From: Ignavibacteriota bacterium
Lineage (GTDB): Bacteria; Bacteroidota; Ignavibacteria; UBA10030
Assembly (NCBI GenBank): GCA_963790045.1
Contig: CAWBMS010000007.1
Span: 591,545-655,544 of the forward strand
Length of the DNA: 64,000 nucleotides
Reading direction: 5' to 3'
Both the position numbers and the translations under genes were made by a program. This document shows positions 1 to 64,000 of the stretch, piece after piece; the first letter of the stretch is position 1, and the number at the start of each line of letters is the position of its first letter. Under the pieces are notes generated by a model. That model worked only from the letters and a program-made list of their open reading frames with translations, searched no databases and was not told the DNA's origin.

Positions 1-86
1 TCTTCCACTGTTTTAATAAAGTGCGATTGGCCCAAAATAAAATTTGTTGCTTCGGGTTTTTCGATTCTAACAGTTTTCAGTTCCAT
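1..86 (-). CDS. 5' end of a gene running off the window; N-terminus resembles adenosine-specific kinase family (PF04008-like) proteins
   Basis: Not in ORF track (no stop in window). Reverse strand reads AAGGAG-N5-ATG (ATG = complement of 84-86) then [28 protein letters not shown]. Family call rests on a recalled N-terminal motif only. Confidence 0.4.
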
Positions 87-185
87 AACAACTCCTTTGA
101 GTATGCAAATTTATTCCTCAATGTACAAAATCTTGTTGAAAGTACATCATTTGTTGGGTACGAAGAAGAATCTTGAAACGGTTGT

Positions 186-671
186 TTATTCCATTGCGCT
201 AACAGGGATCAAAAATTTTAAAATGCCGGTACCGAAGTGCAGTGGGCTATCAATTTCCACCAGCGCCAATGAACATGGCTTCATTTCTAAATAAATGAAA
301 CGATTGTCGGCAAGAACGGTCGTAACTGTTTCTGAAAGATGCGGTTCGTGTCCGACCAACAGAATCGATTCAACATTTTGTTCATCCAGAAGGTTGACAA
401 GCTGTTTGGGGTTGGAGCCATTGGTCAAATATTCCGTGGAATTGAATCGATGCGCGCACACGAACGATTGTACAATGGTTCCCGTTTCTCGTGCGCGGGC
501 AAGTGGGCTTGTAAAAATACTGTTGACGGGTGTATGCGTTCGCTGTAAGAACGTACCAACAGCCGTTGCCTGTTTTTTCCCCGTGTCGGTCAATGGGCGC
601 TGGGCATCGCTCATCGTGCTGTTTCGAACTGCCTCGCCGTGTCGAAGAAAATAAAGCAGCATACCTATCAA
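186..671 (-). CDS. sixA: phosphohistidine phosphatase SixA (histidine phosphatase superfamily)
   Basis: 161-aa ORF with LYFLRHGEA (RHG catalytic motif) and LVGHEPHLS motif. Size is typical of SixA. Lies 35 nt downstream of the NtrC-like gene on the same strand. Confidence 0.75.
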   Translation of the reverse strand: MIGMLLYFLRHGEAVRNSTMSDAQRPLTDTGKKQATAVGTFLQRTHTPVNSIFTSPLARARETGTIVQSFVCAHRFNSTEYLTNGSNPKQLVNLLDEQNVESILLVGHEPHLSETVTTVLADNRFIYLEMKPCSLALVEIDSPLHFGTGILKFLIPVSAME

Positions 672-706
672 TGTCCGATCTTGTTGAGGTGGAACGAATC
701 GCGAAA

Positions 707-2086
707 TTATTCTTTTGTAAGATTGTATTGCTGAATTTTAGTGTAGAGCGTCTTCACACTGATGCCGAGAATTTGCGATGCGGTGTTTTTATTCCAGCCC
801 ACCGATTTCAATACACCGGCAATGTGTATTTTTTCGATGTCGTGCATCGAAATAGCTCCGCCCAATTGAATGCCGCCGGATGTTGCTGTGCTGTCTTTTG
901 CTACCACCGGGCGCCGTCCGATTGGCAGAGCAATATCATCGACTTGAATAAGATTGTCTTTGCACAAAATACTTGCACGTTCGATCACATTTTCTAATTC
1001 GCGCACATTTCCGGGCCAATCATATTTCATCAACAATTCTAACGCTTTCGGTTCGATCATAATCAAGCCGCGCGGCCGCACACGATTCTTGAGGAAGTAA
1101 TCGACTAACAACGGAATGTCGTTTGTCCGCTCACACAGTGCGGGCACGGTAAGCGTAATAACATTGATGCGGTACATCAAATCTTCGCGAAATTTTCCGT
1201 CGGTCACGGCGTCTGTTAATTTTTTGTTGGTGGCGGAAATAACACGGACATCCGAACGCAAATTTTTATTGCCGCCGACGCGGCGAAATTCGCCGGTCTG
1301 CAAGAATCGAAGAAGTTTCGGCTGCAATCCGATATTGATTTCGCCGATCTCATCGAGAAACAATGTACCGCCGTTGGCAATTTCCACAATGCCCTGTTTC
1401 ATCTGATGCGCGTCGGTGAATGCGCCTTTCTCGTGGCCGAAGAGTTCGCTCTCTAATAAATTTTCCGGAATAGAAGCGCAGTTAAGTGCAACGAACTGCT
1501 GATCTTGACGCAGACTATTTTTGTGAACGAAAATCGCAACCAGTTCTTTTCCCGTACCGCTGGCGCCTTGAATCAAGACCGGCGAATCTGTCGGCGCAAC
1601 TTTTGCCGCGACGTTCAGCAATTCTAACATCGGTTTGCTTTCGCCGATGATGTTGCCTGCGTAAATGTGACGCGCAAGTTCGGATTTTAGAACTTTGTTT
1701 TCGATGCTCAACCGTTTGCGTTCAACCGCACGTTCGATGGTGGAGAGTAATTCATCGCCGGAGTACGGTTTGGTGACGTAATTGTACGCGCCAAGCTGCA
1801 TGCACTCGACGGCAATCTTAATATCATGTACGCCGGTGAGCATGATGACTTGGGTATCGAATGAATTATCCCGGATGAATTTTAACACTTCAATTCCATC
1901 CACACGCGGTAATTTGATATCCAACAATACGAGATCAAAATTTTTCTGCTGGAGAATATTGATGGCGGCAACACCATCGACGGCTGTATCGATTTTATAT
2001 CCTTCTTCTGCCAGTAGTGCTTGGACAACTTGTAAGAACGATTCTTCATCGTCCACGGCGAGAATACTAATAGCTTCTTTTGGCAT
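707..2086 (-). CDS. sigma-54-dependent Fis-family response regulator (NtrC-like)
   Basis: Receiver domain (ILAVDDEESF...LLDIKLPRVDG). AAA+ sigma-54 activator domain (GASGTGKE Walker A, GAFTDA variant of the GAFTGA loop). C-terminal HTH (NKNTASQILGISVKTLYTKI). Confidence 0.9.
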   Translation of the reverse strand: MPKEAISILAVDDEESFLQVVQALLAEEGYKIDTAVDGVAAINILQQKNFDLVLLDIKLPRVDGIEVLKFIRDNSFDTQVIMLTGVHDIKIAVECMQLGAYNYVTKPYSGDELLSTIERAVERKRLSIENKVLKSELARHIYAGNIIGESKPMLELLNVAAKVAPTDSPVLIQGASGTGKELVAIFVHKNSLRQDQQFVALNCASIPENLLESELFGHEKGAFTDAHQMKQGIVEIANGGTLFLDEIGEINIGLQPKLLRFLQTGEFRRVGGNKNLRSDVRVISATNKKLTDAVTDGKFREDLMYRINVITLTVPALCERTNDIPLLVDYFLKNRVRPRGLIMIEPKALELLMKYDWPGNVRELENVIERASILCKDNLIQVDDIALPIGRRPVVAKDSTATSGGIQLGGAISMHDIEKIHIAGVLKSVGWNKNTASQILGISVKTLYTKIQQYNLTKE

Positions 2087-2102
2087 ACGTAGCTCTTTTT
2101 AA

Positions 2103-3209
2103 TTATCGAATAGGCAATGCAAAGTAGAATGTGGCGCCTTTTCCGGTTTCCGATTCCACCCATATTTTTCCGTTATGCGCTTCAACAATGCGCTGTGAAA
2201 TTATTAATCCTAATCCGGAAAGAGAGACTTCCTTCTTTGTTCCGGTAACAAGATCGCGGTACCGATCGAAGACCAACGGCAATTCTTCTTTCGGAATTCC
2301 ATCTCCGCTGTTGAATACGGAAACCATTACGTATTCCGTCGGCGGCCGGCCTTCCTCCAACACGATGGCAACTTTCCGCACTTGGACGACGATGGCACCC
2401 TGCGGCGGAGTATGAGAAATCGCATTGCTTAAAAAAATGTGAAGCACCTGTTCGATTTTTTCCGAATCATATTCCAACGGCGGCAACTCTTCTTCTGCGT
2501 GCACATCTAACGTAATGTTGGTGGATTGGATCGGCACGCGAAATTCCTGACAGACATTTTGAACGGTGCCGGCAAGAGAGGCGATCCCTTTATTAAGGCG
2601 AACTCTTCCGCCTTCTAATTTCGTCAAATCCATCATGTCGTTGAGCAGCACAATGACTTTATCGATGGAGGTTGTCATGTACCCGAGCAATTCTTTTTGG
2701 TGATCGCCGATGGATCCCGCCATGCCTTTCATTAAGTAGCCAATGCTTTGCCGGAGGCCGGAAATCGGATTGTGCAAATCGTACAGTAACCGTGCCGTAT
2801 GTTCTGCTTGTAATTTTCTGATGCGATCATCCGCATCGCGTTTCTTGATGATCGCTTTCAACTGCGGCACCAACTGATCCATATCCACGGGCTTCGTCAA
2901 ATATTCCTTCGCGCCGAGCTTCATTGCTTCGACGGCCATACTCACGTCGCTCATCCCCGTCATCATCACAATTTCGGTTTGTGCAGAATTTTTTCTGGCA
3001 TACCGCAACACTTCCAATCCATTTGCGCCCGGCATTTTGATATCCAACATGGCAATGTCGTAATCTTTACCCTGAATTTTTTTGATCGCTTCGACGCCGT
3101 CGACAGCTTCATCCACAACGAATCCTTCGTCTGTTAACCATGCGGCGATTGTCATCCGGAGCGGATCTTCATCGTCTGCAATCAACACCTGTATTTTTTC
3201 GTCAGCCAT
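2103..3209 (-). CDS. hybrid receiver-domain / histidine kinase sensor protein
   Basis: N-terminal receiver (VLIADDEDPLR...MLDIKMPGANG), H-box (LYDLHNPISGLRQ), and HATPase_c N/G boxes (FLSNAISHTP, NSGDGIP, GLGLIISQRIVEAHNG). Sits 16 nt upstream of the NtrC-like gene. Confidence 0.85.
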   Translation of the reverse strand: MADEKIQVLIADDEDPLRMTIAAWLTDEGFVVDEAVDGVEAIKKIQGKDYDIAMLDIKMPGANGLEVLRYARKNSAQTEIVMMTGMSDVSMAVEAMKLGAKEYLTKPVDMDQLVPQLKAIIKKRDADDRIRKLQAEHTARLLYDLHNPISGLRQSIGYLMKGMAGSIGDHQKELLGYMTTSIDKVIVLLNDMMDLTKLEGGRVRLNKGIASLAGTVQNVCQEFRVPIQSTNITLDVHAEEELPPLEYDSEKIEQVLHIFLSNAISHTPPQGAIVVQVRKVAIVLEEGRPPTEYVMVSVFNSGDGIPKEELPLVFDRYRDLVTGTKKEVSLSGLGLIISQRIVEAHNGKIWVESETGKGATFYFALPIR

Positions 3210-3453
3210 GCCGGTTCACTTCTACAAGAAACAACTACTCAGTCAATTTATTAAACCGCGTTTATATCTGGTGGAGACGGTAAAAACCGTTCTTCCACTG
3301 TTCAGATAATAACCAGATTAGAATGAAAAGTCAATTGCCGTTTGATGAAAGGATTATGCCGGAAAAGTTGAATTTCAGCACACACAACATTACATTAATT
3401 TACTAGACAAGGAATAATAAATAATTTAATGTCTTGAGTGTAAAGGGATTTTG

Positions 3454-4539
3454 ATGAAACTTACAAAAGAATTTTTGAAGAGCGTGCCGAAAGTGCTGCT
3501 GCACGATCATTTGGATGGCGGCGTTCGTCCGCAAACAGTGATCGAGTTAGCGAAAGATCAGGGCTACACTAAATTACCAACGCACGATGCCGGTGAACTT
3601 GCCGAATGGTTTCATCGCGGTGCAACACGCGGGAGCTTGCCGTTGTTCCTTGAAGGATTTGAACACACCTGCGCAGTGATGAAAAACGAGGAAGCGCTGG
3701 AGCGTGTTGCCTACGAGATGATGGAAGATATGAAGAAGGACAATGTGGTGTATGTAGAAACGCGCTTTGCCCCGGTCTTTCATGCCACAAAATTTTTGGA
3801 TACACATAAAGTTGTGATGTCGATTCTCAAAGGATTGGAACGTGGGAAAAAAGATTTCGGTGTGCAATACGGAGCCATTATTTGCGCTATGCGGCACATG
3901 GAACCAAGCGTATCGTTAGAAGTTGCGGAGCTTGCTGTGGATTTCCGCAATCGCGGCGTGGTGGGTTTCGATCTTGCGGGCGAAGAAGGCGGGTATCCGC
4001 CGAAGAAACATGTCGATGCATTCCATTATATTCAGCGGGAAAATTTTAACATCACCGTTCATGCCGGCGAAGCATTCGGCAAAGAATCCATCTGGCAGGC
4101 AATTCAATGGTGCGGTGCGCATCGCATCGGACATGCGACGCGCTTGATCGAAGATATGCGTATCAAGAATGGCGAAGTGTTAAGCATGGGGACACTTGCA
4201 CAGTATGTATTAGATAAGCGCATTCCATTGGAAATTTGTTTAACGAGCAACGTCCATACCGGCGCTGTGCCATCGATGGAAGAGCATCCATTTGCAATTT
4301 ATTATCGATATAAATTCCGATGCACGCTGAATACCGACAACCGTTTGATGAGCAACATTACGTTAACGGATGAATATTTTACCGCAGCGGAAAAATTTGG
4401 AATGACCATCGACGATCTGGAAAAACTAACCATCAATGCGATGAAGAGCGCATTCATTCCGTACAAGCAGCGCATCCCGATTATTTACGAAGTGCTCAAG
4501 CCGGGTTATGCGAGGGCGAGAAGAGAGCTGGGATTATAA
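3454..4539 (+). CDS. add: adenosine deaminase
   Basis: Full-length ~361 aa. LLHDHLDGG metal-binding signature near the N-terminus and TLNTDN near the C-terminus. ATG at 3454 is one codon after the TTG that opens the track ORF. Confidence 0.9.
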   Translation: MKLTKEFLKSVPKVLLHDHLDGGVRPQTVIELAKDQGYTKLPTHDAGELAEWFHRGATRGSLPLFLEGFEHTCAVMKNEEALERVAYEMMEDMKKDNVVYVETRFAPVFHATKFLDTHKVVMSILKGLERGKKDFGVQYGAIICAMRHMEPSVSLEVAELAVDFRNRGVVGFDLAGEEGGYPPKKHVDAFHYIQRENFNITVHAGEAFGKESIWQAIQWCGAHRIGHATRLIEDMRIKNGEVLSMGTLAQYVLDKRIPLEICLTSNVHTGAVPSMEEHPFAIYYRYKFRCTLNTDNRLMSNITLTDEYFTAAEKFGMTIDDLEKLTINAMKSAFIPYKQRIPIIYEVLKPGYARARRELGL

Positions 4540-4616
4540 TAATTGTGAAACGGAAATCAAGTGTATAGTTTGGGCTTCATAGTGCGTGGCTTTTTATTTC
4601 CTATGAGCAAAACATT

Positions 4617-4946
4617 TTGAAAAACAAAATGGGAAAAAACGGAAACAAAGGCGAAATCATTATCTATAAAGCAGATGATGGAAAAGCTGCTATCGATGTT
4701 CGACTGGAACAAGAAACCGTCTGGCTGACTCAAGCGCAGATTGCAATTCTTTTCGATAAAGATGCCCGCACTATTTCAGAACATCTTGCCAATGTATATT
4801 CCGAGAAAGAATTACGCAAAGGAGCAACGATCCGGAAAGTTCGGCTTGAAGGCACTATAAGTGGTCCCAAAAATATTCTGTCACTCCCGAATGCTTCTAT
4901 CGGGAGTCCAGAATTCTGGATGCCCGCTTACAATCCGCGGGCATAA
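4617..4946 (+). pseudogene. RhuM-family protein, N-terminal remnant (fragment 1)
   Basis: GEIIIYKADDGKAAIDVRLEQETVWLTQAQIAILFDKDARTISEHLANVY matches the conserved RhuM N-terminal region as I recall it. Similarity ends about aa 75-85, where the palindromic element at 4884-4942 begins. Far shorter than the ~330-aa family. Confidence 0.55.
4884..4942. repeat. compound palindromic element (three adjacent palindromes)
   Basis: CTCCCGA-N9-TCGGGAG (4884-4906). Perfect 14-nt palindrome TCCAGAATTCTGGA (4907-4920). GCCCGC-N9-GCGGGC (4922-4942). It interrupts the RhuM remnant. Confidence 0.7.
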
Positions 4947-5025
4947 CAGTGCGACTGCAAAGGCTGACCATCTTTGAGATGGTTTATAGAATCACAGCAC
5001 GCACGATAAATCATTATAACCTTTT

Positions 5026-5145
5026 ATAACGGAGCGAAGTGTTATCGCAAAACACATTTGGAACGCTTCCAGAGACAAAGAACTTGTTGAAAATTCAGTA
5101 TGTGCAATTTTTGCACATACTGCCCAAGATGGAAATACTATCGAT
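5026..5145 (+). pseudogene. RhuM-family protein remnant (fragment 2)
   Basis: This frame reads SVIAKHIWNASRDKELVENSVCAIFAHTAQDGNTID, the RhuM HI.N...EL.ENSVC.F.HTA.DG region. There is no start codon and no continuation. It covers the same region as fragment 1, so it is a second remnant. Confidence 0.45.
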
Positions 5146-5251
5146 CAGCGAGATGAAAAATATCTTTATTTTGTACAAGCAGCACATTCCAATAATTTAC
5201 GAAGTGCTGAAGCCGGGATATGCCAGAGCGAGAAGAGAATTAGAGGGATAA
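5138..5251 (+). pseudogene. orphan duplicate of the last 37 codons of add
   Basis: LSISEMKNIFILYKQHIPIIYEVLKPGYARARRELEG versus the add C-terminus LTINAMKSAFIPYKQRIPIIYEVLKPGYARARRELGL (4426-4539). Nucleotide differences are mostly synonymous third positions. Confidence 0.8.
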
Positions 5252-5483
5252 ATCTTTAGTTGGACTCTTAATTTTCTTGCCGATATTCTTAACATATCAA
5301 AGCGGTGAAATCATTTAATCGCCGAAAAAATCTTCCATGCTAATTCTCAGATAGTTTTTGATGAAAAAATATGATGTGGAATGATTTTTCTATATTTTGT
5401 TCATGGTAAATGTGTATCAAGCACATTCCTCATTAATTATTTGTACCGATTCATTGTAAATATCAACAATCAGAAAAGATTTT

Positions 5484-7160
5484 ATGCTTGACGCCACAGA
5501 AACAAAATTAGAACATCAAGAGACGGAAAATCCGACAGCACCGATACTGCACAAGTATTCTTATTTACCATGGATATTACTTGCGTGTCTTATTGCATTT
5601 GTTGTTTTTGTGCGTGTCCGTATTCTCACAACTCCCATTGAACGAGACGAAGGCGAGTACGCCTATATGGGGCAGTTGCTTCTTCAAGGAGTGCCTCCAT
5701 ATTTAGAAGCGTTTAACATGAAGCTGCCCGGAACAAGTTTCATGTATGCCTTTTTCATGCTGCTCTTTGGACAAACAATTACAGCCATTCACCTTGGATT
5801 ATTGATTGTCAACCTTGCATCGTTGCTCATGGTCTTTTTATTGACAAAAAAATGGTTCGATGTTTCGACAGGCATTGTGGCTGCCGCATCGTTTGGTCTC
5901 TTATCGTTAAGCCCTTATATGCTCGGCTTTGCGGCACATGCAACACATTTTGTTATTGTTTTTGCCTTGGGGGGGATACTAGTTTTGATCAACGCTTGTG
6001 AAACAGAAAAGCGAAGAACTGTCTTTCTCGCCGGAATTCTGTTTGGCTGTGCTTTTTTGATGAAACAACCCGGGATATTCTTTTTTGTATTTGGATTATC
6101 ACTGCTTGGTATCCATGGTTTGAAAGAACATTATTCAAAGAAAAATATCTTTCAACTCGCTGCCGTGCTTACGGTGGGATTTATTGTGCCAGTAATTTTG
6201 CTTCTCCTCGTTATTTATTTTGGTGGATCGTTTCACAACTTTTGGTTCTGGGTTGTTCAGTACGCCTTTTCATACGGTTCCGTTGTGCCATTTAGCAAGG
6301 GTATGATGAATTTAGCATTTATGCTGTCTCTTTTTTGGGATGTTCTTCCATTTTTCTGCATACTCATTGGCATTGGTGTGATATTTATTATTGCGGGAAA
6401 ACTCCTTGATTCTACCAAGAACATGATTCTATCGTTTGGATTGTTTTCGATCTTATCTATTTGTCCAGGATTACACTTTAGGGAACATTATTTTATTCTT
6501 GTCCTTCCTGTGTGTAGTGTCTTTATCGGCGGTGGATTTTATATTCTTCAACACTTATTATTAGAGCGGTGGCATATCATAAAATATTTTTCTGTACTAA
6601 TATTCGTTTTGGTAATTAGCGAGAATGTGTATGCAAACCGCGCTTATTATCTTTTACTAACACCGGTTGATATTGTACACTCGTTTTATATGAATAATTA
6701 TTTCGCCGAATCAATTCCTCTCAGCAACTTTCTCGTTCAGCACACTGATCCCGATGAACGTATCGCTATAATCGGTTCGGAGCCACAAATTAATTTCTAT
6801 ACAAAACGGAGATCCGTTTCTGGTCACATCTATATGTATGGCATGATGGAGTCGCAGCCGTTTGCGCGAAGAATACAGGAAGAATTCATTGCTGATGTTG
6901 AACGTGCACAGCCCAGACACCTTATCTGTTTTTGGATACCTTGGTCTTGGCTTCCTGAGGAACACTCTGATCGCTATATTCTAAGCTGGGTTAAAAGTTA
7001 TACAGCAAAATATTATAAACGAATTGCAACTGTAGATCTGATAGATGTTACAAATGTACGATATGTGATAGGAGATTCTGCCCGAATATACAAACCCCTT
7101 TCACAGGATTTTATTTTTGTCTTTGAACGAAAGAGGACGGACAGTACTTATACAAAGTAA
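5484..7160 (+). CDS. GT-C family (ArnT/PMT-like) integral membrane glycosyltransferase
   Basis: 558 aa with many hydrophobic segments. First loop after TM1 carries RDEGEYAY (DExxY motif of lipid-linked-sugar GT-C enzymes). Soluble C-terminal domain. Confidence 0.65.
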   Translation: MLDATETKLEHQETENPTAPILHKYSYLPWILLACLIAFVVFVRVRILTTPIERDEGEYAYMGQLLLQGVPPYLEAFNMKLPGTSFMYAFFMLLFGQTITAIHLGLLIVNLASLLMVFLLTKKWFDVSTGIVAAASFGLLSLSPYMLGFAAHATHFVIVFALGGILVLINACETEKRRTVFLAGILFGCAFLMKQPGIFFFVFGLSLLGIHGLKEHYSKKNIFQLAAVLTVGFIVPVILLLLVIYFGGSFHNFWFWVVQYAFSYGSVVPFSKGMMNLAFMLSLFWDVLPFFCILIGIGVIFIIAGKLLDSTKNMILSFGLFSILSICPGLHFREHYFILVLPVCSVFIGGGFYILQHLLLERWHIIKYFSVLIFVLVISENVYANRAYYLLLTPVDIVHSFYMNNYFAESIPLSNFLVQHTDPDERIAIIGSEPQINFYTKRRSVSGHIYMYGMMESQPFARRIQEEFIADVERAQPRHLICFWIPWSWLPEEHSDRYILSWVKSYTAKYYKRIATVDLIDVTNVRYVIGDSARIYKPLSQDFIFVFERKRTDSTYTK

Positions 7161-7222
7161 AAAGCGATATCTAAACTATTGTTTTTATATTTTTGATAGA
7201 ACAATGTGAAAAGGACTTGAGA

Positions 7223-8968
7223 ATGAAGACGAAACGAATGGGAGCGCTCCTTGGAGGCGGTATTTTCTTTTTAGGGTTGTACATCATTATTGCATCGTTG
7301 CTGAATGATTTTAGCTTTCCCAACTTTCATTATTCGCACAATATTCCATTATTTATGAGTGGGATTCCTTCGGTCGTGATGTATTCACAATTCTGGAAAT
7401 TGCTGTTGTTATTACCGGCTATTGTACTTTTCTCTGTTGCATTGATGAAAACTGATATACATTTTTTTCATTTGACGGCTATCAATCATCGACGCCTCAT
7501 TATTGCCGTGCTGTTGTCGGCAGCGGTTATCCTTGTGTGTTCGATACAATTCCTTTTTCATGAAACCGAAGTAACCGACGATGAGAATACCTACGACTTT
7601 CAAGCGCAAACATTACTTTCCGGTAGAATCGATAATCCGCCTCCGCCCGTCAGAACAAGCTTTGACAATGTGTTCATCATTAATGACGGATACAGCTGGA
7701 TTGGCAGATATACGATGGGTCATCCGGCAATTATTGCTATTGGCATGGTACTTGGCAATCGTTACGTCGGTATTATTACAATCAGTATTCTGACATTGCT
7801 TTTGTTATATTTCATCGGCAGGGAATTGTACGAAGACAGACGCGTGGCGTTACTTGCGCTTTGCCTTGGTGCTGTTTCGCCATTCTTCTACCTTATTTCG
7901 TCGTCCCGTCTCAGTCATACGACGACCGCGTTTTTCCTTGCCCTGTTTATGTATCTTCTTCTTCGTGCCCGACGGACGGAAAATCTTCCATGGGCAATCG
8001 GCTTTTCATTGCTTTCGGGTTTTGCTCTCGGGTATGCATTTAACACTCGTCCATGGACGGCGTTTGTTTGGTCTCTGCCGCTTCTGATGGTTATGGCAAA
8101 AGATGCTTTACGATTTGCGAGGCATGCCATTGCAAGAGTGGCTATGTTGACCGCCGGGTTTGCAGTTCTGTTTTTTGTGACTTTGCATTGCAATGCTGTC
8201 GTGACGGGAAATCCAATGCAATTTCCCTACAGTTATTTCGATTCGACCGAACGTCTTGGATTTGGAGTTTATGATCACACACTCATTCTTGGATTCCGTA
8301 ACCTGATAATATCTTTGACGCGATTGAATACAATCCTATTTGGATTTCCCATTAGTCTCATATTCGTCTTCTTGTTTCTTTTTTCAAAAAAAGAATTTGG
8401 AGATCGTTTATTGTTTGGCATTCTGGGAAGCGTTGCGACGGGATATTTGCTATTTTATACTCCCGGTGTTTCCGATCTCGGCCCGGTTTATTATTATGAA
8501 TTATTGATTCCGTTGTTGTTGCTCAGCGCTCGCGGAGTGCTCTTTCTCCATGAAAAAAGTTCTGCGTATTTTGAACAAGGCAAAAAGCTTGCTCCAGCAT
8601 TCCTTCTTCTCTCATGTCTTGCAGCCTTGGGCGCAACAATTCCAGAACGAATATCTCATGTGGCGCGCTTGACGGCTAAAATTCGAGAACCCTACACTGT
8701 TGTCCAATCTTCTGGGGTTCACCATGCCTTAGTGCTGATTCAATCGTATGATCATTCAGGGTGGGTGTTTGGTTACAGAAATTCTTCTCCTCAATTTACC
8801 GATGATATTGTGTATTGCCAGTTTGCCGATTCGATTTCGAATCATGATGTGGTAAAGTATTTCCATGATCGTGCTCCCTATACATTAAAATATGATTCCA
8901 CCGCTTCACGCTTTGTTGTGCTGCCGGTGAATAAAGAAACAGGAAAGCCCATTTTGATTCATCCTTAA
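7223..8968 (+). CDS. GT-C family (ArnT/PMT-like) integral membrane glycosyltransferase
   Basis: Polytopic membrane protein. First loop carries EVTDDENTYDFQAQ (DExxY). ATG at 7223 (MKTKRMG) is preferred over the TTG at 7193 that opens the track ORF. Confidence 0.65.
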   Translation: MKTKRMGALLGGGIFFLGLYIIIASLLNDFSFPNFHYSHNIPLFMSGIPSVVMYSQFWKLLLLLPAIVLFSVALMKTDIHFFHLTAINHRRLIIAVLLSAAVILVCSIQFLFHETEVTDDENTYDFQAQTLLSGRIDNPPPPVRTSFDNVFIINDGYSWIGRYTMGHPAIIAIGMVLGNRYVGIITISILTLLLLYFIGRELYEDRRVALLALCLGAVSPFFYLISSSRLSHTTTAFFLALFMYLLLRARRTENLPWAIGFSLLSGFALGYAFNTRPWTAFVWSLPLLMVMAKDALRFARHAIARVAMLTAGFAVLFFVTLHCNAVVTGNPMQFPYSYFDSTERLGFGVYDHTLILGFRNLIISLTRLNTILFGFPISLIFVFLFLFSKKEFGDRLLFGILGSVATGYLLFYTPGVSDLGPVYYYELLIPLLLLSARGVLFLHEKSSAYFEQGKKLAPAFLLLSCLAALGATIPERISHVARLTAKIREPYTVVQSSGVHHALVLIQSYDHSGWVFGYRNSSPQFTDDIVYCQFADSISNHDVVKYFHDRAPYTLKYDSTASRFVVLPVNKETGKPILIHP

Positions 8969-9063
8969 AATTTGGGATCATAATAATTTGTAAAAGGAAC
9001 TTGCAATGTTAAAGATGAAGTTGAAATTACCGATGCTTGTAGAAATTAAAAAATAAAAAGCTC

Positions 9064-9816
9064 ATGCCTAAAAAAACGCTCATTTTTATTCCCACGTACA
9101 ACGAAAAAGACAATGTTGAAAGAATGATTTCTGAAATTCTTTCATTGCAACTTCCAAACACAGATTTATTGTTTATCGATGATAATTCAACAGATGGATC
9201 CGGCGACATCCTGGATAGAATTGCAAAAACACAGTCCAAATTGACGGTCCTTCATCGTTCGGGGAAAATGGGCGTTGGCAGCGCGCATAAAGATGGTATT
9301 GCCTATGGTTACAAGCGAAACTATGATATTTTAATAACGATGGATGCCGATTTTACTCATTCGCCATCATACATTCCGAAATTACTTGAAAAATCTGATG
9401 CGTGCGATATTGTTGTGCCGTCACGGTATTTACAAAAAGATGCACTTTCTGAATGGAGTTTTTTTAGAAAACTTTTAACAACAGTTGGTCATACATTAAC
9501 TAAATATGTTTTGAGATTAAATTACGATGCATCGGGCGCATTTCGCTTATACAATCTTAAAACAATCAACGAGGATGCATTTCAGAAAGTGGTTTCGAAT
9601 GGATATTCGTTTTTTTTCGAAAGTTTGTTTGTATTGAATTATAATCGGTATAGTATTTGTGAAATTCCAATCATTTTGAATGTGCGAACTTTTAACAGCT
9701 CAAAGATGAAAATTAACGATGCTTTTATCAGTTTGAAATTCCTCTTCAATTTGTTCTTTAAAAAAATCAGCAATCCCGAAAAATTATTAGTATCAAACAA
9801 TAAACAGGTTGATTGA
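9064..9816 (+). CDS. GT2 family polyprenol-phosphate glycosyltransferase (DPM1/ArnC-like)
   Basis: IFIPTYNEKDNVERMI and LFIDDNSTDGSGDILD (GT2 nucleotide-sugar binding region), then TMDADFTHSP. The 250-aa size is typical of dolichyl/undecaprenyl-phosphate sugar synthases. Confidence 0.8.
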   Translation: MPKKTLIFIPTYNEKDNVERMISEILSLQLPNTDLLFIDDNSTDGSGDILDRIAKTQSKLTVLHRSGKMGVGSAHKDGIAYGYKRNYDILITMDADFTHSPSYIPKLLEKSDACDIVVPSRYLQKDALSEWSFFRKLLTTVGHTLTKYVLRLNYDASGAFRLYNLKTINEDAFQKVVSNGYSFFFESLFVLNYNRYSICEIPIILNVRTFNSSKMKINDAFISLKFLFNLFFKKISNPEKLLVSNNKQVD

Positions 9817-10005
9817 GTTTTAAGGAATGCCGCCAACTTTATTTCAGTGGTGATTTCAGAATGAATAGTCATTCGTCAACAAAATTCAAACTACGTATTA
9901 TAAAAAGGAACACAGGGTAAAGCCATCGTAACAGCACACGAAAATAAATTTTCAACGGGCGTTAATGAACATTCTCTGATTCCACTAAACTATATTCCCA
10001 TTGCA

Positions 10006-11581
10006 ATGACCACTCTTTTTGCATTGATACTTGGTTTGGGAATGTTTTTTACATGAACTGTGGCGTGATGAACTTGAAATATATTCACGGTTAGCATTTA
10101 CAAACCATGTGTTCATGGAGGGCGATGTTTCTTCAATATGTTACTATGCATTTTTGAAATTTTTTATGCTGATGAACAACTCTGAAGCGATGTTTCAGAT
10201 TGCTCACCTCTTCATTCTTATTCCTGCAATATATCTATTTGTAAAATATACCAACATAGCAAAACCACAAAAACTTTTGTTTGTGTGCAGCTATTTCATG
10301 GTGTACGATTACGGTATCATTTCACGCTATTACGGTTTTATGATTTTATTCTTATTTGTTTTGGTGTATTTACTCACCCGAAGAGAGAAAAATTATTTAC
10401 TCATCGTGGCAGCACTTCTGGTTTTGGCAAATCATTCCATACAATCGACCATTTTTGCGGGATGTTTATCAGCATATCTTTTATTAGATGGTGTTTATCT
10501 TTATACAAAGAAAAAAATACAATTCAATAGTATTTTTATGTTAGCACTTATGTTGTTTATTGTGGGATGGGGAGCAATACTTGTTTCACATTATTTGGTA
10601 ACATTGAAAAATGCCTCGTATTTAGGCAACGGACAATTTGGATCGGCGCCACTGTTTATTAATATAAAATCTATTTGGAACGCATTTTTCCCCATTCCTC
10701 ATTTCAGTTCGGGAATTGCATTTTGGAATACGAATATTGTTCCTTACACGATGATTTTTCCTCAAACGTTTTCTGTGTCCGCTTATGTCACAATACCCAA
10801 TATTCTCACCTTTCTTGTTTCTGTTTTTATTCTGATAGTCATTATTGCAAAGTTTTCAGAAAAACCTGTAGTTTGCCTCATTTTTTCTTTAACCATCCTT
10901 ATTTATTTAGCATTTTTACAATATACAAAAGTGTATTTTTTAAGATATCAGGGATTGTTATTCCTCATTTTCATATATCATTATTGGTTGTTTACTAATG
11001 CCGAAGAAAACAGCAGCTTGGAAATATTGAAACCTGTCGATGGTTTGTTTAGAACTAAATCTTTAGGATTCTTGAAAAAATGTTTTACTCCAATGGTATA
11101 TGTAATATTGTTTGCACAAGTATTTTCAGCATGTTACGCTTTTTCAATAGACATGAAATACAAATTCACCATGTCGCAAGATGCGGCAAAATATATTACG
11201 GAAAATAATCTCGACAAAACGCATGTCATGGTTGGATTCATCGATTATGCGGCTCAAACAATTGCGGCACACACCGGAACAAAAATCTTTTTCCCACAAG
11301 TAAATCATTTTAGTTATTACCAAGAACCATTTAATAAAGAGCGTAAACGAACACTGTCATTATCCGAAGTATTTGTTTCGTGTACAAATTTTACTGAAAA
11401 ACAAAACAAGAAAGTTCTATTGGTGCTTAATTTTCCGTTGATGGATAATAACAATCAAATTGTTCTCGCGGGAATGATTTCGCAAAATACGCAACTACGA
11501 CTATTGCAATCGTTTACCGGAGAAGTAATCCAACTTGACGAACAGTTTTGGTTATACGAAGCAACGAAGGTTGAAAATTAA
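10006..11581 (+). pseudogene. third GT-C-like polytopic membrane protein, frameshifted at a T6 run (or assembly indel)
   Basis: ATG 10006 encodes the TM helix MTTLFALILGLGMFFT then a stop. Track ORF 10031..11581 continues in the next frame with HELWRDELEIYS (DExxY loop). Shortening T6 (10045-10050) by one gives MTTLFALILGLGMFLHELWRDELEIY. Confidence 0.5.
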
Positions 11582-11711
11582 TACCGATTTTTAAAATGAC
11601 GTAGAAAGATCAACCGAATTAAATTCGGCAGCCAATACTGTATTTGAAAGAACCGGGCAATATGCAAACCGCCTATTGTTTTTTATATCTTTTATTTTGC
11701 TTGGAGGCACT

Positions 11712-12335
11712 ATGAATACCGACAACATTCATTGGCTTGGCCATTCGGCGTTCCGTATCGAAGACGGAACGGCGCAAATTTATATCGATCCGTTTAAACT
11801 ATCGGACCATCTTCCGAAGGCGGATATTATTTTTATTACACATGCGCATTACGATCATTATTCGCCGGAAGACATTGCGAAGATCCAAAAAGAGGGAACA
11901 ATGTTTGTTGCACCGAATGATGTCGCTGCACAAATTAAGGGCAAAGTCATTGCCGTCGAACCGGGTAAAACATACACCGCCGGCAAATTAAAAGTTCAAA
12001 CAGTTGCCGCTTACAATATCGATAAAAAATTCCATCCGAAAGCAAATAAGTGGGTGGGATACATTATCACGCTTTCCAACGGCGAAAAGATTTATCACGC
12101 CGGCGACACGGATTTTATTCCCGAAATGAAATCTATCGTTACGGATGTTGCGATGCTTCCTTGCGGCGGCACGTACACGATGACGGCACAGCAAGCGGCT
12201 GAGGCGGCGAACGCCTTTAAGCCCAAACTTTTGATTCCCATGCACTGGGGAACCATCGTCGGTTCTAAAGCTGATGCGGAGATGGTGAAGAAACTTTTCA
12301 AAGGCGAAACGAAAATTCTGACACCTGAGAAATGA
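11712..12335 (+). CDS. MBL-fold metallo-hydrolase
   Basis: HAHYDH (HxHxDH) motif. GGAGG lies 6 nt upstream of ATG 11712 (MNTDNIHWLGHSAF). The track ORF starts earlier at a TTG. Confidence 0.8.
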   Translation: MNTDNIHWLGHSAFRIEDGTAQIYIDPFKLSDHLPKADIIFITHAHYDHYSPEDIAKIQKEGTMFVAPNDVAAQIKGKVIAVEPGKTYTAGKLKVQTVAAYNIDKKFHPKANKWVGYIITLSNGEKIYHAGDTDFIPEMKSIVTDVAMLPCGGTYTMTAQQAAEAANAFKPKLLIPMHWGTIVGSKADAEMVKKLFKGETKILTPEK

Positions 12336-12343
12336 AGAAACGG

Positions 12344-12392
12344 AACCTTGTCAAAGTTGCCGAGAATGAAACCGAAGAACTTTGACAAGGTT
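12344..12392. terminator. 15-bp perfect inverted repeat between convergent genes
   Basis: AACCTTGTCAAAGTT (12344-12358) and AACTTTGACAAGGTT (12378-12392) with a 19-nt loop. Lies between the MBL gene stop (12335) and the ywbE-like stop (12414). No clear U-tract. Confidence 0.4.
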
Positions 12393-12413
12393 TAAACAGC
12401 TTTTAGTAGATTT

Positions 12414-12608
12414 TTATTCTTTCACTTCCTGCACACGTCCGATTTCGCCGGTGGTGAGGCGGACTTTGATGCCGCGTGAGTGAAACGGGCTTTTGGTAAG
12501 AATATCTTTCACAATTCCTTCTGTTAATTTTCCGGTACGTTGATCTTGTTTTAAGACAATTGCGACTTCTTTGCCCGGTGCAATATTATTTCTTGTCTTA
12601 CCATCCAT
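12414..12608 (-). CDS. YwbE-family (DUF2196) small protein
   Basis: 64 aa. QDQRTGKLTEGIVKDILTKSPFHSRGIKVRLTTGEIGRVQEV matches the YwbE pattern as recalled. Confidence 0.7.
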   Translation of the reverse strand: MDGKTRNNIAPGKEVAIVLKQDQRTGKLTEGIVKDILTKSPFHSRGIKVRLTTGEIGRVQEVKE

Positions 12609-12641
12609 TGTTTGTTGCGTCCAATTATAAATTCATTATAA

Positions 12642-12712
12642 GGACACACAAGAATGTGTGTCCTACCATGTAATATAGAATAACTTGGGTAGGACATTCA
12701 TTCTTGAATGTC
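12642..12712. repeat. REP/REPIN-like hairpin doublet (GGACA class)
   Basis: GGACACACAAGAATGTGTGTCCTACC (12642-12667) and inverted GGTAGGACATTCATTCTTGAATGTC (12688-12712). Same family as the copies at 49899-49957 and 56384-56450. Confidence 0.75.
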
Positions 12713-12832
12713 AGTTTCTGTTCAACTAAAAGATCGTGTTTCCTGTCCGCAATAACAAGGCGTTTTGCTCGGTTTCTTGCTTCTGCCTGCACCTTCTTGT
12801 ATATTGACGTGAGCGGAAACGCTATAAATAGA

Positions 12833-13873
12833 GTGAAAAAAAACAGTTTTCAGCATATACTTGTAGTTCGCACCGACCGGATCGGCGACGTTATTTTGAC
12901 TCTTCCCATAGTGACAGAATTGCGTGCACAGTTTCCAGCCGCCAATGTTTCATTGTTGCTGCGGGAATACACGCGCGGTCTTGCCGACACACAACGCGGA
13001 GTTGATGCCGTGCTGATCTACGATTGCGGCGGAAAAGTAAAACCGTTTTTTGAAATGTTGGGTGAATTGCGCCGTGCGCGTATTGATGCGGTGGTCGTTG
13101 CATATCCGAGATTCCGAATTGCGCTGCTGTTGTGGCTGGCGGGAATTTCCGTTCGCGTTGGAACTGCGTACCGTTGGTATTCTTTTTTGTTTAACGCACG
13201 TGTGTATGAGCATCGCAAAACCGTAACAAAGCATGAAGCGGAATACAATCTCTCGCTTCTTCATGCGCTTGGCTGCAATGTTTTCTCACCGCCGCATGTG
13301 GAACTTGTGCTGACGACCGAAGATGTACGTGTTGCAGAAGAAACGCAAAAAACTTTAAGCATAACAAATGCAGACCGTGTTGTGATCCTGCATCCCGGCA
13401 GCGGCGGTTCTGCGCGCAATTGGAAGCCGGAACAATTTTCTGCGCTTGCGGTGCTGCTTGCAGCAAAAGGATTGCGAGTCATAGTTACAGGAAGCGAAGC
13501 TGAACGAACGTTAGTGGAATCGATTGTAAAACATAGTAACGGTGCAGCTAGTTCGTTCATCAGCACACTGCGATTGAGGGAATTTGCGGCGTTCATTAAA
13601 ACCGCAAAAATATTTATTGCAAACTCCACAGGGCCGCTCCATCTTGCAGCGGTTGTCGGAACGCCGGTCATCGGATTTTATCCGCCGTTGAAAGTGATGA
13701 GCCCCAAACGCTGGGGCCCGTTGACGGAAAAGAAAGTGATCTTTGTTCCTGATCCGGCGAAATGTTCTCGCTGCAATGGCGGCGATTGCCGCGGCAATAC
13801 ATGCATGGATCAAATTTTGCCGGAACAAGTTGCCGGAGCGGCGGAGAACTTGCTGGGCACACATTCATCATAA
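12833..13873 (+). CDS. glycosyltransferase family 9 (heptosyltransferase-like)
   Basis: ILVVRTDRIGDVILTLPIV N-terminus is typical of GT9, with NSTGPLHLAAVVGTPVIGFY near the C-terminus. GTG 12833 is preferred because the track ORF start (12704) lies inside the REP doublet. Confidence 0.75.
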   Translation: MKKNSFQHILVVRTDRIGDVILTLPIVTELRAQFPAANVSLLLREYTRGLADTQRGVDAVLIYDCGGKVKPFFEMLGELRRARIDAVVVAYPRFRIALLLWLAGISVRVGTAYRWYSFLFNARVYEHRKTVTKHEAEYNLSLLHALGCNVFSPPHVELVLTTEDVRVAEETQKTLSITNADRVVILHPGSGGSARNWKPEQFSALAVLLAAKGLRVIVTGSEAERTLVESIVKHSNGAASSFISTLRLREFAAFIKTAKIFIANSTGPLHLAAVVGTPVIGFYPPLKVMSPKRWGPLTEKKVIFVPDPAKCSRCNGGDCRGNTCMDQILPEQVAGAAENLLGTHSS

Positions 13874-13882
13874 CGATGAAAT

Positions 13883-14728
13883 TTGGAGAACGAAACGTTG
13901 GTATTCAAAATATATTTAGCACCTAACAAACTATTGTTCATGCTTTTTTCTCTTTGTATGTTTCATGGAATGACCGTGCGAGCACAGAACTCCGCCCCCT
14001 CTTCGATAACAGAATTACGCACCGTCGAACAACAGGCATTCGGTGTCGGCGAACATTTAAAGTTTGATGTGGGATTTAGTTTTATCAAAGCAGGAGAGGC
14101 GGAGTTTTCGATTCCAACAATGAAAACCGTGAATGGACGCGAATGTTTTCAAATTCTTGCCACAGTTGTATCCACGCCGACATTTTCTTTCTTCTATAAA
14201 GTCGATGATTATTATGAAACGTTAGTCGATACAAAAGGAATTTTTCCATGGCATTTTACGCAGCGTGTGCGGGAAGGAAAATATAGTTTTGATTTTGCAG
14301 CGGAGTTCGATCAAACAAATAATGTAGCGATTACGGCAAAAGGTCGTTTTCGTACATCACCCTATGTCTATGATGTCGTCTCTGCATTGTTCTATGTGCG
14401 CACTATGGATTTTTCCAAATGCAAGCCAGGTGAAAAACAATATCTCTCGAATTTTTATAACGATTCCACGTATCAACTTGCGGTAAAGTTTCTCGGATAC
14501 CAGCAGGTGGAAGTAAAAGCAGGAACGTTTAATTGCATTTGTGTGGAACCGTTGGTGCAGGAAGGCGGATTGTTTAAGAGCAACGGAAAAATTATTATCT
14601 GGATGACGAATGATGAACGAAAAATTCCGGTGAAGGTAAGTACGAAAGTGATTGTCGGTTCCATCGATGCAGAACTGCGGGAGTATTCGGGTATCAACGG
14701 AACGATTAAAGCAAAAGTAGAAGATTGA
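13883..14728 (+). CDS. DUF3108 domain-containing protein (secreted)
   Basis: GEHLKFDVGFSFIKAGEAEF...FFYKVDDYYETLVDTKGIFPWHFTQRVREGKY...KAGTFNCICVEP matches the recalled DUF3108 pattern. Start is uncertain (TTG 13883 or ATG 13940). Confidence 0.65.
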   Translation: MENETLVFKIYLAPNKLLFMLFSLCMFHGMTVRAQNSAPSSITELRTVEQQAFGVGEHLKFDVGFSFIKAGEAEFSIPTMKTVNGRECFQILATVVSTPTFSFFYKVDDYYETLVDTKGIFPWHFTQRVREGKYSFDFAAEFDQTNNVAITAKGRFRTSPYVYDVVSALFYVRTMDFSKCKPGEKQYLSNFYNDSTYQLAVKFLGYQQVEVKAGTFNCICVEPLVQEGGLFKSNGKIIIWMTNDERKIPVKVSTKVIVGSIDAELREYSGINGTIKAKVED

Positions 14729-14737
14729 TGTACACGG

Positions 14738-15697
14738 ATGACTGAACCACAAGAACATATTCCTGAAACGCCCGAAACCGGTTCACAAAATGAAACGAGT
14801 GTTGAACAGCGTTCTTTTGTGGAACGCCACAATATCCATCCGTTGCTGTTTGCAATTGCAGCGTTAGTTATTATTTTTGTGTTGTATCAAGTTGGCGGAG
14901 GATTGATCGTCTTCTTGGCTGCCGGTACGGGATCAGTGACACGGGACAATGTGCAGCTTGTGCGTTTGTTGACGATGATCGGACAGTTATTATTTCTTTT
15001 TGTCCCGACATTATTGTTTGCACGATTGTTCAGCAAAAGGAAGCGCGAAATATTTTCTTTCCGTGTGCCCGGCATGCAAGAATCGTTGCTTGCATTGGTT
15101 GCCCTGTTCTCGTTACAGCGCGTGTGTGAAGCGTATCTGTTCTTTCAAGATATGATTCCGGTACCGAAACTCATGCGGGAATTTTTTGATCCCATCAAAA
15201 AAATGATGGAGAGCTTAACGGCGGTGCTGGTGCATTCGGATACATTGCCGGAATTGTTTTTTGTGCTCTTCGTTGTAGCGATCATTCCCGCCATTGCGGA
15301 AGAATTGCTGTTCCGCGGACTCATTCAAAGCACCTTCAACAGAATAATGCCGCCGATGGCGGCAGCGATGCTGGCAGGAATAATTTTCGGCTTGTATCAT
15401 GTGAATCCGTTTGAAGTTGTGCCGTTGGTGGGATTGGGAATATTTTTTGGAATTCTGCGCTACCGTTCGCAATCGCTTGTCGTGCCGATGGCGGCGCATT
15501 TCTTTAATAATGTCCTTGCCGTGCTGGCGGGATATTTTGGAATGGAGAGCGATAGCATGCTGGAAGCTGCGCAGTTCACACCGGCAGTTTCTACGGTACT
15601 GTTTGAATTAATGATTTTTGGCGTGCTCTTTGTGTGGTCGTTCATGAGATACCTGCGCATGACACGCAGAGTTTGTTTGGAGAATGGTGTGGTATGA
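14738..15697 (+). CDS. CPBP family intramembrane glutamic endopeptidase (CAAX protease-like)
   Basis: PAIAEELLFRGLIQ (EExxxR), FGLYHV and AHFFNN motifs within a polytopic membrane protein. Confidence 0.85.
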   Translation: MTEPQEHIPETPETGSQNETSVEQRSFVERHNIHPLLFAIAALVIIFVLYQVGGGLIVFLAAGTGSVTRDNVQLVRLLTMIGQLLFLFVPTLLFARLFSKRKREIFSFRVPGMQESLLALVALFSLQRVCEAYLFFQDMIPVPKLMREFFDPIKKMMESLTAVLVHSDTLPELFFVLFVVAIIPAIAEELLFRGLIQSTFNRIMPPMAAAMLAGIIFGLYHVNPFEVVPLVGLGIFFGILRYRSQSLVVPMAAHFFNNVLAVLAGYFGMESDSMLEAAQFTPAVSTVLFELMIFGVLFVWSFMRYLRMTRRVCLENGVV

Positions 15698-16137
15698 ATA
15701 CGACATGCAGCCATTGCGGTGAACCACTGAATGCAACGTTGCCGTTTTGTAAACACTGCGGCATGATTCATGCCAACAATACGGAATATGAATGTGAAAC
15801 GCATGCGGATCGTTCTGCTATCGGCATGTGCATGGTATGTTATAAACCGCTCTGCGAAGTTTGTAAAACCATCAAGGGAATGAAATTATTTTGCGGCAAT
15901 CAAGCGCATCATGAGATTCTAAATGATTGGAGCATCGTCCATCATTCTGAATCAGAGTTTGAAGCCGATGCGATTCGGCAAAACTTGAAAGCCGCCGAGA
16001 TTGAAAGCAAGTCATTCTCGCTGCACGATCATGTTACAGCGCATTTTATTCCGGCAAATCTCGTAACAGTTTGGGTGCGGAAGACCGAAGTACAAAAAGC
16101 AACGACAGTTTTAACGGGTCTCCATCTTTTAACATAA
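15694..16137 (+). CDS. zinc-ribbon plus DUF2007-like domain protein
   Basis: ATG 15694 overlaps the upstream stop (ATGA). Two CxxC pairs (CSHCGEPL...CKHCG; CMVCYKPLCEVC). C-terminal WSIVHHSESEFEADAIRQNLKAAEIES resembles DUF2007. Confidence 0.5.
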   Translation: MNTTCSHCGEPLNATLPFCKHCGMIHANNTEYECETHADRSAIGMCMVCYKPLCEVCKTIKGMKLFCGNQAHHEILNDWSIVHHSESEFEADAIRQNLKAAEIESKSFSLHDHVTAHFIPANLVTVWVRKTEVQKATTVLTGLHLLT

Positions 16138-16181
16138 ATCAATCAGACACAATTTGTTTTTTTATACGCTAATTTTAAACG

Positions 16182-17141
16182 GTGATTATTCCTATGCATC
16201 AATTTAGTAATTTAACATTTCGTATTTTAGTCGCAGTGATCGCAATGCCGTTCATCGTCTGGTTGACGATGCTGGGCGGTTATTTCTTTTTCGGATTGGT
16301 GGCGCTCATCTCGGCAGTTGCGTTGTATGAATTTTACGGCATGGCAGAAGCGAAAGGCGCTGCCCCGCTGAAAACGTTCGGCATTATTGCCGGGTTTTGC
16401 GTGAATGCCGTCTTTATTTATGAACGCACACAGGTGGAAGTGTACCAATTCTTTTTGGATCACGGCATGCGGCTATCGATGTTCTCGCAGCATCAATTGT
16501 TCTCTGTGGTGCTGTTGGTGTTCGTGCTGCTCGTGCTGCTCATCGAATTGTTTCGCACCCAAGGTTCGCCCACCATGAATATTGCGACCACGGTTCTCGG
16601 AGTGTTGGTGATTTCGTTTTGCTTGGGAACTCTTATTTTTCTGCGAGAATTGTTTCCGTATGGATTTCCGGTTTATAAATTCTTTACCGTGGGCTTTGCC
16701 GATGATGGGCAGCTTGCACAGATCAATCGCTGGGGCGGGTTCACCGTGATTTCGATCCTTGCATCGATATGGCTTTGCGATACGGCAGCGTACTTTGGCG
16801 GCAAAACTTTCGGCAAACACTTGTTGTTTGAACGCGTCAGCCCGAAAAAAACTTGGGAAGGATCTGTGTGCGGATTTATTTTTGCGATTGTCACGATGGT
16901 TGCCGCAAAATATTTGTTGCTTGGCTATCTTGCACTGCATCAGGCAATCATTCTCGGAATTTTTGTCGGCGTCTTCGGGCAAATCGGCGATCTGATTGAG
17001 TCGCGATTCAAGCGCGATGCCAGTGTAAAAGATTCGTCGTCGCTCATTCCAGGCCACGGCGGCGTATATGACCGCTTTGACAGTTTAATTTATGTCGCGC
17101 CGATTGTATATTTGTATATCGATTTTGTTGTGCTCTCGTAG
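16182..17141 (+). CDS. cdsA: phosphatidate cytidylyltransferase
   Basis: Polytopic membrane protein with the CdsA signature SRFKRDASVKDSSSLIPGHGGVYDRFDS. Start is GTG 16182 or ATG 16194. Confidence 0.85.
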   Translation: MIIPMHQFSNLTFRILVAVIAMPFIVWLTMLGGYFFFGLVALISAVALYEFYGMAEAKGAAPLKTFGIIAGFCVNAVFIYERTQVEVYQFFLDHGMRLSMFSQHQLFSVVLLVFVLLVLLIELFRTQGSPTMNIATTVLGVLVISFCLGTLIFLRELFPYGFPVYKFFTVGFADDGQLAQINRWGGFTVISILASIWLCDTAAYFGGKTFGKHLLFERVSPKKTWEGSVCGFIFAIVTMVAAKYLLLGYLALHQAIILGIFVGVFGQIGDLIESRFKRDASVKDSSSLIPGHGGVYDRFDSLIYVAPIVYLYIDFVVLS

Positions 17142-17156
17142 CACGTAGGATATTGT

Positions 17157-18449
17157 GTGGCAGGAAAATCAAAAATTCATATCGTAACGCTCGGCTGTCC
17201 GAAGAATCAAGTTGATTCGGAAGTGCTGCACGCGCAGCTTCAATTACAATCCGGCAATGTGGAAGTGGTGAGTGATGCCGATCATGCCGATACGATTATC
17301 ATCAACACATGCGGATTTATTCAAGATGCAAAACAGGAATCAATCGATGCGATCGTCGAAGCGATTGAAATGAAAGAGCATGGCGAAGTTAAAAAAATTA
17401 TCGTGATGGGATGCATGGCAGAACGATTTAAAAAAGAATTAGCGAAAGAACTTCCCGAAGTCGATTCCTTTTTCGGCACACGGCAATTACCGGAGATTCT
17501 TACCGAACTCGGCGTCGATTACAAGCGCGAATTGCTTGGCGAACGAATTTTATCAACTCCATCGCATACCGCTTATCTTAAAATTTCAGAAGGATGCGAC
17601 AACCCATGTTCTTTCTGCGCCATTCCGCTGATGCGCGGCGGGCATCGCTCAACGCCCATCGAAGAACTTGTGCACGAATCGCGCTTGCTTGCTGCAAAAG
17701 GAGTGAAAGAACTTGTCGTCATTGGACAGGATTCAACGTATTATGGACTCGATCTGTACGGCGAACGTCGTTTAGCGTCATTGCTGGGCGAACTGCAAAC
17801 GGTCGATGGCATTGAATGGATTCGATTGATGTACGCGTATCCCGCAAAATTTCCGCTCGATGTGCTGCAAGCGTTTCAACAATATTCAAAACTTTGCCGG
17901 TACATCGATATGCCGATTCAACATATTGCCGACAACGTATTGAAGTCAATGCGTCGCGGCATGACGCAGCGCGCCACGAAAGAATTATTGTGGACGATCA
18001 AAAAAGAAATTCCCAACATTGCACTGCGCACCACACTCATTGTCGGATATCCGACAGAAACACAAAATGATTTTAAACAGTTGTGCGAGTTTGTTGAAGA
18101 GATGAAATTCCACCGGCTTGGCGTCTTCACATATTCACAGGAAGAAGGCACGGGTGCGTACGAACTCGGCGATCTGGTTCCTGAAGCAGTGAAACAAGAA
18201 CGAAAGGAAGCGTTGATGGAAATTCAGAAACAAATTTCCATCGAACGAAACGAATCACTCATCGGACAGAAATTAAAAGTACTTGTCGATGCGTACGACG
18301 GCGAAATTTATGGTGGACGCACAGAATGGGATGCGCCAGAAGTCGATCAAGAAGTGTTGATTCGCAGTGAGCGTGCACTTCTTCCCGGACAATTTGTTTC
18401 GGTAACGGTAACGGATGCAACGGAATACGATCTTATTGCGGATGTATAA
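17157..18449 (+). CDS. rimO: ribosomal protein S12 methylthiotransferase RimO
   Basis: MTTase N-domain (IVTLGCPKNQVDSE), radical SAM motif (EGCDNPCSFCAIP) and a C-terminal TRAM domain. 430 aa. Confidence 0.9.
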   Translation: MAGKSKIHIVTLGCPKNQVDSEVLHAQLQLQSGNVEVVSDADHADTIIINTCGFIQDAKQESIDAIVEAIEMKEHGEVKKIIVMGCMAERFKKELAKELPEVDSFFGTRQLPEILTELGVDYKRELLGERILSTPSHTAYLKISEGCDNPCSFCAIPLMRGGHRSTPIEELVHESRLLAAKGVKELVVIGQDSTYYGLDLYGERRLASLLGELQTVDGIEWIRLMYAYPAKFPLDVLQAFQQYSKLCRYIDMPIQHIADNVLKSMRRGMTQRATKELLWTIKKEIPNIALRTTLIVGYPTETQNDFKQLCEFVEEMKFHRLGVFTYSQEEGTGAYELGDLVPEAVKQERKEALMEIQKQISIERNESLIGQKLKVLVDAYDGEIYGGRTEWDAPEVDQEVLIRSERALLPGQFVSVTVTDATEYDLIADV

Positions 18450-18473
18450 ATCGGAACGAGAGAGGAGGAATAT

Positions 18474-19773
18474 ATGAAACATCGTATTCTTTGTTCACTA
18501 TTCTTCTTGATGGCGGTGCGATGGATGATGATCCCGATGGTTTTTGCACAACCGGAACCGAGTACAGAGAATTCTACCAACATCAACTGTGAAGCACTTG
18601 TTTTCGAGTCGAATCATTTGGATCATGCACGCCTCGGAATTTATCTGCAAGTTCCCTACAATGAAATTAGTTTTGTGAACGAAGATCGTGAATATATCGG
18701 GCGATATGAAATTTTTGCTTCGCTTCAAGATTCAACACAGCAACAAGTATGGCAGCAGGATCAATCAGTGGAACTGCACGCAAAAGATTTTTCGCAGACA
18801 ATTTCTTCACGGCTTTCAAGTGCCAAACAATTTTCTGTGCTGTTAGATAGCGGGCAATATTCGCTGCAAGTACAGATCATCGATCAGGAATCAAAAAAAT
18901 CGACGGCCTTCAAACGTTCTGTTATTGTCAATTCATTCCTCCATCGGCCGTTGGTGCTCAGCGATATATTGTTGGTGGATCGCGTCAGTAAAGAAGGAGC
19001 GCACACGAACATCATTCCCAATCTAACGGGAGTTGTCAGTCGAATCGGAGAGCGTGCCTATCTATATTTTGAAATCTATTCACGTGCAAAACTCGATTCC
19101 GTTACACTGTCCCTATATGCGTTGAATGAGAAACGCGATACGGTGCTGCGGCAGGAAAAAACGATGATGTTAAACGGGATGTTTACACAATCGATTTGGG
19201 AATTGCAAGATTCGCTGCTGCCTGTGTCGCAAACGACATTGGTCATTAACGCACAATCCTTTCAACGTGATAGCACAGGCAACCCGTTGCACGCGAAGGC
19301 ATTACGAAATATTTTAGTGCATCTGAAAAATTTACCGCCATCGATCAACGATCTTGATAAAGCAATCGAGCAGCTTCAATATATCGCCAAAGGAAGCGAA
19401 ATCGATTCAATCCGGGATGCATCGACTGTTGCGGAAAAGGAAAACCGGTTTTTAGAATTTTGGCAGAAACATAATCCTAATCCCGCTACCCAAACCAACA
19501 GCTTGATGGAAGAATATTATGCACGCGTCGCGTATGCCAACAAACATTTTTCACATTTGGGGGATGGTTGGAAAACGGATATGGGAATGGTCTTTGTTTT
19601 GTCACGGTGCACCGGAAAACATCGAACGGCATCCGTTTGACGCCAACGATAAGCCGTACGAGATATGGTACTATTACAATCTTGGCAGACAATTTATTTT
19701 TGTGGATCACTCCGGCTTTGGTGATTACCGTTTAACATATCCGACGACCGATTTGTGGGGAAGAATCTATTGA
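18474..19773 (+). pseudogene. GWxTD domain-containing protein, frameshifted near 19597-19603 (or assembly indel)
   Basis: Track ORF 18474..19640 ends ...GDGWKTDMGMVFVL then junk. ORF 19519..19773 carries the expected continuation HGAPENIERHPFDANDKPYEIWYYYNLGRQFIFVDHSGFGDYRL. One extra nt lies at or next to a T4 run. Confidence 0.75.
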
Positions 19774-21572
19774 ATCCGCATGTGCTGTGGATGGGTTCTA
19801 TGCGTGATGGAAAAAATCATTTTAGAAACACATTTATGTCCATCATAATGATGATGTCTTCCTCATTACTTCTTGGGCAACCGCAACCGGTAGTCCGTGG
19901 CGTGCAGGTTGTCGGCAATCATCATTTTTCTGCTTCACAGGTTATGAGTATGTTGCAGATAAAACAAAATGTTCGTTACAATGAAACGATGTTGACAAAA
20001 GATATTCAAGCAATAGAAGGATTGTACCGCAGCGACGGCTACTTGCAGGCGCGAACGGATTCCGTTCAAATCGAACGTGATTCGGTTGCCAACAATATCT
20101 CGTTGATGTTTTTTATTTCTGAAGGCAAGCCATCCATTGTGCGTGCGATAGAGTTTTCAGGCAACAAAATATTCGCCAATGCCGCATTGCGTGAATGGAT
20201 GAACGTGCGGGAAGGAAGCGTTTTTTCTTCATCCGTCATTGAAAAAGATATTCAATCGATTCTTCAACAGTATGAGAAAGCAGGATATCCACTGGCGAGC
20301 GTACGCGTAGAAAATATTGTCCGCATCGATACGCTCGATGAAATTTCTCTTCGCATTCTATTATCGATTAATGAAGGGCGGACGATTACCATTTCCGGTT
20401 TGCGTGTCGAAGGAAATACATCTACGAAAACCGACGTGATCACTCGCGAAGCGCGCTTGTATCCTCATGAACTATACGACGGCAATTTACCGGAGCGCAT
20501 TAAAAGCCGATTGACGCGATTGCAATTGTTCAGTAGTGTCTCCACTCCGGAAATATATTTTGATGAACGCGACAGTGCCGGCCTCTCGGTGAAAGTGGCG
20601 GAAGGAAATTACAACAGTTTCGACGGCGTGCTGGGGTATGTGCCGGCAAACGGAACGAACACGAAAGGATATGTAACCGGTTTGGTGAATGTATCGTTCA
20701 GAAATTTATTCGGCACGGGAAGAAAACTAAGCGCGCGATGGTTTCAGGAAAACAGCAACACGCAGGAAGTGGAATTTAATTATCTCGAGCCGTGGATTGC
20801 TTCGCTGCCGCTGAACGGGCAGTTCGGATTTTTTCAGCGCAAGCAGGATTCCACGTACATCAAAATGCAATATGATTTGACTGCTGAATGGATGTTGCTG
20901 GAAGAATTTTCCATCAGCGGATCGTTCTCGCAAACGGATGTGACGCCAACGGAGGGATATGGCTGGTCGGTGCTTGCTGCGAGTACCACAACAAGCGGCG
21001 GCATTGCGATTCAATATGATTCGCGCGACAATATTGCCGCGCCGACACAAGGCGTGTACTACACCACACAGTATCAAACCGGCAGAAAATCCATCAAACA
21101 TATGGCGGCAGGCGGCGACAGCATCGTGACGGCAACGCGGCGCGTGATGCTTGATCTAAAATATTATCATACATTGTGGTACCGTAACATTCTTGCGGCG
21201 GAATTGCACGTGCGCGATTTCAGTGCAAGTGACATCGATCAAAGCGATTTGTTTCTTCTTGGCGGTGCCACGACGCTGCGCGGGTACCGCGAAGGACAAT
21301 TTCTCGGTTCGCGAATTGTCTGGTCGAATCTTGAATACCGCATTCTCATGGCGTCGCAATCGTATGTCTTTGGCTTTATCGATGCCGGTTATATTGTGCA
21401 GCCAGCCATTGCATCGATCGGTCTCGTAGCATCCGAGCAAACGAAAATTGGATACGGCATCGGTGTGCAGTTAGATTCCGGTATCGGATTGATCGGCGTC
21501 AGCATTGCGCTTGGCGAAGGCGATACGTTTAGTACAGCAAAACTTCATATCAGGTTAATTAATGCATTTTAA
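19755..21572 (+). CDS. BamA/Omp85-family outer membrane protein
   Basis: POTRA-like repeats (VRGVQVVGNHHFS..., IVRAIEFSGNKIF..., ISGLRVEGNTSTK...). C-terminal beta-barrel ends in aromatic ...RLINAF. Start is uncertain (19755, 19791 or 19836). Confidence 0.8.
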   Translation: MGKNLLNPHVLWMGSMRDGKNHFRNTFMSIIMMMSSSLLLGQPQPVVRGVQVVGNHHFSASQVMSMLQIKQNVRYNETMLTKDIQAIEGLYRSDGYLQARTDSVQIERDSVANNISLMFFISEGKPSIVRAIEFSGNKIFANAALREWMNVREGSVFSSSVIEKDIQSILQQYEKAGYPLASVRVENIVRIDTLDEISLRILLSINEGRTITISGLRVEGNTSTKTDVITREARLYPHELYDGNLPERIKSRLTRLQLFSSVSTPEIYFDERDSAGLSVKVAEGNYNSFDGVLGYVPANGTNTKGYVTGLVNVSFRNLFGTGRKLSARWFQENSNTQEVEFNYLEPWIASLPLNGQFGFFQRKQDSTYIKMQYDLTAEWMLLEEFSISGSFSQTDVTPTEGYGWSVLAASTTTSGGIAIQYDSRDNIAAPTQGVYYTTQYQTGRKSIKHMAAGGDSIVTATRRVMLDLKYYHTLWYRNILAAELHVRDFSASDIDQSDLFLLGGATTLRGYREGQFLGSRIVWSNLEYRILMASQSYVFGFIDAGYIVQPAIASIGLVASEQTKIGYGIGVQLDSGIGLIGVSIALGEGDTFSTAKLHIRLINAF

Positions 21573-22413
21573 AATGTTCAACGCATATATTCAACTCAGC
21601 CGCCCGGTCAATGTGCTGATGGCGTTTGCTGCCGTTCCGGTCGGCTGCTGGATTGCCGGCGCACGCATCGGCGATGCAGTTCAGGTTTTGCTGGCTGCGT
21701 TTTCTGTTGCGCTTGTTGCTGCATCTGCAAACGCCATGAACGATGTTTTTGACATGGAGATCGACCGCATCAACAAACCTACGCGCCCGCTGCCCAGCAA
21801 TTTACTTCAACCGCGTGATGCTCAGCGCATGTGGTTTTTCTGTGCGCTAGCAGCGATGATATTAAATGCATGGATTGGTATTCTCGCACTCGCAATGGTT
21901 ATCGCTGCGGTAGTTATGCTGTACTGGTATTCTGTGTACTTCAAACGTACTGCATTGCTCGGAAATATTCTTGCTGCGGGAATAATTGCATGGATGATTT
22001 TTCTCTACAGCGGCGTGGCGGTAGGTAATGTAAAACGATCCATCGTTCCTGCGCTCTTTGCGTTTCTTTCCAACTTCGGACGTGAACTCATCAAAGACGT
22101 GGAAGATGTCGATGGCGACCGCGCGGCCAATGCGAATACGCTGCCGGTGCGGTACGGTCTTGCGCCTGCACGCTGGCTATTTGCCGGTTCTATGCTCATA
22201 CTTATTCTTACAACGGTTGCCGCTATTGTTCTGCATCTCTATAATTTATATTTTACAGCTTTTGTCATGCCAGTAGATGTATGCGTGCTGATCGTTACGG
22301 TTGCGATGTGGCATTCATCTTCTTCGCAAACAATGCACCGTATCAGTGCGCTGTTAAAAATTTGTATGGTGATGGGACTGCTGGGAATATTTTTTGGATC
22401 GATGAATTTTTAA
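21562..22413 (+). CDS. UbiA family prenyltransferase
   Basis: NAMNDVFDMEIDRINKPTRPLP (NxxxDxxxD) and DVEDVDGD second Asp-rich motif. About 8-9 TM segments. Confidence 0.8.
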   Translation: MHFKMFNAYIQLSRPVNVLMAFAAVPVGCWIAGARIGDAVQVLLAAFSVALVAASANAMNDVFDMEIDRINKPTRPLPSNLLQPRDAQRMWFFCALAAMILNAWIGILALAMVIAAVVMLYWYSVYFKRTALLGNILAAGIIAWMIFLYSGVAVGNVKRSIVPALFAFLSNFGRELIKDVEDVDGDRAANANTLPVRYGLAPARWLFAGSMLILILTTVAAIVLHLYNLYFTAFVMPVDVCVLIVTVAMWHSSSSQTMHRISALLKICMVMGLLGIFFGSMNF

Positions 22414-22430
22414 AATGTACACAGCACAGG

Positions 22431-22463
22431 AAGTGTCCAACACCTGTAAGGTGTTGGACACTT
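22431..22463. repeat. perfect 14-bp stem hairpin downstream of the UbiA gene
   Basis: AAGTGTCCAACACC-tgtaa-GGTGTTGGACACTT. No U-tract. A degenerate related sequence occurs at about 23111-23134, after rnhB. Confidence 0.6.
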
Positions 22464-22479
22464 AACAGAGACAACGATC

Positions 22480-23082
22480 ATGATAAATCTTGAATTTGAA
22501 CAAGCATTATGGCAGCAGGGAATTCAAGCCATTGCCGGAATCGATGAAGCAGGGCGCGGCCCGCTTGCGGGTCCGGTAGTAGCAGCGGCAGTGATTTTTC
22601 CAAAAGATTGCATCATCGACGGCGTGAATGATTCCAAAAAACTTTCTGCAAAGCGGCGTGATTTTTTGTTCGATAAAATTCATGCACAGGCGCTTGCCGT
22701 CGGCGTCGGGATGGTTGACCACATGGAAATCGACCGCATCAATATTTTACAGGCAACCATGCTGGCGATGAAGTATGCGCTGGAACATTTGTCCGTGCCT
22801 CCAGATTATATTCTGGTGGACGGAAATTATTTTACGCACAAAAACTATCGGTTTAAAACCATTATCGAAGGTGATGCGAAATCTTTCACGATTGCAGCCG
22901 CTTCCATTATTGCCAAAGTAACGCGAGATCGGCTGATGATGGAACTCGATGCACAATATCCCGAATACGGTTTTGCAAAACATAAGGGCTACGGTACCAA
23001 ACAGCATCTCGATGCTATCCGTCAATACGGCTTGTGTGCCATTCACCGGAAAACGTTTACTCAGAAGTTCGTGCAAAAATAA
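22480..23082 (+). CDS. rnhB: ribonuclease HII
   Basis: GIDEAGRGPLAGPVVAAAV catalytic motif. 200 aa. KGYGT near the C-terminus. Confidence 0.9.
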   Translation: MINLEFEQALWQQGIQAIAGIDEAGRGPLAGPVVAAAVIFPKDCIIDGVNDSKKLSAKRRDFLFDKIHAQALAVGVGMVDHMEIDRINILQATMLAMKYALEHLSVPPDYILVDGNYFTHKNYRFKTIIEGDAKSFTIAAASIIAKVTRDRLMMELDAQYPEYGFAKHKGYGTKQHLDAIRQYGLCAIHRKTFTQKFVQK

Positions 23083-23168
23083 ATATCAACACACCAGCAT
23101 CAAAAAAAAGTATCCAACATTAGTAAGGTTGCATTTCCTCTTCTCATTCATTACTTTATTCCGACAAC

Positions 23169-23543
23169 GTGTTGGAGATGGCAATGCCTTCATCGAACAA
23201 ACGATTACAAGGTGCAAATGGGGAAGCAACTGCGGTACAGTATCTTCAACGGCATGGTTTTAAAATACTCAAACAAAACTTTCGATATGAGCGCGGTGAA
23301 ATCGACATTGTGGCGGAAGATGACAATGAAATAGTATTCGTCGAAGTGAAAGCACGGCATTCGCACACGTACGGTATGCCGGAAGAAGCCGTCACTCCAA
23401 AGAAGCAGCAGCAGATTCGCACAGTGGCGGAGGGCTATTTGTCAGAACACAACAGCAATGAACGTGTGTGCCGGTTCGATGTTATCGCCATCGATTGGCG
23501 CGGCAAACAAACGGACATCCGTCATTATCGTAACGCATTTTAG
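23169..23543 (+). CDS. yraN: YraN family endonuclease (UPF0102)
   Basis: GEATAVQYLQRHGFKILKQNFRYERGEIDIVAEDDNEIVFVEVKAR is the canonical YraN pattern. Start is GTG 23169 or a nearby ATG. Confidence 0.85.
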   Translation: MLEMAMPSSNKRLQGANGEATAVQYLQRHGFKILKQNFRYERGEIDIVAEDDNEIVFVEVKARHSHTYGMPEEAVTPKKQQQIRTVAEGYLSEHNSNERVCRFDVIAIDWRGKQTDIRHYRNAF

Positions 23544-25016
23544 ATGTGGAAGGAAATTTCCATGGATCAAAAAAATACTCCCAAAGGAATTACAGCACTT
23601 CTCGGATCGCAGGCGGCGTTGTACACGGACTTGTATCAATTGACGATGGCGCAGGGATTTTTTCTTTCCGGCAAAACCGCGACGCCGGCAGTGTATGATT
23701 ATACGTTTCGTGAAAATCCTTTTCAAGGTGGGTATGTAGTTTTTGCAGGTATCAGCGATGTGTTAGAATTGTTGGCGCAGTTCCGGTTCGATGACGAAGC
23801 CATTCATTATTTGCGCGTGTTAAAATTTCGGGAAGAATTTCTTCAGTATTTGCAGCAATTTCGTTTTCATGGAACCGTGCATGCGATGCATGAAGGAGAG
23901 ATTGTGTTTCCCATAGAGCCGATCGTACGTGTCGAAGGCAATCTTGTCGAGTCGCAGCTTATCGAAACAATGCTTCTGAATATCTTGAATTTTGAATCGC
24001 TCATTGCTACCAAAGCATCGCGCATTCGTTTTGCCGCAGGCAATCGCAAGATAAAAGATTTTGGTTTGCGCCGTGCGCAAGGATTAGGTGGAATTCTTGC
24101 AAGCAAAGCGGCAATCATTGGCGGTGTGGACACAACATCCAATGTGTTTGCGGCGTATCACTTCGGGCTCGATGTCACCGGCACGCAAGCGCATTCATGG
24201 ATTCAGAGTTTTAGCGATGAACTGACGGCGTTTCGCCGTTATGCCGAACTCTATCCCGACGAATGTGTGCTGTTGGTAGATACGTACGGCACATTAAAAA
24301 ATGGAATTCCTCATGCTATCATTGTCGCAAGAGAGTTGGAAGCAAAAGGCAAACGGCTTGCCGGTGTTCGATTGGACAGCGGCGATCTTGTATCGCTGAG
24401 TAAAAAAGTACGCGCCATGTTGGACGCAGCGGGTTTGCGATATGTCCAAATCGTTGCATCCAATCAATTAGATGAATATCTCATTTACAATCTTACGCAG
24501 CAAAATGCGCCGATTGATTCCTACGGTGTCGGGACGAAACTCATCAGTGCGAACGGAAGTCCTGCTTTGGAAGGAATATATAAGTTGAGTGAGTTGAACG
24601 GTCAGCCGAGTATGAAGGTGACGGATAATTTTTTGAAGACAACGATGCCAGGGAAAAAACATGTCTTTCGATTTTTAGATGACAAAGGTATGTTCGATTG
24701 CGACGGCGTTTCGTTGGAGAAAGAAGCAAAGATCGAATCTTTGTATCATCCATCCTTTGTTGGCCATCAGCGGAATGTTGGTAAGTTATCGGTGCAGCCA
24801 TTGATGGTGAAAATGATGGAACAAGGTGAAAATACTGTACCGATCCCATCCGTTCAAGAGAGCGAGCAATATGCTTCCAACCGTTTCGTGTTGTTGCCGA
24901 TGGACTACAAGCGATTTGAAAAACCTTCGCAGTATAAAGTCGGATTTAGTACGCTTCTTATGAATTTGCGAACAGAGTTATACAAACGTTTGCAACAAGC
25001 ACCGGTTGCACGATAA
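23544..25016 (+). CDS. pncB: nicotinate phosphoribosyltransferase
   Basis: LYTDLYQLTMAQGFF N-terminal signature, GLRRAQG and GTQAHSWIQ motifs. 490 aa. Confidence 0.85.
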   Translation: MWKEISMDQKNTPKGITALLGSQAALYTDLYQLTMAQGFFLSGKTATPAVYDYTFRENPFQGGYVVFAGISDVLELLAQFRFDDEAIHYLRVLKFREEFLQYLQQFRFHGTVHAMHEGEIVFPIEPIVRVEGNLVESQLIETMLLNILNFESLIATKASRIRFAAGNRKIKDFGLRRAQGLGGILASKAAIIGGVDTTSNVFAAYHFGLDVTGTQAHSWIQSFSDELTAFRRYAELYPDECVLLVDTYGTLKNGIPHAIIVARELEAKGKRLAGVRLDSGDLVSLSKKVRAMLDAAGLRYVQIVASNQLDEYLIYNLTQQNAPIDSYGVGTKLISANGSPALEGIYKLSELNGQPSMKVTDNFLKTTMPGKKHVFRFLDDKGMFDCDGVSLEKEAKIESLYHPSFVGHQRNVGKLSVQPLMVKMMEQGENTVPIPSVQESEQYASNRFVLLPMDYKRFEKPSQYKVGFSTLLMNLRTELYKRLQQAPVAR

Positions 25017-25135
25017 TCCGTATATCACGGGTTTCTTAAAAAATTTCTTCGGGGAAATAAATACTGAAGTCCTCTGCTTTTTTTTGTATCTTGTAGAAGA
25101 AGAAATGAATATCCCAGCATGGTGTTTGAGGAAGA

Positions 25136-25582
25136 ATGAAGTCGAATAATAGTGTAAAGTTTTGGTTTCCGGTTATTTTATGGATGTGTTTTATTTTTTG
25201 GATGTCCACGGCGATGTTTGGCGCACAAAATACGTCTTCTATTATTGAACCGATTCTACGGTTCTTGATGCCGTCCATTTCTCACAGAGAACTGGAGCAT
25301 CTCCATTTCCTCATACGCAAACTTGCACATCTAACGGAATATTTTATTTCGGGATTATTATTATTCCGTGCTTTTCGAGGCGGGTCGGATGAACACCATG
25401 CATGGCGCTGGGCGCTGTATTCATTCTTGGTCATCGTGCTCATTGCAGCGTCGGATGAATATCACCAATCGTTTATTCCAGATCGTACTTCATCCATCTT
25501 TGATGTCGGAATCGATACGGTGGGCGGTATAGCTGCGCTTGCAATATGTACCCTGAAACGATGGTTCGCTGCGGACAAATAA
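25136..25582 (+). CDS. VanZ family membrane protein
   Basis: 148 aa with four hydrophobic segments. [18 protein letters not shown] and [11 protein letters not shown] motifs are typical of VanZ-like proteins. Confidence 0.7.
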
Positions 25583-25659
25583 TTCTTTCATTGTGTTGAT
25601 TCATCATTTGCTTAGAAAAAAGAGAGAAGCCCGTCTCATTTTTTTGTATCTTATCTTTC

Positions 25660-28491
25660 ATGGCAAAGAACAACACATCGCCTCTTCCGGTACCGCCGTC
25701 TTCCAAATCGTCTAAACTATCGGAGATTATCATCCGCGGTGCGCGTGTGCATAATCTGAAAAACATTTCGCTGATGCTTCCCCGCAACAAACTCATTGTT
25801 ATGACCGGCGTAAGCGGTTCGGGAAAATCATCGCTTGCGTTCGATACAATTTACGCGGAAGGACAGCGGCGCTATGTGGAAAGCTTGTCTTCTTATGCGC
25901 GGCAGTTTTTAGAGAGAATGGAAAAACCGGATGTGGATTTGATTCAGGGTATCAGTCCGGCAATTGCGATTGAACAGAAAACTACATCGCGTAATCCGCG
26001 CTCTACCGTTGCCACCACGACAGAAATTTATGATTACCTGCGTTTGCTGTTTGGCAGAATCGGACAAACATATTGCAGTGTGTGCGGTAAACTTGTGAAA
26101 CGTGAATCTGTTTCCAGTGTCGTGGATCGATTACAGCAAGAGCCGGACGGGACAAAATTGTACGTGATGTTTCCGCTGCCGGAGCATCAGGGGCATTCGG
26201 TTAAAGAAGAAATCGCCACACTTAAGCAGCGTGGATTTTTTCGTCTGATCGTGAAAGATGAAATCGTCGATCTCAACGAACAGGAATTCAAATCCAAGAC
26301 AAAAAAAGATATTTATGTTTTAGTGGATCGGTTGATTGTGCGGAAAGGCAATACCGACAGTGCTACGCGCTTTGCAGATTCCATTCAAACAGCGTTTGAA
26401 GAAAGCGGCGGTTATGTATTTGTGCAGTTGCTGGAATCAAAAACGATTCTGCGCTTCTCGCAGCATTACGAGTGCGACAACGACGGAACACGTTACGAAG
26501 ATCCGGAGCCGCGATTGTTTTCGTTCAACAATCCCGTCGGTGCATGTCCGGTGTGCCAGGGATTCGGGCGCATAATGGGAATCGATTTGGATTTAGTTGT
26601 TCCCGATCCGAGCAAAACAATTCGCGAAGGCGCAATTTTGCCGTGGACGTTTTCCGGCTGGCGCGAAAATCTCATGGATCTTTTACGTGTCGCACATCAA
26701 GCTAATATTCCCGTTGATGTTCCGTTCAGCGCGTTGACGAAAGAACAATTGAGCATCATCATGAACGGTTTCGGTTCGTTTGAAGGTTTGAAGAAATTCT
26801 TTAATTTTATCGAACGTAAATCCTATAAAATTCAAAATCGTGTTTTTCTTAGCCGCTTCCGTGGTTACACTGCATGTGATGCTTGCGGTGGATCGCGTTT
26901 GCGTAGCGATGTACTGAATGTCCGCGTCAATGATAAAAATATGTACGATGTCGTAAGCATGACGATTGCCGAAACACATCAGTTCTTTGACGATATTAAA
27001 TTGACAGCGCACGAAACGGAAATTGCTAAACGCATTCTGGAAGAAATCCGGAAACGGTTGCGGTTTCTCAACGGCATCGGGCTTGGCTATCTCACATTAG
27101 ATCGATTAACGATGACGCTTTCCGGCGGCGAATCGCAGCGCATCAATCTTGCCACATCGCTCGGCTCTTCGCTGATGGGCGCGTTGTATGTTTTGGATGA
27201 ACCGACCATCGGTTTGCATCCGCGAGATAACCAGAAATTGATTGCATTGCTGAAATCTTTACGCGATGTCGGAAACACCGTCATCGTTGTGGAACATGAC
27301 GATGATATGATGAAAGAAGCTGATGTCATTGTCGATATGGGTCCGCGCGCAGGCGAACACGGCGGCGAAATCATTTTCAATGGAACACTGCCGGAACTTC
27401 TTAAACATCCGACATCACTCACGGCGCAATATCTCAACGGCAAGCTTTCCATTCCCGTCCCGAAAAAACGGCGGGAAGATTCCGAACAATCAGTATTCAT
27501 TCGCGGTGCAACGGCGCACAATCTGAAAAATATCGATGTGCGGATTCCGTTAAACAGATTTGTGTGCGTTACCGGTGTCAGCGGTTCCGGAAAAAGCACG
27601 CTCGTGCATGAAGTGTTGTATGCCGGATTGATGAAACGGAAAGGCGGCTACGAAGGCACTGCCGGTAAATGCAGATCGATAGATGGCGTGGAATATGTTG
27701 CGCGCGTGGAAATGGTCGATCAATCTCCCATCGGCAAAAGCCCGCGTTCCAATCCTGTAACGTATTTAAAAGTGTTTGATTTGATTCGCGACTTGCTGGC
27801 GAATACGGCAACGGCAAAAACGCATGGTTATACGCCGGGACATTTTTCCTTCAACGTGCCCGGCGGCAGGTGCGAAGTATGCGAAGGCGATGGCGTGCAG
27901 CATATTGAAATGCAATTTCTTGCCGATTTATTTTTACCGTGTGAATCATGCAAAGGCAAACGCTTTAAGCAGGAAATTTTGGATGTGCGCTATCGCGGCA
28001 AGAATGTGCATGATCTATTGAATATGACGGTGACAGAAGCGATTGCATTTTTCGCGACTTCGCCGGAAGGAAAGCGCGTGGCAAAACGTTTGAAAGTGTT
28101 AGATGACGTGGGATTGGGATATATTCGGCTCGGGCAATCTGCGACAACACTTTCTGGCGGAGAAGCGCAGCGCATCAAATTAGCGCATCATCTTTCTTCA
28201 TCGGAACAGGAAGGAAGCGCGTTGTTTATTTTTGATGAACCGACGACCGGGTTGCATTCCGACAACATCGCTAAACTCCTCAAATGTTTTGACGCGTTGG
28301 TGGAAGCGGGGCATTCGCTCATTGTCATTGAACATAATATGGATGTTGTGAAATGCGCGGACTTTGTCATTGATCTCGGTCCTGATGCAGGGGTTGCAGG
28401 CGGTAATATTGTTGCGCTCGGCACGCCGGAAGAAATTGCAGAGAATCCGAATTCTTACACAGGAAAATTTTTAAGACAAAAAATGGTTTAA
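25660..28491 (+). CDS. uvrA: excinuclease ABC subunit A
   Basis: 943 aa. Two ABC ATPase modules ([12 protein letters not shown]; [11 protein letters not shown]), zinc-finger Cys pairs and LSGGE signature motifs. Confidence 0.95.
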
Positions 28492-28494
28492 AGA

Positions 28495-29265
28495 TTAGAG
28501 ATAACCGCCGAAAGTCAGTGTCAAAAACAATCCGCCGAAGGAATTCATACTTCCGCCTTGCATCACTTCGATGCCGGGCGAATAAGGGATATACAAATAG
28601 CGAACGCTGATGCCGGTCATCGTGCCTTGCTGCGATCCGAAATAGAGTCCTGCTCCGATAAATCCACCGAACGTGTACCGCAACTGCGCGTACTTTAAAC
28701 TTGTAAAGAAATCAATTTGGTTTTGTTGCATATAGGCATTACCGGAGATATCGACGGATGGTGTGTAGGTTGCGTACGGTGCAACGACAATCATCGTCGG
28801 TCCCAAGCCGCCGGTGATGTACGGACGAAAATTATCATCGATGTCATCTTTAAATAACCGGTACTGCACACTGGCAAACAACGGCATTAACAGCAAACGA
28901 TTAAGTTTGCCGGGAACAACGGTGCTACCGTACAAATAATCATACTGCTCTACTTCGTTATTATCTTTTACGTCAGAGATTGTAAAGTTGATCATACCGG
29001 AAAGTTCGTCGTCGTATTCGTGTCGGTAAAAAAAACCAAGGCCAAAGCCGTTGTTAGAAAGATCAAGATCGACGCCCCACGCGTCCGTTTGTGGATTGTA
29101 CGCATGCGGACGAATCAATTGCGGATTAGACGGCGTGAAGATGATTGTGCTGTCGCTTGCGGGAAATTGCTGTGCGTCTAATGATGAAACACACATGCTG
29201 CCCATGAACATCATTCCCGCCAAAATATAAAATCGTAATCCCATCGTCCTTGCATGATGAACCAT
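28495..29265 (-). CDS. putative outer-membrane beta-barrel protein
   Basis: Signal-peptide-like N-terminus (likely start MGLRFYILAGMMFMGSM at 29244). Gly/aromatic-rich alternating pattern ending ...LTLTFGGYL. No specific family recognised. Confidence 0.45.
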   Translation of the reverse strand: MVHHARTMGLRFYILAGMMFMGSMCVSSLDAQQFPASDSTIIFTPSNPQLIRPHAYNPQTDAWGVDLDLSNNGFGLGFFYRHEYDDELSGMINFTISDVKDNNEVEQYDYLYGSTVVPGKLNRLLLMPLFASVQYRLFKDDIDDNFRPYITGGLGPTMIVVAPYATYTPSVDISGNAYMQQNQIDFFTSLKYAQLRYTFGGFIGAGLYFGSQQGTMTGISVRYLYIPYSPGIEVMQGGSMNSFGGLFLTLTFGGYL

Positions 29266-29283
29266 GCAGCTGTTTTTTCATTA

Positions 29284-30453
29284 TTACTGTACGGCAAAAA
29301 TCGCAAATTTTAAATATTCGGTCTCCGGCATCGCAGGCAAAACCGGATGATCCGGCGCGGCGCCTGAAAATTCTAATAACTGCACCTTCCGCTTTGCTTT
29401 GATCGTTGCTTGTTCGATGGCAGAAAGGAATCCCTCTTTTGATATGTGATGCGAGCACGAGGCCGTCACTAAAAATCCGCCGATGTTGATGAGGTGCAAT
29501 GCCGCGGCATTGATCTGTTTGTATCCCTGCAATGCAGCGGGAATACTTTTTTTGTTTTTTGTGAAAGACGGTGGATCAAGAATGATGACATCGAACTTTT
29601 TGTTCTTCTCTTGCAAGAGTTTTAAATGATCGAACACATCGGCAGTCGTGACGTGAATGTTCTCGATGCTGTTGAGCCGCGCGTTCACATGCAGTTTGGC
29701 AATCGCCGTTTCGGAACTATCCACGGCAGTAACCGATGCTGCGCCGCCTTTTGCAGCGTGCAGGGCAAACCCGCCTTCGTTAGAAAAACAATCCAGAACA
29801 CTCTTGCCGATTACGTACCGCTCAATGGCTTTTCTGTTTTCGCGTTGATCTAAAAAGAATCCCGTTTTCTGCCCGGTCATCACATCGACTTCGAATTTCA
29901 CGCCATCGTCGTCGATGATCGTCACGCCCGGAGTGCCGCGGAGGACGATTTTTTCTTCCGGCAGTTGTTCAAGCACGCGCGTGCCTGTATCGTTGCGTGC
30001 CACAATCGCTTTCGGATGAAATATCGATTCCAACACATCACAAATCAGCGTGGTACGTTTTTCCATACCGGCGGAAAGAATTTGCAGCGAAAGATATTCA
30101 TTATACTTGTCGATTACTAAACCGGGGAGAAAATCGCTTTCGCCGTACACCAGCCGGAAAGTTTCAGCGTTCGGATATAAATGCTTGCGCAAAGCGTAGG
30201 CTTGTTGAATGCGCCGTTCGAAAAAATCAAACGAGATTTCTTCTTCTATCGCTGTTAAAAAGCGCGCCGCGATAAGCGAATGCGGATGATAAAATCCTTG
30301 CCCGAGTAATTTTTTATCGTGTCGTAAAATTGCTACGATGTCGCCGGATTCCGGTGCACCTTCCACGGAAGCAATTTCATTGCTGAATATCCATTGATGC
30401 CCGGCGGTCAACCGATGCTCTTCGTTGCGTTTAAGAATGATGTACTTTTCCAT
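29284..30453 (-). CDS. rlmI: class I SAM-dependent rRNA (cytosine-C5) methyltransferase, RlmI-like
   Basis: N-terminal PUA-like region (RLTAGHQWIFSNEI) and a C-terminal SAM-MTase (VLDCFSNEGGFAL, DVIILDPPSF). Confidence 0.75.
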   Translation of the reverse strand: MEKYIILKRNEEHRLTAGHQWIFSNEIASVEGAPESGDIVAILRHDKKLLGQGFYHPHSLIAARFLTAIEEEISFDFFERRIQQAYALRKHLYPNAETFRLVYGESDFLPGLVIDKYNEYLSLQILSAGMEKRTTLICDVLESIFHPKAIVARNDTGTRVLEQLPEEKIVLRGTPGVTIIDDDGVKFEVDVMTGQKTGFFLDQRENRKAIERYVIGKSVLDCFSNEGGFALHAAKGGAASVTAVDSSETAIAKLHVNARLNSIENIHVTTADVFDHLKLLQEKNKKFDVIILDPPSFTKNKKSIPAALQGYKQINAAALHLINIGGFLVTASCSHHISKEGFLSAIEQATIKAKRKVQLLEFSGAAPDHPVLPAMPETEYLKFAIFAVQ

Positions 30454-30564
30454 GGTTGTATGTTACAAGGAAATTAAAGGAGAAGCAACATAAGGAAGTG
30501 GTGCACAAGAATTGAATGGCTTTAGCATGCTCTCAAACATTATCTATGAATTGAAAAGAGCGTA

Positions 30565-30597
30565 CAAAAAAACAGGCGAGATATATCTCTCGCCTGT
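30565..30597 (-). terminator. rho-independent terminator of serC
   Basis: 10-bp stem ACAGGCGAGA/TCTCGCCTGT (30572-30597) with a 6-nt loop. On the minus strand a T-run follows (plus-strand A-run 30566-30571). Lies 25 nt past the serC stop. Confidence 0.75.
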
Positions 30598-30621
30598 AAA
30601 CTGATCCGAAATAAAAAAGAA

Positions 30622-31704
30622 TTATCCTTTGTTCGTCTTATAGAATTCTTCCATATACTTTGCCAGCAATTCAACCGATTCCACCGGGCATGCATTGTAA
30701 ATCGAAGCGCGCATACCGCCGACAGATCGATGTCCTTTGAGGCCGAGCATTTTTTGTGCCTTGGCGCCGGCAAGGAATTTTTCTTCCAGCTCCGGTGTCG
30801 GCAGCACGAACGTAATGTTCATCAGCGAACGATCTTCTTTTGCCGTTACCGTGCCTTTGTAGAATGTCGGATATGCATCGATGACGTCGTACACAAGTTT
30901 CGCTTTTTTCTCGTTGCGCGCTTGCATTGCTTCCACGCCGCCGCCGTTGATAATCCATTTCAGCGTGCGTCCCAACACAAACAATGGCAGCGATGGCGGT
31001 GTGTTGTACAACGAACAGCCGTCGATATGCGTTTTGTATTTTAACATCGACGGAATATTTTGTTTGGCTTTTTCTGCCCATGCTTTTTTCACAACAACCA
31101 TCACAACGCCGGATGGTCCAAGATTTTTTTGTGCACCAGCATAAATGAGCGAATATTTTTTAAAGTCGCGTTTATAGCCGAGAATGTCCGACGACATGTC
31201 CGAAGCTAAGGGAATACTGCCGGTATCGGGATCGGTTTTCCATTGCGTTCCGTAAATAGTATTGTTGGATGTGATGTGTACATAATCTGCATCCGGAGAA
31301 AATTTGATATTCTTCGGGATGAACGTGAACTTTGCATCTTTCGAAGACGCAACTTCCGTTACTTCACCGAAAAGTTTTGCTTCTTTGATGGCCTTTGAAG
31401 ACCATTCGCCGGAGTTCACATAATCGGCTTTCTTGGTAAGGAAGTTCATTGGCACCATGGCAAATTGCATGCTGGCGCCGCCGCCGACAAACACCACGGC
31501 ATATTCTTCTGCGGAAAGTCCCATCAACGCAAGCGCATCGGATTGTGCATCCGTCACGACTTTCTCAAATGCTTTTTCGCGATGGCTGATTTCCATCACG
31601 GAAACGCCTAAACCATTCCAATCGACAACGGCGTCGCGGGTTTCTTCAAGCACCGGTAACGGCAGAACGGCAGGTCCAGCAAAAAAATTATGTGCACGTG
31701 GCAT
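30622..31704 (-). CDS. serC: 3-phosphoserine aminotransferase
   Basis: 360 aa. NFFAGPAVLPLPVLEE N-terminus and class-V aminotransferase layout are typical of SerC. Confidence 0.9.
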   Translation of the reverse strand: MPRAHNFFAGPAVLPLPVLEETRDAVVDWNGLGVSVMEISHREKAFEKVVTDAQSDALALMGLSAEEYAVVFVGGGASMQFAMVPMNFLTKKADYVNSGEWSSKAIKEAKLFGEVTEVASSKDAKFTFIPKNIKFSPDADYVHITSNNTIYGTQWKTDPDTGSIPLASDMSSDILGYKRDFKKYSLIYAGAQKNLGPSGVVMVVVKKAWAEKAKQNIPSMLKYKTHIDGCSLYNTPPSLPLFVLGRTLKWIINGGGVEAMQARNEKKAKLVYDVIDAYPTFYKGTVTAKEDRSLMNITFVLPTPELEEKFLAGAKAQKMLGLKGHRSVGGMRASIYNACPVESVELLAKYMEEFYKTNKG

Positions 31705-32046
31705 AGGTTACTCCTCAATCATTATTAATACAAACATTTGTTCAGCTACCTATAACATACCAATAATTTTAATATATGTCTATAGAATTTTTTGATGGGA
31801 GGATTTTAAGATGTGCAAGTGAGCGAATGGTTCGATTTATATTGGCAGGATATGCATTTTCCTCTTCCATTCTCGACGCAAACGTTGGGAACGAGATGAA
31901 AACTAAGCTGGGTTGTTTTGTTATCCAGCGATAAAAGTTGGTTGTATTTTCAAATGATTTTTCTATTGACAATAAATAGAAAATAAAGTACGTTCTGCAT
32001 AGTGCATCGGCGGGATATTTTACTGATGCAATCATTTTATAAAAGA

Positions 32047-32089
32047 TATTCTATTCTATTCTATTCTATTCTATTCTATTCTATTCTAT
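32047..32089. repeat. pentanucleotide microsatellite (TATTC)x8 plus a partial unit
   Basis: Eight perfect TATTC units (32047-32086) followed by TAT. Ends 17 nt before ATG 32107, immediately upstream of its AAGGAG ribosome-binding site. Confidence 0.95.
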
Positions 32090-32106
32090 AGAGAAGGAGA
32101 AGAAAG

Positions 32107-33231
32107 ATGACAGAGGTAAAGCTACAATCAGGCGAACAGAGCTATGTCGTTATGAAACCATGTTTATCTTTTACGTACACGTGGAAATTTATTATTCAAA
32201 AAATATTCCCGATAATAATTTTTATCTTAACTATTATATTACAACTTGGATGTAAAGATAAAATAGTCTCGCCCAAAATATCCACATGGACACAATGTCA
32301 GGGATTACCAAACCAAGATATTACTGGTTTTGTGCAAAGTGGTAACAATTTTCTTTGTGGAGCATATTGTGCAACCTGCTCAGAAGCATTTATTTATATA
32401 TCTCATGATGACGGTATCAATTGGTTATTAGATACAGTTTTTGATGTGTATAGCAAATCCTCTGTTACCCCACTTTATGTTGGAACTCCAGTCACTTTCC
32501 TTACATATGGTGGTTATGTTTTTGCTGGAATCAAAGGCGGACTTCGCAGAGGCACTATCTATCGATCATCAGATAATGGGGTTACCTGGAGCAGTAGCGG
32601 GATATCATGGCCTGAGGCTGACAGTGAGGATGTAAATTGTTTTACATATTTAGGAAATAATATTTTTGCTGGTGGTGCTGGAATATTTCTTTCGACCGAT
32701 GATGGAATATCATGGACTACTTCCAATAACGGATTGCCAACTTTAACATATGGGAGTCATTCATATACTCCTTCGGTTTCGAACATGGCAGTACAGGGTT
32801 CTAATATATTTATTGGCACGAGTTCTGGTATTTTTCTCTCATTAAACAATGGAGCTAATTGGTCAACTATTAATACTGGTTTAACAAATACAACATTAGA
32901 TATTACAGGGTTAGTCAATGTCGGATCAACAGTTGTTGCTGGAATCTGGGAAGGCGGTATTTTTAAGTCAACCAACAACGGTTTAACTTGGGTTGCATCC
33001 AATAATGGTCTACAAGATAGCACTATCGATGTTCTAGCATCTAATGGTAGAGATTACATTATTGCAAGCACAAACAAAGGACTTTTTCAATCAAACGATG
33101 CAGGCATGACATGGAACAAGGTAACAACCGGAACAATCATAGATTCTGTTTTTGTAAATACAATGATGATTATAAATACCTACCTTTTTATTGGTACACG
33201 AGGAAGTGGGGCTTGGCGTTATCCTCTTTAA
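32107..33231 (+). CDS. BNR/Asp-box repeat beta-propeller lipoprotein
   Basis: AAGGAG 8 nt upstream. Lipobox-like ILQLGC. Six SxDxGxTW-type repeats (SHDDGINW, SSDNGVTW, STDDGISW, SLNNGANW, STNNGLTW, SNDAGMTW). Confidence 0.7.
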   Translation: MTEVKLQSGEQSYVVMKPCLSFTYTWKFIIQKIFPIIIFILTIILQLGCKDKIVSPKISTWTQCQGLPNQDITGFVQSGNNFLCGAYCATCSEAFIYISHDDGINWLLDTVFDVYSKSSVTPLYVGTPVTFLTYGGYVFAGIKGGLRRGTIYRSSDNGVTWSSSGISWPEADSEDVNCFTYLGNNIFAGGAGIFLSTDDGISWTTSNNGLPTLTYGSHSYTPSVSNMAVQGSNIFIGTSSGIFLSLNNGANWSTINTGLTNTTLDITGLVNVGSTVVAGIWEGGIFKSTNNGLTWVASNNGLQDSTIDVLASNGRDYIIASTNKGLFQSNDAGMTWNKVTTGTIIDSVFVNTMMIINTYLFIGTRGSGAWRYPL

Positions 33232-33435
33232 TAATGGTAGGGAAGAATTATAAATAGTCGACCCTTAATAAGTCATTTCCAAGCATTGACCAGACAAAAA
33301 AGCAGAACAATAATGGATTAACTTACGGTCAATGCAATTTCTATGATAAATTCTCGTGGTTTTGTTGGGACCGAATCGGGAGCATGGTTTCGTTAGGTTA
33401 TTAAATAAACAGTCAATATACGGAAGGAGGATATT

Positions 33436-33483
33436 ATGGATAAAATGATATAACTATGGGAAGTGTTGCTGCACTTCCCATAG
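33436..33483 (+). promoter_or_regulatory. five-codon mini-ORF with strong SD followed directly by a 12-bp hairpin
   Basis: GGAAGGAGGA-N5-ATG GAT AAA ATG ATA TAA (33436-33453), then CTATGGGAAGTG-ttgctg-CACTTCCCATAG (33454-33483). Lies 115 nt upstream of the S53 peptidase start. Confidence 0.3.
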
Positions 33484-33597
33484 CATTAATAACAAATAAA
33501 TTGAGTTCTGTGATTAAACCACTTTTTGTGGATAATAATGCTCTTTTTATTTGCACTATAAATATATACTAATTTGCAAACATTAAAAGGAAATATT

Positions 33598-36000
33598 ATG
33601 AAAAAGAAAATTGTAAAATATAGTATTATGATAACATGTTTATTTTTGATGAACATCCTTAATATAGCACAAGGACATCAAATATTACATGGGCATATTC
33701 CGCCAGTAATAGCAAAACTCGGATTAAAACCAATATCAAGAGTAGATAGCACCAGTCAGTTACATTTTGATATAACACTGCCTCTGCGGAATCAGGATAA
33801 ACTCACGAATCTACTTAAAAATATTTACGATCCGACAAACTCAAATTATCAGCATTATCTTACGGTTGAACAATTCACTGAACAATTCGGACCAACAGAT
33901 GAAGACTATCAATCTGTTGTCGACTATATAAAAGAAAACGGATTGTCGGTCGAAAACACAACCCCCAATAAAATGCTTATTCAGGTTAGCGGAACAGTTG
34001 CAAATATTGAAAAAGCATTTCATTCTAAAATAAATATATATCAACACCCCAAAGAAGCACGAACATTTTTTGCTTTGGAAACAGACCCTTCACTGAACCT
34101 GAATATATCAATATTGAGTATTGGTGGGTTGACCAATTATTATCGTACTCGACCTCACGTTCGCCATACTCATATTGTCAATGGACAGAATTCAGGAAAT
34201 ATTGGCTCTGGTTATGGCGGAGCATATGCTAGTTACGATTTCAGAAATGCTTATGCACCCAATGTAACTCTTACTGGTTCAGGACAAACAGTTGGAATTG
34301 TTGCCTTTGATGGGTTCGCACAGAGTGATATTACTTACTATGAAACTCATGCAAAACCTGCCTTACCAAATGTTACAATCACTCCTGTATTATTAGGGAA
34401 TTTTAATGGTCTACCTATTGGAGTAAGTGATTATGACCAAGAGGTTTGTCTTGATATTGAAATGGCAATATCTATGGCACCTGGTTTATTTAAAGTATTA
34501 GTTTATGAAGGCAATCCAGATTCCGTCTTATATCCATCTGCTTGGCATACATTACTAAATCGTATGGCTACTGATAATTTGGCAAAGCAATTAAGTTGTT
34601 CATGGTTTATCCCAGGTGGAACTGCTGACCCAGCAGCCGAACAAATATTTCTTGAAATGGCGGCTCAAGGTCAATCATTTTTTAATGCATCTGGTGATGA
34701 TGATGCTTATACTGGATTGATTGATTGGCCGGGTGATTCACCTAATATTACACAAGTAGGAGGAACGACATTGACCACTTCAAGTGCTGGGGGCTCATAT
34801 TCATCTGAAACTGTCTGGAATTGGGATGTTGAATATGGTTCATCTTATAATGGTCAAGGTAGTGGCGGTGGAATAAGCACTCAATATTCCATTCCAAGTT
34901 GGCAGAGTAGTGTTAGCATGACTAATAATCAAGGATCTTCGACAATGCGTAATATTCCAGATGTTTCACTGACCGCTGATAATGTTTACGTTCGATGTAC
35001 TACTTTTCAAGATAATATTATTGGTTACGATTGGATCGTTGGTGGGACGAGTTGTGCAGCTCCACTTTGGGCTGGATTGGTTGCATTAGCCAATCAACAA
35101 GCAATCTCATTGGGTAAAAACCCGATAGGATCTATTAATAGTATTATTTATACGGCTGGCAAAAGTAGTGCTTATAATTATTATTTTCATGATATTCAAT
35201 CTGGAAATAACGAATGGACTGGCAGTCCTACAAAATTTTCTGCTGTTAAAGGGTACGATCTTTGTACTGGTTGGGGAACACCAACAGGTAAAAATACCAT
35301 TAATCTTCTTTCCGGCGCGAATCTATCTGCAACAATCACAGGCCCAACATATCTAAAATTAAATCAAACTGGTACATATACGGTAACTGCTTCCTATGGA
35401 TTTCCATCATATAATTATCAATGGTACAAAATGGAAGTTGGTAATAGTGCAGCCATAGCAACAGCATCATCCGTCAAACCGAATTTATACCCCGTAAATG
35501 TTTGGATGGCAGTTGGTTCAAATAGTACTACAATTAATCTTTCTGATGTTCAAAATTTTGATGTCAAATGTGTCGTCACCGATGCTAATAATACAAGTGT
35601 GACTTCAAACATAATATATGTAAGTGTAGGGAGTTTTTCAGCATCAACAGTTGCTTCCAATTCTTCTTCATCCGAAGTGGCACAAAAGAATATAGTTGAT
35701 GACGACAAAACTACTAACGCTAATTTTTCTGTAATTCAGAACTATCCCAATCCGTTCAACCCGACAACGACCATCAGCTATCAACTTCCTTCGAGTGCGC
35801 GAATAACATTAAAAGTATTCGATGTGCTCAGCAGAGAAGTTGCCGTGTTAGTCAACGGAATGAAAGATGCCGGCTCCTACACCGCGACCTTCGATGGTTC
35901 ACGTCTTGCCAGCGGTATGTATTTTGCGCGGATGATTGTCAATCCATCAGACGGCAGTAAACAGATCGTGCAAGTGAAAAAAATGTTGATGCTCAAGTAA
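33598..36000 (+). CDS. S53 (sedolisin/kumamolisin-like) serine peptidase with T9SS C-terminal sorting domain
   Basis: Signal peptide. Pro-kumamolisin-type propeptide (SQLHFDITLPLRNQDKL...YLTVEQFTEQFGP). Catalytic GGTSCAAPLWAG. C-terminal QNYPNPFNPTTTISYQLP...KMLMLK. ATG 33598 preferred over TTG 33574. Confidence 0.85.
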   Translation: MKKKIVKYSIMITCLFLMNILNIAQGHQILHGHIPPVIAKLGLKPISRVDSTSQLHFDITLPLRNQDKLTNLLKNIYDPTNSNYQHYLTVEQFTEQFGPTDEDYQSVVDYIKENGLSVENTTPNKMLIQVSGTVANIEKAFHSKINIYQHPKEARTFFALETDPSLNLNISILSIGGLTNYYRTRPHVRHTHIVNGQNSGNIGSGYGGAYASYDFRNAYAPNVTLTGSGQTVGIVAFDGFAQSDITYYETHAKPALPNVTITPVLLGNFNGLPIGVSDYDQEVCLDIEMAISMAPGLFKVLVYEGNPDSVLYPSAWHTLLNRMATDNLAKQLSCSWFIPGGTADPAAEQIFLEMAAQGQSFFNASGDDDAYTGLIDWPGDSPNITQVGGTTLTTSSAGGSYSSETVWNWDVEYGSSYNGQGSGGGISTQYSIPSWQSSVSMTNNQGSSTMRNIPDVSLTADNVYVRCTTFQDNIIGYDWIVGGTSCAAPLWAGLVALANQQAISLGKNPIGSINSIIYTAGKSSAYNYYFHDIQSGNNEWTGSPTKFSAVKGYDLCTGWGTPTGKNTINLLSGANLSATITGPTYLKLNQTGTYTVTASYGFPSYNYQWYKMEVGNSAAIATASSVKPNLYPVNVWMAVGSNSTTINLSDVQNFDVKCVVTDANNTSVTSNIIYVSVGSFSASTVASNSSSSEVAQKNIVDDDKTTNANFSVIQNYPNPFNPTTTISYQLPSSARITLKVFDVLSREVAVLVNGMKDAGSYTATFDGSRLASGMYFARMIVNPSDGSKQIVQVKKMLMLK

Positions 36001-36251
36001 ACGGTAAAAGGTAGATGGCAGAGGAAGGGGCGGTTGGAGAATAGTTTGTAATGCACGTTGTGCGCAATATTTTATGCCTCCGGCTGCCCTTATTTATTAA
36101 AAATGTTAGGAAATTAATAGCGCAAGTTGATGCTTATTCCTTTTTTTACTATAATATCTGTATCTCGCAGGCAGAGATAACCCTGTTCTAACAGATAACA
36201 AAACAACATCCACCGAATCATACATTCACATTTAATGAAACGGAGACTACA

Positions 36252-37160
36252 ATGAAGATACTTATCACCGACGGCATTTCGCCGGAAGGCGCAAAAATTT
36301 TGACCGATGCCGGTCATCAAGTCGATCAAATTTCTCTTAAGCCCGATGAATTATTGCAGAAGATCGGCGGATACGATTGTCTTGTTGTTCGATCAGCAAC
36401 CAAAGTCACGAAAGAAGTGATCGAAGCCGGAAAAAACTTGAAGGTCGTTGCGCGCGGCGGCGTGGGATTAGACAATATCGATGTTACCTTTGCAAAAGAA
36501 AAAGGGTTAAAAGTATTGAACACGCCGGCTGCATCATCTATTTCGGTTGCTGAATTAGCGTTTGCACACATGCTGGCACTCTCGCGATTTCTCAATGTCA
36601 GCACGACGGATTTGCGAGAAGGAAAGTGGCCGAAGAAAGAATACAGCAAAGGCATCGAGCTGTATAAAAAGAATTTAGGGATTTTAGGTTTCGGCAACAT
36701 CGGAAAAGAAGTGGCGCGGCGCGGTTCAGCGTTCGGCATGCATGTGCTAGCGTACGATCCGCTGCTTTCGCCGTTGAATTACGATGTAGAAATCACCACG
36801 AAAGAAAAAGTGTTGGCGAACGCAGATTTTATTTCACTGCATCTTCCGTTAGATAAAAAGGCCGGGCCGGTCATCGGAAAAAAAGAAATTGATGCGATGA
36901 AAAAAGGTGTCGTGCTGATCAATTGCGCACGCGGCGGTGTTGTCGATGAAACTGCACTGCTGGAAGGGTTGAACAGCGGAAAAATTGGTGCCGCCGGTCT
37001 GGATGTTTTTACGACCGAACCACCGACCGATGCACAAAAAGCATTGATCGCTCATCCGCGCGTCAGTGTCTCGCCGCATATCGGCGGTTCGACGGTGGAA
37101 GCGCAAGACCGCGTCGGAATCGAAATTGCGGAAAAAATTAATGAAGCATTTGCCGCATAA
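36252..37160 (+). CDS. serA: D-3-phosphoglycerate dehydrogenase-like 2-hydroxyacid dehydrogenase (short form)
   Basis: GILGFGNIGKEVARR NAD-binding motif, INCARGGVVDE, and a catalytic His in SPHIGGST. 302 aa. Followed by DUF1015, as in FCB serine-biosynthesis loci. Confidence 0.75.
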   Translation: MKILITDGISPEGAKILTDAGHQVDQISLKPDELLQKIGGYDCLVVRSATKVTKEVIEAGKNLKVVARGGVGLDNIDVTFAKEKGLKVLNTPAASSISVAELAFAHMLALSRFLNVSTTDLREGKWPKKEYSKGIELYKKNLGILGFGNIGKEVARRGSAFGMHVLAYDPLLSPLNYDVEITTKEKVLANADFISLHLPLDKKAGPVIGKKEIDAMKKGVVLINCARGGVVDETALLEGLNSGKIGAAGLDVFTTEPPTDAQKALIAHPRVSVSPHIGGSTVEAQDRVGIEIAEKINEAFAA

Positions 37161-37175
37161 GTGATTCTGTAATTT

Positions 37176-38417
37176 ATGTCAACTATTCGTCCGTTTCAAG
37201 CATTTCGCCCGCGACCGGAACTCGCGGGCGAAGTTGCTTCCAGGCCTTACGATGTTCTGGATTCCGAAGAAGCACGTCACGAAGTTCAAGGCCATCCATA
37301 TTCATTTCTTCACGTCGGTAAACCGGAAGTCGATCTCGATCCTGTTGTCGATTTGCACGATCCGCGCGTGTATCAACAGGGAAAAGAAAATCTTCAGAAA
37401 TTAATTTCTGAAAATATTCTGGTGGAAGATGCTGTTCCTTCATTGTATGTGTATGCGCAAACGATGGGCACACACACACAGTTTGGATTAGTCGGCTGTG
37501 CTTCGGTGGAAGAATACGGAAAAGAAATTATCAAAAAACATGAATTCACACACAAAGATAAAGAAGATGACCGCTGTGAACATGTGCGCGTGACCAATGC
37601 ACATTCCGGCCCGATTTTTTTAACGTACCGGGATAATAAAGAAATCGATGCAATTGTTTCCGGCGTTACCGCACAATCACCGGAAAACGATCACATTGCG
37701 GCTGATGGCGTTCGTCATCAATGCTGGGTGATAAAAGATTCTGCAACGATTCAAAACATTGTTTCCATTTTCCAAACAATTCCATTCTTATATATTGCCG
37801 ATGGACATCATCGTTCGGCAGCAGCATATCGAGTTGGAACGGAACGAGCGAAAGCGAACCCGCAGCATCGTGGCGATGAAGAATATAATTTCTTCCTTGC
37901 CGTGTATTTCCCTTCAAGTCAGTTGCGGATTATGGATTATAATCGAGTCGTGAAAGATTTGAACGGATTGGAAAGCGGAGAATTTTTTGCAAAACTTCAA
38001 GAACGTTTTACGATACAGAAATCGGAACGCGCTGTTCATCCATCGAGAAAAAATGAATTCGGTTTATATCTTGATCATCAATGGTACACGTTGACGGCGG
38101 AGAAAACCATACAAGCAATGAACGATCCATTTGATCGATTGGATGTTTCCGTTCTCCAAAAATATGTTCTCGATCCGATTCTCGGTATTCACGATCCACG
38201 AACGGATAAGCGCATCGATTTTGTCGGCGGCATTCGAGGATTGAAAGAATTGGAACGCCGTGTCGATTCCGGAGAAATGAAGGTTGCATTCAGCATGTTC
38301 CCGACTTCGCTCGATGAATTGATGGCGATTGCCGACAATAACAAAGTGATGCCGCCAAAATCCACATGGTTCGAGCCGAAACTGCGTGACGGGTTGTTTG
38401 TGCATTTTTTGGATTAA
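37176..38417 (+). CDS. DUF1015 domain-containing protein
   Basis: IRPFQAFRPRPELAGEVASRPYDVLDSEEAR N-terminus and IADGHHRSAAA motif are typical of DUF1015. 413 aa. Confidence 0.8.
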   Translation: MSTIRPFQAFRPRPELAGEVASRPYDVLDSEEARHEVQGHPYSFLHVGKPEVDLDPVVDLHDPRVYQQGKENLQKLISENILVEDAVPSLYVYAQTMGTHTQFGLVGCASVEEYGKEIIKKHEFTHKDKEDDRCEHVRVTNAHSGPIFLTYRDNKEIDAIVSGVTAQSPENDHIAADGVRHQCWVIKDSATIQNIVSIFQTIPFLYIADGHHRSAAAYRVGTERAKANPQHRGDEEYNFFLAVYFPSSQLRIMDYNRVVKDLNGLESGEFFAKLQERFTIQKSERAVHPSRKNEFGLYLDHQWYTLTAEKTIQAMNDPFDRLDVSVLQKYVLDPILGIHDPRTDKRIDFVGGIRGLKELERRVDSGEMKVAFSMFPTSLDELMAIADNNKVMPPKSTWFEPKLRDGLFVHFLD

Positions 38418-38435
38418 AGTGTTGATCGTGTTATA

Positions 38436-38470
38436 AAAAGAAAAAGGCGGATGATGAGTCCGCCTTTTCT
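38436..38470. terminator. bidirectional rho-independent terminator
   Basis: AAGGCGGA-tgatgag-TCCGCCTT flanked by an A-run upstream and a T-run downstream. Lies between the convergent DUF1015 gene (stop 38417) and the minus-strand operon (stop 38497). Confidence 0.75.
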
Positions 38471-38496
38471 GTATTTCAATTTCAGAAAATTTTAAA

Positions 38497-38811
38497 TCAA
38501 CTGCTTAAATACGTAATAGAAGTTTTTCCCGTTTCTTGTGATGAAGGGATGGAGACGGGTGTAACTTTATCGGTCGTCAATTGCAGGACATTGGTCGATT
38601 TTACGTTTTTTGAATCCACAACAACAAGAATATTCCCTGTGCCAAGGAGATTGAGGGTTTGAGCTGAAACGATTTTGGTCTTTGCAATTTCAAGAGTCAT
38701 GGAGGGAATCACCGTAGCAGTTACCATCGCAGCTGCCTTTTTTTGTGCGTGTACTTCCGGTATCATCGAAAAGAGTAAAAGTACACTTAATATTATCTTC
38801 ATCGTTCTCAT
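38497..38811 (-). CDS. small secreted protein, last gene of the fimbrial-like operon
   Basis: 104 aa with signal peptide MKIILSVLLLFSMIPEVHA-QKK. Thr/Ser/Val-rich, beta-like. No family recognised and it lacks the C-terminal WxGG...YTG motif of the upstream subunits. Confidence 0.4.
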   Translation of the reverse strand: MRTMKIILSVLLLFSMIPEVHAQKKAAAMVTATVIPSMTLEIAKTKIVSAQTLNLLGTGNILVVVDSKNVKSTNVLQLTTDKVTPVSIPSSQETGKTSITYLSS

Positions 38812-38969
38812 ACCAGATGAATCTGCGAGAACAATGCCAAGCCGTTAAGTTATATTCGTAAAAACAAGATTCCTTTAACTTTAACGAATACAACACGTTA
38901 TAGTAATATTAAAGAATAAGAATGGTTGTCTTATTAACTTAACGGCTGTAATTTCTACAAAAGAATGTA

Positions 38970-40658
38970 CTATTCATTCGATAAAATTTTATGAAGAGCA
39001 ATAATTGCTTTCTCTTTGGTTGGAAAAATTCCGGCTTGAACAGCATATTGGGGATTTCCGTCGATAATAATTTTTTCAACAAAGGTTTTCACTTCTGTAT
39101 CACGATTGAAATATTTTGCTTCCCTGCGTGCTTGACGGTCGGTATCCCAAGTAGAAATATGTATAAAGAATCCTTTTGGCTTTTCGTGTATCTCAATTTT
39201 ATATTTCTGCTCAAGAACAGGAATTGAAAGGATATTTTTAGTTTTACTGCTATCTGCCGTATTCGACACAGATTTTTCAGTTTGTCGCTGCGTTAAAATG
39301 AAATTCATTCCTTCAATATAATCTCCGTTGGCAGTAATGCGAACATTAAACGGATGGCTCGAAGGACTGCAGATTGCTCCAAGGATATTCAACTGTATCG
39401 GATCAACAAAGGCAATATAGTTTCCTGGCGGAATGCCTGTTTGATAAAATGAACCATCCGAAAAAACGCGAATGGATTTATTATATTTTCCGTCTGTGGA
39501 TTGAATGTGAACGTCAATACCCGGCACGGCTTTTTGTTCATTACCGATTTGCATCAGGACGGATCCGTCAAGGACGCCGGATGTATAAAAGGGGAGATCG
39601 ATAGGTTTATAAATATTGGGTTCTGTGATGATTGAGAATGAATACGCTTTTGGTATCCAGAGTGGATTTGGAATGGACGATTCAATAATGTCAATATCGT
39701 AATGTGTATAAGGCAATAATCGTCGTACTCGTGTTACGGCAAAGTCGTTTAAATCGATAGAAGCTGGCTGGCCCAAATTCATTGCTACGTTGTTAATGAT
39801 TTGTTCACCGGGGTCGTAAATTCCATTGCCATTATCGTCAACGAACATACGCATGGTAAGCGCAGAGAGCCCGACGGACGGCAAGTTATGATATTGGAAT
39901 TTATTTTGGTAATTGTCGTACCCTACAGTACCGCTAACATTCTGGAGTATGGTCGGTTCGCCGGTGTTCGAAGATATCGTCGTTGATGAGCGTGTAAAGG
40001 GAAACTCATAAATAAACTGCACACTTGCTGTATAATGATTTTGAAGAAAATTGTGAGAGTAAGAAAATTGAAGTCGTCCCGATGAAGTAATATTACTGGA
40101 AAGATCAAGTTGAAATTGACTAGCCTTTTTCCGTTCAAGGTCATAGATCAGAGATGAACCAACAAAAATATTTGATGTTATTGTTCCGTGCGGCGTGAAT
40201 GAGTAAATAAGTGAAGATGAAAGAGTAGGTTCTATTGATGTGCTTGCTGCATCTGCGGTCAATTCCGAATAGGTATACGTTACTGTTCCATTAAGTTGTT
40301 TGTATGTGACTGCTGGCCCTGTTGATATTCCTGTCGATGTGCTGTGTTCGTATGTTTGCCGGTTTGCTTGAAACTGATACGTGATAGAAGTTGAAGAAAG
40401 TGTAAACGGGATCGAAATGGTCGATTGAATCTCTGCAAGATTATTCGATGGATTGTAAAATCCATTTTTTTCATTCTTGGTGATCGAAAGGTCAGCTGAT
40501 ATTTGCGAAGCGTACACAGCACTTAAATCTGCCTTGTATAGTACGCCTGGTGCGGCATTGACTGTGAAAACATAATTTGTAGCCAACCAGGAAGATAGCG
40601 CAAGAAAACCAACCGGTACGTGCAGAGAGCGTATCGTTAATATATTCCACCCCGGCAC
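38970..40658 (-). CDS. usher-like outer membrane protein, C-terminal fragment (frameshift-split), with CarboxypepD_reg-like and SPOR-like modules
   Basis: Overlaps the N-terminal fragment by 167 nt in another frame. Natural-looking sequence starts about LALSSWLATNYVFTVNAAPG. Also DGSFYQTGIPPGNYIAFVDP, and C-terminal GFFIHISTWDTDRQARREAKYF...PQYAVQAGIFPTKEKAIIAL. Confidence 0.55.
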   Translation of the reverse strand: MPGWNILTIRSLHVPVGFLALSSWLATNYVFTVNAAPGVLYKADLSAVYASQISADLSITKNEKNGFYNPSNNLAEIQSTISIPFTLSSTSITYQFQANRQTYEHSTSTGISTGPAVTYKQLNGTVTYTYSELTADAASTSIEPTLSSSLIYSFTPHGTITSNIFVGSSLIYDLERKKASQFQLDLSSNITSSGRLQFSYSHNFLQNHYTASVQFIYEFPFTRSSTTISSNTGEPTILQNVSGTVGYDNYQNKFQYHNLPSVGLSALTMRMFVDDNGNGIYDPGEQIINNVAMNLGQPASIDLNDFAVTRVRRLLPYTHYDIDIIESSIPNPLWIPKAYSFSIITEPNIYKPIDLPFYTSGVLDGSVLMQIGNEQKAVPGIDVHIQSTDGKYNKSIRVFSDGSFYQTGIPPGNYIAFVDPIQLNILGAICSPSSHPFNVRITANGDYIEGMNFILTQRQTEKSVSNTADSSKTKNILSIPVLEQKYKIEIHEKPKGFFIHISTWDTDRQARREAKYFNRDTEVKTFVEKIIIDGNPQYAVQAGIFPTKEKAIIALHKILSNE

Positions 40659-41919
40659 TCGCAGTCAACCACGGTGTTAGCCCGGCTGTTATTACTGCTT
40701 GTGTAAATCGATCATTATTTTCCTGCAATGCACCTGCACCGACAGAATAATTTATTTCGCTGGCAGGAACAAACGAAAATGGAATTTGAATACGCTGTTT
40801 ATCTTCAACGACTTCGCCTGTCGGCCCATACAAACGTAAACTATAGTACGTTGTGCCGTAGGTTATCGGAACAACAAAGCGATAATTGCCTAGTTCGTCT
40901 GCTTTTGTGACCCCGACGAGCCTTTCATTAAGATAGAGTTCCACCGTCCAGAGAGGAAATGTTTTTTGTTCTATGACGTACGATTGAAACATCGTCCGTG
41001 CTTGCACAGGTTCGTTCGATATCTTTATGCCTTTAAAGTTTCGAGAAAAAAGATTGCTTGTGTTCACAAACCCAGCCTGAATATTTGAGATATATGGATT
41101 TTCATCGATCACATACCTCCACTCGCCTTCTACAGAAGACGAAGAAGGAATCGAAGAAGAATAATTTCCGTTAGCAGTCAGCGTTAAATCTCCTCCTGCA
41201 ACGATTCCGCCGCCTTGCAGATTGTATCCATAACTTTGAAAATTTTTTGTCGATGATGCCGTTAAAGAATAATCAAAAAATCCTCCGTCAAAAAAATTAT
41301 TTTGTCGGGGATAAAGGAGAGGATGTTCTTTTGCTGCTGCTTTCTGGCTTTCGAGCATATCTTGCTGTTGTTCGCGATTTCGTTCGGCGACAATGGGCAG
41401 TTCTTCTTTTGTTTCAAGAGACAATGTTAATCGTCTAATATCGACTCTAAAACGAAGTCCAAAAAGTCGTTCTAAAACGCTTGGCTTTACATAAATATCG
41501 AAAGTAGAACGGATATAATCATCAGATGCAAGGATAAATGTTGCCGTATCGACACGAGCGGTTCCCGTATTAAAGTTGATTACATATCTTCGAGATTCGG
41601 TAATGTAAAAACCTTCAGCAACATTTTGCTTATGGTCAAATTGATAATGGATATGGAGGAGAGAAAATAATTGTCCAAGTGGTAAATATTCGCTTGATTC
41701 ACTATAAAGCGCCGTAACAACCGTGTTGACGATTCCTAACGAATAGCTAAAGTTAAGATAAATTTCTTGGTTGGCTGAATCTTGAGGAGTTTGATGTTCT
41801 GCGTGAAGCTGCGGAATTAATAAAGAAGAAAAAAATATTCCCACCAAAAGAACCCCAAGATGAAAATGACGAAAATAAGAATATACGCAATGCATTACCA
41901 TGCAAGGACGCAATTCCAT
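40492..41919 (-). CDS. usher-like outer membrane protein, N-terminal fragment (frameshift-split)
   Basis: Signal peptide (LGVLLVGIFFSSLLIPQLHA). WTVELYLNERLVGVTKADELGNYRFVVPITYGTTYYSLRLYGPTGEVVEDKQRIQIPFSFVP fits the usher middle-domain pattern. The last ~40 aa (Cys/Arg-rich) look out of frame, with the break near 40600-40615. Confidence 0.55.
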   Translation of the reverse strand: MELRPCMVMHCVYSYFRHFHLGVLLVGIFFSSLLIPQLHAEHQTPQDSANQEIYLNFSYSLGIVNTVVTALYSESSEYLPLGQLFSLLHIHYQFDHKQNVAEGFYITESRRYVINFNTGTARVDTATFILASDDYIRSTFDIYVKPSVLERLFGLRFRVDIRRLTLSLETKEELPIVAERNREQQQDMLESQKAAAKEHPLLYPRQNNFFDGGFFDYSLTASSTKNFQSYGYNLQGGGIVAGGDLTLTANGNYSSSIPSSSSVEGEWRYVIDENPYISNIQAGFVNTSNLFSRNFKGIKISNEPVQARTMFQSYVIEQKTFPLWTVELYLNERLVGVTKADELGNYRFVVPITYGTTYYSLRLYGPTGEVVEDKQRIQIPFSFVPASEINYSVGAGALQENNDRFTQAVITAGLTPWLTASAGVEYINDTLSARTGWFSCAIFLVGYKLCFHSQCRTRRTIQGRFKCCVRFANIS

Positions 41920-42014
41920 TTTGGGTGATAACTGCCACTGAAGAGTTGCAGCACAGAATGTTTGTATAGTCTTTTGGGTACATCCATAAAATATTATGGG
42001 TTATTTCCATTTGC

Positions 42015-42833
42015 TCACTTGATCGTGAAAGCAATCTTTTTAACAATTGGCGGTATGTGAATAATGTTTTCTGATGCAATGTCGTTTCTTTCGGAGATGA
42101 ATGTGACTTCGGCTGTATAATTTCCCGCCTTCACTTTAGAATGCGAGAACGATGCCTTTTTATTCATCGTTGCATAAATACCGACAATTTCTGTCGATTC
42201 GTCAATATCGGTTCCACTTGCATCAACGAGCTTTACTTTTAATGTTCCAAAATACGGGGCGTTTCCTGTTTTTACTGTTTTCCAAACAAGCCGAATTGTC
42301 GCAGAATCTTCAATGACGATTGGATCAATGATTTCAAGATTCGTTGTAAGTGAACCTTTACAATAAAGGACCGTGGTTACCTGTTCAAAGGCGACATTAA
42401 TTTGTGTGGTAATTCCCGATCGAATGGTGTCGATACGTTTTGCCTGTGCTTGAGCGCTTGTGATAATACGAGACCAGTATATTCCATCCGATAGATTTGC
42501 AGGAGGTTGAGTATTTAAACGAACAATTTGTTGTGTGCCGGGCGGTAAAATAAATTTCCGGGGAAATCCTTTTACCCAATCCGCCATCGAATGCAGAGCC
42601 TCGGCAACGGAATCATCATATTGCATAGATAAGTTGCCTAACGAATCCGAAATAGGATAACCGAAACGGAATTTGATGGAAACTTCTTGCGGGTCGCCGG
42701 TTTTATTTTCGACAAGAAAAGTACCGAAATGGCTGCTGGAACTGATGAACAATGCCGGCGGTGCAATAGAAACTTGTGCATAGGATTGTGTTGCAAACAG
42801 TGTCAAGAAAAGATAAGAAAAAAATGTACGCAT
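42015..42833 (-). CDS. PapD-like periplasmic chaperone candidate
   Basis: Start at MRTFFSYLFLTLFATQSYA-QV (42833), 2 nt after the upstream stop. VSIAPPALFISSSSHFGTFLVENKTGDPQEVSIKF and FPRKFILPPGTQQIVRL...DGIYWSRI resemble the chaperone N-domain strands. 272 aa. Confidence 0.5.
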   Translation of the reverse strand: MRTFFSYLFLTLFATQSYAQVSIAPPALFISSSSHFGTFLVENKTGDPQEVSIKFRFGYPISDSLGNLSMQYDDSVAEALHSMADWVKGFPRKFILPPGTQQIVRLNTQPPANLSDGIYWSRIITSAQAQAKRIDTIRSGITTQINVAFEQVTTVLYCKGSLTTNLEIIDPIVIEDSATIRLVWKTVKTGNAPYFGTLKVKLVDASGTDIDESTEIVGIYATMNKKASFSHSKVKAGNYTAEVTFISERNDIASENIIHIPPIVKKIAFTIK

Positions 42834-42835
42834 AA

Positions 42836-43303
42836 TTAATTTTTCGGAATTGAGGAGACAGTAAGGGTGATGCTGCCGGTGTATTTGCCGGCGCGTTGCA
42901 ATGCGGAAGGATGTAAATTCCCTCCGATCCAAATGTAAATAGTTTGATGTTGTTTCAATGATAATGTCAATGGTTGTCGCGGATCGAAGAAGGTTCGAGA
43001 AGTGGTATTATCGATTGTCGACCAGGCAGCGCTTCTCTCATGAAAACGGGCAGGGATTTTATCCGATCCATTCATATTGGTAAACGATGTCGGAAGGAGA
43101 ACAGTAATGGTCGCCATCGATTCGACCGCTGATTGAATTTGAAATTCTGCCGCTCCAGCATCGAGCGGCTCAAGGTGTTTTTCTCTGCCGCTGATATTCG
43201 TTCCGAAGGATATATCGCTAATTTTAATGACTGATAAATTCGATTGACAAATCAGCAATGGACTGACTATGATGAACAGAAGAATGCTGTAAAACGATTT
43301 CAT
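42836..43303 (-). CDS. DUF4402-like fimbrial subunit paralog 3
   Basis: Signal peptide. ISDISFGTNI N-terminal motif. C-terminal QTIYIWIGGNLHPSALQRAGKYTGSITLTV. ATGA overlap with the upstream gene. Confidence 0.55.
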   Translation of the reverse strand: MKSFYSILLFIIVSPLLICQSNLSVIKISDISFGTNISGREKHLEPLDAGAAEFQIQSAVESMATITVLLPTSFTNMNGSDKIPARFHERSAAWSTIDNTTSRTFFDPRQPLTLSLKQHQTIYIWIGGNLHPSALQRAGKYTGSITLTVSSIPKN

Positions 43304-43791
43304 TGTTCTGTTACCTCGACCACGATGATGCCGGTATAAGTTCCCGCTGCCTGTGTTTTACTCGTCATTACCTTTCCACCGATCCAGATGAAAAGATTTC
43401 CATCGGTGCCTGTGGTTGCCGATCCATTCGTTGCATTTTTAAGTGTCGCTGTTGATGGTGCATTGGAAACAGTATTGTATATAGGATTGATCGGATAAAA
43501 ATTTATGGTGTTGCTGCCGCTTATTAATTTATCCGGAAAGGTTACGGTGATATTCACTGAGGCGCTGGAACTTCCATTAACTAAAAACTCTGCTGCTTGC
43601 GGCGACGTTGCATCGATCGTTGTTGTTACTCCCGAAATTAAATCGCCGAATTCGAGATCGTTCACTTTGGTAATGCTCAAAGAAGATGTTATTGAAAATG
43701 ATCCCGATGCTGTTGCTGATGCCGTTTCTTGCGCTATGCTCAAACTGCAACGCAATACAACCAGCATGGATATCAGAATCAAATGTTTCAT
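43300..43791 (-). CDS. DUF4402-like fimbrial subunit paralog 2
   Basis: Start at MKHLILISMLVVL (43791). NDLEFGDLISG motif. C-terminal GNLFIWIGGKVMTSKTQAAGTYTGIIVVEV. Confidence 0.6.
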   Translation of the reverse strand: MKHLILISMLVVLRCSLSIAQETASATASGSFSITSSLSITKVNDLEFGDLISGVTTTIDATSPQAAEFLVNGSSSASVNITVTFPDKLISGSNTINFYPINPIYNTVSNAPSTATLKNATNGSATTGTDGNLFIWIGGKVMTSKTQAAGTYTGIIVVEVTEQ

Positions 43792-43899
43792 CACGATGCT
43801 AATGTAGGAAAAGGATGTATGATTATCAACGGATGGACAAAAAGAAAGGGCGATCATCTTCTGACAGCCCTCTACTTTTTTTCGAACTAATTAGAAAAA

Positions 43900-44388
43900 T
43901 TACGGTTGTGTAACTGTAACGGTAATTGTTCCTGTATATGAACCGGCTGCTTGTGAAGATGTAGCAGTAACTTTGCCGCCAACCCATAAGTAAAGAGATC
44001 CATCAGTGCCACTGTTTGTTGTTCCGCCCGCAACAACACTGAAAGCTGTTGCACCTGTTTGTGTATTTGATGTATTGTAAACAGGTATCTGAGCAGTAAA
44101 TGCTAAATTGTTAGATCCATTGATCAGGTTTGCCGGATATGTAAAAGCAACTACTGTTGGATAAGAAAAATTATTACTGCTGACCGTGAATGCTGCTGCT
44201 GCTGCCTCTGTGGAAAGAATAGTAACAGAAGCACCTTGACCCAAGCTTCCGAAAGCAAGGTCTTGAGTTTTAGTCACATTGGTGGCGGCTAAAACGGTTG
44301 CAGTTGCTGTTGCAGTTGTTTGTCCTGCAAATGAAACTGCAGAAACAATCATCAACATTGCGACGAGGACGAGAGTGAGTTTTTTCAT
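43900..44388 (-). CDS. DUF4402-like fimbrial subunit paralog 1 (first gene, likely major subunit)
   Basis: AGGAG upstream. Signal peptide MKKLTLVLVAMLMIVSAVSFA. QDLAFGSLGQG motif. C-terminal GSLYLWVGGKVTATSSQAAGSYTGTITVTV. Confidence 0.6.
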   Translation of the reverse strand: MKKLTLVLVAMLMIVSAVSFAGQTTATATATVLAATNVTKTQDLAFGSLGQGASVTILSTEAAAAAFTVSSNNFSYPTVVAFTYPANLINGSNNLAFTAQIPVYNTSNTQTGATAFSVVAGGTTNSGTDGSLYLWVGGKVTATSSQAAGSYTGTITVTVTQP

Positions 44389-44730
44389 TTTATATCTCCT
44401 TTATATTTTATAAATATGAATTGAGTGAATTATCATCTTTTAACGATACCAAGTTACTCTTTACCATAGCCACTAGCAATACGGTAAACTCTTGAATTTT
44501 GTATTACGGTAATTTACGTAGGGAAATTAGCCACATCTCCGCCTGTTACAAATAAGGTTTTTTCTTGTTTATCAAAAGGATACGCACTATCTTTGTGTGC
44601 ACAGAGAAGAAGAAGTGGCGATTATTTGTAGATTTAAAGCAATTTTTATCTTTCAGCTTGAATCAAATCTTGGTACCACACTTGATAAGATAAAAAGAAT
44701 ATGAAACATCAAGGGATATGGGATTAAAAA

Positions 44731-44976
44731 ATGCCGGAGCCGATCAATGGAACCGTTGTTATTGTTACGGAGCGCTGCAAAGGTTGCTGCTTCTGCGTGC
44801 AATTTTGTCCCGCAGGTTGTCTGGAACTTTCCCGTCGTTACAATGCAAAAGGATATCACACGCCGACATTAGTCCATCCCGAAGATTGCACCGGCTGTGA
44901 TATGTGCGGAATGGTCTGTCCGGATTTTGCCATCTACGGATACAAATTGAAAAAGGAAGAAGTGCATGCACGCTGA
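44731..44976 (+). CDS. korD: 2-oxoacid:ferredoxin oxidoreductase delta subunit (2x[4Fe-4S] ferredoxin)
   Basis: 81 aa with two Cys clusters, CKGCCFCVQFCP and CTGCDMCGMVCP. Overlaps the alpha subunit start. Confidence 0.85.
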   Translation: MPEPINGTVVIVTERCKGCCFCVQFCPAGCLELSRRYNAKGYHTPTLVHPEDCTGCDMCGMVCPDFAIYGYKLKKEEVHAR

Positions 44977-46131
44977 TCCGTTGGGAGTTTTAACCGGCGC
45001 GCATTTTATCGACGGCGATCATGCGTGCAGCGAAGGAGCAATTGCAGCGGGTTGTCGATTTGTTGCCGGCTATCCCATTACCCCATCAACAGAAGTGGTG
45101 GAACGTATTGCAGATCGCTTTCCATTTGTCGGCGGAATTTTTCTTCAGATGGAAGATGAACTTGCATCATCGATCGCGATTCAAGGCGCCGTGTGGGGCG
45201 GTAAAAAAGCGATGACGGTAACATCAGGCCCGGGATTTTCGTTGATGATGGAACATCTTGGATATGCTGCGATGACAGAAACTCCGTTAGTCATCATCGA
45301 TGTGCAGCGCGCCGGCCCATCCACCGGATTGCCGACAGCGCCCGCGCAAGCCGATATGATGCAAGCACGCTGGGGTTCGCATGGCGATTACGGTATTATT
45401 GCCTTGTGTCCGAATTCGCCGCAGGAATGTTTCGATCTCACGATTCGTGCGTTCAACCTTGCAGAACGGTACCGCATTCCGGTGCTGTTGATGATGGATG
45501 AATGTGTCGGACACATGATCGAGCGTGTCGTGATTCCGGGTGCTGAAGAAATTGAAATTGTCGATCGCGGATATTATTCCGGCGAGAAAAAAGATTTTGC
45601 CTTGTTTAAAGCAAACGAACGACTCGTGCCGCCGATGGTCAAAGCGGGCGACGGATTTCATATTCACGTCACAGGACTCACGCATGACGAACGCGGTTAT
45701 CCCGATATGTCGGTTTCAGCGCACGACCGGTTGATTCGCCGTCTTGCAAAAAAAATAGAAGTGAATGCCCGCGGCATTATCGATTATAAAGAAGAGCACA
45801 TCGATGATGCCGATGTCGTTCTTGTCACGTACGGCATCACATCGCGTGTTGCCGTTCCGGCAATGGAATGGGCGCGCAAAGACGGAATGAAGGTCGGACA
45901 TTTGCGCTTGATTACAGCTTGGCCGTTTCCCGAACGAAGAATTGCCGAACTTGCGCATCGCGTCAAAGCGTTTGTCGTTCCGGAAATCAATCTGGGCAAA
46001 TGGTGCACGAAGTGGAACGTGTCGTGAAAGGCAAAACAACAGTGGTATCTGTTCCGCACGCCGGCGGAACCGTGCATGATCCGGAAGAAATATATACAGC
46101 CATTCGTAGCTGCATGAAAGGAAGATGGTAA
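44966..46131 (+). pseudogene. korA: 2-oxoacid:ferredoxin oxidoreductase alpha subunit, 1-nt deletion near 45994-45998 (probably an assembly indel)
   Basis: Track ORF 44966..46027 ends ...VPEINLGKWCTKWNVS. ORF 45868..46131 carries the expected tail QMVHEVERVVKGKTTVVSVPHAGGTVHDPEEIYTAI. Restoring one nt in CTGGGCAAATG gives EINLGQMVHEVER. Confidence 0.85.
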
Positions 46132-47039
46132 TGGCGGATGAACAAGTAGCCGAAGCAACGACATCGGTTCCGTCCAATCCGATTCAAAGTTTATTGCGGA
46201 TGGATCGTATGCCACACATCTGGTGCCCGGGATGCGGCATCGGCACAAGCGTCAATAGTTTTATTCGCGCACTGCAAACGAGCAAGTTGGATTTGGACAA
46301 AGTTGCAATTGTTTCCGGTATCGGATGCACGGGACGCGTGGCGGGATATATCAATCTGGATTCATTCCATACGACACACGGACGCGCCATTCCCTTTGCA
46401 ACAGGATTGAAACTTGCGAATCCTGAATTAAAAGTCATCGTTTACAGCGGCGACGGCGATCTAACGGCTATCGGCGGCAATCATTTTATTCATGCAGCGC
46501 GTCGCAATGTGGATATGACCGTCATTCTTGTCAATAATATGATTTATGGAATGACCGGCGGGCAGGCGGCACCGACTACACCGCTGGGCGCAATAGCATC
46601 GACAACACCGTACGGAAATTTTGAACAGACGTTCAATCTTCCATTTCTTGCGGATTCATGCGGCGCGGTGTACGTTGCGCGATGGACAACCTATCACGTT
46701 CGTCATCTGACAAAATCTATAAAAGAAGCTTTATCGAAGCGCGGATTTTCGTTTATCGAAATACTTGCTCCATGTCCGACGCTCTACAGCCGGAGAAATA
46801 AAATCGGCGACGGTTTGGATCAGATGATGTATTATAAAGAGAACAGCGAAATACAAAACGGCGCCGATACGAAGACCGTCGGTTTGGAATTTCAGAGCAA
46901 GATCGTCGTCGGAAAGTTTATCGACCGCGAACGGCAGCCGTATCAGGATGCGATGTTCGAACATTATACAAAAAAACTTGGCGAACGATATGTTCCGTCT
47001 CCCGAAATGAAGAAAGCGTATGGCACGAACGGAAATTAA
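46125..47039 (+). CDS. korB: 2-oxoacid:ferredoxin oxidoreductase beta subunit (TPP-binding)
   Basis: WCPGCGIGT, GIGCTGR and GDGDLTAIGGNHFIHAARRN motifs. 304 aa. Confidence 0.9.
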   Translation: MVMADEQVAEATTSVPSNPIQSLLRMDRMPHIWCPGCGIGTSVNSFIRALQTSKLDLDKVAIVSGIGCTGRVAGYINLDSFHTTHGRAIPFATGLKLANPELKVIVYSGDGDLTAIGGNHFIHAARRNVDMTVILVNNMIYGMTGGQAAPTTPLGAIASTTPYGNFEQTFNLPFLADSCGAVYVARWTTYHVRHLTKSIKEALSKRGFSFIEILAPCPTLYSRRNKIGDGLDQMMYYKENSEIQNGADTKTVGLEFQSKIVVGKFIDRERQPYQDAMFEHYTKKLGERYVPSPEMKKAYGTNGN

Positions 47040-47571
47040 AATCGGCGGCTTTGGCGGGCAGGGCGTCATTCTCAGCGGTTACATTATCGGCCGTGCAGCA
47101 TGTATTTTCGATACAAAACATGCAACGATGATTCAGGCGTTCGGCCCCGAAGCTCGCGGTTCTGCTACGAGCGCACAAATTATTGTTTCGGATGAACAGG
47201 TTGCGTATCCGTATCTTACATCGCCGGATTTGATGGTGTTGATGTCGCAGGAAGCATATATAAAATTTTCGCCGGAACTTGTCGTCGGCGGAACGCTGAT
47301 CACGGAATCGGATTTAGTAACGCCAATCAATCTTCGCAAAGACCTTCATCATTATGCAATTCCCGCGACACGATTTGCAGAAGAACTCGGCAAACGTATG
47401 GTGCTCAATATTGTGATGATGGGATTTACAACCGCGGTGTTCGATCTCTTAAAGCCCGAAGCAATGCGCGAAGCGGTCAAAGCATCCGTTCCGAAAGGGA
47501 CAGAAGATCTCAATTTGAAAGCGTTCAATAAAGGATACGAGTACGGATTAGATCTGCTGGGAAAAGGTTGA
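47020..47571 (+). CDS. korC: 2-oxoacid:ferredoxin oxidoreductase gamma subunit
   Basis: IGGFGGQGVILSG N-terminus and FGPEARGS motif. 183 aa. Overlaps the beta subunit stop. Confidence 0.85.
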   Translation: MARTEIKIGGFGGQGVILSGYIIGRAACIFDTKHATMIQAFGPEARGSATSAQIIVSDEQVAYPYLTSPDLMVLMSQEAYIKFSPELVVGGTLITESDLVTPINLRKDLHHYAIPATRFAEELGKRMVLNIVMMGFTTAVFDLLKPEAMREAVKASVPKGTEDLNLKAFNKGYEYGLDLLGKG

Positions 47572-47579
47572 CGCTGTAG

Positions 47580-48605
47580 TTAATCGATCAGGTAATCGAT
47601 AATTTTTTTCTTCGGGTCGAACGGTGCTAAGTGATTCAATCCAAGTTTTTCGATTGCGAGCGCAATCAGTTTGTCTTCCGATAAATTATTTTCTTGAGAA
47701 TAAAATCTTCCTGCTTTCAGCATCGCTTCTAACGGCGTCAACCCGATTAATTCACTTCCTGTGACTTCGATACCGATTATTTGCGCAATCCGTTTAACTT
47801 CTTCGAACGCTTCGTGCATCGATGTGATTTCATAATCGACAAGATTTATAGAAACTTGTGTCATCTCGTGCTGTGCAAGCGTTACACCCATTGCTTTCAC
47901 TGCTTTCAATGTGCCGGGAATTTTTATCGTTTCACCCTGCTCGTTCTTTACAGGATTTCCGTACTCATCTTTCATCGCCCTGCCGCTTTCACGAATGCGC
48001 AGTGCAATTTCATGCGCAAGCTGTTCATTGGTCGAACGGAGATTGACATTATATGCAATGAGAAATTTTCTTGCACCGGTCACAGTTGCTCCGCTTTTTG
48101 GATTGAAGAGTGATTCACCGTAATCCGGCTTCCATTGCGGATCATTGAGCTTTTCTTTTAATCCTTCGTATTCTCCTTTGCGAATGTCCGCAAGATTCTT
48201 TCGCTGCAAAGAACGTGCTGCTACTTCGTACAAATAAATTGGAATATGCAATTCTTTAGCAACACGTTGTCCGTAATGATTGGCAAGTTGAATGCAGTCG
48301 TCCATCGAAACATCGCGAATCGGAATAAACGGCACCACATCTGCCGCACCGATACGCGGATGTTCGCCATGCTGCGTTCGCATATCGATCAACGCTGCCG
48401 CTGTTTCTGTGGCACGGAATGCTGCTTCCACCACAGCATCGGGTTTGCCGATAAATGTGACAACCGTCCGGTTGTAATCTTTATCCGGTTCGATGTTCAG
48501 CAGCTTTACACCGGCAACGCTTTTCACGCTGCTGCCGATGGCATCGATGGTCGATGGATTTCTTCCTTCGCTAAAGTTCGGAACACATTCTACTAATCGT
48601 TTCAT
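47580..48605 (-). CDS. ftcD: glutamate formimidoyltransferase
   Basis: MKRLVECVPNFSEGRN N-terminus and HPRIGAADVVPFIP motif. 341 aa. Confidence 0.85.
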   Translation of the reverse strand: MKRLVECVPNFSEGRNPSTIDAIGSSVKSVAGVKLLNIEPDKDYNRTVVTFIGKPDAVVEAAFRATETAAALIDMRTQHGEHPRIGAADVVPFIPIRDVSMDDCIQLANHYGQRVAKELHIPIYLYEVAARSLQRKNLADIRKGEYEGLKEKLNDPQWKPDYGESLFNPKSGATVTGARKFLIAYNVNLRSTNEQLAHEIALRIRESGRAMKDEYGNPVKNEQGETIKIPGTLKAVKAMGVTLAQHEMTQVSINLVDYEITSMHEAFEEVKRIAQIIGIEVTGSELIGLTPLEAMLKAGRFYSQENNLSEDKLIALAIEKLGLNHLAPFDPKKKIIDYLID

Positions 48606-48611
48606 ATCATT

Positions 48612-49817
48612 TTAAAAATCCAGATGAACGCCGCGCTTGATAACCTTCCACACTAAGTTTGCTGCAAAATGATTCACAAGGTATTGGTAATTCGGAATTT
48701 GGTACAACCCAATATCCGCTTGCTTGCCGATTTCAATGCTGCCGATGGAATCGGAAAGATGTAACGCCGCCGCGCCGTTGAGCGTTGCCGCCGTAATCGC
48801 TTCTTCCGGCGTCATCGAACATTGCGTGCAAGCAATCGTCATCATCATCGGCATGGAAAACGACGGACACGAAATGGGATTGAAGTCCGATGCAAGTGTC
48901 AGCGGCACGCCTGCATTGATAATGGTTCGCGCCTGCGCATATTGTTGATGCATGAAAAATGAAGAACCGGGAAGGATTGCCGCAATGATGCCGGATTGTT
49001 TCAATGCTTGAATTTCTGCATCATCGATGTGTTCCAGATGATCGGCGGAAATTGCGTGAAGTTCTGCAGCGAGTTTCGATGCGCCGATATGCGAGAATCG
49101 ATCTGCATGAATTTTGGATGGAATGCCCAGTGCCTGTGCCGCCAGTAATAAATTTTTTGATTGTTCAACGGAGAAATATTCTTGTTCGCAATTCACATCG
49201 CAGAATGCCGCAATCTTCCGCTGAGCAAGATAGGGAAGCAATCGTGTGCAAAGAAATTCGATGTATGCATCTGATTGATCGATGTATTCCGGCGGAACAG
49301 CTTGCGCTCCGTAAAATGTCGGAACGATGTCGATAAAGTGCTCGTTCTTTAGTTCATTGATGGTATCCATCAACTTTACTTCGTCTTGTTCATTCAAGCC
49401 GTAGCCGGATTTGATTTCGACGGTCGTTGTGCCTGCACGCAGCATTGCATCGAGAAAATGCCGCGCGGATTTTTTCAGATCTTTCTTTGCCGCTTCCCGT
49501 GTTGCCGTTACCGTGTTCATCAAGGTGTTATCTGTTAATGCTTTCCCTTGTTCAAGTTCTGCAAACACGGCGTGTGTGTGCGAATCCACAAAGCCGGGCA
49601 GGGCAACTGCATCTTCCGCATCGATCACATCAAGATCGGGCGAAACTGATTGTGTAAATTCTTCGCTCTTGCCGATCCATGAGAACTTCCCGTGTTCGAT
49701 AAGCACTGTTGCATGTTCGATGATGCCGAGGTCGTTCATCTCTTTTCCGGCTTTGATTTTACTGCCATGAGATGAAACGGTGACTAATTGTTTAATATTT
49801 TTAATAAGAAGATTCAT
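48612..49817 (-). CDS. hutI: imidazolonepropionase-like amidohydrolase
   Basis: LPGFVDSHTHAVFA metal-binding motif, TTVEIKSGYGL and LASDFNP. The region after HTHAVFA is about 12 aa shorter than the HutI sequences I recall. Adjacent to ftcD. Confidence 0.7.
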   Translation of the reverse strand: MNLLIKNIKQLVTVSSHGSKIKAGKEMNDLGIIEHATVLIEHGKFSWIGKSEEFTQSVSPDLDVIDAEDAVALPGFVDSHTHAVFAELEQGKALTDNTLMNTVTATREAAKKDLKKSARHFLDAMLRAGTTTVEIKSGYGLNEQDEVKLMDTINELKNEHFIDIVPTFYGAQAVPPEYIDQSDAYIEFLCTRLLPYLAQRKIAAFCDVNCEQEYFSVEQSKNLLLAAQALGIPSKIHADRFSHIGASKLAAELHAISADHLEHIDDAEIQALKQSGIIAAILPGSSFFMHQQYAQARTIINAGVPLTLASDFNPISCPSFSMPMMMTIACTQCSMTPEEAITAATLNGAAALHLSDSIGSIEIGKQADIGLYQIPNYQYLVNHFAANLVWKVIKRGVHLDF

Positions 49818-49898
49818 ATTCGTCGTTTTATGTATGTTTCCGTGGAGAAAATAACGAAGAATTGCTCAGGGATGCAAGGAAAGAAATGGTAAAATATT

Positions 49899-49957
49899 GG
49901 TATGACACACATTCTTGTGTGTCATAAAAAAGGACAGGCACGAATGCCTGTCCTACC
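49899..49957. repeat. REP/REPIN-like hairpin doublet (GGACA class)
   Basis: GGTATGACACACATTCTTGTGTGTCAT (49899-49925) and inverted AGGACAGGCACGAATGCCTGTCCTACC (49931-49957). Intergenic. Confidence 0.75.
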
Positions 49958-49976
49958 GATGAAATGAGAATAAAAT

Positions 49977-50171
49977 TTAATGCTCGTGCGGTTTTATCTT
50001 GATCGATTCCAATCCGGGCAATTTATCCGCCAACTTTTGCGGCGAATGAATCATCACCGGCAGGCATTGGGAGCAAATGCGCAGGTTCTTGGATTGATAG
50101 GAAAAGTGAATGAGCGGCGCTTGATCATCCGAAACGCCGCATGCAATGCAATGTTCGTGTTGTTGTTCCAT
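49977..50171 (-). CDS. small four-Cys zinc-ribbon protein (ClpX C4 zinc-finger-like pattern)
   Basis: 64 aa. HCIACG-x22-ICSQC follows the C-x2-C-G...I-C-x2-C pattern. No further family assignment. Confidence 0.4.
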   Translation of the reverse strand: MEQQHEHCIACGVSDDQAPLIHFSYQSKNLRICSQCLPVMIHSPQKLADKLPGLESIKIKPHEH

Positions 50172-50183
50172 AGGTTCCTTTTG

Positions 50184-51626
50184 TTATTTCAACACGGAGT
50201 ATTGCTGCACCAGTTCCCATACGCGCTGAATTTGTTTCTCCGATGTTGCCACGTTGCCGATGGCAAGACGGATCACAAACTTGCCGTTCAGTTTTGTTCC
50301 CGCCAAAAATGCTTCGCCGGTGGCGTTAATGGAATTGATAATATTCGTGTTGAGCTGTTCCAACAAGCTTTCGTCGGATATATGTTTTGGATGGAAACGG
50401 AAACACACCACGCTGAAGTTCACCGGCGCGATGCGTTCGTAATTGCCGTCGGCTTCGAGCCACGATGTAAACGCTTTTGCTAATCGACATTGTTCACGCT
50501 GCTTTGCAGCGATGCCATCCACACCGTAGAAACGAATGATGAACCACAATTTCAGCGCGCGGAATCTTCTGCCGACTGCACGCCCAGTCCATGTAATTGG
50601 TTGCATCGCCGTCGGAAGTTTTTAAATATTCCGGCACGAGCGAGAACGCACGCTTCAGCGTATCCACGTGGCGTGTGAAGAGCACGCTGCAATCCATTGG
50701 TGTGAATAATGATTTATGCGGATTGACGACCATCGATCGGCAAACTCGCATCCGTTGATGATGTGTTTCATCTCCGGCATCGTCGCCCAGCTTCCACCGT
50801 ACGCGCCGTCCACGTGCAGCCAGATGTTTTCGCGTGTGCAGATGGCGGCAATTTCCGGTACAGGATCGATACTTGTTGTTGCAGTCGTCCCAATCGTTGC
50901 CATCACGGCGAACGGCAGGTATCCGTTTTTCTTATCTTCTGCAATCGCTTGTTCTAATTTTTGTACATCCATTCTAAAAATATTATCGGAGGGAATTTTG
51001 ACAACATTAATTCGTCCGATACCGAGCACGAGACCAGCTTTTTCTCCCGATGAATGCGTCTGGTTGGAAATATACAAACGCAGTTTCGGCAAATCGTTTC
51101 GTCCTGCAAGCCCTTCTTCGCGGATGTGTTTCTGCGTTGCCTCGCGTGCCGCCGCAAGTGCAACGAGCGTCGAGACGGAAGCGCTGTCCGTAATGACACC
51201 ACGAAATTGTTCCGGCAGCCCGATCATTTGGCGCAGCCATGTGAGCACCACTTCTTCCAATTCCGTTGCTGAAGGCGACGTGCGCCAGAGCATGCCGTTG
51301 ACGTTCAGCGCGGTGCAAAGCATCTCGCCCAAAATTCCCGGTGCAGATGCGGAGTTGGCAAAGTACGCAAAGAACGACGGATGGTTCCAGTGCGTAATGC
51401 CCGGCATGATAATGCGATGAAAGTCCGCAAGGATCGTGTCCATTCCTTCCGGTGCGGCGGGCGGCGCGGCGGGAAGCTGCTGTTTAATATCGCCGGGTTT
51501 CACCTGCGCGAGCACGGGATATTCTTCCGGATGTTTTAAATAATCGGCAATCAGATCCACGACTTCTTTGCCGTAGGTGCGGAAGGATTCGGGATCGACG
51601 TGAGGTAATGGCGTTTGTGTATTCAT
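50184..51626 (-). pseudogene. group II PLP-dependent (aromatic-L-amino-acid/His-type) decarboxylase, broken into three frames
   Basis: Fragment 50655..51626 (...HWNHPSFFAYF...LHVDGAYGGS...EFAD). Fragment 50494..50751 (SMVVNPHKSLFTPMDCSVLF...NYMDW). Fragment 50184..50606 (GRRFRALKLWFIIRFYG...). Together they reconstruct one ~480-aa enzyme. Confidence 0.85.
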
Positions 51627-51761
51627 AAATTTTTAAGAAATGTCCGTGTGCATAAAAATATTCTCGCTGCGAGGCAGCGAACCGAATATAAATAACGAAG
51701 AATATTTTGCGGATGCAAGATACCGGAGGCGCAGAGTGAGTGCGCGGTTTCCTGGAACGAG

Positions 51762-52097
51762 ATGCCGGAACTTTTGTGTGATGGAACGGCGATGATGAAC
51801 GACATGCCGGAAGAATTTTATAACCGAGCGATGCTTCTCTATAATAGAATGGCAGATGCGAACGGTTTGCCAAAAACAATGTGCAGCATGCCCAACGTTG
51901 CGTACAACATGCCGGGGCTTTGCAGCGACATGCCCAAAGCGTCGAATGACTTGCCGAAGGTTTGGTATGATATACCCAAGCCGCTGAATGGCATGCCGAA
52001 GCTTCTGAATGGCTTGCCCAAGGTTTGAATGGCATGTCGAAGCTTATGAATGATTTACCCAAGGTTTGGAATGACTCACCCAAGCCGATTTATGCCT
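51762..52097 (+). pseudogene. ORF composed entirely of 16 tandem heptad repeats ([MLI]-P-K-x-x-[NY]-[DNG]), interrupted by one 1-nt-short unit; alternatively a non-coding 21-bp phased array
   Basis: ATG 51762. Strict 21-nt periodicity of the ATGCCNAA core through 52077, except one 20-nt unit (52007-52026) that creates TGA 52026-52028. Restoring 1 nt extends the frame to TAA 52095-52097. Pro/Lys/Leu codons vary synonymously. Confidence 0.45.
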
Positions 52098-52137
52098 AAA
52101 ACGAGCTAAATTGCCGTTTTTTTGCTTTTACACTTAT

Positions 52138-52288
52138 GGTAGTCGAAAGCTTTAGCTTCCGTATTTGTGGCAGGCACGAAACCTATCCCGAAGGTATGGA
52201 GACTGTTTAAAAAATCAAATAACAGCGGTAGCCGAGGACTTTAGTCCTCGCATTATTCTGGAAACGAAACCTAAAGGTTTCGGCTACC
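52138..52288. repeat. cluster of REP-like GGTAG-headed hairpins (CGA class)
   Basis: GGTAGTCGAAAGCTTTAGCTTCCG (52138-52161). GGTAGCCGAGGACTTTAGTCCTCGC (52227-52251). Inverted CGAAACCTAAAGGTTTCGGCTACC (52265-52288). Confidence 0.7.
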
Positions 52289-52869
52289 ATACCTTTTAGA
52301 GAGAAAAATCATAAAAACAATTTGCTTTTAATTCGTAGAATTACAACATTATACCCAGAATTCTAAATCAAACAGGTTACAACTTAAATAGTGCGGGAAG
52401 TGTGTGATGGTGAAAGAATTTTTTTTATTGTGTGATTTTTAATGGGCGAATGTGTGATTGGTGGTCGTTCATGGTTATTGGTGAATGGGATACTAAGTAT
52501 GATTATTCTTTTCTCTTGAAAGAAAAGAACCAATCACGAAGTGATACCATTGGCAAAGATCAAGACTGATGAAAAATATTGTAAAATCATCGAATGTGTC
52601 TCTTGCAAAAAATAAACTTGGTCGCCTTTGGCGACCTCAAACAGTATTTTTTGCAGGTATGCCCCGACACATTCTCGATTTTGTACCAATATTTTTCAAA
52701 GGTCGAAAAAAATAATATGAGAAGTTCATTTTATTGTAGCGTCTTTGCGAGGCGCGAAGTTCCGCAGGGACGAGCAACGAAGCAATCTGATATATGGCGG
52801 AAGAAATATTTGATTAGATGAATTTGTGATGGTAGAATGGGTGATTGAAGATTCGGAATGGCGATGAAA

Positions 52870-52964
52870 GAATGGAAGAAAAATATTTTACGCGAGATAT
52901 GTGAACCGAAGCGGAACTTCCGAAACGACGTTACCAAGCAGAGCTTGGTAACGAGAGTAAAAAA
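52870..52964 (+). repeat. conserved ~95-nt 5' leader module, copy 1
   Basis: About 80% identical by eye to 55137-55230. Contains hairpin TTACCAAGC-aga-GCTTGGTAA (52931-52951), then CGAGAGTAAAAAAA and ATG 52965. Confidence 0.65.
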
Positions 52965-53654
52965 ATGGTAAAAGTAATTATCACAATAACCATACTATCT
53001 TTTACAGTATCTTGTTTGCCTATATATGCGCGTGATAATGTTAAAGTGACTTCAGTAAGCGATTCAACAAATTCAATAGAATTATCTCCGTATAAGCTTA
53101 AAATTACTTTCCCGAAGCCAGAAGATAAATTACCAAGAATTGGTATCGCATATTTTGATGGCGTTGTTTCTTATTCGCTTGGTTGTTACAAAGGCAATGT
53201 TCTCAATGTCTCTATTACAACTCCTGCTGGAATCCAATCTTCATTGGATTCAGAGAATGTCCGTCAGTCAAGAGGGGAAGAAGGAAGCGGAGATGCTTTA
53301 CCTTTAGAAACGATGGAAGAGTATACCCATTACAAAACGATTTTTCAAAGTCATTTAATTCATGATAAATTTGATAATTACTCGATCGCAAATAATAGAT
53401 GTTACGGTATAAGAGCATTTACTACTGAATTGTCAGGATACGTTTCACAAGGATATACTTTTATCGATAGTTTACAAATAATTATTAGCGTCACAAACAA
53501 TATTGATAGTCTAGCAAAAGAAGTAGATTCATTTTTGTTCCATTTAGAATTATATCCCAAAAATGCCCGTGAGTTTTCGCGACAAATTATTCTCGATGTT
53601 TGTCGTGCAAAGTTACCTGAATATTTAAATAGAATAAAAATTGAAAGAGAATAA
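52965..53654 (+). CDS. hypothetical secreted protein
   Basis: 229 aa with N-terminal hydrophobic signal (MVKVIITITILSFTVSCLPIYA). No family recognised. Preceded by leader module copy 1. Confidence 0.5.
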   Translation: MVKVIITITILSFTVSCLPIYARDNVKVTSVSDSTNSIELSPYKLKITFPKPEDKLPRIGIAYFDGVVSYSLGCYKGNVLNVSITTPAGIQSSLDSENVRQSRGEEGSGDALPLETMEEYTHYKTIFQSHLIHDKFDNYSIANNRCYGIRAFTTELSGYVSQGYTFIDSLQIIISVTNNIDSLAKEVDSFLFHLELYPKNAREFSRQIILDVCRAKLPEYLNRIKIERE

Positions 53655-53775
53655 ACGTGTCCAATTATGAATGGTGACAACTGAAGCGCTGCTTTGAAAA
53701 GACGATGAAGGAATGGAAGAGAAAAATAGAAGACGGAGAATAAAATGCGAGCAATAATTATTTCAATTGTTATTA

Positions 53776-53852
53776 TCACCGCGTTGTGAAGGAATTACAC
53801 TCCTGAACAAAAGAGGTCGTGATAGATCTCACTCCCAGCTTGGAGCGAGAGG
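53776..53852. repeat. short intergenic element E, copy 1
   Basis: TCACCGCGTTGTGAAGGAATTA-CACTCCTGAACAAAAGAGGTCGTGA-tagat-CTCACTCCCAGCTTGGAGCGAGAGG. Shares both conserved blocks with 54471-54590. Confidence 0.6.
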
Positions 53853-53874
53853 AAAACAGAAGAAAGAAAATAAA

Positions 53875-54465
53875 ATGCGAGTAATAATCATTTCAATAGT
53901 TGTTATCATAGTTATTGTCGTTGGATGCCGAAAGGATGACATCCTTGTTAATCCACAATCAGAGTCCAATGGAATTATCCCGTTGGCTGTCGGCAATCAA
54001 TGGATTTATAGCTTAAACGCTTATGACACAACCGGAAATGTGGCTATATCAACGAGCACAACATATCAAGTTGTCAGCGATACAGTCCACAATGGAATAC
54101 GATGGTTCCATCTATCAAATTTTTATTGCACGAATCAAAATCTTGGGTTATTCAGTTCCGATGGATTGCTCGCATTAAAATATCCCGCAGCTGCCCGGGA
54201 TTCATTTTACGTTAATGCAACCGTAGGATATATTCATGTGCTATCGGTCGATACGACGATAACAATCCCGCTTGGCACATATCATTGTTATGCATATACA
54301 AACAATCAATCGATATCTCCCGGGATGATAGAAAGTTCACGCGAGATTGTGTATGTATCACCCAAAGTCGGCATGATAAAAGGCGAGATTTATGTGTTAC
54401 CATACGCAAGCAAGAAACAATATTTATATGCAACCGCGGATTTGTACTCATTCGCAATATATTAA
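53875..54465 (+). CDS. hypothetical lipoprotein
   Basis: MRVIIISIVVIIVIVVGC lipobox-type signal. 196 aa. The track ORF 53767..54465 extends upstream through element E, which is unlikely to be translated. Confidence 0.55.
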   Translation: MRVIIISIVVIIVIVVGCRKDDILVNPQSESNGIIPLAVGNQWIYSLNAYDTTGNVAISTSTTYQVVSDTVHNGIRWFHLSNFYCTNQNLGLFSSDGLLALKYPAAARDSFYVNATVGYIHVLSVDTTITIPLGTYHCYAYTNNQSISPGMIESSREIVYVSPKVGMIKGEIYVLPYASKKQYLYATADLYSFAIY

Positions 54466-54470
54466 GATTT

Positions 54471-54590
54471 TCACCCGCGTTGAGAAGGAGTTCTGCCAAA
54501 GGCGAATAAATGCACTCCTGAACAACAGAGGTCGTGAGTCCCGCCAAAACGAATGCGGGCAAGCCCACTCACTCCCAGCTTGGAGAACGG
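54471..54590. repeat. short intergenic element E, copy 2 (with internal insertions)
   Basis: TCACCCGCGTTGAGAAGGAGTT...CACTCCTGAACAACAGAGGTCGTGA-[30-nt insert with CCCGC-N10-GCGGG hairpin]-CTCACTCCCAGCTTGGAGAACGG. Confidence 0.6.
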
Positions 54591-54592
54591 CG

Positions 54593-55117
54593 ATGAAGGA
54601 ATGGAAAAGAAAAATGAAGTGGAATGGAAAAATAAAAAGGATCGCTTGCGTATTAGCGCTGGCCAGCGCAATCGCCTTCATCATTATTGCTGTTGCCGGT
54701 TGTGAAAAACTTGTATCAGTCGGAGACCCGAAGCTGGAAGCAGATTTTTATACTTCCGATACAACGGGAAAAAGAATGTCGACATTTAGTACTGGTGAAC
54801 CTTTGGTTATCAATTTTATTCTGATTAATAGATCTTCCCAAACGATACAATATTACACCGGCGATAACATCCAGCCGCAGGTGGTGTTCAGCATTTCGAA
54901 CAATGATACGACCCTGTACGAACCATACGGCGGTTCGCATCTTATTGTGACGCGATCCCTGCCGCCGAACGATACGCTGACAGGAACATGGAAGGTGAAT
55001 ACATCCTTAAAGCCGGGATCGTACACGGCTAATGTCTTCATTCCTAATTTCCAAAACGTTCAGGATGTTTACCCCGTTAACGCGATAACCTTTTCTGTTG
55101 CAGCACAGAGAAAATAA
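54593..55117 (+). CDS. hypothetical lipoprotein (beta-sandwich-like)
   Basis: MKEWKRKMKWNGKIKRIACVLALASAIAFIIIAVAGC lipobox. About 174 aa. The mature part loosely resembles BsuPI-type inhibitor domains (weak, from memory). Confidence 0.5.
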   Translation: MKEWKRKMKWNGKIKRIACVLALASAIAFIIIAVAGCEKLVSVGDPKLEADFYTSDTTGKRMSTFSTGEPLVINFILINRSSQTIQYYTGDNIQPQVVFSISNNDTTLYEPYGGSHLIVTRSLPPNDTLTGTWKVNTSLKPGSYTANVFIPNFQNVQDVYPVNAITFSVAAQRK

Positions 55118-55136
55118 GAGAAGAATTTATGAAAAC

Positions 55137-55230
55137 GAATGGAGAGAAAAATATTTTGTGTGCAAAGTATAAACGGAAGCGGAGCTTCCGAAAAGACTAC
55201 TAAGTAGAACTTGGTAGCGAGAGTAAAAAA
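55137..55230 (+). repeat. conserved ~95-nt 5' leader module, copy 2
   Basis: Homologous to 52870-52964. Hairpins CGGAAGC-gga-GCTTCCG and CTACTAAGT-aga-ACTTGGTAG (55197-55217), the latter with compensatory changes relative to copy 1. Confidence 0.65.
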
Positions 55231-55251
55231 GAAAAGGATATATAAAACAGT

Positions 55252-55440
55252 ATGTCCGATAAAAAACGAAACATAGCGATCGAGTATTTGCATTTAGTTC
55301 CGGCAGGGAATCCGGCAGCGCCGACGGAGAGGGGATATGCCGCATGTCCATGTCCCAAAGAATGCACGCTGCATGGCGAATGCAATTTATGCACGGCGTA
55401 CCATGCAAGGAAAAATCAATTGCCGCGATGCGAGAGGTGA
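55252..55440 (+). CDS. small Cys-rich protein, DUF6485-like, copy 1
   Basis: 62 aa. ACPCPKECTLHGECNLCTAYHARKNQLPRC matches the C-x-C...C-x2-HG-x-C-x2-C-x2-YH...LP-x-C pattern I recall for DUF6485. Paralog at 57886..58074. Confidence 0.6.
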   Translation: MSDKKRNIAIEYLHLVPAGNPAAPTERGYAACPCPKECTLHGECNLCTAYHARKNQLPRCER

Positions 55441-55500
55441 GGAAGGATAGATGTGAAAAGGTAAACGGTAAAGGATATGGAAGAAGATTAGGCAATTATA

Positions 55501-55547
55501 TGTGACCGTCACCAGCAAAAGTTTAAACCGAGTTGGTGACGGTCACA
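55501..55547. promoter_or_regulatory. pair of 14-nt inverted repeats, each containing the palindrome GTGAC-N-GTCAC
   Basis: TGTGACCGTCACCA (55501-55514) and TGGTGACGGTCACA (55534-55547). Forms either a 14-bp stem with 19-nt loop or twin operator-like palindromes 33 nt apart centre to centre. Confidence 0.4.
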
Positions 55548-55666
55548 AGCAAGCTTGGTAACAAAAGAAAATGGAAGAATATTTTATAACGAGTTCGATT
55601 GAATGAAGATGAAACTATGCTGTACCAATAATCAACATTAATCGCTAACCCAATACTGGAGGATAT

Positions 55667-56323
55667 ATGGAAGAACTCAACACAACGGTCGAAAAAGCGC
55701 AGGACTTATTAGCCACGGCGAAGAAACATCCGAAGACCGCGGATGCGAATGGCATTAGCGACAGCGCAACAACCAAACTGGAAAATGCAGTAGCGGACGC
55801 AACGGCAAAGGATGTCGTGCAGCAAAAGGCGATGAAGGATGCGGAGGATGCGACTGCCGCGCAGGATGCGGCAATGGCAACTGCTTCGGCATTGTTTGGC
55901 TCCACGCTGAACGCTGCAAAGGCAGCTTATGAAGAAGAGAATCCGCAGAAGCTGAAACGATACCCTATCGGGGAAGAAAAGATCGAAACGGTAAAGGATA
56001 TGAAAAGCTCCATAAAGTATTTGCAGACGATTGCGACGGAAGATTCCGCCGACCTACTGGCCAACGGATTGACGACCGCGGATACAGGCCAGAGCGATGC
56101 ACTGAAAGCACAAAAAAAGGCGACGGCTGCGCGCAATGCTTCTGAACTAAAACTGAAGGCGGCGATGCGCCGCGTGGAGAATCAGGCACGGAGCGTGTTT
56201 GCCAAGCAGAAGGATGTGCTGGTGGAATTTGTTCCTCCGCGCAAACCGGCGACAAAGAACAAAACTGATACAAAGGCGAAAGTGGCAACGGACTCATCCG
56301 CAGCGGCGGAGACGAAAAAGTAA
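55667..56323 (+). CDS. hypothetical Ala/Lys-rich alpha-helical protein
   Basis: GGAGG 7 nt upstream of the ATG. 218 aa, low-complexity helical sequence with no signal peptide. No family recognised. Confidence 0.45.
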   Translation: MEELNTTVEKAQDLLATAKKHPKTADANGISDSATTKLENAVADATAKDVVQQKAMKDAEDATAAQDAAMATASALFGSTLNAAKAAYEEENPQKLKRYPIGEEKIETVKDMKSSIKYLQTIATEDSADLLANGLTTADTGQSDALKAQKKATAARNASELKLKAAMRRVENQARSVFAKQKDVLVEFVPPRKPATKNKTDTKAKVATDSSAAAETKK

Positions 56324-56383
56324 AAATATATGCTACCTTTTTATGACCTCACCCTAAGAGGCTGTCCAATAAGCCAAAATATT

Positions 56384-56519
56384 GGTAGGACAAACATTCC
56401 TGTTTGTCGTTTTTGTTGTATAATGGACAGGCAAGAATGCCTATCCTACCATTAATCGTAATTATAGGACAACCTCAAGGGGGTTAAAATAATTGGTAGT
56501 CGAACCATTTATGGTTCGC
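56384..56519. repeat. REP/REPIN-like cluster (GGACA-class doublet plus one CGA-class unit)
   Basis: GGTAGGACAAACATTCCTGTTTGTC (56384-56408). Inverted GGACAGGCAAGAATGCCTATCCTACC (56425-56450). GGTAGTCGAACCATTTATGGTTCGC (56495-56519). Confidence 0.75.
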
Positions 56520-56572
56520 TTAACGTCTTGGGTATGCAAAGCCGTTGATGAAAAGGTGACGTTTAAATATTT

Positions 56573-57874
56573 TTGGAAGATAAAACGATAGACATCAAAA
56601 AAATATTATGCGATGCAATGTTGTTTATGGTTCAGTTATCGTTTGCACAATGGGCGAAGATGCCAATTGCGCCGAGATGGTTTTATACGGACGGGAAAAA
56701 TCTGTGGGCGGAATATGATGGACTTTATCTTTTCAGCGATTCATCCTGCTCTTGGGTACGAACCGATGTAAATTTACCAAGTAATTTTTCTGCAAGTGCA
56801 ATTGCTGCCGATGACACCGTGCTATTTCTTGGTGGTGAATGGGGCGGCTTATATCGTTCATTAGACCGTGGTAAACATTGGTCGCCATGCGATTCGGAGT
56901 TAACATACAATAAAATTATTGGTTCAATAACGATACAAAGGAATAATGTGTATGCTGCATCGGTTCAAGGATTGTACTCTTCGTCCGATAGAGGAACTTC
57001 GTGGCAATATCATGATTTTTCCACCTGGCCTGAAAATTGTTCAGTCGATGCCATTATTGTTACAGATTCTACGATATGTGTGTCCATTTCTATCTGGTAT
57101 ATATTGGATATTCAACAAAGGGTAAGAACCGAGATGTACACGCAAAATCAACTGCTTAAAGGAACGAAAACAAATACAACGACAATAGAAGATGGTGTTT
57201 ATTATTCAACCAATACCGGTAAAGATTGGACACTTGCGGATTATGGTAATGTATCATCATTTGTGATGTGTGATAGTACTATATTTGGTTTTGGTGAATC
57301 AGCATTTCTTTATCGGACAACCAATGATGGAAAATCCTGGGACTTCCTTACGGGGTTGATGTATGAAGATATGACATCCATCGCTGGTGCTCACGGAATT
57401 CTTTTTGCGGGAACAAGTAAGGGACTGTATTATTCATCTGATAATGGAACTCATTGGCAGCCCAGCGATACAACGCTTACGAACAAAGTTATTTATGTAA
57501 CAGCACTATATTTGAATAAATTATTTATTGTTACCGATGAAGGAGGATTTTATCGTCCTTTATCGGAAGTCATACCGACGAGTATTCAAACAGAAAACGA
57601 ATATCGTCCTCAACAGTTTGTTCTTCAACAGAACTATCCGAATCCGTTTAATCCGTCAACCGTGATTCGTTATTCGTTATCTGTTAATGGTTTTGTCTCA
57701 CTGAAAGTATTTGATGTTCTTGGAAGAGAAGTAGCAACGTTAGTGAATGAACGGCAGGTGGCAGGAAGTCATCAAGTAACATTTAATGCAGGCAACTTCT
57801 CCAGCGGTATTTATTTTTACCGGCTGCAAGCGGGAGGATTTTCAGAGACAAGAAAATTAATTTTATTAAAATAG
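56573..57874 (+). CDS. BNR/Asp-box repeat beta-propeller protein with T9SS C-terminal sorting domain
   Basis: SLDRGKHW, SSDRGTSW, STNTGKDW, TTNDGKSW and SSDNGTHW repeats. C-terminal QNYPNPFNPSTVIRYSL...RKLILLK. Start is uncertain (TTG 56573). Confidence 0.75.
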   Translation: MEDKTIDIKKILCDAMLFMVQLSFAQWAKMPIAPRWFYTDGKNLWAEYDGLYLFSDSSCSWVRTDVNLPSNFSASAIAADDTVLFLGGEWGGLYRSLDRGKHWSPCDSELTYNKIIGSITIQRNNVYAASVQGLYSSSDRGTSWQYHDFSTWPENCSVDAIIVTDSTICVSISIWYILDIQQRVRTEMYTQNQLLKGTKTNTTTIEDGVYYSTNTGKDWTLADYGNVSSFVMCDSTIFGFGESAFLYRTTNDGKSWDFLTGLMYEDMTSIAGAHGILFAGTSKGLYYSSDNGTHWQPSDTTLTNKVIYVTALYLNKLFIVTDEGGFYRPLSEVIPTSIQTENEYRPQQFVLQQNYPNPFNPSTVIRYSLSVNGFVSLKVFDVLGREVATLVNERQVAGSHQVTFNAGNFSSGIYFYRLQAGGFSETRKLILLK

Positions 57875-57885
57875 ATGAGATCAAG

Positions 57886-58074
57886 ATGTCTGATAAGAAA
57901 CATATCAGCGCAATGGAATATTTGCATTTAGTTTCGGTAGGGAATCCGGCGACGCCGGCAGAGAGAGGACATGCCGCATGTCCATGTCCCAAAGAATGCA
58001 CGCTGCATGGCGAGTGCAATTTGTGTACAGCGTACCATGCAAGGAAAAATCAATTGCCGAGATGCCAGCGATGA
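57886..58074 (+). CDS. small Cys-rich protein, DUF6485-like, copy 2
   Basis: 62 aa. Shares a 43-nt identical core with copy 1. Downstream differences are almost all synonymous. Confidence 0.6.
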   Translation: MSDKKHISAMEYLHLVSVGNPATPAERGHAACPCPKECTLHGECNLCTAYHARKNQLPRCQR

Positions 58075-58130
58075 GGAAGGGTAGAAGGTAGAAGATAATT
58101 GGCAGTTCACGTGGCAACTTGAAGATGCAA

Positions 58131-58152
58131 AGCCGCCGTAATACCGGCGGCT
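58131..58152. terminator. GC-rich hairpin between convergent genes
   Basis: AGCCGCCG-taatac-CGGCGGCT lies between stop 58074 (+) and stop 58190 (-). No clear U-tract on either strand. Confidence 0.4.
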
Positions 58153-58189
58153 TCGCCAGTATCGAGAAGGGATTTCCCATGTTTACTGT

Positions 58190-59092
58190 TCAGTGATTAT
58201 TTTTCAGGGATTGTCTCCAGAACTCGAACGATAACCACCAATCGATTTCATGCGCCCATTGCCGCTCGCCGGCATAATAACGTTCAACCATGGATTGAAT
58301 GTGTTGAACATCGTACGCCGAATAGTTTTGAAATTCCTGCGAGTGAACATGATCGCAGATATATTCTTTCAGCAAATCCAGCATGGCGTATCTGCGCATA
58401 TCCGCATAGGGTTTTCCAAATTTCTTTTTCAAAAGCGTCCAGAGGTGAGCAGGTACCGTAGAGAACCGGTACGGATAGGTTGTTCCTCCCTTCACCAAAG
58501 GGAATGCAGCGAGTTCTGGGCAGTAGCGCGTAATTATTTGCCGGAAGAGTCTTCCCTTTCTTTTCAAGTGCATAGGAATGCGAAACGTACTTTGCAAAAC
58601 CGAGGGCTGCAAGTACGGCATATAGCTCATAATGAAAGCGTCGGTGCGTGCCTGCTCAACGCCGGAATAATTTGGGAATCGTGTACGAATAGTCAGCAGA
58701 TCGACAAAGTCTTCATCGGTAACCAGAGGGTGCGAAGCGGTTTCGTCCAGATACCATTGCATCTGCCGGACAAATCCTCGTTCCATCGTTTCAACAGCAC
58801 CTTGATGAAAAATTGCAGCACGCGGAACCGTCATATAGCGAATCATTTGGTTTGCGGCTCGTTGCCGGAGCGCGTTCGATCCTTTTATGAGCAAACGATT
58901 GAACGATTGCCGCCGCGCCATTTCTCCGAACGAACCATCTAAGAGAAGCGATGCGTGTTTGGCGACAAGATCAACTGCACCGACATTGATAATTGCCGAT
59001 GCTGGGTTGGTTACATAAATTTGTGCGAGATATTCACGCAAGCGAGCAAGCAATTCGTCGGAAGTTTGTGGAATATATTGTTCATGTAACAT
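58190..59092 (-). CDS. asparagine synthetase-like protein, C-terminal fragment (frameshift-split)
   Basis: In-frame part from MLHEQYIPQTSDELL (59092) to the stop. The upstream 155 codons of track ORF 58190..59557 overlap the N-terminal fragment out of frame. Confidence 0.6.
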   Translation of the reverse strand: MLHEQYIPQTSDELLARLREYLAQIYVTNPASAIINVGAVDLVAKHASLLLDGSFGEMARRQSFNRLLIKGSNALRQRAANQMIRYMTVPRAAIFHQGAVETMERGFVRQMQWYLDETASHPLVTDEDFVDLLTIRTRFPNYSGVEQARTDAFIMSYMPYLQPSVLQSTFRIPMHLKRKGRLFRQIITRYCPELAAFPLVKGGTTYPYRFSTVPAHLWTLLKKKFGKPYADMRRYAMLDLLKEYICDHVHSQEFQNYSAYDVQHIQSMVERYYAGERQWAHEIDWWLSFEFWRQSLKNNH

Positions 59093-59930
59093 GCGAATAG
59101 TGTAATCGTTCCGCAATAGCAGTTGAGACGACAACGTCGGGATCGACCAAATCGCCAAACACATGAAGCCGCAGATTCTTTTTTCCCATCGATGTGTACA
59201 ATGCGAGCAGTACTCTCGAATCCAATCCTCCGGAAAGGCCAAATGAAATTGATTCTGGAGAAACGTTTTCCGGAATGAGTAAGGGCTTGAGCACTTCTTC
59301 AAAATCATTGTTGCCATGGGAACCGAATTCTTTTTTCCATACAACATCACGGTGCTCGAACGATGTTGCAGTGCATCGTGCGTTGCTTCCGGGACCAAGC
59401 CGATAGATTTGATGAACAGGGCTCCAGCATGAAATTTGGTTGAAAGCAAGCCATTGCGGACCGAAGGATTCGTAATCGATGTCGTTGTTGTTTGATGCAC
59501 GGGCAACCCAGTCCAACCTTGTTGAGATGACCATGCCGTGAGCAGTTTTTGCCGCATAAAAACTCCTCATTCCAAGTTGATCGGTGAAGATTTGAATTTC
59601 CCGATCGTTCAATCGGATGGCAACAAAATGTCCATCGAGCCGGGACAAATCAGGTTGTGGCGCTGCAAGAACCGAACCCCATTGCGCTCGAGAATAAAAC
59701 GAACTATGTCCGTTTTCTGATTGGATGCCAAGCCCTGCTACGAGCCATGCATTCCAATCGGAAGTTTGCGATGCCGAAAATTTTTCCTCGAAACAAGTTG
59801 ATGAAATGCCTCCTGCGACAAGATGGACGTTATTTGTTTGGACAGTTATTATTGGCTGGGGATGGAGCGCAAAGATATGCTTCTTTTCTGCCTCAGTAAA
59901 TGTACCGATGGTTCCTAGAATCCAACTCAT
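59082..59930 (-). CDS. asparagine synthetase-like protein, N-terminal fragment (frameshift-split); lacks the Cys nucleophile
   Basis: MSWILGTIG in place of the canonical MCGI. PP-loop motif FGLSGGLDSRVL. Ends ...AIAERLHYSHVT-stop at 59082, just where the other frame continues. Confidence 0.6.
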   Translation of the reverse strand: MSWILGTIGTFTEAEKKHIFALHPQPIITVQTNNVHLVAGGISSTCFEEKFSASQTSDWNAWLVAGLGIQSENGHSSFYSRAQWGSVLAAPQPDLSRLDGHFVAIRLNDREIQIFTDQLGMRSFYAAKTAHGMVISTRLDWVARASNNNDIDYESFGPQWLAFNQISCWSPVHQIYRLGPGSNARCTATSFEHRDVVWKKEFGSHGNNDFEEVLKPLLIPENVSPESISFGLSGGLDSRVLLALYTSMGKKNLRLHVFGDLVDPDVVVSTAIAERLHYSHVT

Positions 59931-60010
59931 ACGTGTTATCTCTCGTTTAGGTGATTACGAAAACAAAGTAACCGAATTGTGAAAAAGATGCAAGATAAAA
60001 TTTTATACAA

Positions 60011-60038
60011 AGCCGTCAATTTGCTGGCGGCTTTTTTT
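60011..60038 (+). terminator. orphan rho-independent terminator-like hairpin abutting the IS
   Basis: AGCCGTC-aatttgct-GGCGGCT followed by a T7 run (60032-60038). No plus-strand gene lies upstream of it in the current arrangement. Confidence 0.4.
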
Positions 60039-60042
60039 ATAT

Positions 60043-60758
60043 TAGGGTCTTGTCTAGGAAATTTCAGTAAATTTCTTGTAAGACCTTATGAAATATAGCA
60101 AGTTAAGCGATTATCAGATAAAAAAGATTTTAAAGAGTTTTTCGTTAGAATTAACCTCGATACAAACCGCTCGTCAACTGAATTTGAATCGCCATACGGT
60201 TGACCGTTACTACGAAATCTTTCGAGAGAAGATCGCTGCGTATGAGGAAGAACATCTGCGACCACTCTCAGGCAATATCGAAATCGACGAATCCTATTTT
60301 GGTTCTCGTCACGTTGGCGATAAACGTGGACGTGGTGCACCCAACAAGGTTCCTGTGGTGGGAATCTTAAAACGTCAGGGCAAGGTGTATGCAACGGTGA
60401 TTCCTGATGCATCATCAAAAACCCTTCTCCCTATTATCGAAAAACTTGTTGCTAAGTCCAAAACCAATGTGTATACCGATAAGTGGCGTAGTTATGACGG
60501 TCTTGTCCTTTCGGGTTACAAACATTATCGGATTAACCATTCGATAGAATTCGCTCGGAACCATAACCACATCAACGGTATTGAATCGTTCTGGTCGTAT
60601 GTCAAACGGAAAATGAGAAAACATAATGGTATTGTTCGTCATAAGTTTTACTTCTACTTGAAAGAATCTGAATTTCGTTTCAATCATCGTGACAACGATC
60701 TTTACTCTTTACTAATATCTATTATCTTTAACACCTAATTCTTCTAGACAAGACCCTT
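60043..60758 (+). mobile_element. IS1595-family insertion sequence (small IS1016-like size class)
   Basis: Terminal inverted repeats with a perfect 14-bp core: AGGGTCTTGTCTAG (60044-60057) and CTAGACAAGACCCT (60744-60757). AT-rich TTATAT on both flanks. Single transposase ORF. Confidence 0.8.
60088..60738 (+). CDS. IS1595 family transposase (DDE_Tnp_IS1595)
   Basis: 216 aa. IEIDESYFG, VPVVGILKRQGKVYA, VYTDKWRSYDGL and INGIESFWSYVKRKM are typical IS1595/ISXO2-like blocks. Confidence 0.85.
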   Translation: MKYSKLSDYQIKKILKSFSLELTSIQTARQLNLNRHTVDRYYEIFREKIAAYEEEHLRPLSGNIEIDESYFGSRHVGDKRGRGAPNKVPVVGILKRQGKVYATVIPDASSKTLLPIIEKLVAKSKTNVYTDKWRSYDGLVLSGYKHYRINHSIEFARNHNHINGIESFWSYVKRKMRKHNGIVRHKFYFYLKESEFRFNHRDNDLYSLLISIIFNT

Positions 60759-60830
60759 ATATTATTTAAAAAGAAAATTGTGTACCCTATAGAAACAAGA
60801 ATTCAACTATTATAACATACTGGAGTTTCT

Positions 60831-61388
60831 ATGGACGCGATTTTCGAATCAAAATTATTTAAACAAATTCTACCGCTTATTCTACTTGCCGGAGTGATTT
60901 ATGCCGCAGTATTCTCTACGCTGGCCTACCGCTCCTCATCGCTGCGCATCGGATACGTTGACGCCAAAACGCTGACGCTGCAATATCCGGCTGCGGTGAA
61001 AGCTCAAAAGGAATTTGACCAGAAAACCGAAGAGCTGAAGGAGAAGAATCAGGCATTGCAAACAGAGCTGGCGAATCTCCAGCAGGATTACGCTGCAAAC
61101 CATGATAAATGGGATCGCGCAAAACTTGCCGCGAAAGAAATCGAGTTTAAACAGAAGCAGGAAAATTATCAACGCTTTGCGCAATCCGCCAATGCAACGG
61201 CGCAACAGTTGCAGCAGGAATTATTGCAGCCAGTCTTTGCAGAAATCCGCGTCAAGATCGGAGAATTCGGCAAAGCACAGAGTTATAGTTTAATTCTGGA
61301 ATCGACAGAAGGTGGAGAAATTTTATACGGTGATAAAGGAACCGACGTAACCGATGCGTTCATCAAATACGCCCAATCGAAAAACTGA
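60831..61388 (+). CDS. OmpH/Skp family periplasmic chaperone
   Basis: N-terminal hydrophobic segment, RIGYVD start of the domain, and a long coiled-coil rich in Q/K/E (KTEELKEKNQALQTELANLQQDY). 185 aa. Confidence 0.75.
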   Translation: MDAIFESKLFKQILPLILLAGVIYAAVFSTLAYRSSSLRIGYVDAKTLTLQYPAAVKAQKEFDQKTEELKEKNQALQTELANLQQDYAANHDKWDRAKLAAKEIEFKQKQENYQRFAQSANATAQQLQQELLQPVFAEIRVKIGEFGKAQSYSLILESTEGGEILYGDKGTDVTDAFIKYAQSKN

Positions 61389-61420
61389 GTTTCAAATTTT
61401 TTCATGAAAAGGAGAATGAT

Positions 61421-61960
61421 ATGAAATCCCAAAAATTATTTGTGGTAGTATTAGCGCTTCTGATTATTTCTTCCATCGGTGTTTGTCAGGAACAGCAATC
61501 GAAAATAATTCCTCCGGATACGCTGCTTGCCGTAGCGAAGGAGATGATCAACTCGCAGCAGTTTTGTGCATTGATTACCGTTGATTCTACGGGAATGCCG
61601 ATTGCGCGAACGGTGAATCCGTTGCTGCCGGAAAACGATTGGACGATCTGGGTTGCGACAAGCGTTAAGAGCAGAAAAGTTGAAAACATCCGTTTCCATC
61701 CGCAGGTGAGTTTATATTATGCGGACCATGCGCATATAACCGGGTATGTCAATGTGCGCGGTAAAGCATATCTGGTGAATGATATGTCGGAAAAGCAAAA
61801 ACGGAAACGAGAATACTGGGAACAAATGTATCCGGGATTGAAAGACCTCATCCTGATTAAAGTTGTGCCGGAAGAAATCGAAGTTGTAAATTATCCGCAC
61901 GGCATTAACAATGCTCCGGGAACATCGAAAGCGCCTTCGGTGAAGCTGCCAAGAAAATGA
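61421..61960 (+). CDS. pyridoxamine 5'-phosphate oxidase family protein (secreted or general-stress-protein-26-like)
   Basis: FCALITVDSTGMPIARTVNP...IWVATSVKSRKVENIRFHPQVSLYY follows the PNPOx-like split-barrel pattern. Has an N-terminal signal-like segment. Confidence 0.7.
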   Translation: MKSQKLFVVVLALLIISSIGVCQEQQSKIIPPDTLLAVAKEMINSQQFCALITVDSTGMPIARTVNPLLPENDWTIWVATSVKSRKVENIRFHPQVSLYYADHAHITGYVNVRGKAYLVNDMSEKQKRKREYWEQMYPGLKDLILIKVVPEEIEVVNYPHGINNAPGTSKAPSVKLPRK

Positions 61961-61963
61961 TGA

Positions 61964-62627
61964 ATGGAACGTGATGAGAAAAATACGCCGGCTCTTGATC
62001 TTTTATCTGCCGGTGAATTTTCCTGTTGGCTCCGGCGCATGCGTTCATCGTTACTGAATGGAAAAAACATGAAAGTTCCATGCGGCGAGTGCACGGCGTG
62101 CTGCCGCGCATCGTTACTTTATTCATATCAAAGCAAACGAAGCTAAATCATTAAAGCACATTCCCAAAGAATTATTGTTTCCTGCTCCGCTGCATCCTGA
62201 GGGAGATCATGTGATGGGATACGATCGTGATGGCCGGTGTCCGATGTTGAAGAAAGAGGGCTGTTTGATTTATCAGTATCGTCCGGAAACATGCCGCACA
62301 TTCGATTGCAGAATTCTCGCAGCAGCCGGACTTACATCGGCAGAAAAACACAATCCAGTTTTTCAACAGGCGAAAAGATGGAAGTTTACCTTTCCGGCAC
62401 AAAAGGATCGCGAAGAATTTGCCGCGGTTCAACGTGCTGCAGGGTTTTTTCAAAGTCATCCCAACCTTTTTGGCGATGCTGTTTCCCAGATGGATGCGAT
62501 CCGGATGTCGGTCGCTGCGGTAAAAGTGTACGATCAATTTGTGGATAGTGACGGGAAGCGAGCAACTACGCAAGAAGTGAGGAGAACGTTTGAGGAATTC
62601 GAACATGTTCAATCACGCAAAAAATGA
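61964..62627 (+). pseudogene. YkgJ-family (CxxCxxCC) zinc/iron-chelating protein, frameshifted near 62111-62117 (or assembly indel)
   Basis: ORF 61964..62146 has VPCGECTACCRAS then junk. The next frame reads YFIHIKANEAKSLKHIPKELLFPAPL...GRCPMLKKEGCLIYQYRPETCRTFDC (track ORF 62175..62627). One extra T sits in TCGTTAC. Confidence 0.7.
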
Positions 62628-63059
62628 AAGCAATAAAGCGATGAACGGTTTCGTGATTAAGAGAACAGAAGATATCGAACTTCTTATCAAGTTCGTAAGG
62701 ATTTTTGTGTAGAATCTTCATTCCGAAACTTTCGACAACAAAAGGAACAAACTCGAAACGAACATGCGGGATTTTTACAGAATGAGTTATGCTGCGGTGC
62801 AGCCCTTCTTATTTATTCTACGCCGCCAGACTCAAATCTGTCATCACAAAACGGATTGAAGAATGGGCGAAGAAATGTTACATTGCAGCAAGTATTTTAT
62901 GTGGCATGCAGCAAACTAAAAACGACAGACATGCAAAAAAACTTCTTTGTAGAAAACTCTTTTGTTGCATTATCCGTTGTGTCTTTATATGGAATCGATC
63001 AGACAATGACATGCCAAAATGTTTTTAATAAGTTTGCTCTCTCAATAAAAAGGAATACT

Positions 63060-64000
63060 ATGATGAAATACCTTCTAACGATTGTGCTCTTTTGCTGGGC
63101 CTCCATGCTGTGTGCACAGGATTGGCCCCGCGAGGTAGTAAGCACCGAAGGTACCATTACGATGTACCAGCCGCAGATCGAATCGTACTCGGGAAATTCT
63201 CTGAAGGCACGTGCTGCCATTTCCTTTCTTCCGGAAGGAAAAGACGATCCCGTCTTCGGTGCGATATGGATCGATTGCCGCGTATTGACCGACCGCCCGA
63301 CACGAACCGTGACGCTGGAAGAAATGGAAGTACGAAGAACCCGATTTCCTTCCGGCACCGATGTGGATACGGCAAAGGTCGCTGCGGCATTGGAAGAAAA
63401 GATACCGCATTTTAACCTCACGTTTTCACTCGACCTGCTTTTAGAAAGTGTTGAAACTGCTCAGAAAGAGAAAGAATCCATCAGCGAACTTGAAACGACT
63501 CCGCCGAAAATTATCGTTATGGATCATCCTGCTGTTCTGGTTCGTATCGATGGCGATCCCATTTTCAGCGGCAAAGAGGGAACATCTCTGGCACGTGCAG
63601 TCAATACGCCGTATTTTTTAGTGCAAGACCGAAGCGCCAAACTATTCTATCTTCATGGAGGAGATTACTGGTTCAGCGCTGCAACTATTCACGGCCCATG
63701 GAATCAAACGGATATTCCTCCGCAATCGGTTGTTGATCTTTATGAGCAAACAATATCTGATGACACATTGGAAGCAGATTCCATCGCTAATGATTTTGTA
63801 TCAAGCACCGGTAAATTGCCGGAGATTATTGTAAGCACTGAGCCCGCCGAATTGATTGCAACCGACGGCGCAATTCAATTTGCACCGATTGAAGGAACCG
63901 AACTTCTGTATGCGAGCAATACACCAAGCCGTGTCTTTCTGGAAATCAATACACAGACATATTTTATTCTTATTTCCGGGCGATGGTTCACTGCAGCAAA
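63060..64000 (+). CDS. secreted hypothetical protein, 5' part (runs off the window)
   Basis: Not in the ORF track (no stop). AAAGGAA upstream. MMKYLLTIVLFCWASMLCAQ signal peptide, then an open frame to position 64000. The antisense track ORFs here are shadows. Confidence 0.55.
   Translation, partial: MMKYLLTIVLFCWASMLCAQDWPREVVSTEGTITMYQPQIESYSGNSLKARAAISFLPEGKDDPVFGAIWIDCRVLTDRPTRTVTLEEMEVRRTRFPSGTDVDTAKVAAALEEKIPHFNLTFSLDLLLESVETAQKEKESISELETTPPKIIVMDHPAVLVRIDGDPIFSGKEGTSLARAVNTPYFLVQDRSAKLFYLHGGDYWFSAATIHGPWNQTDIPPQSVVDLYEQTISDDTLEADSIANDFVSSTGKLPEIIVSTEPAELIATDGAIQFAPIEGTELLYASNTPSRVFLEINTQTYFILISGRWFTAA

Follow-up and report, generated by a model that had tools for sequence, protein, structure and literature searches.

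At positions 51762-52096 of the window, by which we mean the whole stretch of 64,000 nt that was analysed, lies a tandem array of 335 nt in which 16 units follow each other head to tail, each 21 nt long save one of 20 nt (Table 1). It occupies an intergenic slot of variable content that is bounded by two conserved flank blocks, upstream of a divergently oriented gene for a PLP-dependent decarboxylase, the ATG of which (51626) is separated from the array by a spacer of 135 nt. To judge from its sequence, the conserved block within this spacer is probably the promoter region of the decarboxylase gene. The other neighbours of the array are small genes without assigned function, the first of which starts with a signal-peptide-like stretch. 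The genes of this downstream island look secreted or lipoprotein-like, and no regulator gene is found adjacent to the array. Between the array and the island lies a MITE/REP-like element, the right part of which has at least 8 copies in the genome. A kinship between the array and this element was considered and dropped, with a shuffle-test p-value of about 0.35.

Table 1. Features in and around the 21-nt array (window coordinates)
Feature	Position	Strand	Remarks
Tandem array	51762..52096	+	16 x 21 nt; the 20-nt unit is 52014-52033 in the window assembly
Degenerate 'unit 0'	51741..51761 (about)	+	In frame ...CAVSWNE; 5' of the first ATG
88-codon ORF	51762..52028	+	As in the window; truncated by a missing G; TGA at 52026-52028
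One-base gap GTTTG-AATGG	52026..52027		L112 reads GTTTGGAATGG here, which restores a 112-codon ORF
TAA ending the repaired ORF	52097..52099	+	Part of the conserved 3' flank; GAA in the ortholog
Divergent group II PLP-dependent (aromatic-amino-acid-type) decarboxylase	50184..51626	-	
Conserved spacer block ATAAATAACGAAGAATATTTTGCGGATGCAAGA	51688..51721		Common to L114, L124 and G001
Terminator-like hairpin, then T-rich run	51663..51681	-	Between the conserved block and the decarboxylase ATG
Conserved 3' flank block TTATGCCTAAAACGAGCTAAATTGCCGTTTTT	52090..52122		p = 0.005
MITE/REP-like element	52118..52308		45-nt inverted arms; directly after the array
Non-coding block	52301..52421		88% identical to the L124 lineage

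The first-pass annotation of this DNA had described sixteen perfectly phased 21-nt units, one of them shortened to 20 nt, and the periodicity is indeed real. In an autocorrelation of the array, the fractions of matching bases at lags of 21, 42 and 63 nt were 0.46-0.48, compared to 0.24 ± 0.04 elsewhere (z = 5.5-6.1), and no signal at these lags was seen in the flanks. The unit table likewise bears out the phasing, but to speak of sixteen clear copies is generous, because identity to the array consensus ATGCCGAAGCTTTTGAATGAC ranges from 7/21 (unit 5) up to 19/21 (unit 12), and units 2, 4, 5 and 6 agree with it at merely 7-11 of the 21 positions. It is mainly a 63-nt super-period that holds the 5' third of the array together. 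Owing to this degeneracy, TRF detected the last 3-4 well-kept units and no others. Unit-by-unit orthology shows that units 1-8 are old and each recognisable on its own, and units 9-16 form a younger zone with three unit types, characterised by AAGCTT, AAGGTTTGG and AAGCCG. The two palindromes that had been noted within the units, GGCATGCC and GAAGCTTC, are present in the array, and the positions that had been listed for the recurring core are shifted by +1. About one third of the columns of the array vary by transitions alone, which applies across all three codon positions, and the unevenness of column conservation within the array, as counted from the unit table, does not exceed binomial noise. 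No second copy of the unit motif was found anywhere in the genome. Immediately 5' of the first ATG, a further and degenerate unit ('unit 0') can be recognised, which is kept in the ortholog described below (TTCTTGGAACGAG versus TTCCTGGAACGAG). Since no start codon precedes it, unit 0 falls outside the ORF, and the repeat is therefore slightly larger than the ORF.

The translation of the + frame, and the TGA that closes it within the 20-nt unit, are exactly as they had been given in the first reading of the sequence. It had also been predicted that the restoration of one nucleotide would open the frame up to the end of the repeats. This prediction was borne out by L112, a contig of the same species from an independent ENA metagenome assembly, which carries an extra G at window position 52027. 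On L112, the array consists of 16 x 21 nt, and the ORF comprises 112 codons ending in LPKVWNG...SPKPIYA and the stop codon. The TAA that serves as this stop had been placed at 52095-52097, and its actual position is two nucleotides further on (Table 1). Across 3.6 kb, seven substitutions and five indels of a single base separate L112 from the window. The decarboxylase gene, which in the window is split into parts of 323 and 140 aa by indels at 50576, 50583 and 50736, is intact on L112 with 481 aa, and a 229-aa protein encoded 870 nt downstream of the array is present on L112 as well. Since both the array ORF and the decarboxylase are intact on L112, the window assembly has either indel errors or strain-specific lesions. 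The comparison of the two assemblies thus indicates that the 20-nt unit stems from an indel of the assembly or from strain variation and is no feature of the element, and the same view applies to the 'decayed' decarboxylase. It should be noted that no gene is called at the array, either in the genome record (NCBI/ENA) or on L112.

An exhaustive phmmer search of 1.8 billion proteins with the heptad protein returned one true homolog, P0128, a protein of 113 aa with 50% identity over residues 1-86 (E = 3e-18). Four short contigs, which derive from three sources, encode P0128, and it was called as a gene by three pipelines (JGI, Logan and ENA). In all three places shown, it is paired divergently with a decarboxylase sharing 82% identity with that of the window. 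The orthologous array on L124 has 12 units that are colinear with those of the window, with the same ATG and no frameshift over 84 codons. At the DNA level, the two arrays are 71.8% identical over 252 nt without any small indel, the identity per unit ranging from 13 to 20 of 21 positions, and each of units 1-8 is best matched by its positional partner in L124. Copy numbers amount to 16 units in the window and L112 versus 12 in L124-L126, and the terminal unit and the flank are the same in both cases. Indeed, unit 12 of L124 is followed by a homolog of the window's 3' flank, and the window species therefore has four extra units, which lie within the distal, more homogeneous half. The array thus changes by whole units in its distal half. 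In this flank, the TAA that ends the ORF in the window species is replaced by GAA in L124, and the frame runs on for 29 further codons, which correspond to non-coding sequence in the window's species. The spacer between array and decarboxylase measures 222 nt in L124, as compared to the 135 nt in the window, which implies that the phase relative to the promoter is not kept.

Three lineages with decarboxylases closer to that of the window lack this array. In G001 and L122 (decarboxylase 88% identical), the spacer of 240 nt leads to a different neighbour and contains no array. L121 (90%) has another gene in place of the array. L114-L116 (91%) carry a different array of 5.6 copies of a 43-nt unit, each unit with two hairpins. 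The L114 array lies between the same flank blocks, namely ATAAATAAC...GCAAGA towards the decarboxylase and TTATGCCTAAAA... at the opposite end, and the block TTATGCCTAAAACGAGCTAAATTGCCGTTTTT is located directly 3' of the array in the window, of the 12-unit array in L124 and of the unrelated array in L114. The homology of the flanks between L114 and the window is significant (p ≤ 0.005), and the similarity of the interiors is not (p of about 0.35 in a shuffle test), so that the 43-nt unit was rejected as a relative of the 21-nt unit. At this slot, L114 has an unrelated array of period 43, not 42, and L124 retains both position and sequence. On the question of conservation in relatives, which the first-pass annotation had made decisive for its proposals, the outcome is divided: one lineage keeps the array, and in three it is absent or replaced.

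Other searches were largely without result. The repeat ORF has no match in Pfam, NCBIfam, PHROGs or the PDB sequences, no Rfam covariance model matches the array, and a word-indexed protein search with the repeat ORF returned nothing. When 86 genomes of the family and 401 of the phylum were scanned, the array was found in the window's own genome only. A scan of genome contigs gave a chance match of 10 residues in a 3125-aa surface protein and nothing else, and a first scan of metagenome contigs revealed no relative of the array. A DNA pattern of three units retrieved 63 metagenome loci, which were rejected as heterogeneous 21-nt repeats selected by the pattern itself; at L075, which is one of them, the real frame is FAQIDER. 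Likewise, the look-alikes P0148, P0158, P0168 and similar proteins from the phmmer search represent other 21- or 42-nt arrays in other organisms, and their similarity is no more than would be expected of heptad repeats among 1.8 billion proteins, so that they are not regarded as homologs. An apparent match in G001 turned out to be a chance similarity of 35 nt inside a gene. No signal peptide is predicted for the repeat ORF, and AF2 yielded only short helices and no confident fold (pLDDT 48, pTM 0.27). Coiled coils do not tolerate a proline in every heptad, and a coiled-coil heptad protein was rejected because nearly every heptad contains a proline and the pLDDT is as low as 48. A 199-aa ORF on the minus strand was discarded because it scores -0.23 per codon, extends over the start of the decarboxylase gene and is disrupted once the sequence is repaired. 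A coiled-coil reading of a minus frame ('IxxLxxx') has stops in the last units and lacks a start codon, and neither neighbours nor motif symmetry support a reading of the units as ARG boxes.

The codon usage of the + frame is gene-like. When stops are ignored, the frame has a log-odds score of +0.084 per codon, where real genes have a mean of 0.17 and shadow ORFs of -0.18. Its sense-codon usage corresponds to the 12th percentile of real genes, a level reached by 0.9% of the shadow ORFs and 0.3% of the composition shuffles. Frame +3, with stops ignored, has an equal sense-codon score. Among the 16 units of the array, pN/pS amounts to 0.62, which is the lowest value of the six frames (p = 0.004 in a column-shuffle test, before correction for six frames and about 26 arrays), and only 7% of the column shuffles were stop-free in all 16 units. 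Variation among units in codons 2-3 of the unit (CCN AAR) is mostly at the third position. As an observation on the side, the ORF displays several traits that would suit a proto-gene, namely an ATG of its own, gene-like codon usage, a frame that is open and unshifted in two lineages, and extension by whole heptads.

The comparison between the window and L124 gives a different picture. Identities at the three codon positions are 65, 77 and 73%, and the NG86 dN/dS value of the + frame is 0.60, compared to 0.62 in frame -1 and 0.68 in frame +2. At 4-fold sites, 17 of 20 positions in the array are identical, which is to be compared with 72% for the whole array and with 102/180 for the 4-fold sites of the decarboxylase gene (p = 0.016). 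A BLOSUM test of the translated orthologs against random substitution gave p-values of 0.05-0.09, and of 0.076 with a column-preserving null model. The antisense frame -1 is open in both lineages as well, and with 71 random substitutions the + frame would remain open with a probability of 0.17-0.24. No Shine-Dalgarno motif precedes the ATG of the array; AGGAG is 15-fold enriched upstream of the genes of this genome. Two things are kept between the orthologs, namely the phase and columns 1-6 of the unit (ATGCCG, Met-Pro), the latter being more conserved than the rest (63/72 versus 117/180, p = 0.0003). Pure neutrality does not explain this conservation of columns 1-6. The tests of protein-level selection on the + frame are weak or negative, and such selection is not demonstrable. 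Of the earlier proposal of a small protein consisting solely of heptads, the repair of the + frame and an ORF that is intact in both L112 and the ortholog have thus stood, and neither frame-specific selection nor a conserved stop codon was found.

The period of the array is shared by other intergenic repeats of the same genome. In an alignment-free scan, the best lag from 9 to 69 was determined for each 210-nt segment of the 2.89-Mb genome. This revealed 32 periodic loci, 26 of which, including the present array, have a lag of 21, 42 or 63 (±1), and TRF runs on the whole genome gave a sharp peak at period 21 and its multiples. All but two of the 26 loci that fit the rule fall outside gene-like ORFs, and in most, each of the six frames contains stops. 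The unit consensus sequences of the 26 loci are unrelated to each other, with a mean best circular identity of 10.5/21, compared to 9.8 for random 21-mers. The genome therefore holds at least 24 intergenic tandem arrays with unrelated units, the period of which is locked to 21 or 42/63 bp. When 800 kb of each of three relatives were scanned, 3 of 4 loci fitted the rule in G018, 0 of 8 in G005 and 0 of 2 in G052, and the latter two results show that the scan has no built-in bias towards 21. Since 26 of 32 loci obey the rule, the 21-nt period is a property of the intergenic repeats of this lineage and not of a heptad protein. Moreover, two of the larger arrays, on contigs C1 and C11, have 3-4 frames open simultaneously and contain 'heptad' ORFs of 130-240 aa on both strands, so that an ORF over such an array is expected by chance. 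With about 26 arrays and six frames each, one open and moderately gene-like frame is not surprising. Lengths of 21, 42 and 63 bp correspond to two, four and six turns of the DNA helix. The earlier suggestion of a DNA array phased at two helical turns has thus gained support as far as the phasing is concerned, and lost it with respect to a dedicated binding array for the decarboxylase gene. Searches of the full-text literature found no description of a 21-bp period rule for Bacteroidota or Ignavibacteria.

We consider it somewhat better than an even chance, with a probability of roughly 55%, that the array is an old, partly decayed, non-coding and positionally conserved member of the period-locked intergenic minisatellites of this genome, and that the ORF is a by-product. 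A founding unit without a stop in the + frame would, once tandemly repeated, read as a heptad ORF, because 21 nt are seven codons. The start would be provided by the unit's own ATG and the stop by the TAA of the flank. The lock on the period may arise when arrays are made, by slippage or repair with a two-turn preference, or when they are kept up, by phased binding or bending by an abundant architectural protein. In either case, the cause of the lock would be a two-helical-turn ruler, acting in repeat formation or in protein binding. Any effect of the array on neighbouring promoters would be dispensable.

A serious, if less likely, rival reading is that the ORF is nevertheless translated, either as a lineage-restricted protein of 112 residues composed only of [M/L/I]-P-[K/E]-x-x-[N/Y]-[D/G/N] heptads, or as a proto-gene. 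The translated version could be a gene of recent origin that arose from a 21-bp minisatellite, or a small protein that evolves fast and gains heptads, and with a proline every seven residues it would probably be extended or disordered, not a coiled coil. This view draws on the intact 112-codon ORF in L112, on the syntenic P0128 with its unshifted frame and its gene calls in the JGI, Logan and ENA assemblies, on the gene-like codon usage, and on the pN/pS value and third-position variation within the array. However, the selection seen between the orthologs is not frame-specific, with 4-fold sites being the best conserved and the BLOSUM test not being significant, conservation does not extend to the stop codon and the last 29-30 residues, and a Shine-Dalgarno motif, a signal peptide, a family and a fold are all lacking. 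The closest relatives are without the array, it is uncalled in L112 and in the genome record, and similar ORFs cover other arrays of the same genome in several frames. The proto-gene version, according to which a heptad-repeat protein arises de novo from a period-locked minisatellite under an enforced 21-bp ruler, seems unlikely to us; since 21 bp are seven codons, each such array would be a ready-made heptad ORF.

A dedicated cis-regulatory array would place sixteen sites with the core [A/T]TGCC on the same face of the helix for cooperative binding of a regulator or architectural protein, with the divergent decarboxylase/hut genes or the downstream island as proposed targets. The strict phase without small indels between orthologs, the conservation of core columns 1-6 including positions that would be synonymous, and the location directly upstream of a conserved promoter-like block are in line with such a function. 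Nevertheless, we judge it improbable: lineages with the same decarboxylase and promoter block have no array or another one, the array has no regulator gene next to it, the island genes resemble those for secreted proteins or lipoproteins, and the unevenness of column conservation in the array stays within binomial noise. A dedicated decarboxylase array is not supported, because three lineages dispense with the array and its unit occurs at a single locus. Very improbable, finally, is a function as RNA, be it a repeat-rich leader or sponge transcribed from the + strand, or a transcript of the minus strand terminating at the hairpin (51681-51663). The terminator-like hairpin just past the array on the minus strand and the third of columns that vary by transitions only would suit this reading, but there is no Rfam match, no conserved pairing scheme was found, and the predicted folding of the two strands is no better than that of shuffled sequences (z = -1.6 and -1.0).

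The main interest of a non-coding, period-locked minisatellite lies in the rule rather than in the single array, since about 80% of the periodic loci in this genome have periods of 21, 42 or 63 bp with unrelated sequences. If it is true that a dedicated mechanism or an architectural protein sets this ruler, it would represent a new feature of bacterial chromosome biology, and translation of such arrays, if it occurs, would offer a natural source of new repeat proteins. For annotation, the findings imply that in this clade an open frame is not enough to call a heptad ORF composed only of repeats a gene. They also imply that the 'frameshift' of the array should be read, like the broken decarboxylase gene, as a feature of the window assembly or strain that is absent from the second assembly of the same species.

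Several known systems resemble the array in part. The iteron arrays of theta-replicating plasmids and phages consist of direct repeats, about 17-22 bp long and spaced at roughly two helical turns, on which the bound proteins face one side. The present array is also made up of direct repeats with a period of about two turns, but unlike iterons it comprises 16 degenerate copies, is absent in close relatives and is located outside any replicon context. An iteron origin or partition site was accordingly rejected, as no rep or par gene is adjacent and the contig is chromosomal with 679 kb. With heptad coiled-coil proteins and multi-core RiPP precursors, the ORF shares a period of seven residues, a conserved motif of 2-3 residues in alternation with variable positions, and a varying number of units. 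A multi-core RiPP precursor was nonetheless rejected, since the ORF consists of repeats only, has no leader peptide, and no maturation enzyme is encoded nearby, the island genes including no enzyme family.

The tandem repeats of Borgs are pervasive and fast-evolving, have independent origins, and are either intergenic or encode mostly disordered repeat peptides (PMC9879509). They have many unit lengths and are near-perfect and recent, and those within ORFs are reported to be under strong selection (PMC9879509). Unlike in Borgs, the period is fixed here, the array is degenerate, and selection at the protein level is not detectable. BrickBuilt of Porphyromonas gingivalis is a minisatellite-containing MITE built from a 23-nt unit. 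The copies of this single family, about 19 in number, are dispersed and always intergenic, have leader and tail pieces and are said to have promoter activity (PMC4596501). Like BrickBuilt, the present array belongs to a Bacteroidota lineage, is intergenic and consists of tandem units without spacers. It differs in its 21-nt unit, in the single-copy nature of the unit sequence and in its locus-specific flanks, and a BrickBuilt-type MITE minisatellite was rejected because the unit has no other copy in the genome and the adjacent MITE-like element is dissimilar. Intergenic minisatellites or VNTR of bacteria, such as the MIRU-type loci of mycobacteria, are head-to-tail arrays of units of tens of bases between genes. 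The array described here is like MIRU-type loci in that copy number changes by whole units between lineages and that the unit length is a multiple of three, so that short ORFs appear. Unlike MIRU-type loci, it is one of about 26 sequence-unrelated arrays that share a period of 21, 42 or 63 bp, and it is old and degenerate, with its first eight units individually orthologous in a sister lineage.

Relative to L112, an ENA assembly obtained independently for this species, the window shows five one-base indels in 3.6 kb (at 50576, 50583, 50736, 52027 and 52492). Three of these (50576, 50583 and 50736) split the PLP decarboxylase gene of the window (50184-51626, minus strand). The L112 copy is intact and encodes 481 aa. 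The apparent decay of the decarboxylase in the window reflects either an artefact of assembly or a lesion specific to the strain.

On the other side of the array, the non-coding stretch 52301-52421 shares 88% identity with the sister lineage L124, whereas identity is only 57% at the 4-fold sites of the neighbouring decarboxylase. Within the decarboxylase, 4-fold identity with L124 was higher in the first 160 codons (47/70 versus 55/110, p = 0.03). The non-coding block is either a functional element (a promoter or a small RNA) or the sign of a recent exchange of the island downstream of the array. The right part of the MITE/REP-like element (about 52186-52300) is present in at least eight copies across the genome, and one copy was found in the same-genus genome G001. 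Upstream of the decarboxylase, the terminator-like hairpin was not seen in G001 or L124; it may be a leader or an attenuator.

Coordinates of the hairpin, the MITE/REP-like element and example arrays of the same genome (C, contig)
Feature	Position	Strand	Remarks
Terminator-like hairpin	window 51663-51681	-	TTCGCTGCCTCGCAGCGAG plus T-rich run; between conserved promoter-like block and decarboxylase ATG
MITE/REP-like element	window 52118-52308		45-nt imperfect inverted arms; immediately 3' of array
Array	C1 10522-11172		
Array	C11 12811-13398		
Array	C7 417460-418068		
Array	C13 28393-28896		
Array	C15 73060-73542		

Upstream of several island genes (52942-52957, 53837-53852, 54577-54590 and 55208-55223) lies (A)GCTTGG(N)A(A)CGAGAG, a motif that in two cases forms the 3' arm of a perfect hairpin of 9-10 bp. 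TTCCTGGAACGAG, upstream of ATG 51762, is similar but is simply unit 0 of the array.

Arrays with a period of 21, 42 or 63 (±1) bp, that of the window included, make up 26 of the 32 periodic loci of the genome. At the 25 further loci the tandem repeats are degenerate, span 200-650 nt and differ in unit sequence without any relation to one another; almost all of these arrays lie between genes, and some have 3-4 simultaneously open frames. In a lineage with a 91%-identical decarboxylase, this intergenic position is occupied by a tandem array of 43 nt x 5.6 (L114 3469-3709; also L115 and L116), which is unrelated to that of the window, is bounded by the same two conserved flank blocks and carries two hairpins per unit (AACCC-N4-GGGTT and TTCCGCC-N5-GGCGGAA).

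Further 21/42-nt arrays occur in the metagenome contigs L080, L056, L074, L087, L127 and L129. These are look-alikes, selected by DNA pattern or phmmer, whose kinship is not demonstrable. Contigs from freshwater samples bear several separate arrays each, with the translation RVNDLPKxVND; L087 has CTTCCCAAGTGGAACYATGRC in 17 near-perfect copies, and in L127, from a T9SS-bearing Bacteroidota, a 42-nt x 5 array lies between genes.

Lastly, along contig C7 (679 kb), cumulative GC skew is lowest at about 238 kb and peaks at about 654-656 kb (window about 62000-64000). The window may adjoin a replication terminus or a strand-switch point.
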